A stretch of DNA of 64,000 nt from a phage, in the sequence record PZ452610.1; one strand, given 5' to 3'. Below the pieces are notes generated by a model. It was not told the DNA's origin and searched no databases. It saw only the letters and a list, made by a program, of their open reading frames with translations. Both the position numbers and the translations under genes were made by a program. This document shows, piece by piece, positions 1 through 64,000 of this stretch. The stretch's first letter is position 1, and each line of letters opens with the position of its first letter.

Positions 1-53
1 AGTGATACAAATATTGTTAAAAGACCAATTCGGTTGGTTTCGCCTAATTTCAT
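1..53 (-). CDS. hypothetical protein, N-terminal fragment (gene runs off window start)
   Basis: ATG at 53..51 (MKLGETNRIGLL...) with GAGGAG RBS and early promoter cassette upstream; continues past position 1. Confidence 0.35.
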   Translation of the reverse strand, partial: MKLGETNRIGLLTIFVS

Positions 54-73
54 AATATTCTCCTCATGTTTTA

Positions 74-110
74 ATAGGACTACTATAACATAGTCCTATC
101 AGTTTGTACA
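74..110 (-). promoter_or_regulatory. early-type promoter with palindromic stem-loop (PeSL-like cassette)
   Basis: Inverted repeat TAGGACTA/TAGTCCTA around minus-sense TATAGT -10, -35-like GTACAA ~17 nt upstream. Confidence 0.5.
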
Positions 111-111
111 C

Positions 112-312
112 TTATTTTGACATTTCTTCGATATCACGACGATACCCGTCACGAACTTCACGAAGAGCTTCAAGGCCACACATAGGCTCGATGCCAGTAA
201 TGTGAACTTGATTAATCTGATACTCTACATCTTCTAACTGAGCGAAAATGTAACGACGTTCTGCTGCACAGCCAGGTTTAGCTTTACCGAAACGTTTATT
301 CAAAGTAGTCAT
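112..312 (-). CDS. hypothetical small early protein
   Basis: ORF 112..333; preferred start ATG 312 (MTTLNKRF...) preceded by GGAG RBS; same leader/ATG ACT start as ORFs at 4923 and 41355. Confidence 0.5.
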   Translation of the reverse strand: MTTLNKRFGKAKPGCAAERRYIFAQLEDVEYQINQVHITGIEPMCGLEALREVRDGYRRDIEEMSK

Positions 313-343
313 TTTGTATCTCCATTCACTCATTTGTTTTGAT

Positions 344-379
344 AGGTCTATAGTATCAACAACTACAGACCTTGTAAAC
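344..379 (-). promoter_or_regulatory. early-type promoter cassette
   Basis: plus gtaaac (minus GTTTAC -35) and tctatagta (-10 region) upstream of ORF 112..312. Confidence 0.45.
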
Positions 380-391
380 AGTTTGGTGAAA

Positions 392-1348
392 TTATTTGAA
401 AGGTTTTACCATATGAAAATTTTGTTTGAAACGCTTGACGTAATCGTCGTGTCCTAAGCTTTGATACATACTTACTACTTTGCCATAGTTCTCCCAGGCA
501 TACTCACGGAACCAGCCTGATGTGATTGAAGTACAGACCTTTTCTAATGCCATCATAAAACTATCACGAGGATGGATTTCAAAGCCATTAGGAATCTGAG
601 AACGTTCTAACGCTAGTACACATGTTTCTTCATATACACCGGCCAATTTGACCATTTCCGGAAGTGATTCAAACTTCTCGCGTGAGGTCATTACTTCAGA
701 ACCGTCTTTCATATAAAACGTATAAGCCGGACGGTCTGTTAGTGCAATGGCTTCATGAATAGTATCATGGTCATATGTATAGATGTCATCTTTAAAGAAC
801 GCACTTTTAGAAGTGTCAAGAACCGGGTGAGCATAGTTCAAGGTTTCTTTCTGGCGTTTCAGCATAATTTCAGTAAGTTCATCGTTAAGTGTAACACCTT
901 TACCACGAAGATACTGAATATGGTTCATAGTCTTTAAAAAGAATGGATTATTTTTCTTGAAACGATGAGACATCTTAATTGCAAGACATATCTCAGGAGT
1001 TGCCCAGTAAAACCCGTTCAAACGGTCTTTAGTCAAATTTTTCTTGGCGTATTTTAAAAGGTCATAAGAAGACGTGAAATCTTCAGGAGTGAGTTCACCG
1101 ACTAATTCACGGACATTAGTGATTGCCGGAACAATATATGCTTCAAAATGAGTTTCGCGTCCATTATGGAAGCATTTGAAAACTTGGACATCAGGGTTAT
1201 CTTGGTGAACATATACACCCATCATTTGATTTTTGAATGCATTCCAAGAACCTTGGTCCGCAATAAAGTCCCAATCACTATTTTTAATAGCGCTAGAATC
1301 AATAAGACCGTGATAGTGAAGTGCACGAGAACCAATAACTAACATCAT
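392..1348 (-). CDS. hypothetical protein, possible nucleotidyltransferase-fold N-terminus
   Basis: 318 aa ORF, ATG ATG start with GAGGAA RBS; N-terminal GS...SDWD arrangement loosely resembles Pol-beta-type NTase motif (weak, from inspection only). Confidence 0.6.
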   Translation of the reverse strand: MMLVIGSRALHYHGLIDSSAIKNSDWDFIADQGSWNAFKNQMMGVYVHQDNPDVQVFKCFHNGRETHFEAYIVPAITNVRELVGELTPEDFTSSYDLLKYAKKNLTKDRLNGFYWATPEICLAIKMSHRFKKNNPFFLKTMNHIQYLRGKGVTLNDELTEIMLKRQKETLNYAHPVLDTSKSAFFKDDIYTYDHDTIHEAIALTDRPAYTFYMKDGSEVMTSREKFESLPEMVKLAGVYEETCVLALERSQIPNGFEIHPRDSFMMALEKVCTSITSGWFREYAWENYGKVVSMYQSLGHDDYVKRFKQNFHMVKPFK

Positions 1349-1376
1349 AATATTTTCCTCGGATTAATTCATTAAC

Positions 1377-1616
1377 TTAAATTTCACGACATGCGATATT
1401 ATATTCATCCCAGAGGTCATCATGTGAAGCCTCTACCAATGGAACGATTGTACCGTTTATGTCTTCATTATAAGGGCAAATTGTACAGTGCGCATCTTCG
1501 AATCGGATGCCTTTGTGTTCAGATTTTTTATAACGCATATCGAATATCTTTGCAAACTTTTCACGAGTAATGGTTTTACCAACCACTTTGGTTCCGATAC
1601 TTTCGTAATAAATCAT
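1377..1616 (-). CDS. hypothetical protein
   Basis: 79 aa ORF immediately downstream of early promoter cassette 1636..1674; Cys-containing (CTICPY). Confidence 0.5.
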   Translation of the reverse strand: MIYYESIGTKVVGKTITREKFAKIFDMRYKKSEHKGIRFEDAHCTICPYNEDINGTIVPLVEASHDDLWDEYNIACREI

Positions 1617-1635
1617 TGTGGACTCTATTTGTTTT

Positions 1636-1674
1636 GATAGGACTACTATAACATAGCCCTATCTTGTTGTAAAC
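1636..1674 (-). promoter_or_regulatory. early-type promoter with palindromic stem-loop (PeSL-like)
   Basis: gataggactactataacatagccctatc palindrome plus gtaaac (-35 GTTTAC on minus). Confidence 0.5.
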
Positions 1675-1678
1675 TGTT

Positions 1679-1876
1679 TTAGCAAGAATAACTAGATGAT
1701 ACCCAGCCTTGAACAGTGATACTATTGTGGGATAATGAGATCGCGTCCTGGAGATTCAGACCTGCGTTATCTTCAATCCATAATGTAACTTCTTCGCGTT
1801 CTTCTGTTGCAATTTGGAACAGGTTTTCCAGAGCAGCTACTGCCGTACGTACAGCACAATCTAATTCGCGAGACAT
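1679..1876 (-). CDS. small protein with conserved C-terminal GWVSSSYSC tail (family member 3)
   Basis: 65 aa; ATG at 1876 preceded by TAAGGAA; C-terminus shared with the two upstream ORFs. Confidence 0.6.
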   Translation of the reverse strand: MSRELDCAVRTAVAALENLFQIATEEREEVTLWIEDNAGLNLQDAISLSHNSITVQGWVSSSYSC

Positions 1877-1885
1877 ATTGTTTCC

Positions 1886-2158
1886 TTAGCAAGTGTGAGA
1901 AGATGCGACCCAACCACCAGTTTCGAGGCTCAGGTTGTAGTCGTATTGGTAAACGTCAGCCCATTCAGCATAACCGTTTTTTGTACAACGTTCAAGATCG
2001 GCTTTAAGATGTCCGGGTGAATGATAGGTTCCACCCATACCATAAGCTGGGTACAAGTTGAATGTTGTGTTTTGTTTATCAGCAATTTCTTTGGCAGCCT
2101 CAATAGCTGCATAGATTTTTGCTACAGCTTCAGCCAGTTCGGTTTGTTCTTTAGACAT
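1886..2158 (-). CDS. small protein with conserved C-terminal GWVASSHTC tail (family member 2)
   Basis: 90 aa; ATG at 2158 preceded by TAAGGAA; translationally coupled to neighbours. Confidence 0.6.
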   Translation of the reverse strand: MSKEQTELAEAVAKIYAAIEAAKEIADKQNTTFNLYPAYGMGGTYHSPGHLKADLERCTKNGYAEWADVYQYDYNLSLETGGWVASSHTC

Positions 2159-2167
2159 AATGATTCC

Positions 2168-2473
2168 TTAGCACAACGCAGAAGACGAAACCCAAGCACC
2201 TTCAGTAATAACGTAACCATTACCTTCACGCTTAACATCACCACCATTATTTTCAATTTCATTTTTCATCCACTGGGATACGATTTCACCCTTAGGATAA
2301 TAAGTACGACCGCTACCATAATCACCTACAGAAAATGATACGGCATATTGGTCTGCGATCTTTGTTGCTTCTTCTTCGATGCGTTCAGCTTGATTCAGAA
2401 GTTTATAAATTGCATCTGAAGCGGATTTGGCATCATTAAACTCTGGTACTTTAATTTCAATAATCTTACTCAT
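2168..2473 (-). CDS. small protein with conserved C-terminal AWVSSSALC tail (family member 1)
   Basis: 101 aa; start overlaps stop of upstream ORF (ATGA); shares GxxYxPxG and C-terminal tail with paralogs. Confidence 0.6.
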   Translation of the reverse strand: MSKIIEIKVPEFNDAKSASDAIYKLLNQAERIEEEATKIADQYAVSFSVGDYGSGRTYYPKGEIVSQWMKNEIENNGGDVKREGNGYVITEGAWVSSSALC

Positions 2474-2829
2474 TTTCTACATTCCTTAATAAAGTTTTCG
2501 ATTGTTTCATTTTCACGTTTAGCTAGGAGTTCATTATAACTAATCATTTGAGAAGCGTAAACCTTTTTATTTTTCTTGTTATGGTTTATAAAATCGTAGT
2601 AAAAATAGACTACAGTACAAAATGATGCGATGGATGCAAAGGCTTGGGTATACCGTAAGTCCTGCCATTGGTCTGTGAATCCGCCAGTGTTCCCTATAAA
2701 TCCTAACACAACGCCGTCAATAAGAAATCCAACTAATCCAAAGGCAAATCCCATGCCAATACTCATAATAAAAATTAGAATGTTCTCACCAAGAGAAGGC
2801 CATACGGTTAAGAGTTGAGGCTTTTGCAT
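2470..2829 (-). CDS. putative small membrane protein
   Basis: 119 aa with long hydrophobic stretch (IFIMSIGMGFAFGLVGFLIDGVVLGFIG). Confidence 0.55.
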   Translation of the reverse strand: MQKPQLLTVWPSLGENILIFIMSIGMGFAFGLVGFLIDGVVLGFIGNTGGFTDQWQDLRYTQAFASIASFCTVVYFYYDFINHNKKNKKVYASQMISYNELLAKRENETIENFIKECRK

Positions 2830-3023
2830 CTTATTTCCTTAACGAATTCCATAGCTTCTTCATATTCATACTTTTTAACAGCTTCATCATACTGAGCTTG
2901 GGCTTTTGCGCACTGAACTTTCCATTCTCTTAATCGGGCTCTGTGATGACGTCCTTGGTACCAATATCCCATCCAGTTAATAGGCATTAATAAAAACGGT
3001 ACAATAAGTGGTGCGACGAACAT
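2808..3023 (-). CDS. putative small membrane protein
   Basis: 71 aa, N-terminal hydrophobic helix (FVAPLIVPFLLMPINWMGYW) then charged tail; weak RBS. Confidence 0.45.
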   Translation of the reverse strand: MFVAPLIVPFLLMPINWMGYWYQGRHHRARLREWKVQCAKAQAQYDEAVKKYEYEEAMEFVKEIRCKSLNS

Positions 3024-3064
3024 TAATGAAAATGCTGCATCAGACGATATAACTTCACTAGAAT

Positions 3065-3205
3065 CTAAAACGGCTCCCCTATAATCATAAAGATTAAAAA
3101 TGCTAAAGCTAAAATAGGGCCAAATAGTACTTCATTTGGGATTAATTTACGCTTGTATTCATATGCCCAGGGCTTAATTGGCATGTACAGGGTTGGCTTT
3201 GACAT
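3065..3205 (-). CDS. possible 46-aa membrane peptide
   Basis: ATG at 3205, hydrophobic core VLFGPILALAFLIFMIIG; overlaps 3' end of ORF 3174..3770; weak RBS. Confidence 0.25.
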   Translation of the reverse strand: MSKPTLYMPIKPWAYEYKRKLIPNEVLFGPILALAFLIFMIIGEPF

Positions 3206-3770
3206 ATTCTCTACATTCCATAATAAATTGCTCAAGGATTAAATTGTTAGTGAAATTAGGACTAACAACCATAGTTTCATAAAGCGCATCAATAGCACTT
3301 AAAGCATCAACTCTTTTAAGCAAAGGCTTGCCTTCATACATAGTTTCAGAATCGACGATTAACGTAAAGTAGTATTTTTTATTATCGACTAGAACTTCTG
3401 TATCGATATAAAACATATTAGACCTCAGAAGCTTATCTCTAAAACCATAATAATCTTCAGAGCGTTCGCTAATATATTCCCATTCGGTGTTTAAACAACA
3501 AACAGACCACGTAGGAGCAACGAAATCAGTGAATCTAATATCATGGTCTACAACTAGTTTAGCAATAGCTCCGATATCATGAATCATAATACCCGGGGCT
3601 AATAAAGATTTTCGGTTATTTGCGTATTCAGTTGTCTCATAAGAAGACGACCAGTACCATTTACGCCCGGTTGCAACATATCGTAATGAATCAACTAAAG
3701 ACGTAGGTGGATTTACCTTATCTCGGAACTCTTCGAACATTGAGTCAATATCATTATTTTGGTTTCGCAT
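3174..3770 (-). CDS. hypothetical protein
   Basis: Track ORF 3174..3791 starts at TTG; preferred ATG 3770 (MRNQNND...) with AGGAG RBS directly after terminator hairpin. Confidence 0.6.
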   Translation of the reverse strand: MRNQNNDIDSMFEEFRDKVNPPTSLVDSLRYVATGRKWYWSSSYETTEYANNRKSLLAPGIMIHDIGAIAKLVVDHDIRFTDFVAPTWSVCCLNTEWEYISERSEDYYGFRDKLLRSNMFYIDTEVLVDNKKYYFTLIVDSETMYEGKPLLKRVDALSAIDALYETMVVSPNFTNNLILEQFIMECREYVKANPVHAN

Positions 3771-3789
3771 GTTAACTCCTTTATTATCC

Positions 3790-3811
3790 AAAAGGAGGAC
3801 CGGAGTCCTCC
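3790..3811 (-). terminator. rho-independent terminator hairpin
   Basis: GGAGGAC-cgga-GTCCTCC perfect hairpin; T-run on minus strand downstream. Confidence 0.6.
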
Positions 3812-3819
3812 GTATTATT

Positions 3820-4413
3820 TTATTTCAAAGAGTTAATATATTCTTGTACATCAGCAGAAGTGGTTTCGACACCGGCTGGAGTGCCATTGAATGTTTCGAC
3901 ACGAGTCAGAGTGTCTTCGATATCAACCTTAGTCAGTGCAGCAATTTCAATCACATCATCAGCCGTAGAGATACCAAGAGCATTGGCTGCTCGAGTTTCA
4001 CGAATGTATTCGAGTTTGATTGCCAGATTCTGACGAGCATCATCAAGTTCAACCACCTTACGAGCAATTTCAATTCGCATAGCGGCATAACCGTCAGCTT
4101 TTGTATTAAGTTGTTCGGCAGTTCGACGATACAGAAGACCAAGCTTAGCATGCATGGTAACATCTTGTCCTTCAGCCAGGAGCTTACGAATTTCACGTTC
4201 CTTAGAAGCGGCTTGCTTGTTCTTTTCATTAACAAGTTCGCGAATACGTTTTTCTTCATTAATAGATTTAACAGAAGCCGTTTTTAGTTCTTTGATTTGG
4301 GTAATCAACTTATCTGCGGCTGCGTTATACTGTTCTTCGACAGTCAGATTTTTAGCCATAGCAGTACCCAGTTTAGTGCGGATGAATTCAACAAGTTTCT
4401 TCAGTGTGTTCAT
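3820..4413 (-). CDS. coiled-coil protein (PspA/IM30-like appearance, unverified)
   Basis: Track start is TTG at 4428; preferred ATG 4413 (MNTLKK...); heptad-rich, highly charged sequence. Confidence 0.55.
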
Positions 4414-4483
4414 ATTATTACCTTTCAATTGGTGGTTTATTATCCAACGAGAGCATTATACTCTGCTCTCAAGAGTTTGTAAA

Positions 4484-4711
4484 TTATTTTTTAATCAAAT
4501 TGACATAAAACTTGGCGTCTTCGGGGTGCATGCCTTCGCAGTATTCTTCAACCATGAACTTCTTAACAGCTTCATAAGGACCACTCAGATTAAGCTCAGT
4601 TGTCCAGAACTTGGAATCTTGTACTGAATCGATACGAACTTCAGGGTGACGGTTGCGAATAACTTCTTCTGTGTATTCATAATCAACGACATCAATACTA
4701 ACTGTAGCCAT
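4484..4711 (-). CDS. hypothetical protein
   Basis: 75 aa, ATG with GAGGAG RBS, promoter-like element 4736..4770 upstream. Confidence 0.55.
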   Translation of the reverse strand: MATVSIDVVDYEYTEEVIRNRHPEVRIDSVQDSKFWTTELNLSGPYEAVKKFMVEEYCEGMHPEDAKFYVNLIKK

Positions 4712-4735
4712 TTTGTTTCTCCTCTCGATTTAATG

Positions 4736-4770
4736 TGATTACTATAACATAAACTTACTTAGATGTAAAT
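4736..4770 (-). promoter_or_regulatory. early-type promoter
   Basis: minus-sense ATTTAC ... TATAGT upstream of ORF 4484..4711. Confidence 0.4.
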
Positions 4771-4923
4771 TATTTCAACGTCACCTTTAGCTGCTTTATA
4801 ACCTTCAGCCCAAGATACAACAGAGTTTTTATCTGAGGATTCAAATTCAGGCATTGGACTTTCACCAATATTCACACAGTATGTTTCTTCATTTTCATCG
4901 AACCAAATAATTAAAGTAGTCAT
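4759..4923 (-). CDS. hypothetical 54-aa protein
   Basis: ATG at 4923 (MTTLIIWFDENEETYC...) with AGGAG RBS inside the 47-bp cassette; below track length cutoff. Confidence 0.45.
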   Translation of the reverse strand: MTTLIIWFDENEETYCVNIGESPMPEFESSDKNSVVSWAEGYKAAKGDVEIIYI

Positions 4924-4963
4924 TTTGTTTACTCCTCTGTAGTTGATAAGTCTATAGTATCAC
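4917..4963 (-). repeat. 47-bp promoter/RBS/start cassette, identical copy at 41349..41395
   Basis: tagtcattttgtttactcctctgtagttgataagtctatagtatcac identical at both loci by direct comparison. Confidence 0.85.
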
Positions 4964-4991
4964 CATCCTTGGTGCTTGTACATCATTATTT

Positions 4992-5297
4992 TTAATTTTT
5001 CCAACTTAACAACTTGTAGTGTCCTTCATTCGTACGAGGTTTATCCCAAGAAATACTAATATATGATTCGCTATCAATAGAAGTCGCCGGGTTTTTCTCT
5101 ACCGTAAGACCTTCACTTTCCAGCCATTCAATAGTATTTGCGCATAAATCTGAAGAACACCTCATCGGAAACTGGCAAGATTTTTCACCTTTAGATGCTG
5201 CATCGTACATCTTTTCTAAAATACGCTTTTGCACGTTTTTAAAAATAGTTTCAGCAGATTCTTCAGATTTTTTATTCAGTTCAGTGTAAAGACTCAT
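4992..5297 (-). CDS. hypothetical protein
   Basis: 101 aa ORF, ATG at 5297 with GAGGAAAA RBS and cassette 5316..5354 upstream. Confidence 0.55.
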   Translation of the reverse strand: MSLYTELNKKSEESAETIFKNVQKRILEKMYDAASKGEKSCQFPMRCSSDLCANTIEWLESEGLTVEKNPATSIDSESYISISWDKPRTNEGHYKLLSWKN

Positions 5298-5315
5298 AAC
5301 ATTTTCCTCTATGGT

Positions 5316-5354
5316 TGATAAGTCTATAGTATCATGTCCTTAGAAGAAGTAAAC
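5316..5354 (-). promoter_or_regulatory. early-type promoter cassette
   Basis: ttgataagtctatagtatca shared 20-mer with cassettes at 4943 and 41376; gtaaac -35 on minus. Confidence 0.45.
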
Positions 5355-5390
5355 ATCTTTATGAAATATTTTTATGCCCTAGATACCAAA

Positions 5391-5414
5391 AGGCCCCAAC
5401 CATAAGGAAGGGGC
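5391..5414 (-). terminator. rho-independent terminator
   Basis: GGCCCC...GGGGC hairpin; minus strand followed by T-run (plus aaaa 5387..5390). Confidence 0.55.
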
Positions 5415-5420
5415 ATTCTA

Positions 5421-5885
5421 TTATTTAATTTGTTTAGCAGACCAGATACGGTCTTTAATAAGTTTTTGGATATCTTCAACATACTCAAGGCTATGAGCGT
5501 GAGGATTATCTTTGAAGCTATGTGCTCGTGCCAGTTTCTGGCCTTCTGTTTTGATTACTAAAAGCTCTTTAAGAATTGCTTCATACTTAGAAATAATTCC
5601 TTTGGCGATATTTTTTTCTTGAGCTGCTTTAGGGTCTGTTTTTGGCGCAGGTGCTTTACCTGTAGCTTTCTGGAACAATTCACCTGATGCAGCTAGGCTT
5701 TTAAAAACTCGGCTAACAGTATTAGCATTAGTAAAACCTTCGGCTTTAAAATCTCTAATAAAACGGAAACGTTCTTCATCAGAGGCGTCTTTGTAAGAAT
5801 ATTTACCTGCTTGAATTGCTGCAATCGCAGCGGCTTTTACATCTGAACTAGATTGTTCAGTCAAAAATTCAGCGTATGATTTCAT
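5421..5885 (-). CDS. putative capsid-packaged internal protein (CTS-like N-terminus)
   Basis: N-terminus MKSYAEFLTE resembles T4 internal-protein capsid targeting sequence MKTYQEFIAE with LxE cleavage site; basic 154 aa. Confidence 0.55.
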   Translation of the reverse strand: MKSYAEFLTEQSSSDVKAAAIAAIQAGKYSYKDASDEERFRFIRDFKAEGFTNANTVSRVFKSLAASGELFQKATGKAPAPKTDPKAAQEKNIAKGIISKYEAILKELLVIKTEGQKLARAHSFKDNPHAHSLEYVEDIQKLIKDRIWSAKQIK

Positions 5886-5930
5886 GTTGCTTTTCCTAAG
5901 TTAATTAACTTATCTATTTATTATTATGCC

Positions 5931-5957
5931 AAAAAGCCCCGACCTTTCGGAAGGGGC
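5931..5957 (-). terminator. rho-independent terminator
   Basis: GCCCC-gacctttcggaa-GGGGC hairpin; TTTTT on minus strand. Confidence 0.6.
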
Positions 5958-6269
5958 TAAGCCTTGCGGCAACCTTGTCGGGGTTCCACCTGCTAAGGCA
6001 AGTGTTTGTACGAAACGCCGGGATTCGAACCCGGTTATTAAGCAGTTGACGCTACTCAATATTTTTAAAAGGCCATATCTCGACCATATCCGAACGTTCC
6101 GTCAAAAACGCTACTCGGCTTACGGCAAAGATATTTCCTCGAATCGATAATTCTGTGCGCCGTTTCTGCTGTGATGTAAGGGGATATTAACAAATCGTAA
6201 AGATTTATTAAGACCAGTCCTTACTCAGGGAACATCAGTCCGACGACTTGCCGGTAGCGACCCGGCTTC
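5958..6269 (-). ncRNA. non-coding structured region with tRNA-like T-arm hairpin (possible small stable RNA or tRNA remnant)
   Basis: No credible ORF; minus-sense CCGGG-TTCGAAT-CCCGG canonical T-arm at 6016..6032 but no canonical cloverleaf; bounded by terminator. Confidence 0.3.
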
Positions 6270-6614
6270 TTATTTTGACATATCATCAATTTGCTCTCGA
6301 CGCCGACGCCATAGATTAATCGCTTCATTAACACATTCGGCGTTTGGTATATGACGGCAATAATATAATGATTCGCGTTTCTGGAACCGATGTTGCAATG
6401 GAATTTCGTTTAAAAGGTCTTTACGGTCAAAGTATTCAAAACCGGTTAACCCAGAACGGTTTTTAAGAAACTTCCAATGTCCGAATTAATTTTGAAAATA
6501 AACATAATCAGCATGTTGATATAACGAATTAATCAACCGGTCGGAAATAACTGTTTCACGTTCGTTAAAATAAAACGTTAAATCATGAACTACCAGATAA
6601 ACATTGCCTTTCAT
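6270..6614 (-). pseudogene. ORF interrupted by in-frame TAA (41 codons, stop at 6488..6486, then 72 sense codons)
   Basis: Same frame read through by eye: MKGNVYLVVHDLTF...YFQN*FGHWKFLKNRSG...DDMSK; second part has no ATG start. Confidence 0.45.
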
Positions 6615-6632
6615 ATTTTCCTCACTTAAAGT

Positions 6633-6709
<77 letters not shown>

Positions 6710-6712
6710 GAT

Positions 6713-6789
6713 TGGTGACCCAGACCAGATTCGAACTGGTAACCTTTCCCTTATGAGGGGACTGCTGCTAACCATTGAGCTACAGGGCC
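6713..6789 (-). tRNA. tRNA with CAU anticodon (Met or Ile-type)
   Basis: Canonical T-arm ACCAG-TTCGAAT-CTGGT, anticodon loop CUCAUAA, encoded CCA; acceptor and D stems have mismatches. Confidence 0.5.
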
Positions 6790-6794
6790 TAAAT

Positions 6795-6850
6795 AACTTT
6801 CTATTATGAAAGGCACTTTAGAGCACCTTTGGTAATAGAGGGTATGAATT
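6795..6850 (-). promoter_or_regulatory. sigma70-like promoter upstream of tRNA pair
   Basis: minus-sense TTACCA ... 17 nt ... CATAAT ending ~14 nt before tRNA 5' end. Confidence 0.3.
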
Positions 6851-6868
6851 AATAATAACACATAATTT

Positions 6869-7384
6869 TTAAAGCAAATCAATCATTTTAACAGTCGGCA
6901 AAACGATTTCTTCTTCAATATAAGCAAATTCAACACATTCAACTACACGCAAGAAATCATAATCATAATATTCAGAAGCATGGCCAAGAATATCAATGAG
7001 ACCTTCTGATACTAAATATCCGTTCTCACGGAACAGGTCAAATACACGTGATTCGTCTTCTTCAGATTTATTACCAAGGTCAACTTCAATATCAAAGACC
7101 TTTTTAATGAATTCTGGATAAAGATGGTCTGAGAACAGTCCTTCAACCAGATATTCGTAGATAATAAGCGAGCAATCACTGAATGGTGTATTACCACAGT
7201 AACGTTCAGCTTTAGTGCTAGAATGACTACTCTTAAATTTCTTCAAGAGATATTTAAACTGTTGGAGCTCATGCTCTTCTACACCAAATAATGTTTTGGT
7301 TTTATAGCTGTCGCCGTCATTTTCCGAAGTAGTGACATCAATTACGTAACCCTTAGGAATTGTACTACCTAAACAAATATTCAT
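6869..7384 (-). CDS. hypothetical protein
   Basis: 171 aa, ATG start; last gene of a 4-gene coupled operon. Confidence 0.55.
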   Translation of the reverse strand: MNICLGSTIPKGYVIDVTTSENDGDSYKTKTLFGVEEHELQQFKYLLKKFKSSHSSTKAERYCGNTPFSDCSLIIYEYLVEGLFSDHLYPEFIKKVFDIEVDLGNKSEEDESRVFDLFRENGYLVSEGLIDILGHASEYYDYDFLRVVECVEFAYIEEEIVLPTVKMIDLL

Positions 7385-7388
7385 TTAC

Positions 7389-7679
7389 TCACCGTACCAT
7401 ATTAATGTAGTTATATTCAATGCAACGTAATTTCAAAGGGTTCTTGAAAATATCATATTCAAGAGGGCCTGATTCAGTTTCAATAAAGAAATCAAAATTA
7501 ACTGTGTTAAATTTATTGTCTTCACAGAGTAATTTAACCTGTGAAGATGAACGGTCGATATAAACCTTTTCAACCTCAAAGTTAGTCAGAATACCGTAGT
7601 CATCGACTAGTGCTTTAGCTGCACGTTGGTCGCTTTCATATCCATTCTCAACGGATTTTACCTTAGCATAAAGAATCAT
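7389..7679 (-). CDS. hypothetical protein
   Basis: 96 aa; ATG overlaps stop of upstream ORF (ATGA). Confidence 0.55.
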   Translation of the reverse strand: MILYAKVKSVENGYESDQRAAKALVDDYGILTNFEVEKVYIDRSSSQVKLLCEDNKFNTVNFDFFIETESGPLEYDIFKNPLKLRCIEYNYINMVR

Positions 7680-8038
7680 GAATGTTCCACCACTTCAAAG
7701 GTATGAGCATCAACAATATGGTACCAGTCAAAATTTTCTTCCGCGTTTTTATAAATTTCGCGAAGAGCCTCAACAGTTTTTCCTGTAGCAACAAGGTCGT
7801 CAATACCGCCAAGAGGATAACAGTCGTAACCGGCAAACAGAATGAAATTAATAGTTTCTGTAGGGGCCGGATGCAGTGTACCATTGTCATCGACTACTTC
7901 AAAGAACATATAACCAGGCGATTTAGATTTAATCCAAGCCCATGCTTGAGCTGCTGAATCAAATGGTCTGCGTATCAAACGACAATCAGGGTCTTTAGAA
8001 GGATTTGCTTCAAAATCCGCATATACGTGATATTTCAT
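7676..8038 (-). CDS. hypothetical protein
   Basis: Track start is TTG at 8071; preferred ATG 8038 (MKYHVYADF...) with AAGGTGAG RBS right after upstream stop. Confidence 0.55.
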   Translation of the reverse strand: MKYHVYADFEANPSKDPDCRLIRRPFDSAAQAWAWIKSKSPGYMFFEVVDDNGTLHPAPTETINFILFAGYDCYPLGGIDDLVATGKTVEALREIYKNAEENFDWYHIVDAHTFEVVEHS

Positions 8039-8039
8039 T

Positions 8040-8225
8040 TTACTCACCTTTTGCAATTTTATCCATAACAATAGCGATTAAACCGATTAGAAATGCTACT
8101 ACCAATGAGATAGAATTTTCAGTTGTTGTCAGTAGTCCGCAAATGAATCCTACAAACATCGAAAAACTAAAAGCCATTGAAGCAATTACTACAGCAACAT
8201 TACGAATCAGTTCAGCGCGTTTCAT
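8040..8225 (-). CDS. small membrane protein
   Basis: 61 aa, two hydrophobic segments; promoter cassette 8249..8285 upstream. Confidence 0.5.
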   Translation of the reverse strand: MKRAELIRNVAVVIASMAFSFSMFVGFICGLLTTTENSISLVVAFLIGLIAIVMDKIAKGE

Positions 8226-8248
8226 TTTATTATCCTCTCATGTTTTGA

Positions 8249-8285
8249 TAGGACTACTATAACATAGTCCTATCATCATGTAAAC
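8249..8285 (-). promoter_or_regulatory. early-type promoter with palindromic stem-loop (PeSL-like)
   Basis: gataggactactataacatagtcctatc perfect palindrome; minus GTTTAC -35 and TATAGT -10 with 18-nt spacer. Confidence 0.55.
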
Positions 8286-8287
8286 TA

Positions 8288-8551
8288 TTAAATACCAGCT
8301 TCGCGTTTAACATAATCGACGTAAGCTTGGATAGCTTTCTTGCTGGTAATTTTTACCTGGCCACGACCATTGCCTTCTTTAGAGTTTTTCTTAACAACTA
8401 CATTACCATCTTTAACACCCCATACATGGACGTAAGTACCGATGTTTCGGTCGTAGAACATTGCATGGTCATTGTTGTAAGAGAATGATTCATAGTTCTC
8501 TGTCAAAGCAAAAGATTCGGATTCTGCGATAAATTCTTTATACGTTTTCAT
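8288..8551 (-). CDS. internal protein (capsid targeting sequence MKTYKEFIAE)
   Basis: N-terminus matches T4 IP capsid-targeting sequence with LxE/IAE cleavage context; 87 aa. Confidence 0.7.
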   Translation of the reverse strand: MKTYKEFIAESESFALTENYESFSYNNDHAMFYDRNIGTYVHVWGVKDGNVVVKKNSKEGNGRGQVKITSKKAIQAYVDYVKREAGI

Positions 8552-8574
8552 TTATTTTTCCGTTTGGTTGTTTT

Positions 8575-8613
8575 GATAGGACTACTATAACATAGCCCTA
8601 TCAAGATGTAAAC
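8575..8613 (-). promoter_or_regulatory. early-type promoter with palindromic stem-loop (PeSL-like)
   Basis: ttgataggactactataacatagccctatc plus gtaaac. Confidence 0.5.
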
Positions 8614-8616
8614 TAC

Positions 8617-8904
8617 TTACAGAAGAGTTTTTGCAATAATTTTAAGCTGAGCTACAGAAATATGCTTAGCTTTAAACAGTGCGGTCTCTTCAGCCGGAGA
8701 GATAACAATAGTAGCGCCATCTTTCTTAGCAGACCATCCATCCCCTAAGTAAACAGTACCTTTTACTTCTTCGCCGTCAACCAGACTAATCATTGGTTTA
8801 CCCTCACGTCCTTTATTTGCTTTAATAACTTCGGAAGTAAGGGTTGCTTCGGTCAGAGTAGAAACGTTAGCAACAGGTGATATAAATTCTTTATAGGTTT
8901 TCAT
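8617..8904 (-). CDS. internal protein (capsid targeting sequence MKTYKEFI)
   Basis: N-terminal CTS-like MKTYKEFISP...LTE; 95 aa; ipII/ipIII position next to 57B. Confidence 0.7.
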   Translation of the reverse strand: MKTYKEFISPVANVSTLTEATLTSEVIKANKGREGKPMISLVDGEEVKGTVYLGDGWSAKKDGATIVISPAEETALFKAKHISVAQLKIIAKTLL

Positions 8905-8930
8905 TTTATTTCCTTGAGGTTGTTTATTTG

Positions 8931-8969
8931 ATAGGATGATAGTATCACACCATCATACTTATGTAAACT
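8931..8969 (-). promoter_or_regulatory. early-type promoter cassette
   Basis: gataggatgatagtatcac plus gtaaac; near-identical to element at 57003..57041. Confidence 0.5.
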
Positions 8970-8981
8970 GTTTTGTGAAAA

Positions 8982-9667
<686 letters not shown>

Positions 9668-9671
9668 TTTA

Positions 9672-10406
9672 TTACCTTAAGATTGTTTCAATTTTAGAAT
9701 AAAGCTCTTCTAAAGAGCCGTCGTTTGTAATAACTAAATCGCCTTCTTCAATAGGCAACCCAGCTTCTGTAATATGTTTATCAGTGGATTCCGTACCAGA
9801 GCGAACCACATGAATAACTGTAGCACCCATCGCTCTAGCGGTTTCCATTTCATGGACTTGGCGTGTATCGGTTACAACATAGTAATCGAAATCACTTCCA
9901 ATATAATCCATATAGTTTAATGCAAAAAGTTTAACCCAATACATACGGTCAAATAAATTAACGACAACATCCGTACCGAGGGCTTGCATAAGACGGCGGA
10001 TTGACCATGTGTCGTTGATATTATTTATAGCTTCACGCAGGGCTTCATACGGTTTAATATCTAGATATGAATACCCACCTTCTAAGGATGATAATACTTT
10101 AACATTATTAATTGGTAAATATTGACTTTGTAAATAAATTAGCGCTTCTTCCAATAATTCAATAACATCCAACTTATTGAGATTTAATGGTGTTTCACGG
10201 TCATATCCGACACCTTCAAAGTATTCGTATTTCAACTCTGTGAATACATTAGGGTTTTCGGCATGTTTACGTCCCCAGGCTATTGCTAGAGCGTCTTTAA
10301 TCGGATATGCCAATTGGTATTTTACGGATTTAAAGTTTGAATTGATGTAATCAGCAGTGGTGTCTTTACCACTACGTTTGACGCCACTTAAAAAGATTAG
10401 CTCCAT
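9672..10406 (-). CDS. 1: gp1 deoxynucleoside monophosphate kinase
   Basis: 244 aa; N-terminal P-loop LSGVKRSGKDT; T4 synteny 57A-1-3-2-4. Confidence 0.85.
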   Translation of the reverse strand: MELIFLSGVKRSGKDTTADYINSNFKSVKYQLAYPIKDALAIAWGRKHAENPNVFTELKYEYFEGVGYDRETPLNLNKLDVIELLEEALIYLQSQYLPINNVKVLSSLEGGYSYLDIKPYEALREAINNINDTWSIRRLMQALGTDVVVNLFDRMYWVKLFALNYMDYIGSDFDYYVVTDTRQVHEMETARAMGATVIHVVRSGTESTDKHITEAGLPIEEGDLVITNDGSLEELYSKIETILR

Positions 10407-10459
10407 AGGTTTTCCTCATATAATTTATGAGTGATTATAACATACGGAGCTAGAAGCGA

Positions 10460-11044
10460 TTAACGCAAGGAAGGGTGTCTAGAAATGGATTTAGATTCGA
10501 CTGCTTGACGTGGTTGTTGAGATACAATGACTTCACCATCCTTTTCTATCGTCATATACGCATAGTGAATAGTTGCTACGCACGTAACGGCAGGGTCAGA
10601 ATCTTCAGTGTAACTAAATTCAATTTCGCTCAGATCGGAAATCCATGGTTTATAGAAATTTGCCGTCAAAACTACTTCTGTCTTATTGTTATTTAAAATG
10701 TGCAAAGTAACAAACTCAGGACCATCGGAGTGGGCAGTATTATGTCCGGTTATATAGTTATTAGTGCTGAGCATCCATTTATACATGTTCATCCAGGACG
10801 TCATGTCTTCATCAACTATAAATCGTACAATAAAAGGGTCGTATTCAAATGTGGTGCCTGCACGCATTGCACGTCCTAACCCCATTGTGCCTGTCACAGT
10901 TTCAACAACAGGAATTCTCACACCTGGCAACGGTGCCGTTTGAGCATTGAGCACAAAACCCGAAGTTCGTGTACTATCTGGGATATCCACAACAAAGTTT
11001 GTTATATTTGTTTGGTTAAAAATCTGTCTCGTTGGACGAGTCAT
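10460..11044 (-). CDS. 3: gp3 tail completion / sheath stabilizer protein
   Basis: Track start is GTG at 11050; preferred ATG 11044; position between genes 1 and 2. Confidence 0.75.
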   Translation of the reverse strand: MTRPTRQIFNQTNITNFVVDIPDSTRTSGFVLNAQTAPLPGVRIPVVETVTGTMGLGRAMRAGTTFEYDPFIVRFIVDEDMTSWMNMYKWMLSTNNYITGHNTAHSDGPEFVTLHILNNNKTEVVLTANFYKPWISDLSEIEFSYTEDSDPAVTCVATIHYAYMTIEKDGEVIVSQQPRQAVESKSISRHPSLR

Positions 11045-11146
11045 AAGCACCTCAAAAACGCTTTAATAAAAATGCAGTATAATGGTTTTAGGTCTCTTCC
11101 ATTAATCTGGTTCAACAGAATATCAGAAGAACGGAAGAGAATAGAA

Positions 11147-11968
11147 TTAAGATTTCCAAACAGTATTCGCAGAGAAACGTTTTCCTTTTGACATAAATTG
11201 CTGAGTAGGTAACATGATTATGTTAGCCCAGTCTTTAGGAGCTATTTCTGTTATTGTTCCTCTAATGTGGCCTGGCAGGTATGCTTTAATCATTTTGTCC
11301 GCACCTTGAAATCCTTTCACCTTGCTCCAGTCTATCTTCAACTTTGTGTTATTAGTAATAGTAGTTGTGCTAGCATATTGCTTCAGCAATTCTTCAAGAA
11401 ACTGTTGTCGTGCTTTAGGTGGGATATAGTGCAAGTTTAACCCATACATCAAATTATGTTTACCTAATCCTAAATAAATAATCAAAGGATATCTGTCCCA
11501 ATACGGCAGAGTATCTTTATGTTTAGCATCATACACGTAAGTATAAATTTTGCCTGGCGTAGGCTTGACTACTTTATGACCTTTTACACTTTTCTTAATT
11601 GTTTCAACAAACCACTTAGATGATTTGTTGTTTACTGCTGCGCCTTCATTTCTAATCTTTTCTCGTATTGAACTGCGAAACGAGTTTATCATCAGAAGTT
11701 GACGTTCTTGCTTATTGAGTTTATTTTTAGGTTTAGATTCAAGCGTTTCAATTTTCTGTGCAGTCTTAATAGATGATGCATATCTAGACATTGCAGATGT
11801 AAACGACGAGTATTTTATTCCTTTTGATTCTGCAAATGCTTTTGCAGTGATTCCTTTCTCTTTAGCTTTCTTGTATTCTAATCCTATCTCAATCCATTTT
11901 CTTTCATTCATAGACTGAGCAATCTTAGGGGCTTGTACGCCTTCAGATATAATTTGGAATATGCTCAT
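11147..11968 (-). CDS. 2: gp2 DNA end protector protein
   Basis: 273 aa (T4 gp2 ~274), basic; synteny. Confidence 0.8.
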
Positions 11969-11970
11969 AA

Positions 11971-12420
11971 TTACCCCTTGTATCCGAGTTTTCTAAGACC
12001 ATCTTCGGTTAGAACTCGAAATTTTATATTTCTCTTTTCAGCAACAGCTGAGGCAGCTTTCCATTTGTCACAGTTCACAGACCAGGTATATATTTCATTC
12101 ATATAACGTTTCTTTGCTGCGGTAGTAAGATTTGCGGGCTTAATAGGTGGTTGAGTTTCTTTCTTTGGTTTTATTTCTACAAAGAACTCTTGACCTGATG
12201 CATCTTTCATCCATATGTCCATATAGTATCGACGTTTCTTACCTTCAGCATTACAAAAATATGGAATTACTGCTGTTTCACTACCCCATGCAATAATTTC
12301 TGGATTTTTATCCAACCATTCGAAAAAGAATTTTTCCCAGTTTGAACGATACGTTATTTTGGTATGGTCTCCACGGTATTTTTTTAAATTTTTTGGGACC
12401 CATTTACCAGAGTAGGCCAT
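11971..12420 (-). CDS. 4: gp4 head completion protein
   Basis: Preferred ATG 12420 ([11 protein letters not shown]...) with GGAGGA RBS gives 150 aa as in T4; track ORF 197 aa uses upstream non-ATG. Confidence 0.85.
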
Positions 12421-12431
12421 GTTGTCCTCCT

Positions 12432-12439
12432 TATAAATA
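12432..12439 (+). promoter_or_regulatory. late promoter TATAAATA (gene 53)
   Basis: Exact TATAAATA ~43 nt upstream of gp53 start. Confidence 0.6.
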
Positions 12440-12446
12440 GTATTAT

Positions 12447-12454
12447 TATTTATA
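12447..12454 (-). promoter_or_regulatory. late promoter TATAAATA (gene 4, divergent)
   Basis: Minus-sense TATAAATA 27 nt upstream of gp4 ATG. Confidence 0.6.
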
Positions 12455-12481
12455 CCAATTTCATATTGGAAGGAGACTATC

Positions 12482-13057
12482 TTGTTATTTACATTCTTCG
12501 ACCCAATAGGATATAGTGCTAAAACAGTTGATAAGAATGCACCTACTATTCCTATGACAGACATATTTCGTAACTATAAAGAGTACTTTAAGCGTGTGGC
12601 TGCCAATTATAGATTACGTTCTTATTATATTAAAGGCTCTCCGCGTCCTGAAGAACTAGCGAATATCATTTATGGCAACCCTCAATTATACTGGGTCCTT
12701 TTGATGTGCAACGATAACTACGACCCGTATTATGGTTGGATTACATCTCAGGAAGCAGCGTATCAAGCTTCTATTCAGAAATATGCTAATGCTGGCGGCG
12801 ACCAAGTTCTTTATCATATTAATGAAAATCGTGAGAAATTTTACAATTTGGTTTCATATCCGGACGAGCCTTTAGTGTGGTATGATAAAGGTGATGAAGC
12901 TCGTAAGTATCCGCAATATAAAGGACCTTTAGCTGCAGTAGATACTTATGAAGCTGCAGTATTAGATAATGAAAAACTTCGTAAAATAAAAATTGTTGCA
13001 AAAGAAGATATAAACTCGTTTATCACAGATTTGATTCGTGAGATGGAGATTGCATAA
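12482..13057 (+). CDS. 53: gp53 baseplate wedge subunit
   Basis: 191 aa; apparent TTG start 8 nt after AAGGAG; stop overlaps gp5 ATG (TAATG). Confidence 0.85.
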   Translation: MLFTFFDPIGYSAKTVDKNAPTIPMTDIFRNYKEYFKRVAANYRLRSYYIKGSPRPEELANIIYGNPQLYWVLLMCNDNYDPYYGWITSQEAAYQASIQKYANAGGDQVLYHINENREKFYNLVSYPDEPLVWYDKGDEARKYPQYKGPLAAVDTYEAAVLDNEKLRKIKIVAKEDINSFITDLIREMEIA

Positions 13058-14790
13058 TGGAAATGATTAGCAGTAGCCTTAATTGGTTCGTGGGTGTTGT
13101 CGAGGACAGAATGGACCCATTAAAACAAGGGCGAGTTCGAGTTCGAGTCGTTGGTCTTCATCCAGCACAGAGAGCACAAGGTGATGTACAAGGTATTCCT
13201 ACAGAAAAACTTCCATGGATGACTGTTATTCAACCTATTACGTCTGCATCAATGTCAGGTATTGGTGGTTCTGTTACAGGTCCTGTTGAAGGAACTCGAG
13301 TATATGGTCATTTCTTAGACAAATGGAAAACAAACGGGATTGTACTTGGTACATACGGCGGAATCGTACGTGAAAAGCCTAATAGACTTGAAGGTTTTTC
13401 AGACCCGACAGGCCAGTATCCGCGACGTTTAGGTAATGATACGAACGTATTAAACCAAGGTGGTGAAGCTGGTTATTATTCAAACTCTAACGTAATTCAA
13501 GATAACAACTTGGATTATGGTATAAACCCGGATGATACAGATTTAGCAAATATTCCGGAAGATGATGACCCTAATTTTACAATAACAGAAATGTTACGTC
13601 GTGACGAAGGTCTTCGTGATAAAGTGTATTGGGACCATCTCGGATATCCTACCGTAGGTATTGGACACCTTATAGTAATGGAAAAAACCCGAGATATGTC
13701 TAGAATTAATAAATTGTTATCCGATCAAGTAGGGCGTGAAGTAACAGGAAATCCTGGGACTATTACATTAGAAGAAGCAACAGCGTTATTTGAGAAAGAC
13801 CTTGCTAAGATGCAGAAAGACATTCGTTCTAATTCTAAAGTAGGTCCTGTTTATGCTAAAATGAACAGATCTCGCCAAATGGCATTAGAAAACATGTGCT
13901 TCCAAATGGGCGTTGGTGGTGTAGCAAAATTCAATACTATGCTTAAAGCAATGGCCGAAGGCGATTGGAAAACTGCATACAAATCTGGACGCGATTCATT
14001 ATGGTTCCAACAGACTAAAGGGCGTGCTTCACGTGTAACAACAATTATTTTAACCGGTAACATGGAATCATACGGTGTTCCTGTTAAAACACCGCCTTCA
14101 CCAGGAGTTGGTGCTGATTTAGTTACTAGAAATACCGATCCGGAAGACCCTGCTGGTCCTCCTGTTCCATTAGATTCACGTATCCTTTTTAAAGAACCTG
14201 AATCAAGTTATCGTGGTGAGTATCCATACGTTCATGCTATGGAAACAGAAAGTGGTCATATCCAAGAGTTTGACGATACTCCAGGTAATGAACGTTATCG
14301 CTTAGTTCATCCAACAGGGTCATATGAGGAAGTTTCTCCGTCTGGGCGTCGTACTCGTAAAACTGTAGAAGACCTTTTTGACATCACTAATGGTGATGGG
14401 AACTTCTTGATTTCTGGCGATAAGCTTGTTAACGTTGGTGCTAATGAAATATATTATAACATGGCAGACCGCCTCCATCAAATAGACGGCAATGACACAA
14501 TCTTTATTCGTGGTAACCAATCTAAAACTGTTGAAGGCGATGGAACTCTTTACGTTAAGGGTAATATCAAAATAGTTGTTGACGGAAATGCAGATATTCT
14601 TGTTAAAGGTGATGCTAAAACTCAGGTCGAAGGGAATCATGATTACACCGTCAACGGAAACGTTAAATGGACTGTTAATGGTAATGTTGATATGACTGTT
14701 GCCGGTGATTGGGCAGAAAGAATGTCTACAATGAGCTCAGTAGCTTCAGGACAATACACTGTTGACGGATCTCGTATTGATATTGGGTAA
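13057..14790 (+). CDS. 5: gp5 baseplate hub subunit with tail lysozyme domain and C-terminal beta-helix
   Basis: 577 aa; internal T4-lysozyme-like segment (RRDEGLRDKVYWDHLGYPTVGIGHL) and VxGxxxxxV repeats at C-terminus. Confidence 0.95.
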   Translation: MEMISSSLNWFVGVVEDRMDPLKQGRVRVRVVGLHPAQRAQGDVQGIPTEKLPWMTVIQPITSASMSGIGGSVTGPVEGTRVYGHFLDKWKTNGIVLGTYGGIVREKPNRLEGFSDPTGQYPRRLGNDTNVLNQGGEAGYYSNSNVIQDNNLDYGINPDDTDLANIPEDDDPNFTITEMLRRDEGLRDKVYWDHLGYPTVGIGHLIVMEKTRDMSRINKLLSDQVGREVTGNPGTITLEEATALFEKDLAKMQKDIRSNSKVGPVYAKMNRSRQMALENMCFQMGVGGVAKFNTMLKAMAEGDWKTAYKSGRDSLWFQQTKGRASRVTTIILTGNMESYGVPVKTPPSPGVGADLVTRNTDPEDPAGPPVPLDSRILFKEPESSYRGEYPYVHAMETESGHIQEFDDTPGNERYRLVHPTGSYEEVSPSGRRTRKTVEDLFDITNGDGNFLISGDKLVNVGANEIYYNMADRLHQIDGNDTIFIRGNQSKTVEGDGTLYVKGNIKIVVDGNADILVKGDAKTQVEGNHDYTVNGNVKWTVNGNVDMTVAGDWAERMSTMSSVASGQYTVDGSRIDIG

Positions 14791-14793
14791 TAT

Positions 14794-15309
14794 ATGGCAC
14801 AAATACTTCCTTTAAATACCGACTTAGGAGAAGACATGGAAGGGGCGTCTATTGACGTCCTTTTTACTCCACAGTTAGAAACAACCGAAACTTTAGTGTC
14901 AATAAATATAACAGATTATGAACCGACACAAGGCATTACGGTAGACGGCAATCGTTTATATGGAACATATGAAAGTGTGTTTAGCTTTTCTTCGGATGCA
15001 TTGAAATACCGATTAAATGATGATTTTGAAACAGCATCTTCATGGGATGATTTACCAAAAGATGAATCCACACAGTTATATTTGTGGAGAGCTCCTCAGA
15101 ATCTTCGTAAAGTGTTTAGTTATACGGTTGAAATGATTTATAACTACCAAGAAGAAAGTTCATCAGGCGGTTCTAGAAGTGACTCTGGTACAGAACCTCC
15201 ACCGGCTCCAGTACAAAAAACTCTTACTAAGGTTTATACAAAAACTATAGTAGGAAATTGGAGCAAATGGGCTCATCAATTACGAAACTATGTTTATGTG
15301 AGGCCGTGA
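14794..15309 (+). CDS. 5.1: gp5.1-like protein
   Basis: 171 aa between gene 5 and PAAR gene, as in T4. Confidence 0.7.
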
Positions 15310-15311
15310 AA

Positions 15312-15605
15312 ATGTCTGGCTTAAGTTACGACAAGTGCGTTACAACAGGTCATGAAGCATGGCCTCCTACTGTAATAAATGCTTCCCAATCTAAAGTATT
15401 CACCGGCGGTATTCCTGTTCTTGTAGCAGGAGACCAAATAACACCTCATACAGAAATTAAAAAACCATACGAGACTCATGGAGGTGTTACTGAACCTCGT
15501 ACATCTAAAGTATACGTCACCGGTAAAAAGGCCGTTCAAATGGCTGACCCAATTTCATGCGGGGATACTGTTTCTCAGGCCTCGTCAAAAGTCTTTATAA
15601 AATAG
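15312..15605 (+). CDS. 5.4: gp5.4 PAAR-repeat spike tip protein
   Basis: Preferred ATG 15312 ([11 protein letters not shown]...) gives 97 aa; track ORF has N-terminal extension. Confidence 0.85.
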
Positions 15606-15613
15606 GAATTAAA

Positions 15614-17587
15614 ATGGCAAACACTCCTGTAAATTATCAATTAACCCGAACAGCGAATGCTATTCCCGAGATTTTTATCGGGGGCACATTTGCCGAAATC
15701 AAACAGAACATTATCGAATGGCTCCATGGACAGAATGAATTTCTTGACTATGATTTTGAAGGTTCACGCTTAAACGTATTGTGCGACCTTTTAGCATATA
15801 ACACTCTTTACATCCAACAGTTCAGTAATAGTGCAGTGTATGAAAGTTTTATGCGCACTGCAAACTTGCGTAGCTCTGTTGTACAAGCGGCTCAAGATAA
15901 CGGATATCTGCCTTCATCTAAATCAGCAGCACAAACAGAAATTATGCTCACATGTACGGATGCGTTAAATAGAAACTATATCACCATTCCACGTGGCACT
16001 CGTTTCTTAGCATATGCTAAAGATACTTCTGTTAACCCATATAACTTTGTTTCTACTGAAGATGTCATTGTAGTTAAAGACAAAAATAACCAATATTTCC
16101 CACGTCTTAGATTAGCTCAGGGACGTATTGTTCGTACTGAATTAACATTTGATAAATTAAAACCTATCATTATTCGTGATAAGAACATTGACCGTAATTT
16201 AGTTAAGTTGTACGTTGATGGAGCAGAATGGATTAACTGGACTCGTAAGTCGATGGTTCACGCTGGTTCTACGTCAACAATCTATTATATGCGTGAAACA
16301 GTTGATGGGAACACCGAATTTTATTTTGGTGAAGGCGAAATCTCTATTAACACATCAGAAGGTGCGTTAACATCCAACTATATTGGTGGCCTTAAACCTG
16401 TTCAGGGTTCTAAAATCGTAATTGAGTATATTTCTACTAATGGCGCAGATGCTAACGGTGCTGTAGGATTTTCTTATGCTGATACATTAGCTAATATCAC
16501 GGTAATCGATATTAATGAGAACCCTAGCAATAACCCAGACTTTGTCGGGGCCGATGGCGGCGGCGACCCTGAAGATATTGAACGTATTCGAGAATTAGGC
16601 ACAATTAAACGCGAAACTCAACAACGTTGTGTAACCGCTTCCGACTATGACACATTCGTCTCTGAGCGGTTTGGTTCTATTATTCAAGCAGTTCAAACAT
16701 TCACAGATTCGTCTAAACCTGGGTATGCATACATTGCTGCTAAGCCTAAATCTGGATTGTATTTGACTTCTGTCCAACGTGATGATATCAAAAACTATTT
16801 GAATGATTATAACTTAGGGACTATTACACCTGTTGTTATTTCGCCTGATTATTTGTTTATCAAAATGAATATCAAAGTTACGTACGCGTTGAATAAACTC
16901 CAAGAATCAGAACAATATCTTGAAGGGCAAATTATTAATAAAATTGACCGATATTATATTGAAGATGTAGAAATTTTTAACTCATCGTTTGCAAAATCTA
17001 AAATGCTAACTTATGTCGATGATGCAGATATTTCTATTATTGGTTCTTCAGCTACTATTCAAATGGTTCGCGAAGTACAGAACTTTTATAAAACGCCTGA
17101 GGCCGGTATTAAATACAATAATCAGATTAAAGATAGATCGATGGAATCTAATATATTCTCGTTTGATTCGCACAGACCTAATCCAGAAAATGCAAACGAA
17201 ACTATTAAATACGGTGTTCGCATAGTATCTTCTGACCGTAATGACCGTGGCATAGGTCAAGTTATTATTGGTCCATTTGCAGATGGCGATGTTGTTGAAA
17301 ACGAAAATATACAACCTTATACAGGTAATGATTTTAATAAACTTACTGTTACTGACGGACGAAACAAATACTATTCAATTGGTGAGGTGAATTATCCTGC
17401 CGATTCGATTTATTGGAACATTGCTAAAATTGACCTCACTTCAGACCGTTTTGAAGTTCAGACAATTGAACTTTATTCCGACCCTGCAGATGATATTATT
17501 TTTACAAAGGATGGTTCTTTAATCGTATTCGAAAATGACTTACGTCCTCAGTACTTAACTATAGATTTGGAGCCTATTTCACAATGA
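15614..17587 (+). CDS. 6: gp6 baseplate wedge subunit
   Basis: Preferred ATG 15614 (MANTPVNYQL...) after gp5.4 stop, 657 aa; track start 15557 overlaps gp5.4. Confidence 0.9.
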   Translation: MANTPVNYQLTRTANAIPEIFIGGTFAEIKQNIIEWLHGQNEFLDYDFEGSRLNVLCDLLAYNTLYIQQFSNSAVYESFMRTANLRSSVVQAAQDNGYLPSSKSAAQTEIMLTCTDALNRNYITIPRGTRFLAYAKDTSVNPYNFVSTEDVIVVKDKNNQYFPRLRLAQGRIVRTELTFDKLKPIIIRDKNIDRNLVKLYVDGAEWINWTRKSMVHAGSTSTIYYMRETVDGNTEFYFGEGEISINTSEGALTSNYIGGLKPVQGSKIVIEYISTNGADANGAVGFSYADTLANITVIDINENPSNNPDFVGADGGGDPEDIERIRELGTIKRETQQRCVTASDYDTFVSERFGSIIQAVQTFTDSSKPGYAYIAAKPKSGLYLTSVQRDDIKNYLNDYNLGTITPVVISPDYLFIKMNIKVTYALNKLQESEQYLEGQIINKIDRYYIEDVEIFNSSFAKSKMLTYVDDADISIIGSSATIQMVREVQNFYKTPEAGIKYNNQIKDRSMESNIFSFDSHRPNPENANETIKYGVRIVSSDRNDRGIGQVIIGPFADGDVVENENIQPYTGNDFNKLTVTDGRNKYYSIGEVNYPADSIYWNIAKIDLTSDRFEVQTIELYSDPADDIIFTKDGSLIVFENDLRPQYLTIDLEPISQ

Positions 17588-20500
17588 CAGTAAAAGCGCC
17601 AGCAGTCACAAGTCTCAGAATATCCAAGTTGTCCGCTAACCAAGTTCAAATACGCTGGGATGACGTTGGTGCTAATTTCTACTATTTCGTAGAAATCGCT
17701 GAGACTAAAACGGCAGACGGGGAAATAATTCCCCCTGCCAGCTACAGATGGATAAATTTAGGATATACCCCTAATAACAACTGGTTCGAAAGTAGCTTAG
17801 ACCCATTAACTTCTTATATTATTCGTGTATCAACTGCCGCTGAAGGCTTCGAGAGATCTGATTGGGTATATACCGAAATATTTGAATCATTTCAGACTAA
17901 CGCGTATACATTTCAACATATGATTGAAATGCAATTGGCTAACACTTTTATTAGAGAAAAATTTACAAATAACAACATGGCTTATGTCGATTTTAATAAC
18001 GACACTATAATGGCAGCTCTAATGAATGAATCGTTCCAATTTAGCCCTGCTTATGCAGATATTTCATCTATTAAAAATTTCATTATTGGCGAAAATGAGT
18101 ATCATGAAATTCAAGGTTCGATTCAACAGGTGTGTCATGATATAAACCGTGTTTATTTGATGGAATCCGAAGGAATTCTTTATTTGTTTGAACGGTATCA
18201 GCCTGTGGTTAAAGTCTCTAATGATAAGGGACAAACCTGGAAATCGGTTAAATTGTTTAATGACCGTGTAGGGTACCCTGTATCAAGAACAGTGTATTAC
18301 CAGACAGATTACACCACGTATGTTCTTGGGTATGATAAATTATTTTACGGCCGTAAATCAACTGACGTTCGTTGGTCTGCTGATGATGTGAGATTTAGTT
18401 CTCAAGATATAACATTTGCTAAAATTGGTGACCAGTTAAATTTAGGATTTGATGTAGAAATATTTGGTAACTACGCATCATTACCTGCTAACGTGTCACG
18501 TATTGCAGAAGCTATCGTTTGCAATGACGATTATGTGTACGTCGCTGCTCGAGATAAAGTTCGTTTTATTAAAACTAGTAATGCCCCTATCGATTCAGAC
18601 CCGTTATCTCCGACGTATTCCGAACGTTTGTTTGAACAAGAAACATTTAACATCACAGGTAACCCTAAGGCAGTTTGTTATAAAATGGATTCTGTCGGCG
18701 GTAAAATATTTGCACTGATTATCGGTGAAGTTGTTAATCTTAATGACGACCCGAGGACCACTCCTATTGTTGATTCTGCTGATAAGGGTATTTACGTTCT
18801 AGACCATGATGCTGGCACATTTAAACGTGTGTTTGGTAATACTGAAGAAGAACGCCGTCGTATTGAACCTGGGTACACCAGTATGTCTACTGATGGTGTT
18901 GAGTTATCTATTTCATCTAGTAATTTTAAATTTCTAGAATCGGATATTGTTGATGACCCAAAAACGCAAATCAAGTACGGTTTAATCGGTGCTGTTAAAT
19001 ATGAGTATCCTCGCGAATGGTTGGCTGATAAACATTATCATATGATGGCATTTATTTCAACTGAAGACTCTCAATGGGAATCGTTCACTCCTCAACCGAT
19101 GGAATACTATGCTGAGCCATTCTTTAGTTATTCTAGAAAGTCTGGTACTCGTTGTTGGATTAATAACTCAGACAAGGCCGTTGTAATTTATTCTGATTTA
19201 CTTTACACTAAGGTTATTGAGAATCATCCACTTAGTTCTTCAGACCGTGAAGTTCATGAATATTGGAAGGACGGTGACTGTACAATAGTGATGCCTAACG
19301 TGGATTTCACCGGATTTAAAAAATATGCATCCGGCATGATTTTCTATAAATCATCAGGTGAGATTATTTCTTATTATGATTTTAGTTATCGTGTTAGAGA
19401 TAATGTTTCTATAATTTGGAAGCCTACTAATATATTCTTAACAGCATCATTACAAAACCAAGAAAAAGATACCACATGGACTCCTGTAGAAGAGAATGGT
19501 ATTGCAGACCCAGATTTACGTCCATTGCTCACTACAATGATGCCGGAGTCTTATCTTTTAGATAATACAAACTTTGAAGCGTTCTGCGAGGCTTATATTC
19601 AGTATCTTTCTGACGGTTATGGGACCCATTATAACAACCTTTTGAATCTTATTAAAAATCAATATCCGCGCGAAGAACATGCGTGGGAATACTTATGGTC
19701 TGAGATTTATAAACGAAACATTTACTTAAACGCCGAAAAACGCGATTTAGTGTCTCGTTTCTTTGAATCAAGAAGTTATGACTTCTATTCAACTAAAGGA
19801 ACTGAAGCATCATATAAATTCTTGTTTAAAGTGCTTTATAACGAAGATGTTGAAATTGAAATTGAATCTAGTTCCGGGACCGAATATGATATCATCATTG
19901 AATCTGATTCGTTGACAGAAGATTTGGTCGGACAAACCATATACACCGCTACAGGACGTTGTAATGTGACGTATATCGAGAGAAGTTACTCTAAAGGTAA
20001 ATTACAATGGACTGTAACAATTCACAACCTCTTAGGTCGTTTAATCCAAGGACAGGAAGTTAAAGCTGAAAGACTCCCTGGTTTTGAAGGTGAAATTGTT
20101 CGTGGTATTAAAGGTAAAGAGCTTTCTCAGAACAACATCGATTACATAAATCGTGGTAGAGCATACTACGTAATGAAGATTAAATCTAAACTTCCGTCAT
20201 CTCGTTGGAAATCAGACGTATTACGTTTTGTTCATCCGGTTGGATTTGGATTTATCGCAATTACCCTTCTCACAATGTTTATTAACACCGGATTAACACT
20301 TAAACATGTTGAAACCATTATTAATAAATACAAAAACTATAAGTGGGATTCTGGATTACCGACTAAATATGCAGACCGAGTGGCTAAATTAGACCCACAA
20401 GGAAATGTTGAGTTTGACCCTATTACAGGTAAAGCGATATATGAAATAGGCCCTATGGCTGGTCAAGATTATCCATTGCCTGAAGATTATAACGCTGAAA

Positions 20501-20682
20501 ACAATAACTCCATATTTCAAGGTCAACTTCCATCGGAACGACGTAAACTGATGAGCCCATTATTTGATGCGTCCGGAACAACATTCTCTAGATTTAGAGA
20601 TTTGGTTGAACAACGGTTAATCGATAATGTAGGAAATCCAAGAGACCCCGTGAATCCACCACAGGTTAAATTAGATGAATGA
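17584..20682 (+). CDS. 7: gp7 baseplate wedge initiator
   Basis: 1032 aa, matching T4 gp7 length; synteny. Confidence 0.9.
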   Translation: MTVKAPAVTSLRISKLSANQVQIRWDDVGANFYYFVEIAETKTADGEIIPPASYRWINLGYTPNNNWFESSLDPLTSYIIRVSTAAEGFERSDWVYTEIFESFQTNAYTFQHMIEMQLANTFIREKFTNNNMAYVDFNNDTIMAALMNESFQFSPAYADISSIKNFIIGENEYHEIQGSIQQVCHDINRVYLMESEGILYLFERYQPVVKVSNDKGQTWKSVKLFNDRVGYPVSRTVYYQTDYTTYVLGYDKLFYGRKSTDVRWSADDVRFSSQDITFAKIGDQLNLGFDVEIFGNYASLPANVSRIAEAIVCNDDYVYVAARDKVRFIKTSNAPIDSDPLSPTYSERLFEQETFNITGNPKAVCYKMDSVGGKIFALIIGEVVNLNDDPRTTPIVDSADKGIYVLDHDAGTFKRVFGNTEEERRRIEPGYTSMSTDGVELSISSSNFKFLESDIVDDPKTQIKYGLIGAVKYEYPREWLADKHYHMMAFISTEDSQWESFTPQPMEYYAEPFFSYSRKSGTRCWINNSDKAVVIYSDLLYTKVIENHPLSSSDREVHEYWKDGDCTIVMPNVDFTGFKKYASGMIFYKSSGEIISYYDFSYRVRDNVSIIWKPTNIFLTASLQNQEKDTTWTPVEENGIADPDLRPLLTTMMPESYLLDNTNFEAFCEAYIQYLSDGYGTHYNNLLNLIKNQYPREEHAWEYLWSEIYKRNIYLNAEKRDLVSRFFESRSYDFYSTKGTEASYKFLFKVLYNEDVEIEIESSSGTEYDIIIESDSLTEDLVGQTIYTATGRCNVTYIERSYSKGKLQWTVTIHNLLGRLIQGQEVKAERLPGFEGEIVRGIKGKELSQNNIDYINRGRAYYVMKIKSKLPSSRWKSDVLRFVHPVGFGFIAITLLTMFINTGLTLKHVETIINKYKNYKWDSGLPTKYADRVAKLDPQGNVEFDPITGKAIYEIGPMAGQDYPLPEDYNAENNNSIFQGQLPSERRKLMSPLFDASGTTFSRFRDLVEQRLIDNVGNPRDPVNPPQVKLDE

Positions 20683-21679
20683 TTCAAGTGTTATCTATCG
20701 TGCAATAGTTACATCAAAATTTAGAACAGAGAAAATGCTGAATTTTTATAATTCAGTTGGGGATGGAGATGATAAGAACTCCATTTATATTACGTTTGGA
20801 CGTTCAGAGCCTTGGGCGTCAAATGAAAATGAGGTGGGCTTCGCCCCACCTTATCCTACAGATTCTGTTCTTGGTGTTACTGATATGTGGACCCATATGA
20901 TGGGTACCGTTAAAGTTTTACCTTCAATGTTAGATTCTGTTATTCCTAGACGTGATTGGGGAGATGTGCGATATCCAGACCCTTACACGTTTAGAATTAA
21001 CGATATAGTCGCATGTAATACTGCTCCGTACAACGCGACAGAAGTTGGAGCTGGTTGGTTAATTTACCGTTGTTTAGATGTCCCTGACGTAGGGCTCTGT
21101 TCAATAGAATCTTTAGATAATAAAGATGAATGTCTTAAATTAGGTGGTAAATGGACTCCGTCTGTTCGTTCTATGTCTCCTCCTGAAGGCAGAGGCGATG
21201 CTAATGGGGTCATCGAAACAGGTGATGGATATATTTGGGAATATCTTTATGAGATTCCTGCTGATGTGTCAATTAACCGTTGCACTAACGAATATCTTGT
21301 AGTTCCATGGCCGGAAGAAATTAAAGAAGACCCCACCCGTTGGGGATATGAAAATAACTTAACTTGGCAACAAGATGACTACGGTTTGATTTACCGTGTT
21401 AAAGCTAATACGATGCGGTTTAAAGCATATTTTGATTCTGTTTATTTCCCTGAGGCAGCTTTGCCTGGTAACAAGGGTTTTAGACAGATATCAATTATCG
21501 CAAACCCGTTAGAAGCTAAGAAAAATCCAAATGACCCTAATGTTAAAGCAGAAAAGGATTATTACGACCCTAGAGACCTGCAACGTCATTCCGGTGAAAT
21601 GATTTATATGGAAAACCGACCACCTGTTATTATGGCAATGGACCAAACAGAAGAAATTAACATTTTGTTTATGTTTTAA
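20675..21679 (+). CDS. 8: gp8 baseplate wedge subunit
   Basis: 334 aa as T4 gp8; overlaps gp7 stop. Confidence 0.9.
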   Translation: MNDSSVIYRAIVTSKFRTEKMLNFYNSVGDGDDKNSIYITFGRSEPWASNENEVGFAPPYPTDSVLGVTDMWTHMMGTVKVLPSMLDSVIPRRDWGDVRYPDPYTFRINDIVACNTAPYNATEVGAGWLIYRCLDVPDVGLCSIESLDNKDECLKLGGKWTPSVRSMSPPEGRGDANGVIETGDGYIWEYLYEIPADVSINRCTNEYLVVPWPEEIKEDPTRWGYENNLTWQQDDYGLIYRVKANTMRFKAYFDSVYFPEAALPGNKGFRQISIIANPLEAKKNPNDPNVKAEKDYYDPRDLQRHSGEMIYMENRPPVIMAMDQTEEINILFMF

Positions 21680-21682
21680 TTA

Positions 21683-21706
21683 GGGAGCCTTCGGGCTCCC
21701 ATTTTT
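21683..21706 (+). terminator. rho-independent terminator after gene 8
   Basis: GGGAGCC-ttcg-GGCTCCC followed by ATTTTT. Confidence 0.7.
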
Positions 21707-21711
21707 GTATC

Positions 21712-21719
21712 TATAAATA
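21712..21719 (+). promoter_or_regulatory. late promoter TATAAATA (gene 9)
   Basis: Exact TATAAATA 33 nt upstream of gp9 ATG. Confidence 0.6.
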
Positions 21720-21751
21720 GAATATAATATCGGACAACAAAAGGCAGAATT

Positions 21752-22624
21752 ATGGCATTTTTTAAGCAAACTCCTAAACAATTAATCGATACCGGCGAAA
21801 TTGGTAATGCCTCAACAGGTGATATCTTATTCGACGGTGGTAATAAAATAAATGACGATATCAACGCTATTTACAATGCATTTGGCGATCAACGTAAAAT
21901 GGCCGTAGCAGATGGAACCGGACCTACAGGTCAAACTATTCATGCCACAGGTTATTATCAAAAAGGAAAGGCAGCCGATTATCAAACTCCTATTAAACCC
22001 GGCACCATGCATGATATTGATGCTTCTGATGGCGGTGTGATTGTTATTATTGACCGTCCTGAATTAGGTGACTCTGTAGAATTCATAAACTCTAATGGGT
22101 CTATTTCTGTTAACAATCCTTTAAGTATCCAAGTAACTGATGGTTCGATTAAAGGTGTTCTTAATAATCTTGTTATTTCCACCCCTTATACCCATGTTGT
22201 TCTTCGTTGTGTTGAACTTAATGGGCCAACTTCAGTATGGAATTATTCTACTGATAGCATGTTTGGGCAGAAAGAATCTCCTGTCGATGGGACTTGGAGT
22301 CTTACAGGAAACACAGTTTCTATTCCTCTGTTTTATCGCACGGATTATAACATGGCCAAATTGCTTGTTACATGCCAATCCGCCGACGGTAGAAAAATAA
22401 AAACATGCGAAATAAATATTCTAATAGATACAATTAACTCAGAAGTTCTTTCTACCGAATTTGCAGTAATGCGAGTTGGTAATGTAGATGAAACCGACGA
22501 GATTGCTAATATTAGCTTTAGTATTATTAACAACTTTGCTACTATGACGATTACATCCGATATTATTGGATTACGTTCGGCAGTTAAAATTATCTCAACT
22601 CAGAAAATTGGGGTCGCTCAATAA
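21752..22624 (+). CDS. 9: gp9 baseplate wedge tail-fibre connector
   Basis: 290 aa (T4 288); synteny. Confidence 0.9.
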   Translation: MAFFKQTPKQLIDTGEIGNASTGDILFDGGNKINDDINAIYNAFGDQRKMAVADGTGPTGQTIHATGYYQKGKAADYQTPIKPGTMHDIDASDGGVIVIIDRPELGDSVEFINSNGSISVNNPLSIQVTDGSIKGVLNNLVISTPYTHVVLRCVELNGPTSVWNYSTDSMFGQKESPVDGTWSLTGNTVSIPLFYRTDYNMAKLLVTCQSADGRKIKTCEINILIDTINSEVLSTEFAVMRVGNVDETDEIANISFSIINNFATMTITSDIIGLRSAVKIISTQKIGVAQ

Positions 22625-24429
22625 TGAAACAAAATATTAAAATTGGTAACGTCGTTGATGACGGACAAGGCGATTACCTTCGTCGAGGTGGTGAAAAAAT
22701 AAATGAGAACTTTGACGAAATCTATTATGAATTAGGTGATGGTGAAGTTCCTTATGCAGCTGGTGCATGGAAGACTTATGATGCGGCTGATGGTCTTAAT
22801 CTTAAGGCTGCTTGGGGTAAATCTTATGCAATTAATACTACTTCTGGGCGAGTTTCGGTAAATCTTCCTAAAGGGACAATTGCAGACTATAATAAAGTTA
22901 TTCGTGCTCGTGACGTATTTGCAACTTGGAACATTAACCCTGTTACTTTAATTCCGGCAAACGGAGACACGATTAAAGGTTCTTCATCTCCGGTAGAAAT
23001 TAACGTTCAGTTCTCTGATTTAGAATTAGTTTATTGTGCTCCTGGACGTTGGGAATACATCAAGAACAAACAAATTGATAAAATAGTTAGCTCTGACATT
23101 AGTAATGTTGCTCGTAGAGAATATCTTGTTGAAACCCAAGGTCAGACCGATTTCATGGATGTTTTTAACGGGACCTCTTATAACGTTAACAACATTCGCG
23201 TAAAACATCGTGGCAACGAATTGTATTATGGTGATGTATTCAGTGATAATAGTGATTTTGGTTCTCCGGGCGCTAATCCTGGTGAACTGGTTGCACTCGA
23301 TGGATTTAATATTAGATTACGCCAACCATGTAATGTTGGGGACACTGTACAAATTGAGACATTCCTAGACGGTGTTTCTCAGTGGCGTAGTTCATATACT
23401 CGTCGCCAAGTTCGCATTTTAGATAGTAAATTGACTGCTAAAAAGTCTATTGACGGAAGTATTTACGTCACTGATTTGAGTACGTTCAGGTCTATTCCAT
23501 TTACAGCATTTGGTATTAATCCTACGGAACCACCTAACCCGAATTCATTAGAAGTTCGCTTCAATGGTATTCTCCAAGAATTAGCTGGTACTGTTGGAAC
23601 TCCTATTTTCCGTTGTGAAGGTGTGGATGCTGATTCTGAAGAGTCATGCGCTAATCTCGGTGGGACATGGACTCAATCGTATACAGATTATGCGATTGAA
23701 TATACTGATAATATCCCTAGCGCAATTCTGTTTGACCGTCAATTTGAAGACCAAGACATTATTACCATAACATGGTTTAATAACGATTTAGGAACTCTTC
23801 TTGAAATGGAAGAAATTCTTGATGTCGCTGATGAGAAATATGTTTCTCAAGGGTCTAACATTGAAATTACTGGTGACGTTGCATTAACCGATTTCGATAA
23901 AATTGGATGGCCTAATGTAGAACCTGTTCCTAAGTATGAACGTGAATTCTCGACTATCTCAGCAATATTTGACACAATTTATCCTGTTGGGACTATTTAC
24001 GAAAATGCTGTTAACCCTAATAATCCGGCCACTTATTTAGGTTTTGGTTCATGGAAAATTTGGGGGCAAGGCAAAGTATTAGCAGGTTGGAATGACGACG
24101 CGTCGGATCCTAATTTTGCATTAAATAATAATGACCTTGACGTCAATGGTAACCCTACTCATACCGCAGGTGGTACCGTTGGTGTAACAACCATCACATT
24201 AGAAAATGCTGATTTACCGGCTACACAAACCGATGAAAAGGTTCTTATTTCTGATGATAATGGTACAGTAATTATAGGCGGCTGCCAATATGACCCGGAT
24301 GAAGAAGGTCCTATTTACACTAAATATCGTGAAGACCATGCAAAGACTAATGGATCTCATGTTCCAGCGCGTTCTATAACTAATATTCAGCCATCTATAA
24401 CTGTATACCGTTGGGTAAGGATTGCATAA
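22624..24429 (+). CDS. 10: gp10 baseplate wedge subunit / tail pin
   Basis: 601 aa (T4 602). Confidence 0.9.
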
Positions 24430-25088
24430 TGACTGTACTTAATACAAAGGCGGGAGTTATTTCCCGTCATGCTGATTTTTTGAATTACAGAAAAAATCCA
24501 GATCAAATTGATGTTTTAAACAACCAAGCTGTAGGTTCCGTGACTATTTCTCAGTTAGCTCGCGGTTTTTATGATGCTAACGTAGAATCTGCAATAAATG
24601 ATGTCCATAATATGGCACGAGCTGATATTGGTACTGTTGTCACAAACACTTCAGGCGTATCGCCTGAAGGTACAGCACAAGTTGATTATTGGACTTTTTC
24701 TGGTGATGTTCTCGACGATACTTTGGCCCCTGGAACGCCGGTCGTTATTAACGTATTTGGACTTGCTGTTAAAGCAACAATCGGTATGACTGATAACGAA
24801 TTAACGGCACAAGTTCGTATAGCTTTACAAGAAGCCATTGCTAATCAAATCGCTATTTCTTCTTATAAAGACCATCCGTCCGAAGGTAATAAACTTCAGG
24901 TGACATATTTAGATAACCAACGTCATGTGTTGCCAACATATGCTTCGTTTGGTGTAACAATTTCGCAAGAAATTTTGTCTGAAGCAAAATCCGGATACGG
25001 AACATGGAATTTACTGGGTGCCCAAACGGTTACTCTTGATAACCATAATACTCCTACCGTTTTCTACCACTTTGTGAGAGCCTCATGA
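24429..25088 (+). CDS. 11: gp11 baseplate wedge subunit / tail pin
   Basis: Preferred ATG 24429 overlapping gp10 stop (TAATG) gives 219 aa as in T4. Confidence 0.9.
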
Positions 25089-26668
25089 GTAATAACAATA
25101 CATACCAACACGTTTCAAACGAATCCATTTACGTTGAATTCGACCCTACGGGGTCGAATTTTCCAGATACAGTCACTAATGTCCAAGCCGCATTAGCTGC
25201 TATTTCTCCTTCAGGTGTTAATGGTGTACCGGAAGCAACAACTACTACACCAGGAATTATTCAAATAGCTACTCCACAAGAAGTTATTGATGGACTAGAT
25301 AATAGTAAAGCTGTTACTCCGGCATCACTGAATGCTCGTCTACAATATCCTAATGCAACCGAAACTCAATATGGCTTAACTCGTTATGCTACTGAAGATG
25401 AAGCAGTAACAGGAACTATTGACGATGCATCAATTACTCCGCTTAAATTGAATCAAAAAATAGACAATGTATTCCAGACAAAAGTGTCAACAGAAGCATC
25501 AAATGGTGTAATTAAAATTTCGACTTCTGCTGCGGCATTAGCCGGTTCTGACGATACGACGGCAATGACTCCGTTAAAAACGCAACAATTGGCAATTAAA
25601 CTTATTTCGCAAATTGCTCCAAATAATAGTGACGCCACTGAATCTATTACCGGTGTTGTTCGTTTGGCTACAGTTGCTCAAGCGCAACAAGGCACCCTGC
25701 GTGAAGGCTATGCAATTTCACCTTATACCTTTATGAATTCAGTAGCATCAGAAACTAATAAAGGTGTCGTTAAACTAGGGACACAGACTGAAGTAAATAG
25801 TAACAACTCTTCAGTTGTAGTGACCGGCGCAACATTAAACGGGCGTGGGGCTACAACTTCTTTACGTGGAGTTGTTCGTTTAACTACACAAGCTGGTAGC
25901 CAATCAGGTGGTGATGGTTCTTCTGCCCTTGCTTGGAATGCTGATGTTATCCACCAACGAGGCGGACAAACTATTAATGGCACGCTTCGCATTAATAATA
26001 CGTTGACTGTTGGTTCTGGTGGCGCTAATATAACGGGTAATGTCAATATGACCGGTGGTTATATTCAAGGCAATCGTATTGTGACTCAAAATGAATTAGA
26101 CCGAATTCTCCCAGTTGGCGCTATTACAATGTGGGCTGCAGATAGTTTACCGAGTTCTGACTGGCGCTTCTGTCACGGTGGGACCGTTTCTGCTTCAGAA
26201 TGTCCGGTATATGCTTCCAGAATTGGGACACGATATGGCGGTAGTTCTTCTAACCCAGGCTTGCCTGATATGCGTGGATTATTTGTTCGCGGCTCAGGTC
26301 GTGGCTCTCACTTAACAAATCCAAATGTTAATGGTAATGACCAGTTTGGTAAGCCTAGATTAGGTGTAGGTTGTACCGGTGGATATGTCGGTGAAGTGCA
26401 AAAACAACAGATGTCATATCATAAGCATGCTGGCGGTTTTGGTGAACATGATGATTCTGGAGCATTCGGTAATACCCGTAGATCAAATTTTGTTGGTACA
26501 CGTAAAGGACTTGACTGGGATAACCGTTCATACTTCACCAATGACGGATATGAAATTGACCCGGCATCACAACGAAATTCCAAATATACATTAAATCGTC
26601 CTGAATTAATTGGAAATGAAACACGTCCATGGAACATTTCTTTAAACTATATCATTAAGGTAAAATAA
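25085..26668 (+). CDS. 12: gp12 short tail fibre
   Basis: 527 aa, identical length to T4 gp12. Confidence 0.9.
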
Positions 26669-28116
26669 TGGCTGATATAACTCTGGTAGATTTACCATAT
26701 GTTGACGGCCCGCCAGACGCGGGTCAGAGTCGTATTGAATGGATTAAAAACGATGAAGAAATAACAGGTGCTGACACAAAATACGGTTCTGAAGGTGTAA
26801 TGAACCGTCCTATTGTTGAAGTTCAACGTAACGTAGAAGCGTTAGATGTTAATATTAAAACTATAGCATCTTCTTTGAATACGGCCAATGAAGATATCAA
26901 AGCTATTCAAGGTATTTTAGATGTTTCTGGGGATGTTGATGCTCTTGCACAGATAGGCCAGAACACCCAAGATATTGATGTCATTAAAGTCACAGTTCAA
27001 ACCCATGCTAGTGAATTGAATGATTTGAATGAACATATTGATGCGAATACTGATGATATTGGTGTTTATAATCAGGAAAAAGATTCAGTTTATAGAACGG
27101 TTCGTAACGACCTGCTTTGGATTAAAAATGAATTAGGACAATATACTGGTCAAGATATTAATGGGGTTCCTACTCCAGGAAATGATAGCACTGGTATGAA
27201 ACGCCGTATTATGACTAATAGCTCCGTAATTGTTGACCACGGTGTTCGATTAACTGATCTAGAAACTAAATTTGCTGATTCTGACGTCGGCTCTTTAACT
27301 ACTGAAGTCGAACACTTGCGCGAAGAAATGGGACCTCGCACTTCTTTCACTACTCCAGTGTTTAGTCGTCTTTCCAGTATTGATTTAACTTTGTCGCGTC
27401 AAAATGCTGACTTGGATGGCATTAAACAGTCTATTGGGTATCCTAATACGACTTCTATTATTACTACCACTAATGCAAATAGTTCAGCAATAAACGACAT
27501 TAATCTTGAGCTCAATCAATCAGGTGGTATTAAACCTCGTTTGACTACAGTAGAAACTGCCATTGGCGCTGATGATTTGCCTACTACAATCCAAGGACGT
27601 ATTAAACTCAATACTGATGCTATCGGAGCATTGAACACTGTTGTCGGCTCTGATTCTTCGTCAGGACTGCGTTTTAATGTGTCATGGTTAAATAACGTAG
27701 TTGGTGTTGACGCTTCAGGCGGAAAACCGGAACCAGACGGCTCTTTGCTTTATCGTACTCGAGAGCTTGAAGGAACTATCAGTGGGATGAGTAATGACAT
27801 TCAGAACATTCAAACTGATGTTGGGACTACTTCCACAGGAATTAAGGGTTCTGTAAACACATTAAATACTCTTATAAATGGCACCAACCCAAATGGTTCG
27901 ACTGTTGAAGAACGCGGTATATTGCCTACAGTTAAAAGTCATGATACGACAATTAATGGTTTAACTTCTAGAATTGCTACTCTTGAAACTGACTTGGCCG
28001 CTGCAGAAGCTGAAATCCAAACTCTTAAGGACGCTGGATATATTGAAGATGCTCCTTCAGACGGTAAATTCTATGTTCGCAAAGATGGTGCATGGGTTGA
28101 ACTTCCTACAGCTTAA
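26668..28116 (+). CDS. wac: fibritin (whisker antigen control, Wac)
   Basis: 482 aa coiled coil ending in foldon-like GYIEDAPSDGKFYVRKDGAWVELPTA. Confidence 0.95.
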   Translation: MADITLVDLPYVDGPPDAGQSRIEWIKNDEEITGADTKYGSEGVMNRPIVEVQRNVEALDVNIKTIASSLNTANEDIKAIQGILDVSGDVDALAQIGQNTQDIDVIKVTVQTHASELNDLNEHIDANTDDIGVYNQEKDSVYRTVRNDLLWIKNELGQYTGQDINGVPTPGNDSTGMKRRIMTNSSVIVDHGVRLTDLETKFADSDVGSLTTEVEHLREEMGPRTSFTTPVFSRLSSIDLTLSRQNADLDGIKQSIGYPNTTSIITTTNANSSAINDINLELNQSGGIKPRLTTVETAIGADDLPTTIQGRIKLNTDAIGALNTVVGSDSSSGLRFNVSWLNNVVGVDASGGKPEPDGSLLYRTRELEGTISGMSNDIQNIQTDVGTTSTGIKGSVNTLNTLINGTNPNGSTVEERGILPTVKSHDTTINGLTSRIATLETDLAAAEAEIQTLKDAGYIEDAPSDGKFYVRKDGAWVELPTA

Positions 28117-28148
28117 TGAAAAGGGCCTTCGGGCCCTAAAGGATTTAT

Positions 28149-29075
28149 ATGTCAGGTTATAATGCACAAAACCCTAAAGAATTAAAGGATGTAATATTAC
28201 GTCGTTTAGGCGCTCCTATTGTAAATGTTGAATTAACTACGGACCAAATTTATGATTGTATTTCACGAGCGTTAGAACTTTATGGCGAATACCATTTTGA
28301 CGGGTTGAATAAAGGTTTCCATGTATTTTTTGTTGATGACGAAGAAAAATACCGTCACGGCGTATTTGATATGCGTGGTTCTAATGTATTTGCCGTAACA
28401 AGAATTATAAGAACAAATGTTGGCTCTATTACTTCAATGGATGGTAATGCAACTTATCCATGGTTCACCGATTTCCTTTTAGGAATGGCTGGTGTTTCAG
28501 GTGGTATGGGTAGTAATTGTGGTAAATTCTACGGTCCGAACGCTTTTGGCGCTGACCTCGGGTATTATTCTCAATTAGTATCTTATATGGGTATGCTTCA
28601 AGATATGATTGCTCCTCTTCCAGATTTTTGGTTTAACTCTGCAAACGAGCAATTAAAAGTAATGGGTAACTTTAGACAAAAAGATGTCATTATCGTTGAA
28701 TCGTATGTTCGCTCTTATATCGAGACCCATAAGATGGTAGGAAATACAGTAGGGTACGGACAGGTCGGTCCTCGTGATTCATGGTCTATTTCTGAACGTT
28801 ATGATAATCCAGACCATAATTTGGTCGGACGTCGAGTTGGTGAAGATCCTGCAACTAAACAAGGCGCATATAACAACCGCTGGGTTAAAGATTATGCAAC
28901 TGCATTAGCTAAAGAGCTTAATGGACAAATTCTTGCTAAACATCAAGGTATGATGTTACCGGGTGGCGTCACTGTTGATGGTGTTCGATTAATTGAAGAA
29001 GCTCGTTTAGAGAAAGAAGCTTTACGAGAAGAGTTATATTTACTGGACCCTCCTGCAGGTATTTTGGTAGGTTAA
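28149..29075 (+). CDS. 13: gp13 neck protein
   Basis: 308 aa (T4 309); synteny. Confidence 0.9.
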
Positions 29076-29076
29076 T

Positions 29077-29841
29077 ATGGCAACTTATGATAAAAATCTT
29101 TTCGCCAAACTAGAAAATCGTGGTGGGTATTCTAAAACTAATGAAACCGAGATTTTAAACAAATATGTGAATTTTAATAATTACGAGAATAGTCAGACAT
29201 TAGCTGATGTTCTAGTGGCAGAAAGCATACAGATGCGCGGTATTGAATGTTTTTATGTTCCACGTGAATATGTTGCCGTGGACCTTATCTTTGGTGAGGA
29301 CCTTAAAAATAAATTTACTAAAGCATGGAAATTTGCTGCATATCTGAACTCTTTTGAAGGTTATGAAGGAGCGAAATCGTTCTTCAGCAACTTCGGAATG
29401 CAAGTTCAAGACGAAGTTACATTATCTATTAACCCAGGTCTTTTCAAACACCAGGTCAACAATCAGGAGCCCAAGGAAGGTGATTTAATATACTTCCCAA
29501 TGGACAACAGTTTGTTTGAGATTAACTGGGTTGAACCATATGACCCATTCTATCAAGTAGGTAAAAATGCGATTCGTAAAATTACTGCAGGCAAGTTTAT
29601 TTACTCTGGCGAAGAAATCAATCCGGTGCTTCAGAAAAATGAAGGTATCAATATACCTGAATTTAGTGACTTGGAACTTAACCCTGTTAGAAATCTTGAC
29701 GGTATCCATGACATTAATATCGATGAATATTCTGAAGTTGAGCAAATCAATTCAGAGGCAAGTGAATACGTTGAGCCGTATGTAGTAGTTAACAACCGTG
29801 GTAGACAAAATTCACCATTTGACGATGGGTTTATGAATTAA
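29077..29841 (+). CDS. 14: gp14 neck protein
   Basis: 254 aa (T4 256). Confidence 0.9.
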
Positions 29842-29890
29842 TAAATAGATAAGATAAAGCAAACACCGGTCGAAAGGCCGGTTAGGAGAA

Positions 29891-30715
29891 ATGATGTTTG
29901 GTTATTTTTACAACTCGTCGTTCAGGCGATATATCACAATGATGGGCGATTTGTTTTCAAATATCCAAGTTAACCGTCAATTGTCTACAGGCAATAAATT
30001 AATTAGAGTTCCTATCACGTATGCATCTAAAGAGCACTTTATGATGAAACTTAATAAATGGACCTCTATAAACTCACAAGAAGATGTGGCTAAAGTCGAA
30101 ACTATCCTACCACGTATAAATCTCCAAATGGTAGATTTCGTTTATAACCCGACGTTTAAAACGAATATATTGAATAACTCTCTTTTGAGTAAATCGACTA
30201 AGGATATTGTAGACCAATACAACCCATCACCAATTAAAATGATTTTTGAACTGAGCATCTTTACTCGTTATGAAGATGATATGTTCCAAATCGTTGAGCA
30301 AATTATTCCATATTTTCAGCCACATTTTAATACGACTATGATTGAGCAATATGGGCAGGATATTCCATTTGAAAGGGATATTAAGGTCGTATGGATGGCT
30401 GCGGCAATGGATGAACAAATAGATGGTGATAATTTATCCCGTAGACGTTTAGAGTGGTCATTAACATTTGAAGTAAATGGATGGATGTATCCTCCGGTAG
30501 GCGCAGCAGAAGGTCTTATTAAAACGACTTATCTTGATTTTCATGCTAATGAACGAGACCTTCAAACAGCCGAAAGCGTTTTTGAATCAGTTGATACAGA
30601 AATTAAACCGAGAGACGTTGAAGTACAAGATTGGAATGGTGAAGTTGAACAAACTTATACTCATGATATTCCAATTCCGACTCCACCAACCCCTCCTGGT
30701 CCTAGAAAACAATAA
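29891..30715 (+). CDS. 15: gp15 tail sheath stabilizer / tail terminator
   Basis: 274 aa (T4 272). Confidence 0.9.
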   Translation: MMFGYFYNSSFRRYITMMGDLFSNIQVNRQLSTGNKLIRVPITYASKEHFMMKLNKWTSINSQEDVAKVETILPRINLQMVDFVYNPTFKTNILNNSLLSKSTKDIVDQYNPSPIKMIFELSIFTRYEDDMFQIVEQIIPYFQPHFNTTMIEQYGQDIPFERDIKVVWMAAAMDEQIDGDNLSRRRLEWSLTFEVNGWMYPPVGAAEGLIKTTYLDFHANERDLQTAESVFESVDTEIKPRDVEVQDWNGEVEQTYTHDIPIPTPPTPPGPRKQ

Positions 30716-33041
<2,326 letters not shown>

Positions 33042-33068
33042 AAATAAAGCAAATTAAGAGGAATTAAA

Positions 33069-35051
33069 ATGTCACTTCTCTCTCCGGGCGTTGAGCTCAA
33101 AGAAACTACCGTACAGAGTACTGTAGTTAATAACTCCACTGGTACTGCTGCCCTGGCTGGAAAATTCCAATGGGGCCCTGCATTCCAGATTAAACAAATC
33201 ACTGATGAAGTTGCATTAGTTGATATGTTTGGTACTCCTAATACGGATACAGCAGATTATTTCATGTCTGCTATGAACTTCCTTCAATATGGTAATGACC
33301 TTCGTGTTGTACGCGCAGTTGACCGTGATACTGCTAAGAACTCATCTCCTGTAGCAGGCAATATTGAATTCACAATCTCTGCTGCTGGTAGTAACTATGC
33401 AGTTGGTGATAAAATTATCGTTAAGTATTTGACCGAAACTGTTGAAGCAGATGGTTATGTCACTTCGGTTGATGTCGATGGTAAAATTCTTAACATTTAT
33501 ATCCCAACCGGTAAAATTATTGCTCGTGCAAAAGAAATTAATGAATATCCGGCATTGGGTTCTAACTGGACCGCCGAAGTTGCCAGTTCTTCTTCTGGAC
33601 TTTCTGGCGTTATTACAATTGGTTCTATCGTAACCGATTCGGGTATTCTGTTAACTGAAGTTGAAACTTCTGAAGAAGCTATTACTTCTCTAACTTTCCA
33701 AGAATCTATTAAAAAATATGGTGTCCCAGGCGTAGTTGCTCTTTATCCTGGTGAACTTGGCGACCAGCTCGAAATTGAAATCGTATCTAAAGCAGACTAC
33801 GACAAAGGTGCTTCAGCCCAGTTAAAAATTTATCCTGATGGTGGTACTCGCGCATCTACTGCTAAAGCAATCTTTGGGTATGGCCCACAAACTGATGACC
33901 AATATGCAATTATAGTTCGTCGTAACGATGCTGTAGTTCAGAGCGTAGTTCTTTCTACTAAACGTGGTGAACGCGATATTTATGGTAGTAATATCTTTAT
34001 TGATGATTTCTTTGCTAAAGGTGCAAGCAATTATATTTTCGCTACTGCACAAGGTTGGCCAAAAGGTTTCTCTGGCGTAATCAAACTGGGTGGTGGCTTA
34101 TCATCTAATGAAACGGTTGACGCTGGTGATTTAATGGAAGCTTGGGATTTGTTTGCTGACCGCGAATCTGTTAATGCGCAGTTGTTTATTGCCGGTTCTT
34201 GTGCAGGTGAATCTTTAGAAGTTGCTTCTACAGTTCAGAAACATGTTGTAGCAATTGGTGATTCTCGCCAAGATTGCTTGGTTCTTTGCTCACCACCACG
34301 TTCAACTATAGTCGGTATTCCTGTTAATCGTGCAGTTGATAATCTGGTTGATTGGCGTACTGCATCAGGAACTTACACTGATAATAACTTTAATGTAAGT
34401 TCTACTTATGCTGCTATTGACGGTAACTATAAATATCAATATGACAAATATAATGACGTGAATCGTTGGGTTCCGTTAGCTGCTGATATTGCAGGTCTTT
34501 GTGCCCGTACAGACAATATTTCTCAGCCTTGGATGTCTCCGGCCGGTTATAACCGTGGACAAATTCTTAACGTTATTAAGCTTGCAATTGAAACTCGTCA
34601 ACCACAACGTGATCGTTTGTATCAGGAAGCTATTAACCCTGTTACTGGTACCGGCGGTGACGGATATGTTCTGTATGGTGATAAAACTGCCACTTCCGTT
34701 CCTTCACCATTTGACCGTATTAACGTTCGTCGTTTGTTCAATATGGTTAAAACGAACATTGGTTCAGCATCTAAATATCGCCTGTTTGAATTGAACAACG
34801 CATTTACCCGTTCTTCTTTCCGTACAGAGACTTCTCAATATCTACAGGGTATTAAAGCTCTCGGTGGTGTATATAACTTTAAAGTTGTTTGTGATACTAC
34901 CAATAACACCCCAGCAGTTATCGACCGTAATGAATTTGTAGCTACTTTCTACTTACAACCTGCCCGCTCGATAAATTATATTACGTTGAACTTTGTAGCA
35001 ACAGCAACTGGTGCCGATTTCGACGAACTGATTGGTGCTGTAGGTGGTTAA
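33069..35051 (+). CDS. 18: gp18 tail sheath protein
   Basis: 660 aa (T4 659). Confidence 0.95.
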   Translation: MSLLSPGVELKETTVQSTVVNNSTGTAALAGKFQWGPAFQIKQITDEVALVDMFGTPNTDTADYFMSAMNFLQYGNDLRVVRAVDRDTAKNSSPVAGNIEFTISAAGSNYAVGDKIIVKYLTETVEADGYVTSVDVDGKILNIYIPTGKIIARAKEINEYPALGSNWTAEVASSSSGLSGVITIGSIVTDSGILLTEVETSEEAITSLTFQESIKKYGVPGVVALYPGELGDQLEIEIVSKADYDKGASAQLKIYPDGGTRASTAKAIFGYGPQTDDQYAIIVRRNDAVVQSVVLSTKRGERDIYGSNIFIDDFFAKGASNYIFATAQGWPKGFSGVIKLGGGLSSNETVDAGDLMEAWDLFADRESVNAQLFIAGSCAGESLEVASTVQKHVVAIGDSRQDCLVLCSPPRSTIVGIPVNRAVDNLVDWRTASGTYTDNNFNVSSTYAAIDGNYKYQYDKYNDVNRWVPLAADIAGLCARTDNISQPWMSPAGYNRGQILNVIKLAIETRQPQRDRLYQEAINPVTGTGGDGYVLYGDKTATSVPSPFDRINVRRLFNMVKTNIGSASKYRLFELNNAFTRSSFRTETSQYLQGIKALGGVYNFKVVCDTTNNTPAVIDRNEFVATFYLQPARSINYITLNFVATATGADFDELIGAVGG

Positions 35052-35083
35052 TAAGACGCCTGATGGGCTATTTCGGTAGCCCA

Positions 35084-35091
35084 TATAAATA
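35084..35091 (+). promoter_or_regulatory. late promoter TATAAATA (gene 19)
   Basis: Exact TATAAATA following hairpin TGGGCTA-tttcgg-TAGCCCA. Confidence 0.6.
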
Positions 35092-35163
35092 TACTATATC
35101 GTTTAAAAATTAATTCTATGGGCATCAGGTTAATCCTAAGCCCATATTACTACAGAGGCTAAT

Positions 35164-35655
35164 ATGTTTGTAGATGACGTAACTCGTGCCTTCGAATCTG
35201 GTGATTTCGCTCGCCCTAACCTGTTCGAAGTAGAAATCTCTTATCTTGGGCAAAACTTTAGCTTCCAGTGTCGTGCTACGGCTCTTCCTGCTGCGATCGT
35301 TGAAAAGGTTCCTGTTTCTTATATGAACCGTAAAATTAATGTGGCTGGTGACCGTACATTCGATGATTGGACTATTACAGTAATGAACGACGATGCTCAT
35401 AGCATTCGTCAGAAATTTGTTGATTGGCAAGGTATTGCAGCAGGACAAGGTAATGAAATTACCGGTGGTAAACCTGCTGAATATAAAAAGACTGCTATCG
35501 TTCGTCAATTTGCTCGTGATGCTAAAACGGTCACTAAAGAAGTTGAAATTGTCGGCTTGTGGCCTACTAACGTTGGTGAAGTATCTCTTGACTGGGACAG
35601 TAATAACGAGATTGAAACGTTCGAAGTAACTCTTGCTCTTGATTGGTGGGAATAA
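35164..35655 (+). CDS. 19: gp19 tail tube protein
   Basis: 163 aa as in T4. Confidence 0.95.
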   Translation: MFVDDVTRAFESGDFARPNLFEVEISYLGQNFSFQCRATALPAAIVEKVPVSYMNRKINVAGDRTFDDWTITVMNDDAHSIRQKFVDWQGIAAGQGNEITGGKPAEYKKTAIVRQFARDAKTVTKEVEIVGLWPTNVGEVSLDWDSNNEIETFEVTLALDWWE

Positions 35656-35703
35656 TCTGGTTGGGGAGAAATCCCCAGCTTCCCGTGATGACGGAGAAGT
35701 CCA

Positions 35704-35711
35704 TATAAATA
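35704..35711 (+). promoter_or_regulatory. late promoter TATAAATA (gene 20)
   Basis: Exact TATAAATA 29 nt upstream of gp20 ATG. Confidence 0.6.
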
Positions 35712-35739
35712 TAACTATAATTCCCATTCGGAGAATACA

Positions 35740-37311
35740 ATGAAATTTAATATCTTAAGTTTGTTTGCTCCATGGGCAAAAATGGACGAACGTGATTACA
35801 AAGACCAAGAAAAAGAAAATTTAGAATCGATCACCGCACCAAAATTAGACGACGGCGCTAAAGAATACGAAGTATCTGAAAATGAAGCACAGCAAACATA
35901 TAATGCTATGTTTCAGAGAATGTTCGGTAGCCAAGAACCAGGGCTCAAATCAACGCGTGAATTAATCGATACGTATCGAAATTTGATGACGAACTATGAA
36001 GTGGATAATGCAGTCTCTGAAATAGTTTCCGATGCTATCGTATATGAAGATGATACAGAAGTCGTTTCTATAAATTTAGACAACACAAAATTTAGTCCAA
36101 ATATCAAATCAATGATGTTGGATGAATTTAACGAAGTGTTAAATCATTTATCTTTCCAACGTAAAGGTTCAGACCATTTTAGACGTTGGTACGTAGATTC
36201 TCGAATTTTCTTCCATAAAATTATTGACCCTAAACGCCCTAAAGAAGGTATTAAAGAGCTTCGTCGTTTAGACCCACGTCAAGTTCAATATGTCCGTGAA
36301 GTTATTACAACCACTGAAGCTGGTGTTAAAATAGTCAAGGGTTATAAAGAATATTTCATTTATGACACATCACACGAATCTTATGCTTGTGATGGTCGCA
36401 TATATGAAGCTGGCACAAAAATAAAAATCCCTAAAGCCGCGATTGTTTATGCCCATTCTGGTTTAGTTGATTGTTGTGGTAAAAATATCATTGGTTATTT
36501 GCATCGGGCTATTAAGCCGGCGAACCAATTAAAACTTCTTGAAGATGCAGTCGTAATTTATCGTATTACTCGTGCTCCCGATCGTCGTGTATGGTACGTT
36601 GATACAGGTAATATGCCTTCAAGAAAAGCAGCAGAACATATGCAACATGTTATGAATACGATGAAAAACCGTATTGCATATGATGCTACTACAGGCAAGA
36701 TTAAAAACCAGCAGCATATTATGTCGATGACCGAAGATTATTGGTTACAACGACGTGATGGTAAAGCAGTAACAGAAGTTGATACATTACCAGGTGCAGA
36801 TAATACCGGAAATATGGAAGATGTACGTTGGTTCCGTAATGCGCTTTATATGGCTTTACGTATTCCTATTACCCGTATTCCAAGTGACCAAGGTGGTATA
36901 CAGTTTGATGCTGGTACTTCTATTACACGAGATGAATTATCATTTGGTAAATTTATTCGTGAGCTGCAACATAAATTTGAAGAGATATTCCTAGACCCGC
37001 TTAAAACTAATTTAATTCTTAAAGGAATTATTACAGAAGATGAGTGGAATGATGAAATAAATAATATTAAGATAAAATTTCATCGGGATAGTTATTTCTC
37101 GGAATTAAAGGATGCTGAGATTCTGGAGCGTCGCATTAATATGCTTCAGATGGCCGAACCATTTATTGGTAAATATATTTCTCACAGAACAGCTATGAAA
37201 GATATTCTTCAGATGTCTGACGAGGAAATTGAACAAGAGGCTAAGCAAATTGAAGAAGAGTCGAAAGAGGCTCGTTTCCAAGACCCCGACCAAGAACAAG
37301 AGGATTTTTAA
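35740..37311 (+). CDS. 20: gp20 portal vertex protein
   Basis: 523 aa (T4 524). Confidence 0.95.
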
Positions 37312-37541
37312 TGGACGATTTAATTCAAGCTATTAAATCAAACGACCTCGTTGCTACTCGAAAGTTTTTTGAAAGTGCAATGGCAGAAAAAACGGTTCGT
37401 TTGATTGAAGCACGCAAAGCAGAAATCGCTTCTCAATTTTTGATTGAAGGCGAAGAACCTGAAGAAGAAAAGAAAGCTTCGGAAGACGACGCTGATGAAG
37501 GCGATGACGACGAAGACGAAGATGATGAGGACGATGAATAA
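37311..37541 (+). CDS. 67: gp67 prohead core protein
   Basis: 76 aa with poly-acidic C-terminus ([12 protein letters not shown]). Confidence 0.85.
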
Positions 37542-37966
37542 TGTATCTTATCCCTGAATCTTATGAATTGGTACTCGAAAATGTCGAAGCACTTATTCCT
37601 GAAGCACAGGGCCGAATCGATGCATTGTCTTCTGCTCTCGATATTGACGATATAAATACTATTATCGAGAACATGCTTGAAACTGAAACGGATTTAGCTG
37701 TTGCAATGGCTTCCATTATTAATGAAGAACAGTTAAACGAGTTTATCGTTAAACATGTTTCTTCTCGTGGTGAAGTCACCCGCACTAAAGACCGTAAAAC
37801 TCGTGAACGTAACGCGTTCCAAACAACCGGTCTTTCTAAAGCAAAACGTAGACAAATCGCTCGTAAGGTCGTTAAAGCTAAAAAAGCTAACCCTTCAGGC
37901 CAAGTTAAAGGCTTGCGTAAGCGTAAAAAAGCTCTTAAACGTCGTAAAGCATTAGGATTAAGCTAA
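37541..37966 (+). CDS. 68: gp68 prohead core protein
   Basis: 141 aa as in T4; basic C-terminus. Confidence 0.85.
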
Positions 37967-38607
37967 TGAATAAACCCGAGTTACTTATTGAAACTTGGGG
38001 TCAACCCGGTGAGATTATTGATGGCGTTCCAATGTTGGAATCTCATGATGGAAAAGATTCTGGCTTAAAACCAGGGCTTTATATAGAAGGTATTTTTCTT
38101 CAGGCAGAGGTTGTTAACCGAAATAAACGTTTATATCCTAAACGTGTTTTGGAAAAAGCCGTAAGCGACTATATTAAAGAACAAGTCGCAACCAAACAAG
38201 CCCTTGGAGAATTAAATCATCCACCTCGTGCAAATGTTGACCCTATGCAAGCCGCTATCATTATTGAAGATATGTGGTGGAAAGGAAACGATGTATATGG
38301 ACGTGCTAGAATTATTGAAGGCGACCATGGTCCCGGCGATAAATTAGCTGCTAATATACGAGCTGGTTGGATTCCAGGTGTTTCCTCTCGTGGTCTTGGT
38401 TCTTTAACCGACACCAATAAAGGGTACCGTATCGTGAACGAAGGATTTAAATTAACCGTCGGTGTAGATGCCGTATGGGGTCCTTCTGCTCCAGATGCTT
38501 GGGTTACTCCTAAACAAATATCAGAATCAGAAAATTCGGTGGAAATCACCAAAAACAGTGCTGATGAAGCATTTAAAGCTCTCGCAGAGAGTTTAAAAGC
38601 ATTATAA
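37966..38607 (+). CDS. 21: gp21 prohead core protein / prohead protease
   Basis: 213 aa (T4 212). Confidence 0.9.
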   Translation: MNKPELLIETWGQPGEIIDGVPMLESHDGKDSGLKPGLYIEGIFLQAEVVNRNKRLYPKRVLEKAVSDYIKEQVATKQALGELNHPPRANVDPMQAAIIIEDMWWKGNDVYGRARIIEGDHGPGDKLAANIRAGWIPGVSSRGLGSLTDTNKGYRIVNEGFKLTVGVDAVWGPSAPDAWVTPKQISESENSVEITKNSADEAFKALAESLKAL

Positions 38608-38640
38608 ATAATAATGTAATCTAAACCACAGGACACTAAA

Positions 38641-39453
38641 ATGATCAAAGAACAACTTTTGAAAGAAGCTCAGAACATCGAGACTTCAGTTGCTCTTAAT
38701 AGTGTTTTCGAATCAGTAGAACTGTCTCCGGACGTTAAAGCTAATTTCAGCACTGTATTCGAAGCCACCGTTAAGCAGGAAGCAGTCAAACTGGCTGAAT
38801 CTCATATCAAAGCCATCGCCGAAAAGGCCGAAGAAGAAGTTGAAAAGGCTAAAGAAGATGCTGAAGAGAAAGCTGATAAAAAATTGGCTGAACAAGCTTC
38901 TAAATTCCTAGACCATCTTGCAAAAGAATGGCTCGCAGAAAACCAAATCGCAGTTGATAAAGGCATTAAAGCTGATTTGTTCGAATCCATGCTTGGTGGT
39001 CTGAAAGAACTGTTTGTTGAACATAACGTTGTTGTTCCAGAAGAATCTGTAGATGTTGTAGCAGAAATGGAAGAAGAGCTGGCCGAACATAAAGAAGAAA
39101 CCGCTCGTTTGTTCGAAGAAGTTACCAAACGTGATGCATATATCAATTACGTTCAGCGTGAAACCGCTATTAATGAAAGCGTGAAAGACCTGACTGAATC
39201 TCAGAAAGAAAAAGTTATTGGCCTGGTTGAAGGTATGGATTATTCTGACGCATTTGGTACTAAGTTAACTGCTATTGTAGAAATGGTTAAAGGTTCTACT
39301 AAAGAAGAAGCCGCTATTACCGAAAGTATAAATACAGTTGACAATGACGCTGCCGGTCTTAATTTTGTTGCCGAAGCAGTTGACACTACCACAACTCAGG
39401 TAGAACAGAATTCTAATGTAAGTTTATATGCGAAAGTCGCATCTCGTTTCTAA
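38641..39453 (+). CDS. 22: gp22 prohead core scaffold protein
   Basis: 270 aa acidic coiled coil (T4 269). Confidence 0.9.
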   Translation: MIKEQLLKEAQNIETSVALNSVFESVELSPDVKANFSTVFEATVKQEAVKLAESHIKAIAEKAEEEVEKAKEDAEEKADKKLAEQASKFLDHLAKEWLAENQIAVDKGIKADLFESMLGGLKELFVEHNVVVPEESVDVVAEMEEELAEHKEETARLFEEVTKRDAYINYVQRETAINESVKDLTESQKEKVIGLVEGMDYSDAFGTKLTAIVEMVKGSTKEEAAITESINTVDNDAAGLNFVAEAVDTTTTQVEQNSNVSLYAKVASRF

Positions 39454-39470
39454 TTTAAAGGTTAACACAA

Positions 39471-41033
39471 ATGACTACTATCAAAACTAAAGCTCAGCTC
39501 GTAGACAAATGGAAAGAACTGCTGGAAGGTGAAGGCCTGCCGGAAATCGCTAATAGCAAGCAGGCTATTATCGCTAAAATCTTCGAAAACCAGGAAAAAG
39601 ATTTCGAAGTATCCCCTGAATATAAAGACGAGAAAATCGCTCAGGCATTTGGTTCTTTCTTGACCGAAGCTGAAATTGGTGGTGACCATGGTTATAATGC
39701 TCAGAACATCGCAGCAGGTCAAACCTCTGGTGCAGTAACCCAAATTGGGCCAGCAGTTATGGGTATGGTTCGTCGTGCTATTCCTAATCTGATCGCTTTT
39801 GATATTTGTGGTGTTCAGCCTATGAACAGCCCTACCGGTCAGGTATTTGCTCTCCGTGCAGTATATGGTAAAGACCCTATCGCTGCTGACGCTAAAGAAG
39901 CTTTCCATCCGATGTATGCTCCAGATGCGATGTTCTCTGGTCAGGGTGCTGCTAAGAAATTCCCAGCTCTGGCTGCTAGCACACAAACCACAGTAGGTGA
40001 TATCTATACTCACTTCTTCCAGGAAACTGGTACTGTATATCTGCAAGCTTCTGTTCAAGTAACAATCGATGCGACCGATGCTGCTAAATTAGATGCCGAA
40101 GTTAAGAAACAAATGGAAGCTGGTGCACTGGTAGAAATCGCTGAAGGTATGGCTACTTCTATCGCTGAACTCCAGGAAGGTTTCAACGGTTCTACCGATA
40201 ACCCATGGAATGAAATGGGCTTCCGTATCGATAAACAAGTTATTGAAGCTAAATCTCGCCAGCTGAAAGCTGCTTACTCTATCGAATTAGCACAAGACCT
40301 CCGTGCAGTACACGGTATGGATGCTGATGCTGAACTGAGCGGTATTCTGGCTACAGAAATTATGCTAGAAATCAACCGTGAAGTTGTTGATTGGATTAAC
40401 TACTCAGCACAGGTTGGTAAATCTGGTATGACCCTGACTCCGGGTTCTAAAGCTGGTGTATTTGACTTCCAGGACCCGATTGATATCCGTGGTGCTCGTT
40501 GGGCCGGTGAAAGCTTTAAATCTCTGTTGTTCCAGATTGATAAAGAAGCAGTTGAAATTGCTCGTCAAACCGGTCGTGGTGAAGGTAACTTCATTATCGC
40601 TTCCCGTAACGTAGTTAACGTACTGGCTTCAGTTGATACTGGTATTTCTTACGCTGCACAGGGTCTGGCTTCCGGTTTTAATACCGACACTACTAAGTCT
40701 GTATTTGCCGGTGTACTTGGTGGTAAATACCGCGTATACATCGACCAGTATGCTAAACAGGATTATTTCACCGTTGGTTACAAAGGCGCTAACGAAATGG
40801 ATGCAGGTATTTACTATGCTCCTTACGTTGCACTTACCCCACTGCGTGGTTCTGATCCTAAGAACTTCCAGCCGGTAATGGGCTTTAAAACTCGTTACGG
40901 TATCGGTGTTAACCCGTTTGCTGAAAGTTCCCTGCAGGCTCCAGGTGCTCGCATCCAGTCCGGTATGCCATCTATCCTGAACAGCCTTGGTAAGAACGCT
41001 TACTTCCGCCGTGTATATGTAAAAGGCATCTAA
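39471..41033 (+). CDS. 23: gp23 major capsid protein
   Basis: 520 aa; closely matches T4 gp23 as recalled (e.g. GLPEIANSKQAIIAKIFENQEKDF). Confidence 0.97.
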   Translation: MTTIKTKAQLVDKWKELLEGEGLPEIANSKQAIIAKIFENQEKDFEVSPEYKDEKIAQAFGSFLTEAEIGGDHGYNAQNIAAGQTSGAVTQIGPAVMGMVRRAIPNLIAFDICGVQPMNSPTGQVFALRAVYGKDPIAADAKEAFHPMYAPDAMFSGQGAAKKFPALAASTQTTVGDIYTHFFQETGTVYLQASVQVTIDATDAAKLDAEVKKQMEAGALVEIAEGMATSIAELQEGFNGSTDNPWNEMGFRIDKQVIEAKSRQLKAAYSIELAQDLRAVHGMDADAELSGILATEIMLEINREVVDWINYSAQVGKSGMTLTPGSKAGVFDFQDPIDIRGARWAGESFKSLLFQIDKEAVEIARQTGRGEGNFIIASRNVVNVLASVDTGISYAAQGLASGFNTDTTKSVFAGVLGGKYRVYIDQYAKQDYFTVGYKGANEMDAGIYYAPYVALTPLRGSDPKNFQPVMGFKTRYGIGVNPFAESSLQAPGARIQSGMPSILNSLGKNAYFRRVYVKGI

Positions 41034-41057
41034 TCTTAATTGATTAAATCTTATTTT

Positions 41058-41087
41058 GGGAGACTTCGGTCTCCCATTTTTGGTTTT
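41058..41087 (+). terminator. rho-independent terminator after gene 23
   Basis: GGGAGAC-ttcg-GTCTCCC followed by ATTTTTGGTTTT. Confidence 0.7.
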
Positions 41088-41355
41088 ATTTCTGTGCAAT
41101 TTTGATGTAAGTTTTCAAAATATTTTGCCAATTAGGCATACCTTCTTGGACATATGCCGGAGAACCATCTTTGTTTTTGAATGATGCAAGTTTATCAGTG
41201 GCCCAATAACCTTTAGCTCGAGCTTCAGAATCAACTTTCATCCATACTTTGTTGAAGGCATTACCATTAACTTTTGCACCATATTTTTCTACTAACTTAA
41301 CTGCTTCAGCTTCCAGAACTTTTAAAGTATCTCGTAAGAAACGTGCTTTAGTCAT
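41086..41355 (-). CDS. hypothetical protein between genes 23 and 24 (T4 segD position)
   Basis: 89 aa basic protein (MTKARFLRDT...) driven by the 47-bp cassette; no GIY-YIG motifs visible. Confidence 0.55.
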   Translation of the reverse strand: MTKARFLRDTLKVLEAEAVKLVEKYGAKVNGNAFNKVWMKVDSEARAKGYWATDKLASFKNKDGSPAYVQEGMPNWQNILKTYIKIAQK

Positions 41356-41395
41356 TTTGTTTACTCCTCTGTAGTTGATAAGTCTATAGTATCAC
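41349..41395 (-). repeat. 47-bp promoter/RBS/start cassette, identical copy at 4917..4963
   Basis: Exact identity over 47 bp including RBS AGGAG and ATG ACT. Confidence 0.85.
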
Positions 41396-41415
41396 ATACC
41401 AAATACGTTGTAAAC
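41376..41415 (-). promoter_or_regulatory. early-type promoter cassette
   Basis: ttgataagtctatagtatcac ... gtaaac (minus GTTTAC -35, TACTAT -10). Confidence 0.5.
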
Positions 41416-41421
41416 AATCTT

Positions 41422-41429
41422 TATAAATA
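41422..41429 (+). promoter_or_regulatory. late promoter TATAAATA (gene 24)
   Basis: Exact TATAAATA 28 nt upstream of gp24 ATG. Confidence 0.6.
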
Positions 41430-41456
41430 ATCTATATCACATAAGGAAAAAATGCA

Positions 41457-42740
41457 ATGAGTAAAATCCAAAAATTATTGCGTGAATCTACAACGTCTAC
41501 TAGCAACTCAATTGGTCGCCCAAATCTCGTTGCTTTGACTCGCGCTACGACTAAATTAATATATTCTGACATTGTAGCAACACAAAGAACTAATCAACCT
41601 GTTGCTGCTTTTTATGGTATCAAATATCTTAACCCAGATAACGAATTCACATTTAAAACCGGTGCTACTTATGCTGGCGAAGTTGGATATGTAGACCGAG
41701 AAAAAATTACTGAACTCACAGAAGAATCAAAAGTCACACTAAATAAAGGTGATTTTTTCAAATATAATAATATCGTCTATAAAGTGTTAGAAGATACACC
41801 ATTTGCAGATATTCAAGAAAGTGATCTAGAATTAGCTCTTCAGATTGCAGTCGTTCATTTAAAGGTACGGTTATTTTCAGATGCAGCGGTAACAAGCAAA
41901 TTTGAAAGCTCTGATAGCGAAATTTCTGATGCAAGATTCCAGATTAATAAATGGCAAACTTCAGTCAAATCTCGCAAACTTAAAACTGGTCTCACGGTTG
42001 AATTAGCGCAAGATTTGGAAGCGAATGGATTTGATGCCCCTAACTTCTTAGAGGATTTGCTTGCTACTGAAATGGCTGATGAAATTAATAAAGATATTCT
42101 TCAGTCTTTAATTACTGTATCGAAACGTTATAAAGTTACTGGAATTACTGACACCGGATTTATTGACTTGAGCTATGCATCCGCTCCAGAAGCAGGTCGT
42201 TCATTATATCGAATGGTGTGTGAAATGGTATCACACATTCAAAAAGAGACAACTTATACTGCAACGTTTTGTGTAGCCTCAGCTCGTGCAGCTGCTATTC
42301 TTGCTGCTTCCGGTTGGTTAAAACATAAGCCAGAAGATGACAAGTATCTTTCACAAAATGCTTATGGATTCTTGGCAAATGGATTACCTCTTTACTGCGA
42401 TACCAACAGTCCGTTAGATTATGTTATTGTTGGTGTTGTAGAAAATATCGGCGAAAAAGAAATTGTAGGGTCCATCTTTTATGCTCCATACACTGAAGGA
42501 GTAGATTTAGATGACCCGGAACATGTTGGTGCATTTAAAGTTGTAGTTGATCCAGAAAGCTTGCAACCGTCTATCGGATTATTGGTTAGATATGCTTTAT
42601 CAGCAAATCCTTACACAGTAGCAAAAGACGAAAAAGAAGCGAGAATAATTGATGGTGGGGACATGGATAAAATGGCAGGACGTTCAGACTTGTCTGTTTT
42701 ACTCGGTGTTAAATTGCCTAAAATTATTATAGATGAATAA
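41457..42740 (+). CDS. 24: gp24 capsid vertex protein
   Basis: 427 aa as in T4. Confidence 0.95.
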   Translation: MSKIQKLLRESTTSTSNSIGRPNLVALTRATTKLIYSDIVATQRTNQPVAAFYGIKYLNPDNEFTFKTGATYAGEVGYVDREKITELTEESKVTLNKGDFFKYNNIVYKVLEDTPFADIQESDLELALQIAVVHLKVRLFSDAAVTSKFESSDSEISDARFQINKWQTSVKSRKLKTGLTVELAQDLEANGFDAPNFLEDLLATEMADEINKDILQSLITVSKRYKVTGITDTGFIDLSYASAPEAGRSLYRMVCEMVSHIQKETTYTATFCVASARAAAILAASGWLKHKPEDDKYLSQNAYGFLANGLPLYCDTNSPLDYVIVGVVENIGEKEIVGSIFYAPYTEGVDLDDPEHVGAFKVVVDPESLQPSIGLLVRYALSANPYTVAKDEKEARIIDGGDMDKMAGRSDLSVLLGVKLPKIIIDE

Positions 42741-42742
42741 AC

Positions 42743-42772
42743 AAAAAAAAAGGGACCTTACGGTCCCTTTTT
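42743..42772. terminator. bidirectional rho-independent terminator (gene 24 / rnlB)
   Basis: A8-AGGGACC-ttac-GGTCCCT-T5. Confidence 0.7.
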
Positions 42773-42774
42773 CG

Positions 42775-43773
42775 TTATGATACTAATTCAATCCATGCAG
42801 GACGCAGAACATCTTGCACCATTCGGACTAATTCTTTCTTAACAAGATTCGGATTATCGGATGATGTTAATACAATACCTTCACGAGAAGTTTCTTCCAG
42901 AATATCTTGAACAGTCAATCCCATCACTTTGCCAAAATCTTTTGGCGTTACAGTCCCAATCTTAGAAATCACATTATTAACACGGTTTAATGTAACATAA
43001 CAAGCTAGGACATCAAGCAAGTTTTTGTCAATTTCGGTTAATGGAACCTGAGTTTTAATAGGCTTATCAGACTTTTTCTTTTCACTGAATTTAGAGTTCT
43101 TACACTTAATAGCTACACGAGTACCGTTTGGCAGCCATTTAGGGAAACAAGGCTTCAGAACATAACCTTCTGCTGTATTATCACCAATAACATTAGCATC
43201 AAATACGCAATTATTTGCTTCGACAAGGTCTTCTGACGCAGTAGCATTATAAGCGGCTAAGACGGAATCAAGGTCGTTTGGAATCATGATAAGAGCATCA
43301 AATGTGCCACGACCAAGCATTGGTGCCATTTTAAAACCGAATTCATTACAGAAATCTTGCATTTCGTAATCAGTCAAATACGTATTATCACCACTTTCTG
43401 TATTGATAATGATATCGAACACATAAAAATCTTTTTCACCGTAGTCAACACCTTTCTGGATTCCACCACCAGCGAATTCACCGAATACTTGATATGATAC
43501 GGCTCGAGCTGTGTACATGAATTCCTGAACGGCTTTAATAGCTTTATCATACTTCTTGAGTACGATTTCATAACCATAAAAATCTTCTGCTGGAAGAATA
43601 GGGCCTGTGCGCTTGGCGCATGTGACGTTGTCACGTTCAATAATTAAACTAAAGTTGGTCCCATGGATTTTCTCACGTGCTACCCAAACACCAGTAGTCA
43701 AACCATTAGTGTAGAGTTTTTCAATAAACTTAGAGTTGTAGTGGTTTTCAAGACTGCTGTATTTCTTAAACAT
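42775..43773 (-). CDS. rnlB: RNA ligase 2 (RnlB)
   Basis: 332 aa; N-terminus [21 protein letters not shown] and KIHGTN ligase motif I. Confidence 0.93.
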
Positions 43774-43892
43774 AAATCACCATTATAAATAATAATATCA
43801 AAATAATTAGCAGAGACTCTGTCTCCGACCCGATGTTTAATTTGAATGGATAGAACCTAGATTCATTATACCATCAAAAAATGTAAAGCATA

Positions 43893-44144
43893 TTAGAACT
43901 TGATTTCTATCCAATGCCCATCACGTTGGTCATGATTAATTTTGTACTGAAAGCCGTTATCACGAAGCCATTGACCGACTTGCTCGGTGATAGTTAAATC
44001 ATTCTTTGATGGATAGTACGTGAATTGTGTCTGGCCTTTGTCAGCGGCTTTCTCTGCCATCACAGAGAAGTTAGTAATAAAATCACTCAACAAATTGGCT
44101 TTAGTGGCCAGAGCCCTTTCTCTTAATTCCTGTGCAAAACTCAT
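43893..44144 (-). CDS. hypothetical protein (24.3-like position)
   Basis: 83 aa ORF between rnlB and hoc. Confidence 0.55.
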   Translation of the reverse strand: MSFAQELRERALATKANLLSDFITNFSVMAEKAADKGQTQFTYYPSKNDLTITEQVGQWLRDNGFQYKINHDQRDGHWIEIKF

Positions 44145-44335
44145 TTCTTCACCTTTTTGTTAATCAAACGTTTACGGTATACAACTTTTTCTTTTGCTTT
44201 AAACTTTGACCGAGCTGTCTCGGCTTTAGTCCATAGTAATCCAACTTCTTTAGGTTGTAAACCGATTTTTTGAGCAATTTCTACGAATGAAAATCCCGCC
44301 TCATGTAATGTATAAACTTCAACTTCAGCTCTCAT
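44141..44335 (-). CDS. hypothetical small basic protein, possible HTH
   Basis: Track start is TTG at 44341; preferred ATG 44335; segment FSFVEIAQKIGLQPKEV and basic tail. Confidence 0.5.
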   Translation of the reverse strand: MRAEVEVYTLHEAGFSFVEIAQKIGLQPKEVGLLWTKAETARSKFKAKEKVVYRKRLINKKVKK

Positions 44336-44436
44336 AATCAATCCAGTATTATTTGGTTTGTGCCATTATATACATCAATCTCAAGATGTGTTTTGTATGC
44401 TTTAAAAACGAAGAAAGGGGCCGAAGCCCCTTACGA

Positions 44437-45852
44437 TTATGGATATGTATAGATGATACCAGTTTCTAAAGCAGTTTTATGGATGATGTATCCATTACGT
44501 GATTCTTGAACATCAACTTCTGGATAGTCTTTCATCATCTTCTGAAGAGTGTAACGATGCAGGTAGTATTTACTATCTGGATCGTCAATTTTCCAATCTT
44601 TACCTTCTTCAGTCATTTTTTGTATTTCATCCATAACCCACCAACCGCACCAGATGTAAGCTGAAGTACGATGTGGAAGAGGATGAACATAAGGTAATTC
44701 ACCTTCTGGTTCAATTGGAGTCCGTTCAGCAATAACAACTTCAGCGGTTGAACTAATTGTCTTTGAAGTATAATTATCTTTAGTTAATACTGCTTCAACT
44801 TTAATTGTATGAGTACCCGCTGAGGAGGTATCAATACTGTAAGTATTGGTAGAATTACTTTCTGCTACGTTGTCTTTCTTCCAAGAATATACAATATTAG
44901 TATCACCTGGAGCACCAGTAACAGATGCTGTTAAAGTTGCAGTTCCACCAACAGTAGTATTAACTGATGGCGGAGATAAAGAAATGGTGGCACTATTAAA
45001 TGTCGCATTATTAGTTACTACTGTTGCTTCTGCTGAAATTTCTTTTGTAACATAATCTGTTGCAGAAACAGATACGGTGCATTTAAGAGTTTTACTTCCG
45101 ACCTCGGTTGGAGTGAATTTATACGTAGCAGAAGTTGCATCCGGAATATTACTGTCATCCATTGACCACTGGAATGATGTAGTAGCACCTGGAGGTGCAC
45201 TAGAGACATTTGCAGTTAAAGTAATAGGAACACCAAAGACCGTAGTCGGAGACTCAGGCGTAATTTTTAGTGTTGAAGAATTAGCCTTTTTATTTACAGT
45301 CAAAGAAACCGCTGATGATTCTACTGTTTTATCAACGTAATCAGTTGCAGTCACTGTGACAGAACAAGTTATAGACTTAGTTCCTTCGGATGTTGGTATA
45401 TATTCAAAGGTTGATTGCTTTTGACCATCAACAGCGACCCCGTCAACTTTCCATGTATAAGCAATAGCAGCACCACTAGGTTGATTGCTTACATTAGCAG
45501 TGAATGTTGTTGCTGTTCCAATTTCTACTGCCGCCGGAGAAGCCGGAGTAACAGCGACGGTAGAATTATTTTCTTTCTTATTAACAGTGATAGTTGTTGA
45601 CGCTTCAGCTATTTCCGGATCTCCTGCGGAAAGTGTATTAGTTGCAACCACTTTAATTTTTTTTGTTCCTGCTGGAGAAGCAAGAGTATAATCCATTGTA
45701 GCAGCCGTAGAATCCTGTGCTATATCATCTACAGTCCAGACGTATGTAATAGTACCATCCGGAGTTTCACCTGCAGGTGTAGCAGTGAATGTTTGTGAAC
45801 CTCCAATAACCCCTGTAGGAGTTATTGGAGATAACGTGACAGTGAATGTCAT
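44437..45852 (-). CDS. hoc: Hoc highly immunogenic outer capsid protein (Ig-like repeats)
   Basis: 471 aa; repeated ~90 aa Ig-like modules plus C-terminal capsid-binding domain (GELPYVHPLPHRTSAYIWCGWW). Confidence 0.9.
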   Translation of the reverse strand: MTFTVTLSPITPTGVIGGSQTFTATPAGETPDGTITYVWTVDDIAQDSTAATMDYTLASPAGTKKIKVVATNTLSAGDPEIAEASTTITVNKKENNSTVAVTPASPAAVEIGTATTFTANVSNQPSGAAIAYTWKVDGVAVDGQKQSTFEYIPTSEGTKSITCSVTVTATDYVDKTVESSAVSLTVNKKANSSTLKITPESPTTVFGVPITLTANVSSAPPGATTSFQWSMDDSNIPDATSATYKFTPTEVGSKTLKCTVSVSATDYVTKEISAEATVVTNNATFNSATISLSPPSVNTTVGGTATLTASVTGAPGDTNIVYSWKKDNVAESNSTNTYSIDTSSAGTHTIKVEAVLTKDNYTSKTISSTAEVVIAERTPIEPEGELPYVHPLPHRTSAYIWCGWWVMDEIQKMTEEGKDWKIDDPDSKYYLHRYTLQKMMKDYPEVDVQESRNGYIIHKTALETGIIYTYP

Positions 45853-45861
45853 AAGTTATCC

Positions 45862-46530
45862 TTATTTTAATGTTATGAAAGAAGAATTACGAGTTTCACG
45901 AATTAGAACTGATCCGTCGCGATTAATATAATAAATTAAGCTAAATAATGTTTGGTGAGCAGAAGCATGTACAAAACTAGTTGGGCGAGATTTCCAATCT
46001 GGGGTTTCGGCTATCCATTGATAAATCCACCAAGGAACAGTAACATACCCTGGGCCTTTGCCTAATTTAATGAGTGTAGGACTAAAATTTTCAGGCAGAA
46101 CAAATTTTACTTCTTTATTTACCTCTGACTCAGGCTCTTTTTCAGATTCAACAACCTGAGTAATTGCTTCTTCGAATTTATCATGGTCGAATTCTTTTTC
46201 TTGTTCGACAACTTCTAATACTTCAACTTGTTCTGTTGGAGAATCAAACAACAGAATAGCTTCTTCTTTAACTTCTTCGTTGGTGAAATTAACACCATCC
46301 ACATCATCTGCGGCAGTAATTAAATCAGTGATAGATAATCCATCAGTTTCAGGTAATGGTTCATCAGCCAGTGCGTTAAGAGCTTCTTCGATATCAATAA
46401 CAATATTATCGAATGATTTTGTTTTCTTAACACTAATGCCAAATTGTTTCGCATATTCGAACAGTTTAGCTTTGGCTTCCTTTTTATCAGAAAGAGCACG
46501 TAACTCTTCAATATAGTCTTTATCGATCAT
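45862..46530 (-). CDS. inh: Inh inhibitor of prohead protease
   Basis: 222 aa acidic protein between hoc and uvsW (T4 226). Confidence 0.8.
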   Translation of the reverse strand: MIDKDYIEELRALSDKKEAKAKLFEYAKQFGISVKKTKSFDNIVIDIEEALNALADEPLPETDGLSITDLITAADDVDGVNFTNEEVKEEAILLFDSPTEQVEVLEVVEQEKEFDHDKFEEAITQVVESEKEPESEVNKEVKFVLPENFSPTLIKLGKGPGYVTVPWWIYQWIAETPDWKSRPTSFVHASAHQTLFSLIYYINRDGSVLIRETRNSSFITLK

Positions 46531-46543
46531 GGTATTTCCTCAT

Positions 46544-46551
46544 TATAAATA
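46544..46551 (+). promoter_or_regulatory. late promoter TATAAATA (uvsW)
   Basis: Exact TATAAATA 30 nt upstream of uvsW ATG. Confidence 0.55.
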
Positions 46552-46580
46552 TAACTATATTTATTACATGGTAATTTGAC

Positions 46581-48095
46581 ATGACTGACATTAAAGTACA
46601 TTTTTATGATTTTAGTCACGTGCGCATTGAATGCGACGAAAGTACGTTTTATGAACTTCGTGACTTTTTTAGCTTTGAAGCTGACGGGTATAAATTTAAC
46701 CCAAAATATCGCTATGGGCAATGGGATGGTAGAATTCGACTTTTAGATTACAATCGTTTGTTACCATATGGACTTGTAGGACAAATAAAAAAGTTCTGTA
46801 ACAATATGAGTTATTCTGTATGGATTGACCCTAAAATCTTTGAGACTGAAGACCTTACCAGGGAAGATTTTGACGCATGGCTTTCTAAACAAGAAATTTA
46901 TTCGGGCAACACCAAAATCGAACCACATTGGTATCAAAAAGATGCAGTATATGAAGGACTAGTTAATCGTCGTCGAATTTTAAACCTTCCGACATCAGCA
47001 GGTAAATCACTAATCCAAGCACTTTTAGCTCGGTATTATTTAGAGAACTATGAAGGTAAAATTCTCATTATCGTCCCTACAACAGCATTGACAACCCAAA
47101 TGGCTAATGATTTTGTTGATTATCGCTTGTTTAGTCATTCGATGATTAAGAAAATTGGCGGTGGTGCTGATAAAGCGGACAAATCTAAAAACGACGCTCC
47201 AATTATTGTTGGCACATGGCAAACGGTAGTTAAGCAGCCTAAAGAATGGTTCTCTCAGTTCGGTATGATGATGAACGATGAATGCCACTTAGCAACAGGC
47301 AAAAGTATTTCTTCAATCATCGCAGGATTAAATAATTGCATGTTTAAATTCGGTTTATCCGGCTCATTAAGAGACGGAAAAGCCAATGTAATGCAGTACG
47401 TAGGTATGTTCGGCGAAATCTTCCGTCCTGTTAGCACGTCTAAATTAATGGAAGACGGACAGGTAACTGAGCTTAAGATTAATAGTATTTTCCTTCGTTA
47501 TCCGGACGAATTCACCGTTAAATTAAAAGGTAAAACATACCAAGAAGAAGTTAAAATTATTACCGGACTAAAACGTCGTACAAAGTGGATTGCTCAACTT
47601 TCGGTCAAATTGGCTAAGAAAGACGAGAACGCCTTTGTAATGTTTAAACACGTTACACACGGTAAAGAAATATTTGAAGCTATTAAAGAGCTTGGATACG
47701 AAAAAGTTTATTACGTATCAGGTGAAGTTGATACTGAAACACGTAACGCGCTTAAAGTCATGGCAGAAAATGGTAAAGGCATTATTATTGTCGCATCATA
47801 TGGAGTATTCTCTACTGGTATTTCAGTCAAGAATCTTCATCATGTTATTTTTGCTCATGGTGTTAAATCAAAAATTATCGTACTTCAAACCGTAGGTCGT
47901 GTGCTTCGCAAGCATGGTTCTAAAGCTGTTGCTACAGTTTGGGATCTCATCGACGATGCAGGTGTAAAACCTAAATCATTAAATACTAAAAAGAAGTATA
48001 CTCATCTTAATTACTTGTTAAAACACGGTATTGATCGTATCCAACGTTACGCTGATGAGAAATTTAACTATGTAATGAAAACAATTAATTTATAA
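46581..48095 (+). CDS. uvsW: UvsW SF2 DNA/RNA helicase
   Basis: 504 aa; DECH box (MMNDECHLATGK) and helicase motifs. Confidence 0.93.
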   Translation: MTDIKVHFYDFSHVRIECDESTFYELRDFFSFEADGYKFNPKYRYGQWDGRIRLLDYNRLLPYGLVGQIKKFCNNMSYSVWIDPKIFETEDLTREDFDAWLSKQEIYSGNTKIEPHWYQKDAVYEGLVNRRRILNLPTSAGKSLIQALLARYYLENYEGKILIIVPTTALTTQMANDFVDYRLFSHSMIKKIGGGADKADKSKNDAPIIVGTWQTVVKQPKEWFSQFGMMMNDECHLATGKSISSIIAGLNNCMFKFGLSGSLRDGKANVMQYVGMFGEIFRPVSTSKLMEDGQVTELKINSIFLRYPDEFTVKLKGKTYQEEVKIITGLKRRTKWIAQLSVKLAKKDENAFVMFKHVTHGKEIFEAIKELGYEKVYYVSGEVDTETRNALKVMAENGKGIIIVASYGVFSTGISVKNLHHVIFAHGVKSKIIVLQTVGRVLRKHGSKAVATVWDLIDDAGVKPKSLNTKKKYTHLNYLLKHGIDRIQRYADEKFNYVMKTINL

Positions 48096-48120
48096 GGGCT
48101 TCGGCCCTTAGGAGATAAAA

Positions 48121-48351
48121 ATGGTACTTGAATTTAAACAATTTTTATACGAAGCATCTATTGACGAATTCATGGGTAAAATTGCTAGTTGTCATACCCT
48201 AGAAGGGCTTGAAGAATTGGAAGCTTATTATAAGAAACGTATAAAAGAAACGGAATTAAAAGATACAGATGATATTTCTGTCAGGGATGCCTTAGCAGGT
48301 AAGCGTGCCGAACTTGAAGGCGATGATGAGGATGTGGAAGAAGACTTCTAA
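48121..48351 (+). CDS. uvsW.1: UvsW.1 small acidic protein
   Basis: 76 aa directly downstream of uvsW, as in T4. Confidence 0.8.
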   Translation: MVLEFKQFLYEASIDEFMGKIASCHTLEGLEELEAYYKKRIKETELKDTDDISVRDALAGKRAELEGDDEDVEEDF

Positions 48352-48353
48352 TT

Positions 48354-48390
48354 AAAAAAAAAGGCCCGACCTTTTTGGAAGGGCCAAAAA
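48354..48390 (-). terminator. rho-independent terminator
   Basis: GGCCC...GGGCC hairpin with T9 on minus strand (A9 on plus). Confidence 0.6.
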
Positions 48391-48411
48391 CCATAGGCAA
48401 AAAAGGTAACA

Positions 48412-48579
48412 CTATAGTAAAAGTTGGGTTTCGTTCAATTGCTCTTCTGAACTTTCTGAAACCGGCAATTGTTGGACATAATTATAACAAGGACCAGGAT
48501 GTGCTGGACCTTTGTCTGTTTCAACAACCAATGCAGAATCGATTGGAGTTTTACAGACAACACAAATCTTATCTGACAT
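48412..48579 (-). CDS. uvsY.-2: UvsY.-2 small Cys-rich protein
   Basis: 55 aa MSDKICVVCKTP...PGPCYNY with GGAGG RBS; plus-strand ORF 48375..48581 is its shadow. Confidence 0.7.
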   Translation of the reverse strand: MSDKICVVCKTPIDSALVVETDKGPAHPGPCYNYVQQLPVSESSEEQLNETQLLL

Positions 48580-48611
48580 GATTGCCTCCTAAGTTGAAAT
48601 TACATATCTAT

Positions 48612-48836
48612 TTATACAACTCTCATATGCATATCAATGCCCATATCTTTAGAATAAAAATATTCATCAAGATATCCGGCAAATTTTCCTTTAATATAAA
48701 GGACGTCTTCACCACACGGGTGGTCTGCCAGGATACGAATATCCTGACGACGTAGACGATACTTTTCCATTAAGAATTTAATTTCAGTTTCAAATTCTTC
48801 GTCATTATTAAAGGCATCTTCAATTGAATAACGCAT
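48612..48836 (-). CDS. uvsY.-1: UvsY.-1
   Basis: 74 aa downstream of uvsY, T4 synteny. Confidence 0.75.
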   Translation of the reverse strand: MRYSIEDAFNNDEEFETEIKFLMEKYRLRRQDIRILADHPCGEDVLYIKGKFAGYLDEYFYSKDMGIDMHMRVV

Positions 48837-49249
48837 TATTGCCCCGCTTCAAATTCTCGCATATCCTGGATATGTTTAAGTGCAAAACTACGAGACTTAA
48901 CCGCGTCAAGTGCACCACTACAGAACTCAAGTAAAATTCCCCAGTATTGTAAAGTAGTCTCTATTTTAAGCACATCTTTATCTGCAGCCAGGACAGTTTT
49001 CATTTCAGATTTCTCATATCGGTCCATACTGAATTCATCACCGTCACCTCGTCCCGAGTAGTAGTCTAATCTTGCTTTTAGAGCAGTTTTCTTCTGAGTC
49101 TCTATACGCAACATTTCTTTACGAATAAATGAGTGCTTACGTAGCCATTTGCTGTATAACTTAACATTATTCGCCGTCTCATATTGCAACTTTGTCGTAT
49201 CAATAGCTAAGTCTGCGTCTAACTCTTCCTGTAAATCTTCCAGCTTCAT
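48836..49249 (-). CDS. uvsY: UvsY recombination mediator
   Basis: Preferred ATG 49249 (MKLEDLQEEL...) gives 137 aa as T4 UvsY; track ORF has 27-aa extension. Confidence 0.9.
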   Translation of the reverse strand: MKLEDLQEELDADLAIDTTKLQYETANNVKLYSKWLRKHSFIRKEMLRIETQKKTALKARLDYYSGRGDGDEFSMDRYEKSEMKTVLAADKDVLKIETTLQYWGILLEFCSGALDAVKSRSFALKHIQDMREFEAGQ

Positions 49250-49304
49250 AATATTCTCTCTTTTAACTAATAATCTCCCGGCTGTATCGGAAGGACCTAA
49301 AACC

Positions 49305-49330
49305 ATTATACATAGGTTGCCTTGAAGCAT
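49305..49330 (-). promoter_or_regulatory. T4 middle-type promoter (MotA box ATGCTTCA + TATAAT) for uvsY
   Basis: minus-sense aTGCTTcA, 12-nt spacer, TATAAT; MotA box overlaps gp25 stop. Confidence 0.5.
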
Positions 49331-49728
49331 TACACTCTATTGCTTGACGCTAACTGAAGTTTAATTTGTTCAATATCGTCAGGGTTGTCTACGACCGAAA
49401 ATCTAATCTCTACTATAACCGTATAGTCATCATATACTGGCGTTACACTTACAGAAAGTTTGTCGATGCGTGGCTCATAGTTACGAACAGCTGCCTGGAT
49501 ATTACGCTCAATCGTATCGGCTGTAAGTGGTGTCATGTTCTCGAAAAGTTCATCGACCAAATCACATCCAAATTCAGGGTCGAAGGGGCGTGAGCCTTTT
49601 CTAGTTGTCACTATGCCAAGAAGACTATTTTTAATAGAACGAAGTCCTACAGAACGAGCAACGTCCTTGTTCCAATCCATACGCATTTCTGGGTCGATAT
49701 CTGAATAAAGTTTATTGATATTAGACAT
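49330..49728 (-). CDS. 25: gp25 baseplate wedge subunit
   Basis: 132 aa as in T4. Confidence 0.9.
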   Translation of the reverse strand: MSNINKLYSDIDPEMRMDWNKDVARSVGLRSIKNSLLGIVTTRKGSRPFDPEFGCDLVDELFENMTPLTADTIERNIQAAVRNYEPRIDKLSVSVTPVYDDYTVIVEIRFSVVDNPDDIEQIKLQLASSNRV

Positions 49729-50354
49729 TATAGTAACTCAAAGAATTCTTTGAGGCCTCGTATTGTGTGAACGTGTGACGCCCCACATTTGGGACATTTA
49801 ATAGGGGTTGCTAGATAAATTGATGGTGATACTAAAAGATTTTTAATATTGATCATGTCATCTTCCGTTATAAGGCCATAAAGGTCGTTTATTTCTGCTT
49901 CAGTTAAATCTTCAACAGGGATGGACTCTCCATTGACAAAAACGGCCTCAATACATGAAGCAATCATTAATGCGATATTTTTATCGTCAAATAATTTAGG
50001 TTGACGGAACTTAATTTTAATACCGCTGAACGAATACCAGGGATCGGCCTGTTCATCTAATTGAGTGTGCAATAAATTCATATAGACTTGAAATGAATGC
50101 CCACAGGAACAATTCCAGGTGTGTTCTTGATTCACTTCACCTAATGAATGTGCCCACAGATTTACCAACAATAACTCGGCTTCTTGTTTAGTCAAGTTTT
50201 TAGCATTAGAGCAATTAGTGATAATATTGTTCACTGCTGATTCAATAGTACCGGTAGCCCGCGCACCTATGAGTCCTAAATATTCTTTTAAAGTAAAGGC
50301 TCTACAATTCACTTCTTTATCGCCTAAACGTACGGTAAACGTATATTTGTACAT
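49728..50354 (-). CDS. 26: gp26 baseplate hub subunit
   Basis: 208 aa as in T4. Confidence 0.9.
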   Translation of the reverse strand: MYKYTFTVRLGDKEVNCRAFTLKEYLGLIGARATGTIESAVNNIITNCSNAKNLTKQEAELLLVNLWAHSLGEVNQEHTWNCSCGHSFQVYMNLLHTQLDEQADPWYSFSGIKIKFRQPKLFDDKNIALMIASCIEAVFVNGESIPVEDLTEAEINDLYGLITEDDMINIKNLLVSPSIYLATPIKCPKCGASHVHTIRGLKEFFELL

Positions 50355-50372
50355 GTTAACTCCTTTATTGTG

Positions 50373-50384
50373 TATTTATAAATA
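50373..50384. promoter_or_regulatory. overlapping divergent late promoters (TATTTATAAATA) for genes 26 and 51
   Basis: Palindromic 12-mer reads TATAAATA on both strands, ~19 nt from each start codon. Confidence 0.6.
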
Positions 50385-50401
50385 ATAGAAAAGGAGTAAT
50401 T

Positions 50402-51154
50402 ATGGCTAATATAATTCGTTGTAAATTACCGGATGGTGTTCATCGTTTTAAGCCGTTCACTGTGGCGGATTATAGAGACTTTTTACTAGTTAGAAATGAT
50501 ATCGAACATCGTTCGCCGCAAGAACAAAAAGAAATAATTGCCGATCTGATTGATGATTATTTTGGCGAGTACCCTAAAACATGGCAACCATTTATATTCC
50601 TGCAAGTTTTTGCAGGCTCTATAGGCAAAACAAAAGTTCCCGTTATTTTCACTTGCCCTAAATGCTCTAAAGAAAAAACTGCACCATTTGAGATATATCA
50701 AAAAGAACTAGTCGAACCTGAACTTGATGTTGCTGGTATAAAAATACGTTTTTCTTTCCCTGAAAAGTTTTATGACAATAAAGCATTAATGATAAGTGAA
50801 AACATAAAAGAAATATATTATAATGATGAATGGTACCCATGGAATGATTTGACTGAAGAGAACCAAATCCAAGTAATAGAAGCAATAGACATTGACTCGC
50901 TCGAGAAGGTTATTGCTTCTATGAATCCTATTAATTTGACCCTTAGATTAGGTTGTTGTGAACGTCATGTTAAAACATACACTGATATCTTAGAGGTTTT
51001 TAAATTGTTAGTTAACCCTGATGAGATTTTTACATTCTATCAGATAAACCATTCACTAGTAAAGAGTCAATACACATTGGATTCTATTATGCAAATGATT
51101 CCTGTTGAACGTGGTATTGCTTTAACATTAGTAGAAAAGGACCATAAAAAATGA
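50402..51154 (+). CDS. 51: gp51 baseplate hub assembly catalyst
   Basis: 250 aa (T4 249). Confidence 0.9.
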
Positions 51155-52323
51155 CAGTATTCCAACGTCCAGGATATCCTAACTTAAGCGTTAAATTATA
51201 CCAAGATTATTCTGCTTGGCAAGAAAATAGATACGTTGAACTCGCAGCAACAATAACAACTTTAACCATGCGAGATTCACTATATGGAAGAAATGAAGGG
51301 ATTCTTCAATTTTATGACACTAAAAACATCCACACTAAAATGGATGGTAGACAGATAGTTCAAATCTCTGTTTCAAATTCAAACACACCTCTCCAAGTTA
51401 GAACTCGAATTTACGGATGTAGACATTATTCTGTGTCTGTGGACTCAAAAGGCGACAATATTATTGCAATTGAGCTTGGAACAATACATTCTATAGAGAA
51501 CCTTAAATTTGGGCGTCCATTCTTCCCAGACGCAGGCGAATCTATACGTGAAATGTTAGGTGTCATATACAAAGACCGTACGTTAATTACTCCGCCAATA
51601 AACACTATTAATGCTTATGTTCCTGATATTCCTTGGACAAGCACATTTGATGATTATTTGGCATATGTCAGAGAATTAGGACTTGCTACAGCGAGTGATA
51701 AGTTCGTATTCGTATGGCAAGATATTTTAGGCGTAAACATGATTGACTACGATACTCTTATTGGTCAAGAAGGCATTAAGATGATTGTAGGCGAGCCAAA
51801 TACTGTAGGTCAGTATATTCAAGAGCTTGAGTATCCATTAGTATGGGATTTCACCTGGATGACTAAAGCCAACCAATTTACAAGAGACCCTATTAAAAAC
51901 GCCACAATATTCGCTCATTCATTTTTAGATACATCTATTCCGGTTATTGTTACAGGCGATGGTGATAATGCTATTGTTGTGTCAAGATCCGGCGGATATT
52001 CCGAAATGACCTATCGTAATGGATTTGAAGAAGCAAGTCGTCTTCAGACAATGGCTCAATATGATGGATATGCTAAATGCACTACTACAGGCAATTTTAA
52101 CATAACGCCTGCTACTAAAATTATATTTGTTGACCAAAAGAACCAATTCAAATCCGAATTTTACGTAGATGAAGTTATTCATGAGTTATCAAATAACAAC
52201 TCACAAACTCATCTGTACATGTTTACCAACTCAATGGTGTTAGAACCTGTTAACCCAGTTAAGGTTAAAAATGAACTTAAATCTGATTCTACCTCTAAAG
52301 AAAATAATTCTACCACAGTCTAA
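51151..52323 (+). CDS. 27: gp27 baseplate hub subunit
   Basis: 390 aa (T4 391). Confidence 0.9.
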
Positions 52324-52804
52324 TAAAAAGGTAATGATTCCCAAATTAGGGCTCAAACATTATAATCTTTTAAAGGACGTTAAAGGCCCTGATGAAAACA
52401 TGAAAATCTTAGCTGATTCTATTTGTAAAAATATGAGTCCCGCAGATTTTGATTTTGCATGTCTACACATATTGGAATTTAATAACAAACTTAAGTCTGA
52501 AGTTGAAAAAGACGGATTCACATATAAGCTAGATGACGTCTATGTATGCCAACGAACAGAATTCCAATTCCAAGGCAATACTTTTTATTTTAGACCTCCA
52601 GGCAAATTTGAACAATTCGCTACAATCAGTGAAATGCTATCAAATTGCTTAATAAAAGTTAATGACGAAGAGAAAGAAATTTCTTTCCTTGAGATGCCTG
52701 CTTTTGTAATCAAATGGGCAGAAGACCTTTCGACAACTATTGCTATTCCAGGCCCTAATGGTCCTATTAAGGGTATAGCAGAAATTATTGGATTGCTTGA
52801 ATGA
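52271..52804 (+). CDS. 28: gp28 baseplate hub distal subunit
   Basis: 177 aa as in T4; overlaps 3' end of gene 27. Confidence 0.85.
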
Positions 52805-54573
52805 AACCTGAAGAAATGAAATCCATGCGTAGAAATAAGGTCATTGCCGATAATAAACCACAAAAAGTAGCTGCAACAGCAGCTACCGATTCATTAGAAG
52901 CATTGAATAACATTTCATCAAAACTAGACGATGTCCAAGCTGCGTCTGAACTCACATCACAAAGTGTAGAAGATAAAGGCAATGGAATTATTGAATCAAT
53001 TGGAGACTTAAAGAATTCGACAGATAATACTGCTGAAGGCACAGAGCTTATCGCAGAAGTTATTGAAAAACAAACTGAAGTCACTAAAAGTATAAACGAA
53101 GTTTCTAATGCAATAAACTCTAAGTTAGACCGATTAGCTACATTATTAGAGCAAAAATTACAAACATCTACCGCTATTCAAAATACAGGAGGCACCTCTC
53201 TTGAAGTAATTGAGAACGCAATACCTGTTAAAGTGGTTGAGAACGAAACTTCTGATGAGTTGTTTAAAGCATTACCTACACCTGAAAAGATTGATAATAA
53301 GCCAGACGAAGATTTCTTCCCAGCGCCGGTTCAAGAAAGTGCTAATTCTACTTCCGATTCTAAAGGCGGAATTAGCTTTAAATTGAGCGATAAAATTGCA
53401 ATGCTCACCAAAACAGTTCAAGCCGGGTTTAATAAATCAATATCCATTTCAGACAGAATTGCTGGAATGCTTTTCAAATACACTATAACGGCTGCTATTG
53501 AAGCAGCAAAAATGGCTGCACTTATTCTTGGTATTGTTATTGGTATTGATTTATTGATAGTCCATTTCAAATATTGGACAGACAAGTTCACTTCTGCCTG
53601 GGATTTATTTGATGAAAACTTTACTAAATTCTCCGATGAAGCTAAAGAGTGGGGTAAATTCTTAAGTGATATATTCACTTCTATTGACTCGATAAAACAA
53701 TTGTGGGAAGCTGGAGACTGGGGTGGTTTAACCGTTGCTATTGTCAAAGGTGTAGGAACAGCATTAATGAACTTAGGTGAACTAATTCAATTAGGAATGG
53801 CTAAACTCTCCGCGTCTATATTGCGTGCTATAGGTTTTGGTGATACCGCTGACGAAATAGAAGGACGTGCTTTAGAAGGATTCCAAGAAACTACTGGGAA
53901 CAAATTAAAGAAAGAAGACCAAGAGAAAGTCGCTAAATATCAAATGAAGCGTGACGATGGGGAATTAGGAACCGTTTCTAAAGGTCTTGATATGTTACAA
54001 CGCGGCAAAACATTCGTTACTAACTGGGTTCGTGGTAATGACAATAAAGAAGAGTTTAGTACAAGTGATGAGCGCGCTGCGGAATCAGCAAAATTAAAAG
54101 AGTTACCTGAAGAGGAACGTAAAGAGGCGTACATAAAAGCGAATGAAACTCGTGCTGCACTGGTTAGATTTGAGGATTATATCGATAAAATCGATATGAC
54201 TAATCCAGAAAATGCTAAAAACGTCGAGAAGTCTTATGCTGATTTAAGTAAACTTATTAAAGACCCTGAACTTAATAAAACTCCTGTTGTTAAAAAGGAA
54301 ATAGATGCTAGATTTGAAAAGCTAAATAATAAAATGGCTGAAGCCAAAAAGGCTCAGACAACAGTTAAGCCTGAATCTTCGACTAAATCTCCGGAAGCAA
54401 AACAAGTTCAGTCAATAGAGAAAGGACGTGCTTCTGAATCTAAACAACAGCAACCGGTAGCGGCGATTAGTAACACAAATAATGTCGTCAAAAAGAATAC
54501 CGTAGTCCAGAATATGACCCCTGTAACAAGTACAACGGCTCCTGGAATTTTCCATGCCACCGGTGTTAATTAA
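52801..54573 (+). CDS. 29: gp29 tail tube length determinator (tape measure)
   Basis: 590 aa as in T4. Confidence 0.9.
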   Translation: MKPEEMKSMRRNKVIADNKPQKVAATAATDSLEALNNISSKLDDVQAASELTSQSVEDKGNGIIESIGDLKNSTDNTAEGTELIAEVIEKQTEVTKSINEVSNAINSKLDRLATLLEQKLQTSTAIQNTGGTSLEVIENAIPVKVVENETSDELFKALPTPEKIDNKPDEDFFPAPVQESANSTSDSKGGISFKLSDKIAMLTKTVQAGFNKSISISDRIAGMLFKYTITAAIEAAKMAALILGIVIGIDLLIVHFKYWTDKFTSAWDLFDENFTKFSDEAKEWGKFLSDIFTSIDSIKQLWEAGDWGGLTVAIVKGVGTALMNLGELIQLGMAKLSASILRAIGFGDTADEIEGRALEGFQETTGNKLKKEDQEKVAKYQMKRDDGELGTVSKGLDMLQRGKTFVTNWVRGNDNKEEFSTSDERAAESAKLKELPEEERKEAYIKANETRAALVRFEDYIDKIDMTNPENAKNVEKSYADLSKLIKDPELNKTPVVKKEIDARFEKLNNKMAEAKKAQTTVKPESSTKSPEAKQVQSIEKGRASESKQQQPVAAISNTNNVVKKNTVVQNMTPVTSTTAPGIFHATGVN

Positions 54574-54581
54574 GGATTATT

Positions 54582-55691
54582 ATGATTAGTGTAAAAGAAA
54601 TAGTAGTAGATGCAAAGGATTTAAATAAAGCAATCCCAGTCTCAGAAAGTGCTGGGCAAAGCACTAAAACCGAAACAACTACTAAAACTTATGTTGCTCA
54701 ATTTCCTACAGGAAGAGCAGCCGGAAATGACTCCACAGGAGACTTCCAGGTAACAGACCTTTATAAGAATGGATTATTATTTACCGCGTACAATATGTCT
54801 GCACGCGATTCAGGATCCCTCAGGAATTTACGTCCGGCATACGCCGGGACTTCATCTAATGGTATCATATCAGATTTAACTGATAATGTGAAAGATGCAG
54901 TGACTAAATTCTCAAACGGATTGCTTCCTGCCGGAGCTAATAAATCTACTATAAATAAAACTCCTGTTGCTAATATACTTTTGCCACGTTCCAAATCTGA
55001 CGTTGATACAACTTCACATCGTTTTAATGATATCGGTGATAGCCTTATTACTAAAGGTGGAGGTACTGCTACGGGTGTTTTAAGTAACATTGCTTCTACT
55101 GCAGTTTTTGGTGCATTAGATTCTATTACTCAAGGGCTTATGGCTGATAATAACGAACAGATTTATACGACTTCTCGTAGTATGTATGGCGGTGCTGAGA
55201 ACCGTACTAAAGTCTTTACATGGGATTTAACTCCGCGTTCAACTGAAGACCTTATGGCTATTATAAACATTTACCAGTATTTTAACTATTTCTCATATGG
55301 TGAGACCGGTAAATCACAGTACGCCCAAGAGATTAAAAGTTATTTAGACGAATGGTACCGTTCAACGTTTATTGAGCCTATGACGCCAGATGATGCAGTA
55401 AAAAATAAGACATTGTTTGAAAAGATTACTGCGTCATTAACAAACGTATTAGTTGTAAGCAACCCTACAATTTGGATGGTTAAAAACTTTGGTTATACAT
55501 CTAAATTTGATGGATTAACTGACGTATTTGGTCCATGCCAAATTCAAAGTGTACGTTTTGATAAAACTCCAAATGGACAATTTAATGGTCTCGCTGTTGC
55601 TCCTAACTTACCGTCAACATTTACGTTAGAGATAACAATGCGAGAAATTATTACATTAAACCGTTCTTCACTTTATGCGGGGACTTTCTAA
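54582..55691 (+). CDS. 48: gp48 baseplate tail tube cap
   Basis: 369 aa (T4 364). Confidence 0.9.
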   Translation: MISVKEIVVDAKDLNKAIPVSESAGQSTKTETTTKTYVAQFPTGRAAGNDSTGDFQVTDLYKNGLLFTAYNMSARDSGSLRNLRPAYAGTSSNGIISDLTDNVKDAVTKFSNGLLPAGANKSTINKTPVANILLPRSKSDVDTTSHRFNDIGDSLITKGGGTATGVLSNIASTAVFGALDSITQGLMADNNEQIYTTSRSMYGGAENRTKVFTWDLTPRSTEDLMAIINIYQYFNYFSYGETGKSQYAQEIKSYLDEWYRSTFIEPMTPDDAVKNKTLFEKITASLTNVLVVSNPTIWMVKNFGYTSKFDGLTDVFGPCQIQSVRFDKTPNGQFNGLAVAPNLPSTFTLEITMREIITLNRSSLYAGTF

Positions 55692-56653
55692 TGTACTCTT
55701 TAGAAGAATTTAATAACCAAGCTATAAATGCAGATTTCCAACGAAACAATATGTTTAGTTGTGTATTTGCTACTACACCATCGACTAAATCATCTTCACT
55801 AATTTCGTCAATTGGTAGTTTTGCTTATAATAACTTAGGGTTGGATTCTGATTGGTTAGGATTAACTCGAGGTGATATCAATCAGGGTGTAACAACCCTG
55901 ATTACAGCAGGAACACAGAAATTAATTCGAAAATCAGGTATAAGTAAATATCTGATTGGAGCAATGAGTCAACGTACGGTACAAAGCTTGTTAGGTGAGT
56001 TCACAGTCGGAGCTTATCTGATAGACTTCTTCAATATGGCATATAATAATACAGGTTTAATGATTTATTCTGTAAAAATGCCTGAGAACCGATTATCGTA
56101 TGAAACAGATTTCAACTATAACTCCCCGAACATCCGAATTACCGGTCGTGAAATGGACCCGTTAGTAATAAGCTTTAGAATGGATTCCGAAGCATCTAAC
56201 TTTAGAGCAATGCAAGACTGGGTAAACTCGGTCCAAGACCCTGTAACAGGTCTTCGTGCTTTACCACAAGACGTCGAAGCGGATATTCAGGTTAATTTAC
56301 ATGCACGAAATGGTTTACCACATACCGCTGTCATGTTCACTGGATGTATTCCTGTTAGCGTCTCTTCTCCTGAGTTAACGTATGATGGTGATAACCAAAT
56401 AACAGTTTTTGACGTAACATTTGCTTATCGCGTTATGCAATCAGGTGCTGTAAATAGACAGGCTGCTTTAGAATGGCTGGAATCAGGACTTATTAGTAGT
56501 GTTTCAGGAATGTTTGGGAATAATCAAAATGATTCTGGGCTAGGAAGTGCAGTATCAAGACTTTCTAGATTAGGTGGGACTGCTGGAGGTGTGTCTAATA
56601 TAAACACATTGACAGGTGTGGTGAATTCTGCATCAAGAGTTTTAGGTCTATAA
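55691..56653 (+). CDS. 54: gp54 baseplate tail tube initiator
   Basis: 320 aa as in T4. Confidence 0.9.
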   Translation: MYSLEEFNNQAINADFQRNNMFSCVFATTPSTKSSSLISSIGSFAYNNLGLDSDWLGLTRGDINQGVTTLITAGTQKLIRKSGISKYLIGAMSQRTVQSLLGEFTVGAYLIDFFNMAYNNTGLMIYSVKMPENRLSYETDFNYNSPNIRITGREMDPLVISFRMDSEASNFRAMQDWVNSVQDPVTGLRALPQDVEADIQVNLHARNGLPHTAVMFTGCIPVSVSSPELTYDGDNQITVFDVTFAYRVMQSGAVNRQAALEWLESGLISSVSGMFGNNQNDSGLGSAVSRLSRLGGTAGGVSNINTLTGVVNSASRVLGL

Positions 56654-56654
56654 G

Positions 56655-56682
56655 AAAAAAAAGGGAGACGTTGTCTCCCTTT
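56655..56682. terminator. bidirectional rho-independent terminator
   Basis: A8-GGGAGAC-gtt-GTCTCCC-TTT. Confidence 0.65.
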
Positions 56683-56688
56683 AGGGGT

Positions 56689-56982
56689 TTATTTACGGAA
56701 TGAAAGAAATGCTGGTGCTCGGAATGGAGTATCATCTTTAGAGTATTTAACTAATACGACCATTGGTACCTCTGTTTCTAAATGACCTGTCAGTACACCG
56801 ATAAAAATTTGATCAGTGTGTTCAGGGTCACGAAAGTTTTTAAGAGGTTCCATAGCAATATGGAATGCACCTGGGAATACTCGATTCAATTCGTCAATCA
56901 CAGCTTCGTTAAAAACATCATCCGCTGGGATAGCATCTTCAACTACTAGTTCTTGACCATTAAAGCGAAGCATAGATTTCAT
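56689..56982 (-). CDS. hypothetical protein (alt.-1-like position)
   Basis: Preferred ATG 56982 (MKSMLRFNGQ...) with GAGGAG RBS after cassette 57003..57041; 97 aa. Confidence 0.55.
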   Translation of the reverse strand: MKSMLRFNGQELVVEDAIPADDVFNEAVIDELNRVFPGAFHIAMEPLKNFRDPEHTDQIFIGVLTGHLETEVPMVVLVKYSKDDTPFRAPAFLSFRK

Positions 56983-57002
56983 AACGTTCTCCTCATGTTG
57001 TT

Positions 57003-57041
57003 GATAGGATGATAGTATCACACATCCATGTGCTTGTAAAC
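57003..57041 (-). promoter_or_regulatory. early-type promoter cassette
   Basis: ttgataggatgatagtatcac ... gtaaac; overlaps alt stop codon. Confidence 0.5.
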
Positions 57042-59128
57042 TATCCTTGAACAAATTTAAACGGAACCGATTCCAAATCCATTAAAGATGCTAACAGTTT
57101 CAATCCTTTAGGAGCACTAGTTTTTTCTACAAATGAGGAGAACGATACCGGCTCATCCGATTCGATTTCACCCGTCATAGCAACCACCTCGCCTGTTTCC
57201 ATGAGAACATCACCATCGTAAATTACAGCTTCGTCCAACTGGTCTGAGGACATAACTTCAGCTTGAATAAATTTAAGGTTGGATTCTAAACCTGCACCAG
57301 TGTCAGATGACGCATCTGTAATTTTATTTATCTGCAAGAGAATGCCTCTAGGCAAAATAATTTCTTGCTCATTAGGGTGATTACTCAACTGTCCTGGATA
57401 AATCACGTTAACTTTATGGGCGCCGTCAATAGCCCATCCAACGTTAACACGGATTTGTTCTGGTGCATGCATAGCTGTTCTTACTTGACTAGGAGAAATA
57501 GTAACACCTTCGTCATTATTGTCAATGTTAAGCTCTTTGCGAACTTCTTCAGGAGCAAGTCCAAGGGCAACGTTCTCTTTAAACCCGCCAAAAATAATAG
57601 GAGCTAATGAAGTAGAAACATAGTTTCTGAAGTAGAATACCTTATTTTTAACCATTGCTTCGTAAATAGGCATTCTGATAGACTGGGCTCTATACAACGT
57701 TAGTCCTTCAGGTAAACGGTCTCCATTTAAAAACGCCGAATCAAGACCATCAATAGCGCGTTTAACTTCATCTTCATCTGCAACATCATAAAAATCCGGT
57801 TTATAACGGCCTAACAACATATTATTGATATCGGTATACGCAGAAGAGGCATATTCACGAATAGCTCGTTTTTCAGCAACAGAGTATTGTTTAGGGTCCC
57901 GATTCATTGTTATATTAAAGGTGCCTCTAGCCGATTCTCGTGCATAAGTATACATCACATTAGACAAGAACGCTGATTTACGTTGTTTCCAAGTTTTTTC
58001 AGATACTTCAGCTAAAACGTCGTCAGCCAGTTGGAAATTATCTCGTCTAAAATCTTCAAACCATTCGTCTTTAATAGAGTCTGCAATTTCGTTTGCAGCT
58101 TCAACAAAAGCAGCTAATGCTTTAACAGATGTTGTTTTTTCAGTTTTAATTTTCTTAGCAAACTTTTCTAAAGTTGGCTTAATAACACTACCATAAGAAA
58201 CTTCATCAGCAAATCTAAAGGATTCATCAATACGATTATAAATCTTATTTTCGATATCAGCAACTAGAGTGCCTTTTGCTGTAGACGATGCCTGGGCTAG
58301 TACGATTTCATATGCTTCAGGAAGTAATTCAGCTGTAGCTGGGCCACTAACTTCTTTAGCAGAATTTTCGTATTTCTGGAATAACTCGCCTTCTTGGCGG
58401 TCAGCTTCTAAAGATTGACTTGCTGCAATAGCGCGACGAGAAATTTTAGTACGAGCAATAACAGGCTTATCTTTACGTTTTTCTTCTACAGCAGCAATAG
58501 AACCAGCGATAGCCGTTTCTTTGGTGACTTTTTCGCCAGTCTTTTTACTCACATAAACTTCACCAACATCAGAATCTACTTTCGTGTACAACTCTGTGTT
58601 AATGTTAGGGATGCCTTTAATATCTTCAATGTTGGCATTTTTACGAACCATCATCACATAGGTGTGTTTACCTGTGAATTGATACATTGCAGACAATACT
58701 TTAAAACGACCACCAGTTTTAGTAGAAACTAAACGAGCAAGAAGAGTTTGAAGTTGTTGTCCACGTCCTTTCAATTTCTTGGTAGGGAATCGGAACAAAA
58801 CTGCATCCATACGAAGAGCTTTAACCTGTTCATACACTGTATTGAAAATGGTGTTGATTGCATCAATAGGAGCAGGACCAAGACCATTTTTTAATTCAGC
58901 GAGATTACCCTTTTCAGAAAGACTCATAATAACGACATGAGCGTATTTGTCACCAAGTTTAACTTGTTTTACAGCATCGCCTTCGGAAAGGTAAGAGAAT
59001 AAACGAACTACGATGTTTGTATCGATATCACCAATTTTCCAGACTTGTGGAACTTTAGCTTTAGGGTTCAAATTGACGACAGGAAGACTGCCTTCAGATT
59101 CAAACACTTCATTTAATTGTTCAGACAT
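57041..59128 (-). CDS. alt: Alt ADP-ribosyltransferase (capsid-packaged)
   Basis: 695 aa (T4 682); position between 54 and 30. Confidence 0.88.
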   Translation of the reverse strand: MSEQLNEVFESEGSLPVVNLNPKAKVPQVWKIGDIDTNIVVRLFSYLSEGDAVKQVKLGDKYAHVVIMSLSEKGNLAELKNGLGPAPIDAINTIFNTVYEQVKALRMDAVLFRFPTKKLKGRGQQLQTLLARLVSTKTGGRFKVLSAMYQFTGKHTYVMMVRKNANIEDIKGIPNINTELYTKVDSDVGEVYVSKKTGEKVTKETAIAGSIAAVEEKRKDKPVIARTKISRRAIAASQSLEADRQEGELFQKYENSAKEVSGPATAELLPEAYEIVLAQASSTAKGTLVADIENKIYNRIDESFRFADEVSYGSVIKPTLEKFAKKIKTEKTTSVKALAAFVEAANEIADSIKDEWFEDFRRDNFQLADDVLAEVSEKTWKQRKSAFLSNVMYTYARESARGTFNITMNRDPKQYSVAEKRAIREYASSAYTDINNMLLGRYKPDFYDVADEDEVKRAIDGLDSAFLNGDRLPEGLTLYRAQSIRMPIYEAMVKNKVFYFRNYVSTSLAPIIFGGFKENVALGLAPEEVRKELNIDNNDEGVTISPSQVRTAMHAPEQIRVNVGWAIDGAHKVNVIYPGQLSNHPNEQEIILPRGILLQINKITDASSDTGAGLESNLKFIQAEVMSSDQLDEAVIYDGDVLMETGEVVAMTGEIESDEPVSFSSFVEKTSAPKGLKLLASLMDLESVPFKFVQG

Positions 59129-59162
59129 AGTGTTTTCCTTTTAGTAATAATTTATATTTATG

Positions 59163-59185
59163 CCAAAAAGAGCCCGAAGGCTCTT
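59163..59185 (-). terminator. rho-independent terminator
   Basis: AAGAGCC-cgaa-GGCTCTT with T5 on minus strand. Confidence 0.55.
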
Positions 59186-59372
59186 AATCCACAATCAGGA
59201 ACAAAGTACGATAAACTTCAAAATTAGGGCCTTTTTCGTACTTATCAAAATTGTCCATAAAAATATTATAGGAATCGTTATTAGGAAAATCTAATACAAT
59301 TTGGGAACAAGAGGTGGAAACGTCACCACCATCTTTATTAGCGACAACTACTGTTTCTAAATAAGCTTTCAT
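59184..59372 (-). CDS. hypothetical protein (30.9-like position)
   Basis: Preferred ATG 59372 overlapping ligase stop (TAATG); 62 aa. Confidence 0.5.
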   Translation of the reverse strand: MKAYLETVVVANKDGGDVSTSCSQIVLDFPNNDSYNIFMDNFDKYEKGPNFEVYRTLFLIVD

Positions 59373-60865
59373 TATAAACCTGTCTGGGACCACGGTCCAA
59401 ATACGTCTTCAAATGAATCCGCTTCTGTTTTATCAAAACGGAACCCTTTAATAATTGGAAGGAAAATACCTACAGTACCTTCACGGCCTTTAGAATGAAC
59501 CCAACCATTACATTCGCAATCAGCAATACGTCCAATCAATTTACCTTCACGAGCTTCAGCCATTAATCGTTCACGGTCTAAATCATGACGCTCATCTAAA
59601 GGAATAAGAACCTTTACACCATCAACTGTTTTATGAGTTGTATCTTTAAACCCTGAACCACAATCGGTTGTAATACGACGACAACGTGATACGAGTTCGA
59701 CACCACCTAATTTGTTAGGGTCTTTAGAGTGTTCGTAGTATCCTACAACTTCTAAAGCGATATCAATAACTTCTTTAAATTTAATTAGGTTCTTAGAGCG
59801 TTTGTTTTCCCAATATGAATCACGGTTTTTAAGGATAATACCTTCAAGACCTTGGTCAACATATTTTTTATAAACCACTTTAGCTTCGTCAAGATTACGA
59901 ACTAACTGATTTTCAATTGGCTCAATTCGCTTAAAGCCTTCAGCCATATTTTCAAGAGCAGCAAAACGAACATCGTATTTCTGACCTTTAATTTTGCCAT
60001 CAGAATAGACTTCATCTAAAGGAACATAGTCCCAGGCTTGAAGAACCATACCTTCCGCTTCTTTAGGAGAAATAGTCCCTTGAAGAGATTTATTTGCTAA
60101 ACCGTTTGAAGTGCTACGGTCTGCAACTTGTACTTCTTCAGATTCTTCATTATCGCCAAATAAGAACGACAGGTCATTTCCTGAGCTCACAGCCTTTTTA
60201 ATATCAAATGAATGATAAACCAATTCACCGTCGATTAAAACCCCATTAGGGTGTCTTTCACGGGCTTCTTTAGTCATTTCCATTAGTTCATCTGCTAATA
60301 GGGTAAGACCATGGTATTCATTACCAGCACGAGAAAAGAATTGAACACCGTCATCACGAACTTCAGCGAAACAACGAGCACCATCTGCCTTTAATTGAGC
60401 AAATGCAGGCCATTTAATATTTTTAGTAATCAATTTCTCGTCATATGCAGATGCTAACATCTGCGGTTGCAATTGAATAAGTCCAGGCCATACCTTATTC
60501 GCGATAGACACTGAAGCACCTACTTCAAGGTCTCGCATCATTACACGGCGTAGTACTTCAACATCATCAGGTTTACCGTCGGCGATATAACCCATGAGCT
60601 CTTTAATTGCTGCATTACCAGTGAGTTTACGAGTGGCCAATGTGAACTCAATAAAATCCAACATGTCATCTAATTCAAGAAGGCCATACGCTTGAGACCT
60701 TTCACCTGGTCCTGGCCATTTCTTAATATAATACTGAATGCCACGTGCATACGTTAAACGATATACACGTTCAAGTAATTTGTTGTCCTTATTTTTCTTA
60801 AGGATTTCCTGTTTTGTTTTAGTAGAACCGATCGCAGCTATTTGGTTTAAAATATCTAAAATCAT
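59372..60865 (-). CDS. 30: gp30 ATP-dependent DNA ligase
   Basis: 497 aa; KADGAR adenylation motif (KxDG). Confidence 0.93.
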   Translation of the reverse strand: MILDILNQIAAIGSTKTKQEILKKNKDNKLLERVYRLTYARGIQYYIKKWPGPGERSQAYGLLELDDMLDFIEFTLATRKLTGNAAIKELMGYIADGKPDDVEVLRRVMMRDLEVGASVSIANKVWPGLIQLQPQMLASAYDEKLITKNIKWPAFAQLKADGARCFAEVRDDGVQFFSRAGNEYHGLTLLADELMEMTKEARERHPNGVLIDGELVYHSFDIKKAVSSGNDLSFLFGDNEESEEVQVADRSTSNGLANKSLQGTISPKEAEGMVLQAWDYVPLDEVYSDGKIKGQKYDVRFAALENMAEGFKRIEPIENQLVRNLDEAKVVYKKYVDQGLEGIILKNRDSYWENKRSKNLIKFKEVIDIALEVVGYYEHSKDPNKLGGVELVSRCRRITTDCGSGFKDTTHKTVDGVKVLIPLDERHDLDRERLMAEAREGKLIGRIADCECNGWVHSKGREGTVGIFLPIIKGFRFDKTEADSFEDVFGPWSQTGL

Positions 60866-61131
60866 TTGATATCCTCGATTTTGGTTACGGTTCTATTATA
60901 AGCCACTTCATCTAGAAGCGATTTCAGCGTTTTCTGATAAGTGGTAATCCATTTACCGAGTCCTTCAACATAATATTCTGAAATGTAGATGAACCCTTGT
61001 TCAACACACTCTTTAAATATTTCTGCGTCTTTTACTGAACGAAACACCGGCCAGTCTCGAAAGAACATGTTAACATGACCGTAGTCACGTGTGGTGTTTT
61101 TGCCATCTGTAATATCATGAACTACAAACAT
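60862..61131 (-). CDS. hypothetical protein (30.1-like position)
   Basis: 89 aa ORF coupled to ligase gene. Confidence 0.55.
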   Translation of the reverse strand: MFVVHDITDGKNTTRDYGHVNMFFRDWPVFRSVKDAEIFKECVEQGFIYISEYYVEGLGKWITTYQKTLKSLLDEVAYNRTVTKIEDIK

Positions 61132-61140
61132 AATTAGCCC

Positions 61141-61956
61141 TTAACAATTTATAGACCAAGTCCATTTAGACGAATCTAAAGGAAAGTTTTGAATCGTCCA
61201 CCATGGCTGCATATCGGTTGGTCCTGGAGTTCGCCAAGTATACGGATTCGACGGAGTGCCAATTTGATTAGGCCATGCACCTGGACTTGTTGCACCAGAT
61301 TCTTTAAGCAAATCTGCCAATCGTTTTAAAAGGTCTTCACGATCTGAATCTGAATTATGCTCTGGCGGAACTAAACGAGATTCAATATCATCCCATGTGT
61401 GTACACGTTGTGCAGTGCGAGGAATATCATCACGTTCACCACGAGCCAACCAATAAATCGGTACATTAAGAATTTCTGCCGCATGGTCACAGTGATGAGC
61501 TAAATCGTCAACGTAACAAATCACGTTATACTTTGTTTTGGCTAGTTCGAATAATTGTTCTTTTGAAGAATCATGACCACACATCATTACTTCAGAGAAA
61601 GCGCCTGGGAACAAAGCATTCAAATTAAATTGTCTATTCAATCGAGCATCAATTGAATCGCCTAGTGCCGTCACGGCTACAAAATTATAGTCTTCTTTTA
61701 GTTTATTGATAACTCGAAGAGCATCTGAATAAGGCGCTAAGTAACGAATAAAATCAGAGCTATTATATTTTTCTATTAATTGTTTACCAAGGTTATCGTC
61801 GGTATTGAACAGTTTACCAGGAGAAATAAATTTTTCGTCCTGAATCATTTTTAAAATATGTTCTAATGGAAGATTATATTTTTGGGCAAAATAAGGAAGT
61901 CCAGATTGCCAACTTAAACATACACCATCAATATCAGTCAAAATAGTAGGCTTCAT
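61141..61956 (-). CDS. HAD-superfamily hydrolase-like protein
   Basis: N-terminal ILTDIDGV matches HAD motif I (DxDG); 271 aa. Confidence 0.6.
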   Translation of the reverse strand: MKPTILTDIDGVCLSWQSGLPYFAQKYNLPLEHILKMIQDEKFISPGKLFNTDDNLGKQLIEKYNSSDFIRYLAPYSDALRVINKLKEDYNFVAVTALGDSIDARLNRQFNLNALFPGAFSEVMMCGHDSSKEQLFELAKTKYNVICYVDDLAHHCDHAAEILNVPIYWLARGERDDIPRTAQRVHTWDDIESRLVPPEHNSDSDREDLLKRLADLLKESGATSPGAWPNQIGTPSNPYTWRTPGPTDMQPWWTIQNFPLDSSKWTWSINC

Positions 61957-62411
61957 AAAGAGTCTCTTAATAGGTTTAACACATCAATAAATTCAGCTTC
62001 AGTTAGTATTGTATCATCTTTTGTTAGGTGGCTAGCCATGCTGTGCTTCAAAATTTTTCCTTTAGAGGCTTGTAAGGCATCACGAAACCCCTTATTTTGG
62101 ATCGCGGCTTCAAAATATGCATTTGTGTATAATTCTTTCCACGCTTCGGAGTATCTTGAAAATGGAACTCCTAACCAGAAGAGAGTCCCACGGTCCTGAG
62201 CTCTTGCATAAGACCTTCCAGCTTGCTGTGCAGCCAATCCAGACAACCCAAATATACGTCTTTGTTGTTCAACATTTTTCACCTTACATCCTTGGAGAAA
62301 TCCTTCAAGACCTCCGAATTGAATACCATCCATAACAAAAGGCCATTGAGCAAAGTTACTTAATGCACATGACGGCCACTTGAAATTACTTCTTATTTCT
62401 AATTCAGACAT
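61953..62411 (-). CDS. NADAR (YbiA/DUF1768)-like protein
   Basis: Track start is GTG at 62420; preferred ATG 62411; SNF...PF...DG...F signature recalled for NADAR domains. Confidence 0.55.
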   Translation of the reverse strand: MSELEIRSNFKWPSCALSNFAQWPFVMDGIQFGGLEGFLQGCKVKNVEQQRRIFGLSGLAAQQAGRSYARAQDRGTLFWLGVPFSRYSEAWKELYTNAYFEAAIQNKGFRDALQASKGKILKHSMASHLTKDDTILTEAEFIDVLNLLRDSL

Positions 62412-62619
62412 CTTTAACACTTATAATTTCAACATCAGCCCAATGGTCGTATCCGGGTATACGGTCTTCGATAGATAAATTTCCGTCATTTTTAGGTAGT
62501 TTAATCGATGTGATATACGGTTCTAAATGGTCTTCTGTATGCGGAGAAACGTCTGTCACACGATAAGTAACTTCAACCATTTCCGTACCAAACAATTTCT
62601 GGATTAGTTTATTCAACAT
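62404..62619 (-). CDS. hypothetical protein
   Basis: 71 aa ORF, ATG start. Confidence 0.5.
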   Translation of the reverse strand: MLNKLIQKLFGTEMVEVTYRVTDVSPHTEDHLEPYITSIKLPKNDGNLSIEDRIPGYDHWADVEIISVKDV

Positions 62620-62806
62620 GTTTCAACCCTTTAATAGGAGATAACTCTTTACCCATACGTATGTCAGAAGTCCCATCAACCCATTGAACAGCATACGCTT
62701 CATTGATAATTCCAGCGGCGGTTTTAAATTCATGGAGAACTTTAAAAATCATCCCAGGGATTCCAACACCTTTTAATTGGACTGTTTGTGCTATTAAAAA
62801 TTTCAT
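62609..62806 (-). CDS. hypothetical protein
   Basis: 65 aa ORF downstream of promoter 62822..62860. Confidence 0.5.
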   Translation of the reverse strand: MKFLIAQTVQLKGVGIPGMIFKVLHEFKTAAGIINEAYAVQWVDGTSDIRMGKELSPIKGLKHVE

Positions 62807-62821
62807 ATTTTTCCACTTACT

Positions 62822-62860
62822 AAAGAAATCATTATACTCTAATCCGTCCTTGGATGTAAA
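62822..62860 (-). promoter_or_regulatory. early-type promoter
   Basis: minus-sense GTTTAC ... TATAAT. Confidence 0.45.
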
Positions 62861-63475
62861 CTACTTAACGAAATTAATTTCTACCGGATGAACGACAGGT
62901 TGAGCAGTGATATATTGAGTAATTGCTTTCATGACTAGAGCTTCAGAACCAGGATTTTTCTCAACGAATTCACGTGCTTGGTTATGAGCTTCAAGTTCAC
63001 TTAGTAAACCACTTCGTTGGCATCCACGGTCTTGAGTACCCTGTTCAGATAAAAAGACGACGATGTATTTTTCATCGTCATACGGTTTAGACGGTTGAGC
63101 AAATGTTCCTTTACTTCCGAAAGGAGAGTTATGACGCCACATATCGCCGTGAGGAGTTTCAACCTTCGTATATTCGTGCGGGCCATTTTTCTTAATTTCT
63201 TGATGTGGAACTTCATAGATCTTAGGGTTAGGACATTCAATAAAATGCTCATCTAAATCAGTCGAGAATATTAAAGTAAAACAATTACTGAATTTACCGA
63301 CACCTGCCTGATAAATTTTACCTTCAGAAGTTCTAATTTCACAAACTGAGCCGGCATCAGTAACTTCTAAAACTTCAAAAGGCTCGATAAGGTCATATGA
63401 GAACATGTTTTTAAGGCGTGGAGTAATATCCCCATTTTTAAAATTCATTTTATAAAAAGTATTAACTTTAAACAT
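62861..63475 (-). CDS. hypothetical protein
   Basis: 204 aa, ATG with GAGGAA RBS. Confidence 0.6.
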   Translation of the reverse strand: MFKVNTFYKMNFKNGDITPRLKNMFSYDLIEPFEVLEVTDAGSVCEIRTSEGKIYQAGVGKFSNCFTLIFSTDLDEHFIECPNPKIYEVPHQEIKKNGPHEYTKVETPHGDMWRHNSPFGSKGTFAQPSKPYDDEKYIVVFLSEQGTQDRGCQRSGLLSELEAHNQAREFVEKNPGSEALVMKAITQYITAQPVVHPVEINFVK

Positions 63476-63510
63476 AATTTCCTCAGTGGGAGCCGAAGCT
63501 CCCAGTTAAA

Positions 63511-63876
63511 TTAGATATCAAATTCATTAAGAACTACATCAAAGATTGCTTCAAGATGTTCAGGTTTAGCTCGATGACTCAGGATATGACGAATCCAAGT
63601 TTTAACCAGAAGTTCACGATTATCACCATTCCAGCAAGGATGAGTACCTAAATCGCGCTGACGGAAATCATCATCTAATGCAATTTTAAAATTTGAACCT
63701 TCCATCGTGATTGAAACCGTGATGCCATTTTCAAATCGCATATAAACGTAATTAGGAGTCATGCACTGTTCGATTTCACAAACTGTACCGTTTTCGTGTT
63801 TCCATAAGCAAATAACTTCAGAAGAACCAGCGATACCGTTAGAAACATATTTACGTTCGAAGTTGATGTAGTTCAT
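63511..63876 (-). CDS. hypothetical protein
   Basis: 121 aa, ATG with GGAGAA RBS; promoter cassette upstream. Confidence 0.55.
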   Translation of the reverse strand: MNYINFERKYVSNGIAGSSEVICLWKHENGTVCEIEQCMTPNYVYMRFENGITVSITMEGSNFKIALDDDFRQRDLGTHPCWNGDNRELLVKTWIRHILSHRAKPEHLEAIFDVVLNEFDI

Positions 63877-63897
63877 TTTATTCTCCGGATGTTTAAG

Positions 63898-63944
63898 TTG
63901 TTTGTTGGTACAGGTCTATAATAACATAACCTGTACCAAAGTAA
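63898..63944 (-). promoter_or_regulatory. early-type promoter with palindromic stem-loop (PeSL-like)
   Basis: GGTACAGGT ... ACCTGTACC perfect 9-bp inverted repeat around TATAAT/TTATAG, gtaaac -35. Confidence 0.5.
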
Positions 63945-64000
63945 ACTGTTTTATGCAACTTTAATCCAATTGTCTAAATTTAAAACACCTTTGGCTTTCA

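Follow-up and report, generated by a model that had tools for sequence, protein, structure and literature searches.

The window analysed here, 64,000 nucleotides of phage DNA (sequence record PZ452610.1), contains two abutting genes beside the gene for DNA ligase. The first-pass annotation, made from the sequence alone, read them as an HAD-like hydrolase and a NADAR-like protein that are translationally coupled and could form a nucleotide/ADP-ribose detoxification or anti-DarTG module. The locus therefore raises the question of what each protein does, and whether the two act together. The pair are very probably the Mosigvirus (RB69-type) orthologues of T4 gene 30.3, which encodes AdfN, and T4 gene 30.2, which encodes a separate HAD phosphatase; the proposed module is not supported.

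Gene order and origin of the locus

Both ORFs are real, with their coordinates confirmed on the minus strand: the product of 61141–61956 (271 residues) matches phrog_420 (E = 1.9e-78), and that of 61953–62411 (152 residues) matches Pfam family PF08010, Phage_30_3 (E = 1.8e-69). In a sequence search, region 59000–63500 matched two phages at 100% identity, E. coli O157 typing phages 3 and 6, which belong by classification to the genus Mosigvirus. DNA identity to RB69 is 96.7% over 57001–62622, and T4 is far less similar; the order 30.4, 30.3, 30.2, 30.1, 30 is the same in the window, T4 and RB69.

The two genes are part of a dense string on the minus strand (59372–62806) that runs 30.5-30.4-30.3-30.2-30.1-30 and is followed by alt. 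Gene 30.5 (62609–62806) encodes a small protein, and 30.4 (62404–62619) a protein of 71 residues (phrog_2042) whose gene overlaps the start of adfN, that is, gene 30.3 (61953–62411). Gene 30.2 (61141–61956) comes next, separated from the ligase by 30.1 (60862–61131), which encodes an 89-residue DUF3045 protein (Pfam PF11243, E = 1.1e-26). Gene 30 itself (59372–60865) encodes an ATP-dependent DNA ligase (Pfam PF01068 and phrog_114), and alt (57041–59128), encoding an ADP-ribosyltransferase (PF03496), lies a few genes downstream of adfN. The pair had been described as lying downstream of the ligase gene; this has to be reversed, since both ORFs are transcribed leftwards and are thus upstream (5') of gene 30. 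The 30.x region is counted as early in T4 biology. A sigma-70-like match found by consensus scan in the gap upstream of 30.5 (TTTACA-18-TATAAT, 11/12; 62831–62860, minus strand) may mark where a 30.5-to-ligase transcript begins, with the total of such matches in the region showing no excess over the shuffled expectation.

The proposed translational coupling has a basis in the sequence, in that the stop codon of adfN and the start codon of 30.2 share a 4-nt ATGA overlap (61953–61956, minus strand). However, this arrangement is not special to the pair. Junctions 30.5/30.4, 30.4/30.3 and 30.1/30 overlap by 11, 8 and 4 nt, respectively, and 30.2/30.1 has a 9-nt gap with no overlap; because overlaps are common along the string, the one between 30.3 and 30.2 is not unusual. 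The abutting 30.3/30.2 layout is also found in close relatives.

The NADAR-fold protein AdfN

The 152-residue ORF begins with ATG, and a GTG three codons upstream would give 155 residues. Residues 16–43 read ALSNFAQWPFVMDGIQFGGLEGFLQGCK and contain the SNF...PF...DG pattern. The protein is identical to T4 gp30.3 at 147/152 residues (97%), with equal length and five substitutions; at the codon level, the two genes differ by 35 synonymous and 5 non-synonymous changes, which points to purifying selection on adfN. The NADAR signature (residues 17–43, LSNF..PF..DG..LEGFLQGCK; 62283–62363, minus strand) aligns to YbiA in a profile search. Within it, S18-N19-F20, D28-G29, E36, Q40 and K43 are all present and invariant or nearly so among 34 relatives, the catalytic residues E36 (62304–62306, minus strand) and K43 (62283–62285, minus strand) being invariant in all 34. 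H123 in the last strand of the fold (62043–62045, minus strand), also invariant in the alignment, is the marker of the phage gp30.3 clade, which is defined among NADARs by a histidine in place of glutamate or aspartate at this position (PMC11125620).

The AlphaFold2 model of the protein (pLDDT 93.7) agrees with this assignment. Only three PDB entries match it with a Foldseek probability of at least 0.98, and all three are NADARs: E. coli YbiA (2b3w), the Phytophthora protein in complex with ADP-ribose (8bau) and the DarT1-linked Geobacter protein (8bat); the fourth match has a probability of 0.06. The link to NADARs came from this fold search and from the family profile: the single sequence found no match in the PDB, and the general NADAR model PF08719 gave no match to the window protein at E ≤ 0.1 in the Pfam search, where PF08010 was the family returned. 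The profile built from the 34 relatives matches YbiA (E = 1.4e-3) over the SNF..DG..E..Q..K motif. The NADAR call of the first-pass annotation is thereby borne out. One relative (P0181) carries precomputed matches to both PF08010 and PF08719.

Comparison with characterized NADARs places the window protein closest to T4 AdfN, with which it shares E36, K43, H123, the C-terminal helix and the place between 30.4 and 30.2. YbiA, the founding member of NADAR/DUF1768, is structurally its closest match (E = 1.6e-4, TM 0.67) and the sole PDB sequence match of the family profile, but identity is 18% and YbiA-type proteins, which have been tied to riboflavin-intermediate housekeeping, have glutamate where AdfN has its histidine. 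DarG1 from DarT1–NADAR operons (Geobacter lovleyi, 8bat) has the same fold as the window protein (Foldseek probability 0.98) and, according to the literature, catalyses the same reaction as T4 AdfN. By contrast with DarG1, the window protein is an orphan, lacks the N-terminal extension and has histidine instead of aspartate in the last strand. No darT is found next to adfN: its neighbours are 30.4 and 30.2, and the only nearby ADP-ribosyltransferase is Alt, a member of another family than DarT. The 152-residue protein is thus AdfN (gp30.3), a NADAR-fold putative DNA ADP-ribosylglycohydrolase that, by analogy with its T4 orthologue, would remove ADP-ribose from guanine.

The role of AdfN against DarTG1 is already published (2024–2025). 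In vitro, T4 gp30.3 hydrolyses guanosine-ADP-ribose and not thymidine-ADP-ribose (PMC11125620). The name AdfN followed from genetics, in which the gene proved both necessary and sufficient for T-even phages to resist DarTG1; the substitutions E36A and K43A as well as C-terminal truncation impair the T4 protein (PMC11825919). T4 AdfN alone strips ADP-ribose from DNA in vitro, and its deletion costs DarTG1 resistance. A transposon-sequencing preprint, a single source dealing with phage T4 and not with a Mosigvirus, reports that 30.3 is dispensable on K-12 and that insertions in it are lost under DarTG1 (log2FC −7.25). In the mechanism that these data suggest for the window phage, the host toxin DarT1 would place ADP-ribose on guanine bases of the phage DNA and AdfN, acting as a stand-alone NADAR-fold N-glycosidase, would cut it off, so that replication could proceed in DarTG1 hosts. 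The anti-DarT idea thus stands for this member of the pair.

T4 AdfN gives no rescue of uninfected cells from DarT1, and its full activity in cells is reported to need a further T-even factor. The product of 30.4 was considered for this part, as it is the second gene significantly depleted under DarTG1 in the transposon preprint (log2FC −1.79, padj 0.014). However, its homologues are limited to close relatives, where they adjoin adfN in every case, so that a polar effect is inseparable from a real role, and the candidate was set aside.

In nature, AdfN might act mainly on a different ADP-ribose adduct, such as the protein or RNA targets of the phage's own Alt, ModA or ModB transferases, cytidine-ADP-ribose, or soluble ADP-ribose signals. 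The position of alt, a few genes downstream of adfN, fits such a role, and a NADAR is said, in the title of a 2026 paper, to reverse cytidine ADP-ribosylation. A comparative study, too, pointed out that T4-like phages express NADARs together with ADP-ribosyltransferases, and took soluble ADP-ribose derivatives to be the likelier substrates. The DarTG1 evidence is direct by comparison, as it comprises deletion, complementation, catalytic mutants, an in vitro assay and a transposon screen, and 30.3 is dispensable when DarTG1 is absent. A further substrate would, moreover, add a role to AdfN without replacing the one against DarT1. We therefore regard a different main substrate as unlikely, and retain DarT1-modified guanine as the probable target.

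The allele in the window differs from that of its closest genomic relative. RB69 is sensitive to DarTG1, and one additional T close to the 3' end of its gene 30.3 truncates the protein (PMC11825919); the RB69 product has 137 residues and is non-functional. In a DNA alignment of the window, RB69 and T4, the window lacks the extra T of RB69 (at about 62001). The C-terminal helix (residues ~138–152; 61956–62002, minus strand), which the RB69 frameshift removes, is thus kept, with a helix at residues 138–151 present in the model, and so is the ATGA junction with 30.2. Because its adfN is full length, unlike that of RB69, the phage would be expected to resist DarTG1. An intact adfN in an RB69-type phage also provides a natural test case for the claim that the RB69 frameshift causes sensitivity to DarTG1.

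The HAD phosphatase gp30.2

The 271-residue product of 30.2 begins MKPTILTDIDGV. Its HAD motif I, D8-I-D10-G-V12 (61921–61935), would supply the nucleophile and the acid/base aspartate and extends to W16; motif II is assigned to T96 (61669–61671), motif III to K132 (61561–61563) and motif IV to D150-D151 (61504–61509), all on the minus strand. Among 39 close relatives, D8, D10, G11, W16 and K132 are invariant, and conservation of motifs II and IV reaches at least 90%; the 42 remote relatives still have D8, D10, W16, R108 and K132 without exception. The structural model is confident from residue 1 to about 195, where it shows the Rossmann-like HAD core fold with a cap inserted after motif I and made of helices lying between residues 16 and 86, and is disordered from residue 227 on, the C-terminal tail being variable and largely disordered. 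We conclude that gp30.2 is a divergent member of the capped HAD phosphatases in which the four catalytic motifs are all present. By the chemistry of this superfamily, catalysis would require Mg2+ and proceed through an aspartyl-phosphate intermediate on D8. The HAD call of the first-pass annotation, based on motif I, accordingly holds for motifs and fold, although the domain search that it suggested returned HAD_2 at 16 bits, below the cut-off of 23.8.

Profile resources place the protein less precisely. Pfam HAD models gave nothing better than 3.5e-4 across the 39 close relatives, and an NCBIfam search of gp30.2 returned nothing useful. The first PDB match was mouse 5'(3')-deoxyribonucleotidase (2jao), which was non-significant both for the single sequence (E = 0.17) and for the close-family profile (E = 0.25); this alignment spans an extended motif I, DGV...[F/W].SGL. 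An exhaustive profile search retrieved 1181 relatives. The NT5C family (PF06941) does not match gp30.2 of the window and matches 6/39 close relatives (E ≥ 0.0029), but it is the commonest Pfam match among the remote relatives (16/42, best E = 4.2e-10). The broadened profile matches 3bwv over its full length (E = 2.9e-5), followed by the yeast pyrimidine nucleotidase SSM1, and among the named viral fold neighbours, many carry the label 5' nucleotidase. A scan of remote relatives for fusion partners revealed no informative domain.

Taken together, the NT5C matches, the 3bwv profile match and the 5' nucleotidase neighbours suggest that gp30.2 is an NT5C-like, nucleotidase-type HAD; as the window protein itself lies below the Pfam thresholds, this link is transitive and weak. 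Members of the NT5C family (PF06941; 3bwv, 2jao, 6g2n) combine an HAD core with a helical cap, as gp30.2 does, and the extended motif I, D-x-D-G-V-x-x-x-[F/W]-x-S-G-L, aligns to 2jao, whereas identity is below 20% and gp30.2 has an additional C-terminal tail of about 75 residues. Given that its nearest recognizable kin are of the NT5C type, gp30.2 would most likely act on a nucleoside monophosphate, or on a similar small phosphoester, by removing its phosphate. The T5 deoxynucleoside-5'-monophosphatase Dmp is a phage nucleotidase and a possible functional analogue, with no detectable relationship: it was rejected as a homologue at an hhalign probability of 2%, and itself has no Pfam match.

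The protein is a long-known conserved hypothetical, and some records already say HAD or 5'-nucleotidase; a literature search under several names found no paper on it. RB69 gp30.2 is identical to that of the window at 269/271 residues and has the same place upstream of 30.1 and the ligase gene. T4 gp30.2 is 70% identical overall and more so in the core, where 28/195 codons differ non-synonymously, and the tail of the window protein differs from that of T4 in lacking the G-[IV]-E-Y-L..P-T end motif found in T4 and several relatives. In the transposon preprint, T4 30.2 tolerated insertions at 72/72 sites on K-12. These data also showed no effect of M9 versus LB on 30.2, which speaks against a nutrient-dependent role.

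Gene 30.2 is nearly always followed by a ligase gene: of 78 viral loci with a gp30.2 homologue, 72 have a ligase no further than 2.2 kb downstream, with 0.7 kb the usual distance, and these include phages whose NADAR gene is elsewhere. It is conceivable that gp30.2 assists DNA ligase, for example by cleaning 3'-phosphate ends or by removing a nucleotide by-product for nick sealing, and its near-constant place just upstream of gene 30 would then be explained. Against this stands the helical cap predicted after motif I. Within the HAD superfamily, such caps usually go with small-molecule substrates, and nucleic-acid ends are the substrates of capless members, for example polynucleotide kinase. 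The matches of gp30.2 to capped small-molecule HADs likewise outscore polynucleotide kinase. Moreover, T4 ligase is essential, yet every one of the 30.2 insertion sites is tolerated, and conserved order is common in T4-like core regions, from which shared function need not follow. A part in ligation thus appears improbable, and a small phosphoester remains the likelier substrate of gp30.2.

A role of an NT5C-like gp30.2 in counter-defence or in the nucleotide pool, such as disposing of a toxic or signalling defence nucleotide or aiding AdfN against other DarT variants or in other hosts, would account for the gene being kept beside the ligase in almost every T4-like phage despite the lack of a laboratory phenotype, but it is a long shot. 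As a widely conserved and apparently catalytically competent protein that is kept at this position, gp30.2 would be a sensible choice for substrate screening.

Linkage of 30.2 and 30.3

Were the two proteins to cooperate as an anti-DarTG or ADP-ribose detoxification unit, the HAD protein could process the ADP-ribose product or could itself be the T-even factor for AdfN. Several observations are in line with this idea. The genes share the ATGA overlap, and in several genera they occupy one strand and lie within about 1.3 kb of each other. Run against 50,697 phage records, two tblastn searches detected gp30.2 in 1442 and gp30.3 in 1511, with a similar host breakdown. AdfN, reported to need a T-even factor, is fully active in RB69, which carries gp30.2. 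Finally, a single contig (L113) has the two genes near each other in reversed order, as HAD, two ORFs and NADAR.

The T4 data, which supply the most direct test, argue otherwise. In the transposon preprint, 30.2 is neutral under DarTG1 (log2FC −0.12, p = 0.61, padj 1.0, 71 sites), as against −7.25 for 30.3; 30.1 is at −0.01, and 30.3 and 30.4 alone are significant. AdfN by itself removes ADP-ribose from DNA in vitro. The overlap is, as described above, the rule across the whole gene string. Nor does the near-equal distribution say much, because each of the two is common across T4-like phages and any two widely conserved genes of this group are expected to co-occur.

Synteny gives a similar answer. 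With gp30.2 as the anchor, a NADAR gene lies within 6 kb in 37 of 78 viral contigs and abuts it in 18; with the NADAR as the anchor, a gp30.2-type HAD gene lies within 6 kb in 23 of 80 viral contigs, abutting in 14, and is absent from this range in the other 57. At least ten T4-like genomes in both scans have 30.2 and 30.3 53–69 kb apart; UViG_2974718797 is one of them, with 30.2 at around 129.6 kb and 30.3 at around 70.8 kb.

The neutrality of 30.2 in the screen, the partial linkage and the ability of AdfN to act alone leave the module proposed in the first-pass annotation without support: it is largely refuted for DarTG1 in T4, and cooperation of the two proteins in any such unit is highly unlikely. 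The same transposon data and synteny counts speak against gp30.2 as the T-even factor for AdfN, and on the available data the anti-DarT role does not extend to the HAD neighbour. The two genes are best regarded as separate orthologues of T4 30.3 and 30.2 whose abutment is lineage-specific gene packing and not a demonstrated functional unit. In the early regions of T4-like phages, a 4-nt overlap between adjacent genes says little about shared function. The phages with abutting genes in the NADAR-anchored scan are T4 or RB69-like relatives, except for one more distant myovirus (L093).

The adfN allele and its conservation

The extra T that frameshifts adfN in RB69 is absent from window positions 61956–62002 (minus strand), as established by comparison with the RB69 (L160) and T4 (L001) loci. 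Lacking this single additional base, the window gene encodes full-length AdfN in a close relative of RB69, which leads to the prediction, drawn from sequence, that the window phage, unlike RB69, would resist DarTG1.

Across the whole gene (window 61953–62411, minus strand; positions 4308–4766 of the T4 locus), 47 of 459 bases differ from T4; 35 codons are changed synonymously, and just 5 of the 152 AdfN residues differ. The same comparison for the core of gene 30.2 yields 68 synonymous and 28 non-synonymous changes. Given the few residue changes in AdfN against these 28, constraint at the sequence level is much tighter on the NADAR gene than on the adjoining 30.2 core.

Among gp30.3-family entries from Escherichia phages, relatives of the 152-aa protein, many are shortened (83–126 aa), and some entries of the family carry precomputed matches to unrelated Pfam families. 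Together, these features suggest that the gp30.3 gene is often disrupted or fused among sequenced T-even relatives.

Gene 30.4 and the upstream region

Gene 30.4 (window 62404–62619, minus strand) overlaps the start of adfN by 8 nt; its homologues occur in close relatives only, adjoining adfN in every case. In the published T4 transposon screen, it was the sole significant gene besides 30.3 under DarTG1 (log2FC −1.79, padj 0.014). This depletion may reflect either a polar effect or a real helper role, the two being indistinguishable.

Further upstream, BLASTN finds no counterpart of window 62623–63468 in the RB69 locus, whose identity is otherwise 96.7%. The part belonging to 30.5, which ends at 62806, has its match in T4, and the 204-aa ORF included in the stretch (62861–63475; phrog_17531) matches neither phage. 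The segment looks like a mosaic replacement at the position of gene 30.6 in T4 and RB69. Only one gap of any size lies upstream of the 30.5-to-ligase string; it contains a putative sigma-70 promoter (62831–62860, minus strand; TTTACA-18-TATAAT), a near-consensus match.

The gp30.2 tail and gene order

The C-terminal tail of gp30.2 (residues about 196–271; window 61141–61371, minus strand) is Trp/Pro-rich, varies greatly from phage to phage and is predicted to be disordered; many gp30.2 relatives lack it entirely. T4 and several relatives share a motif at its end, G-[IV]-E-Y-L-x-x-[QR]-P-T, that is missing from window and RB69 gp30.2.

In L113, a large, unrelated phage contig, no ligase was found near positions 4736–6456, where a gp30.2-type HAD (190 aa) is followed by two small ORFs and then a gp30.3-type NADAR, the reverse of the T4 order.
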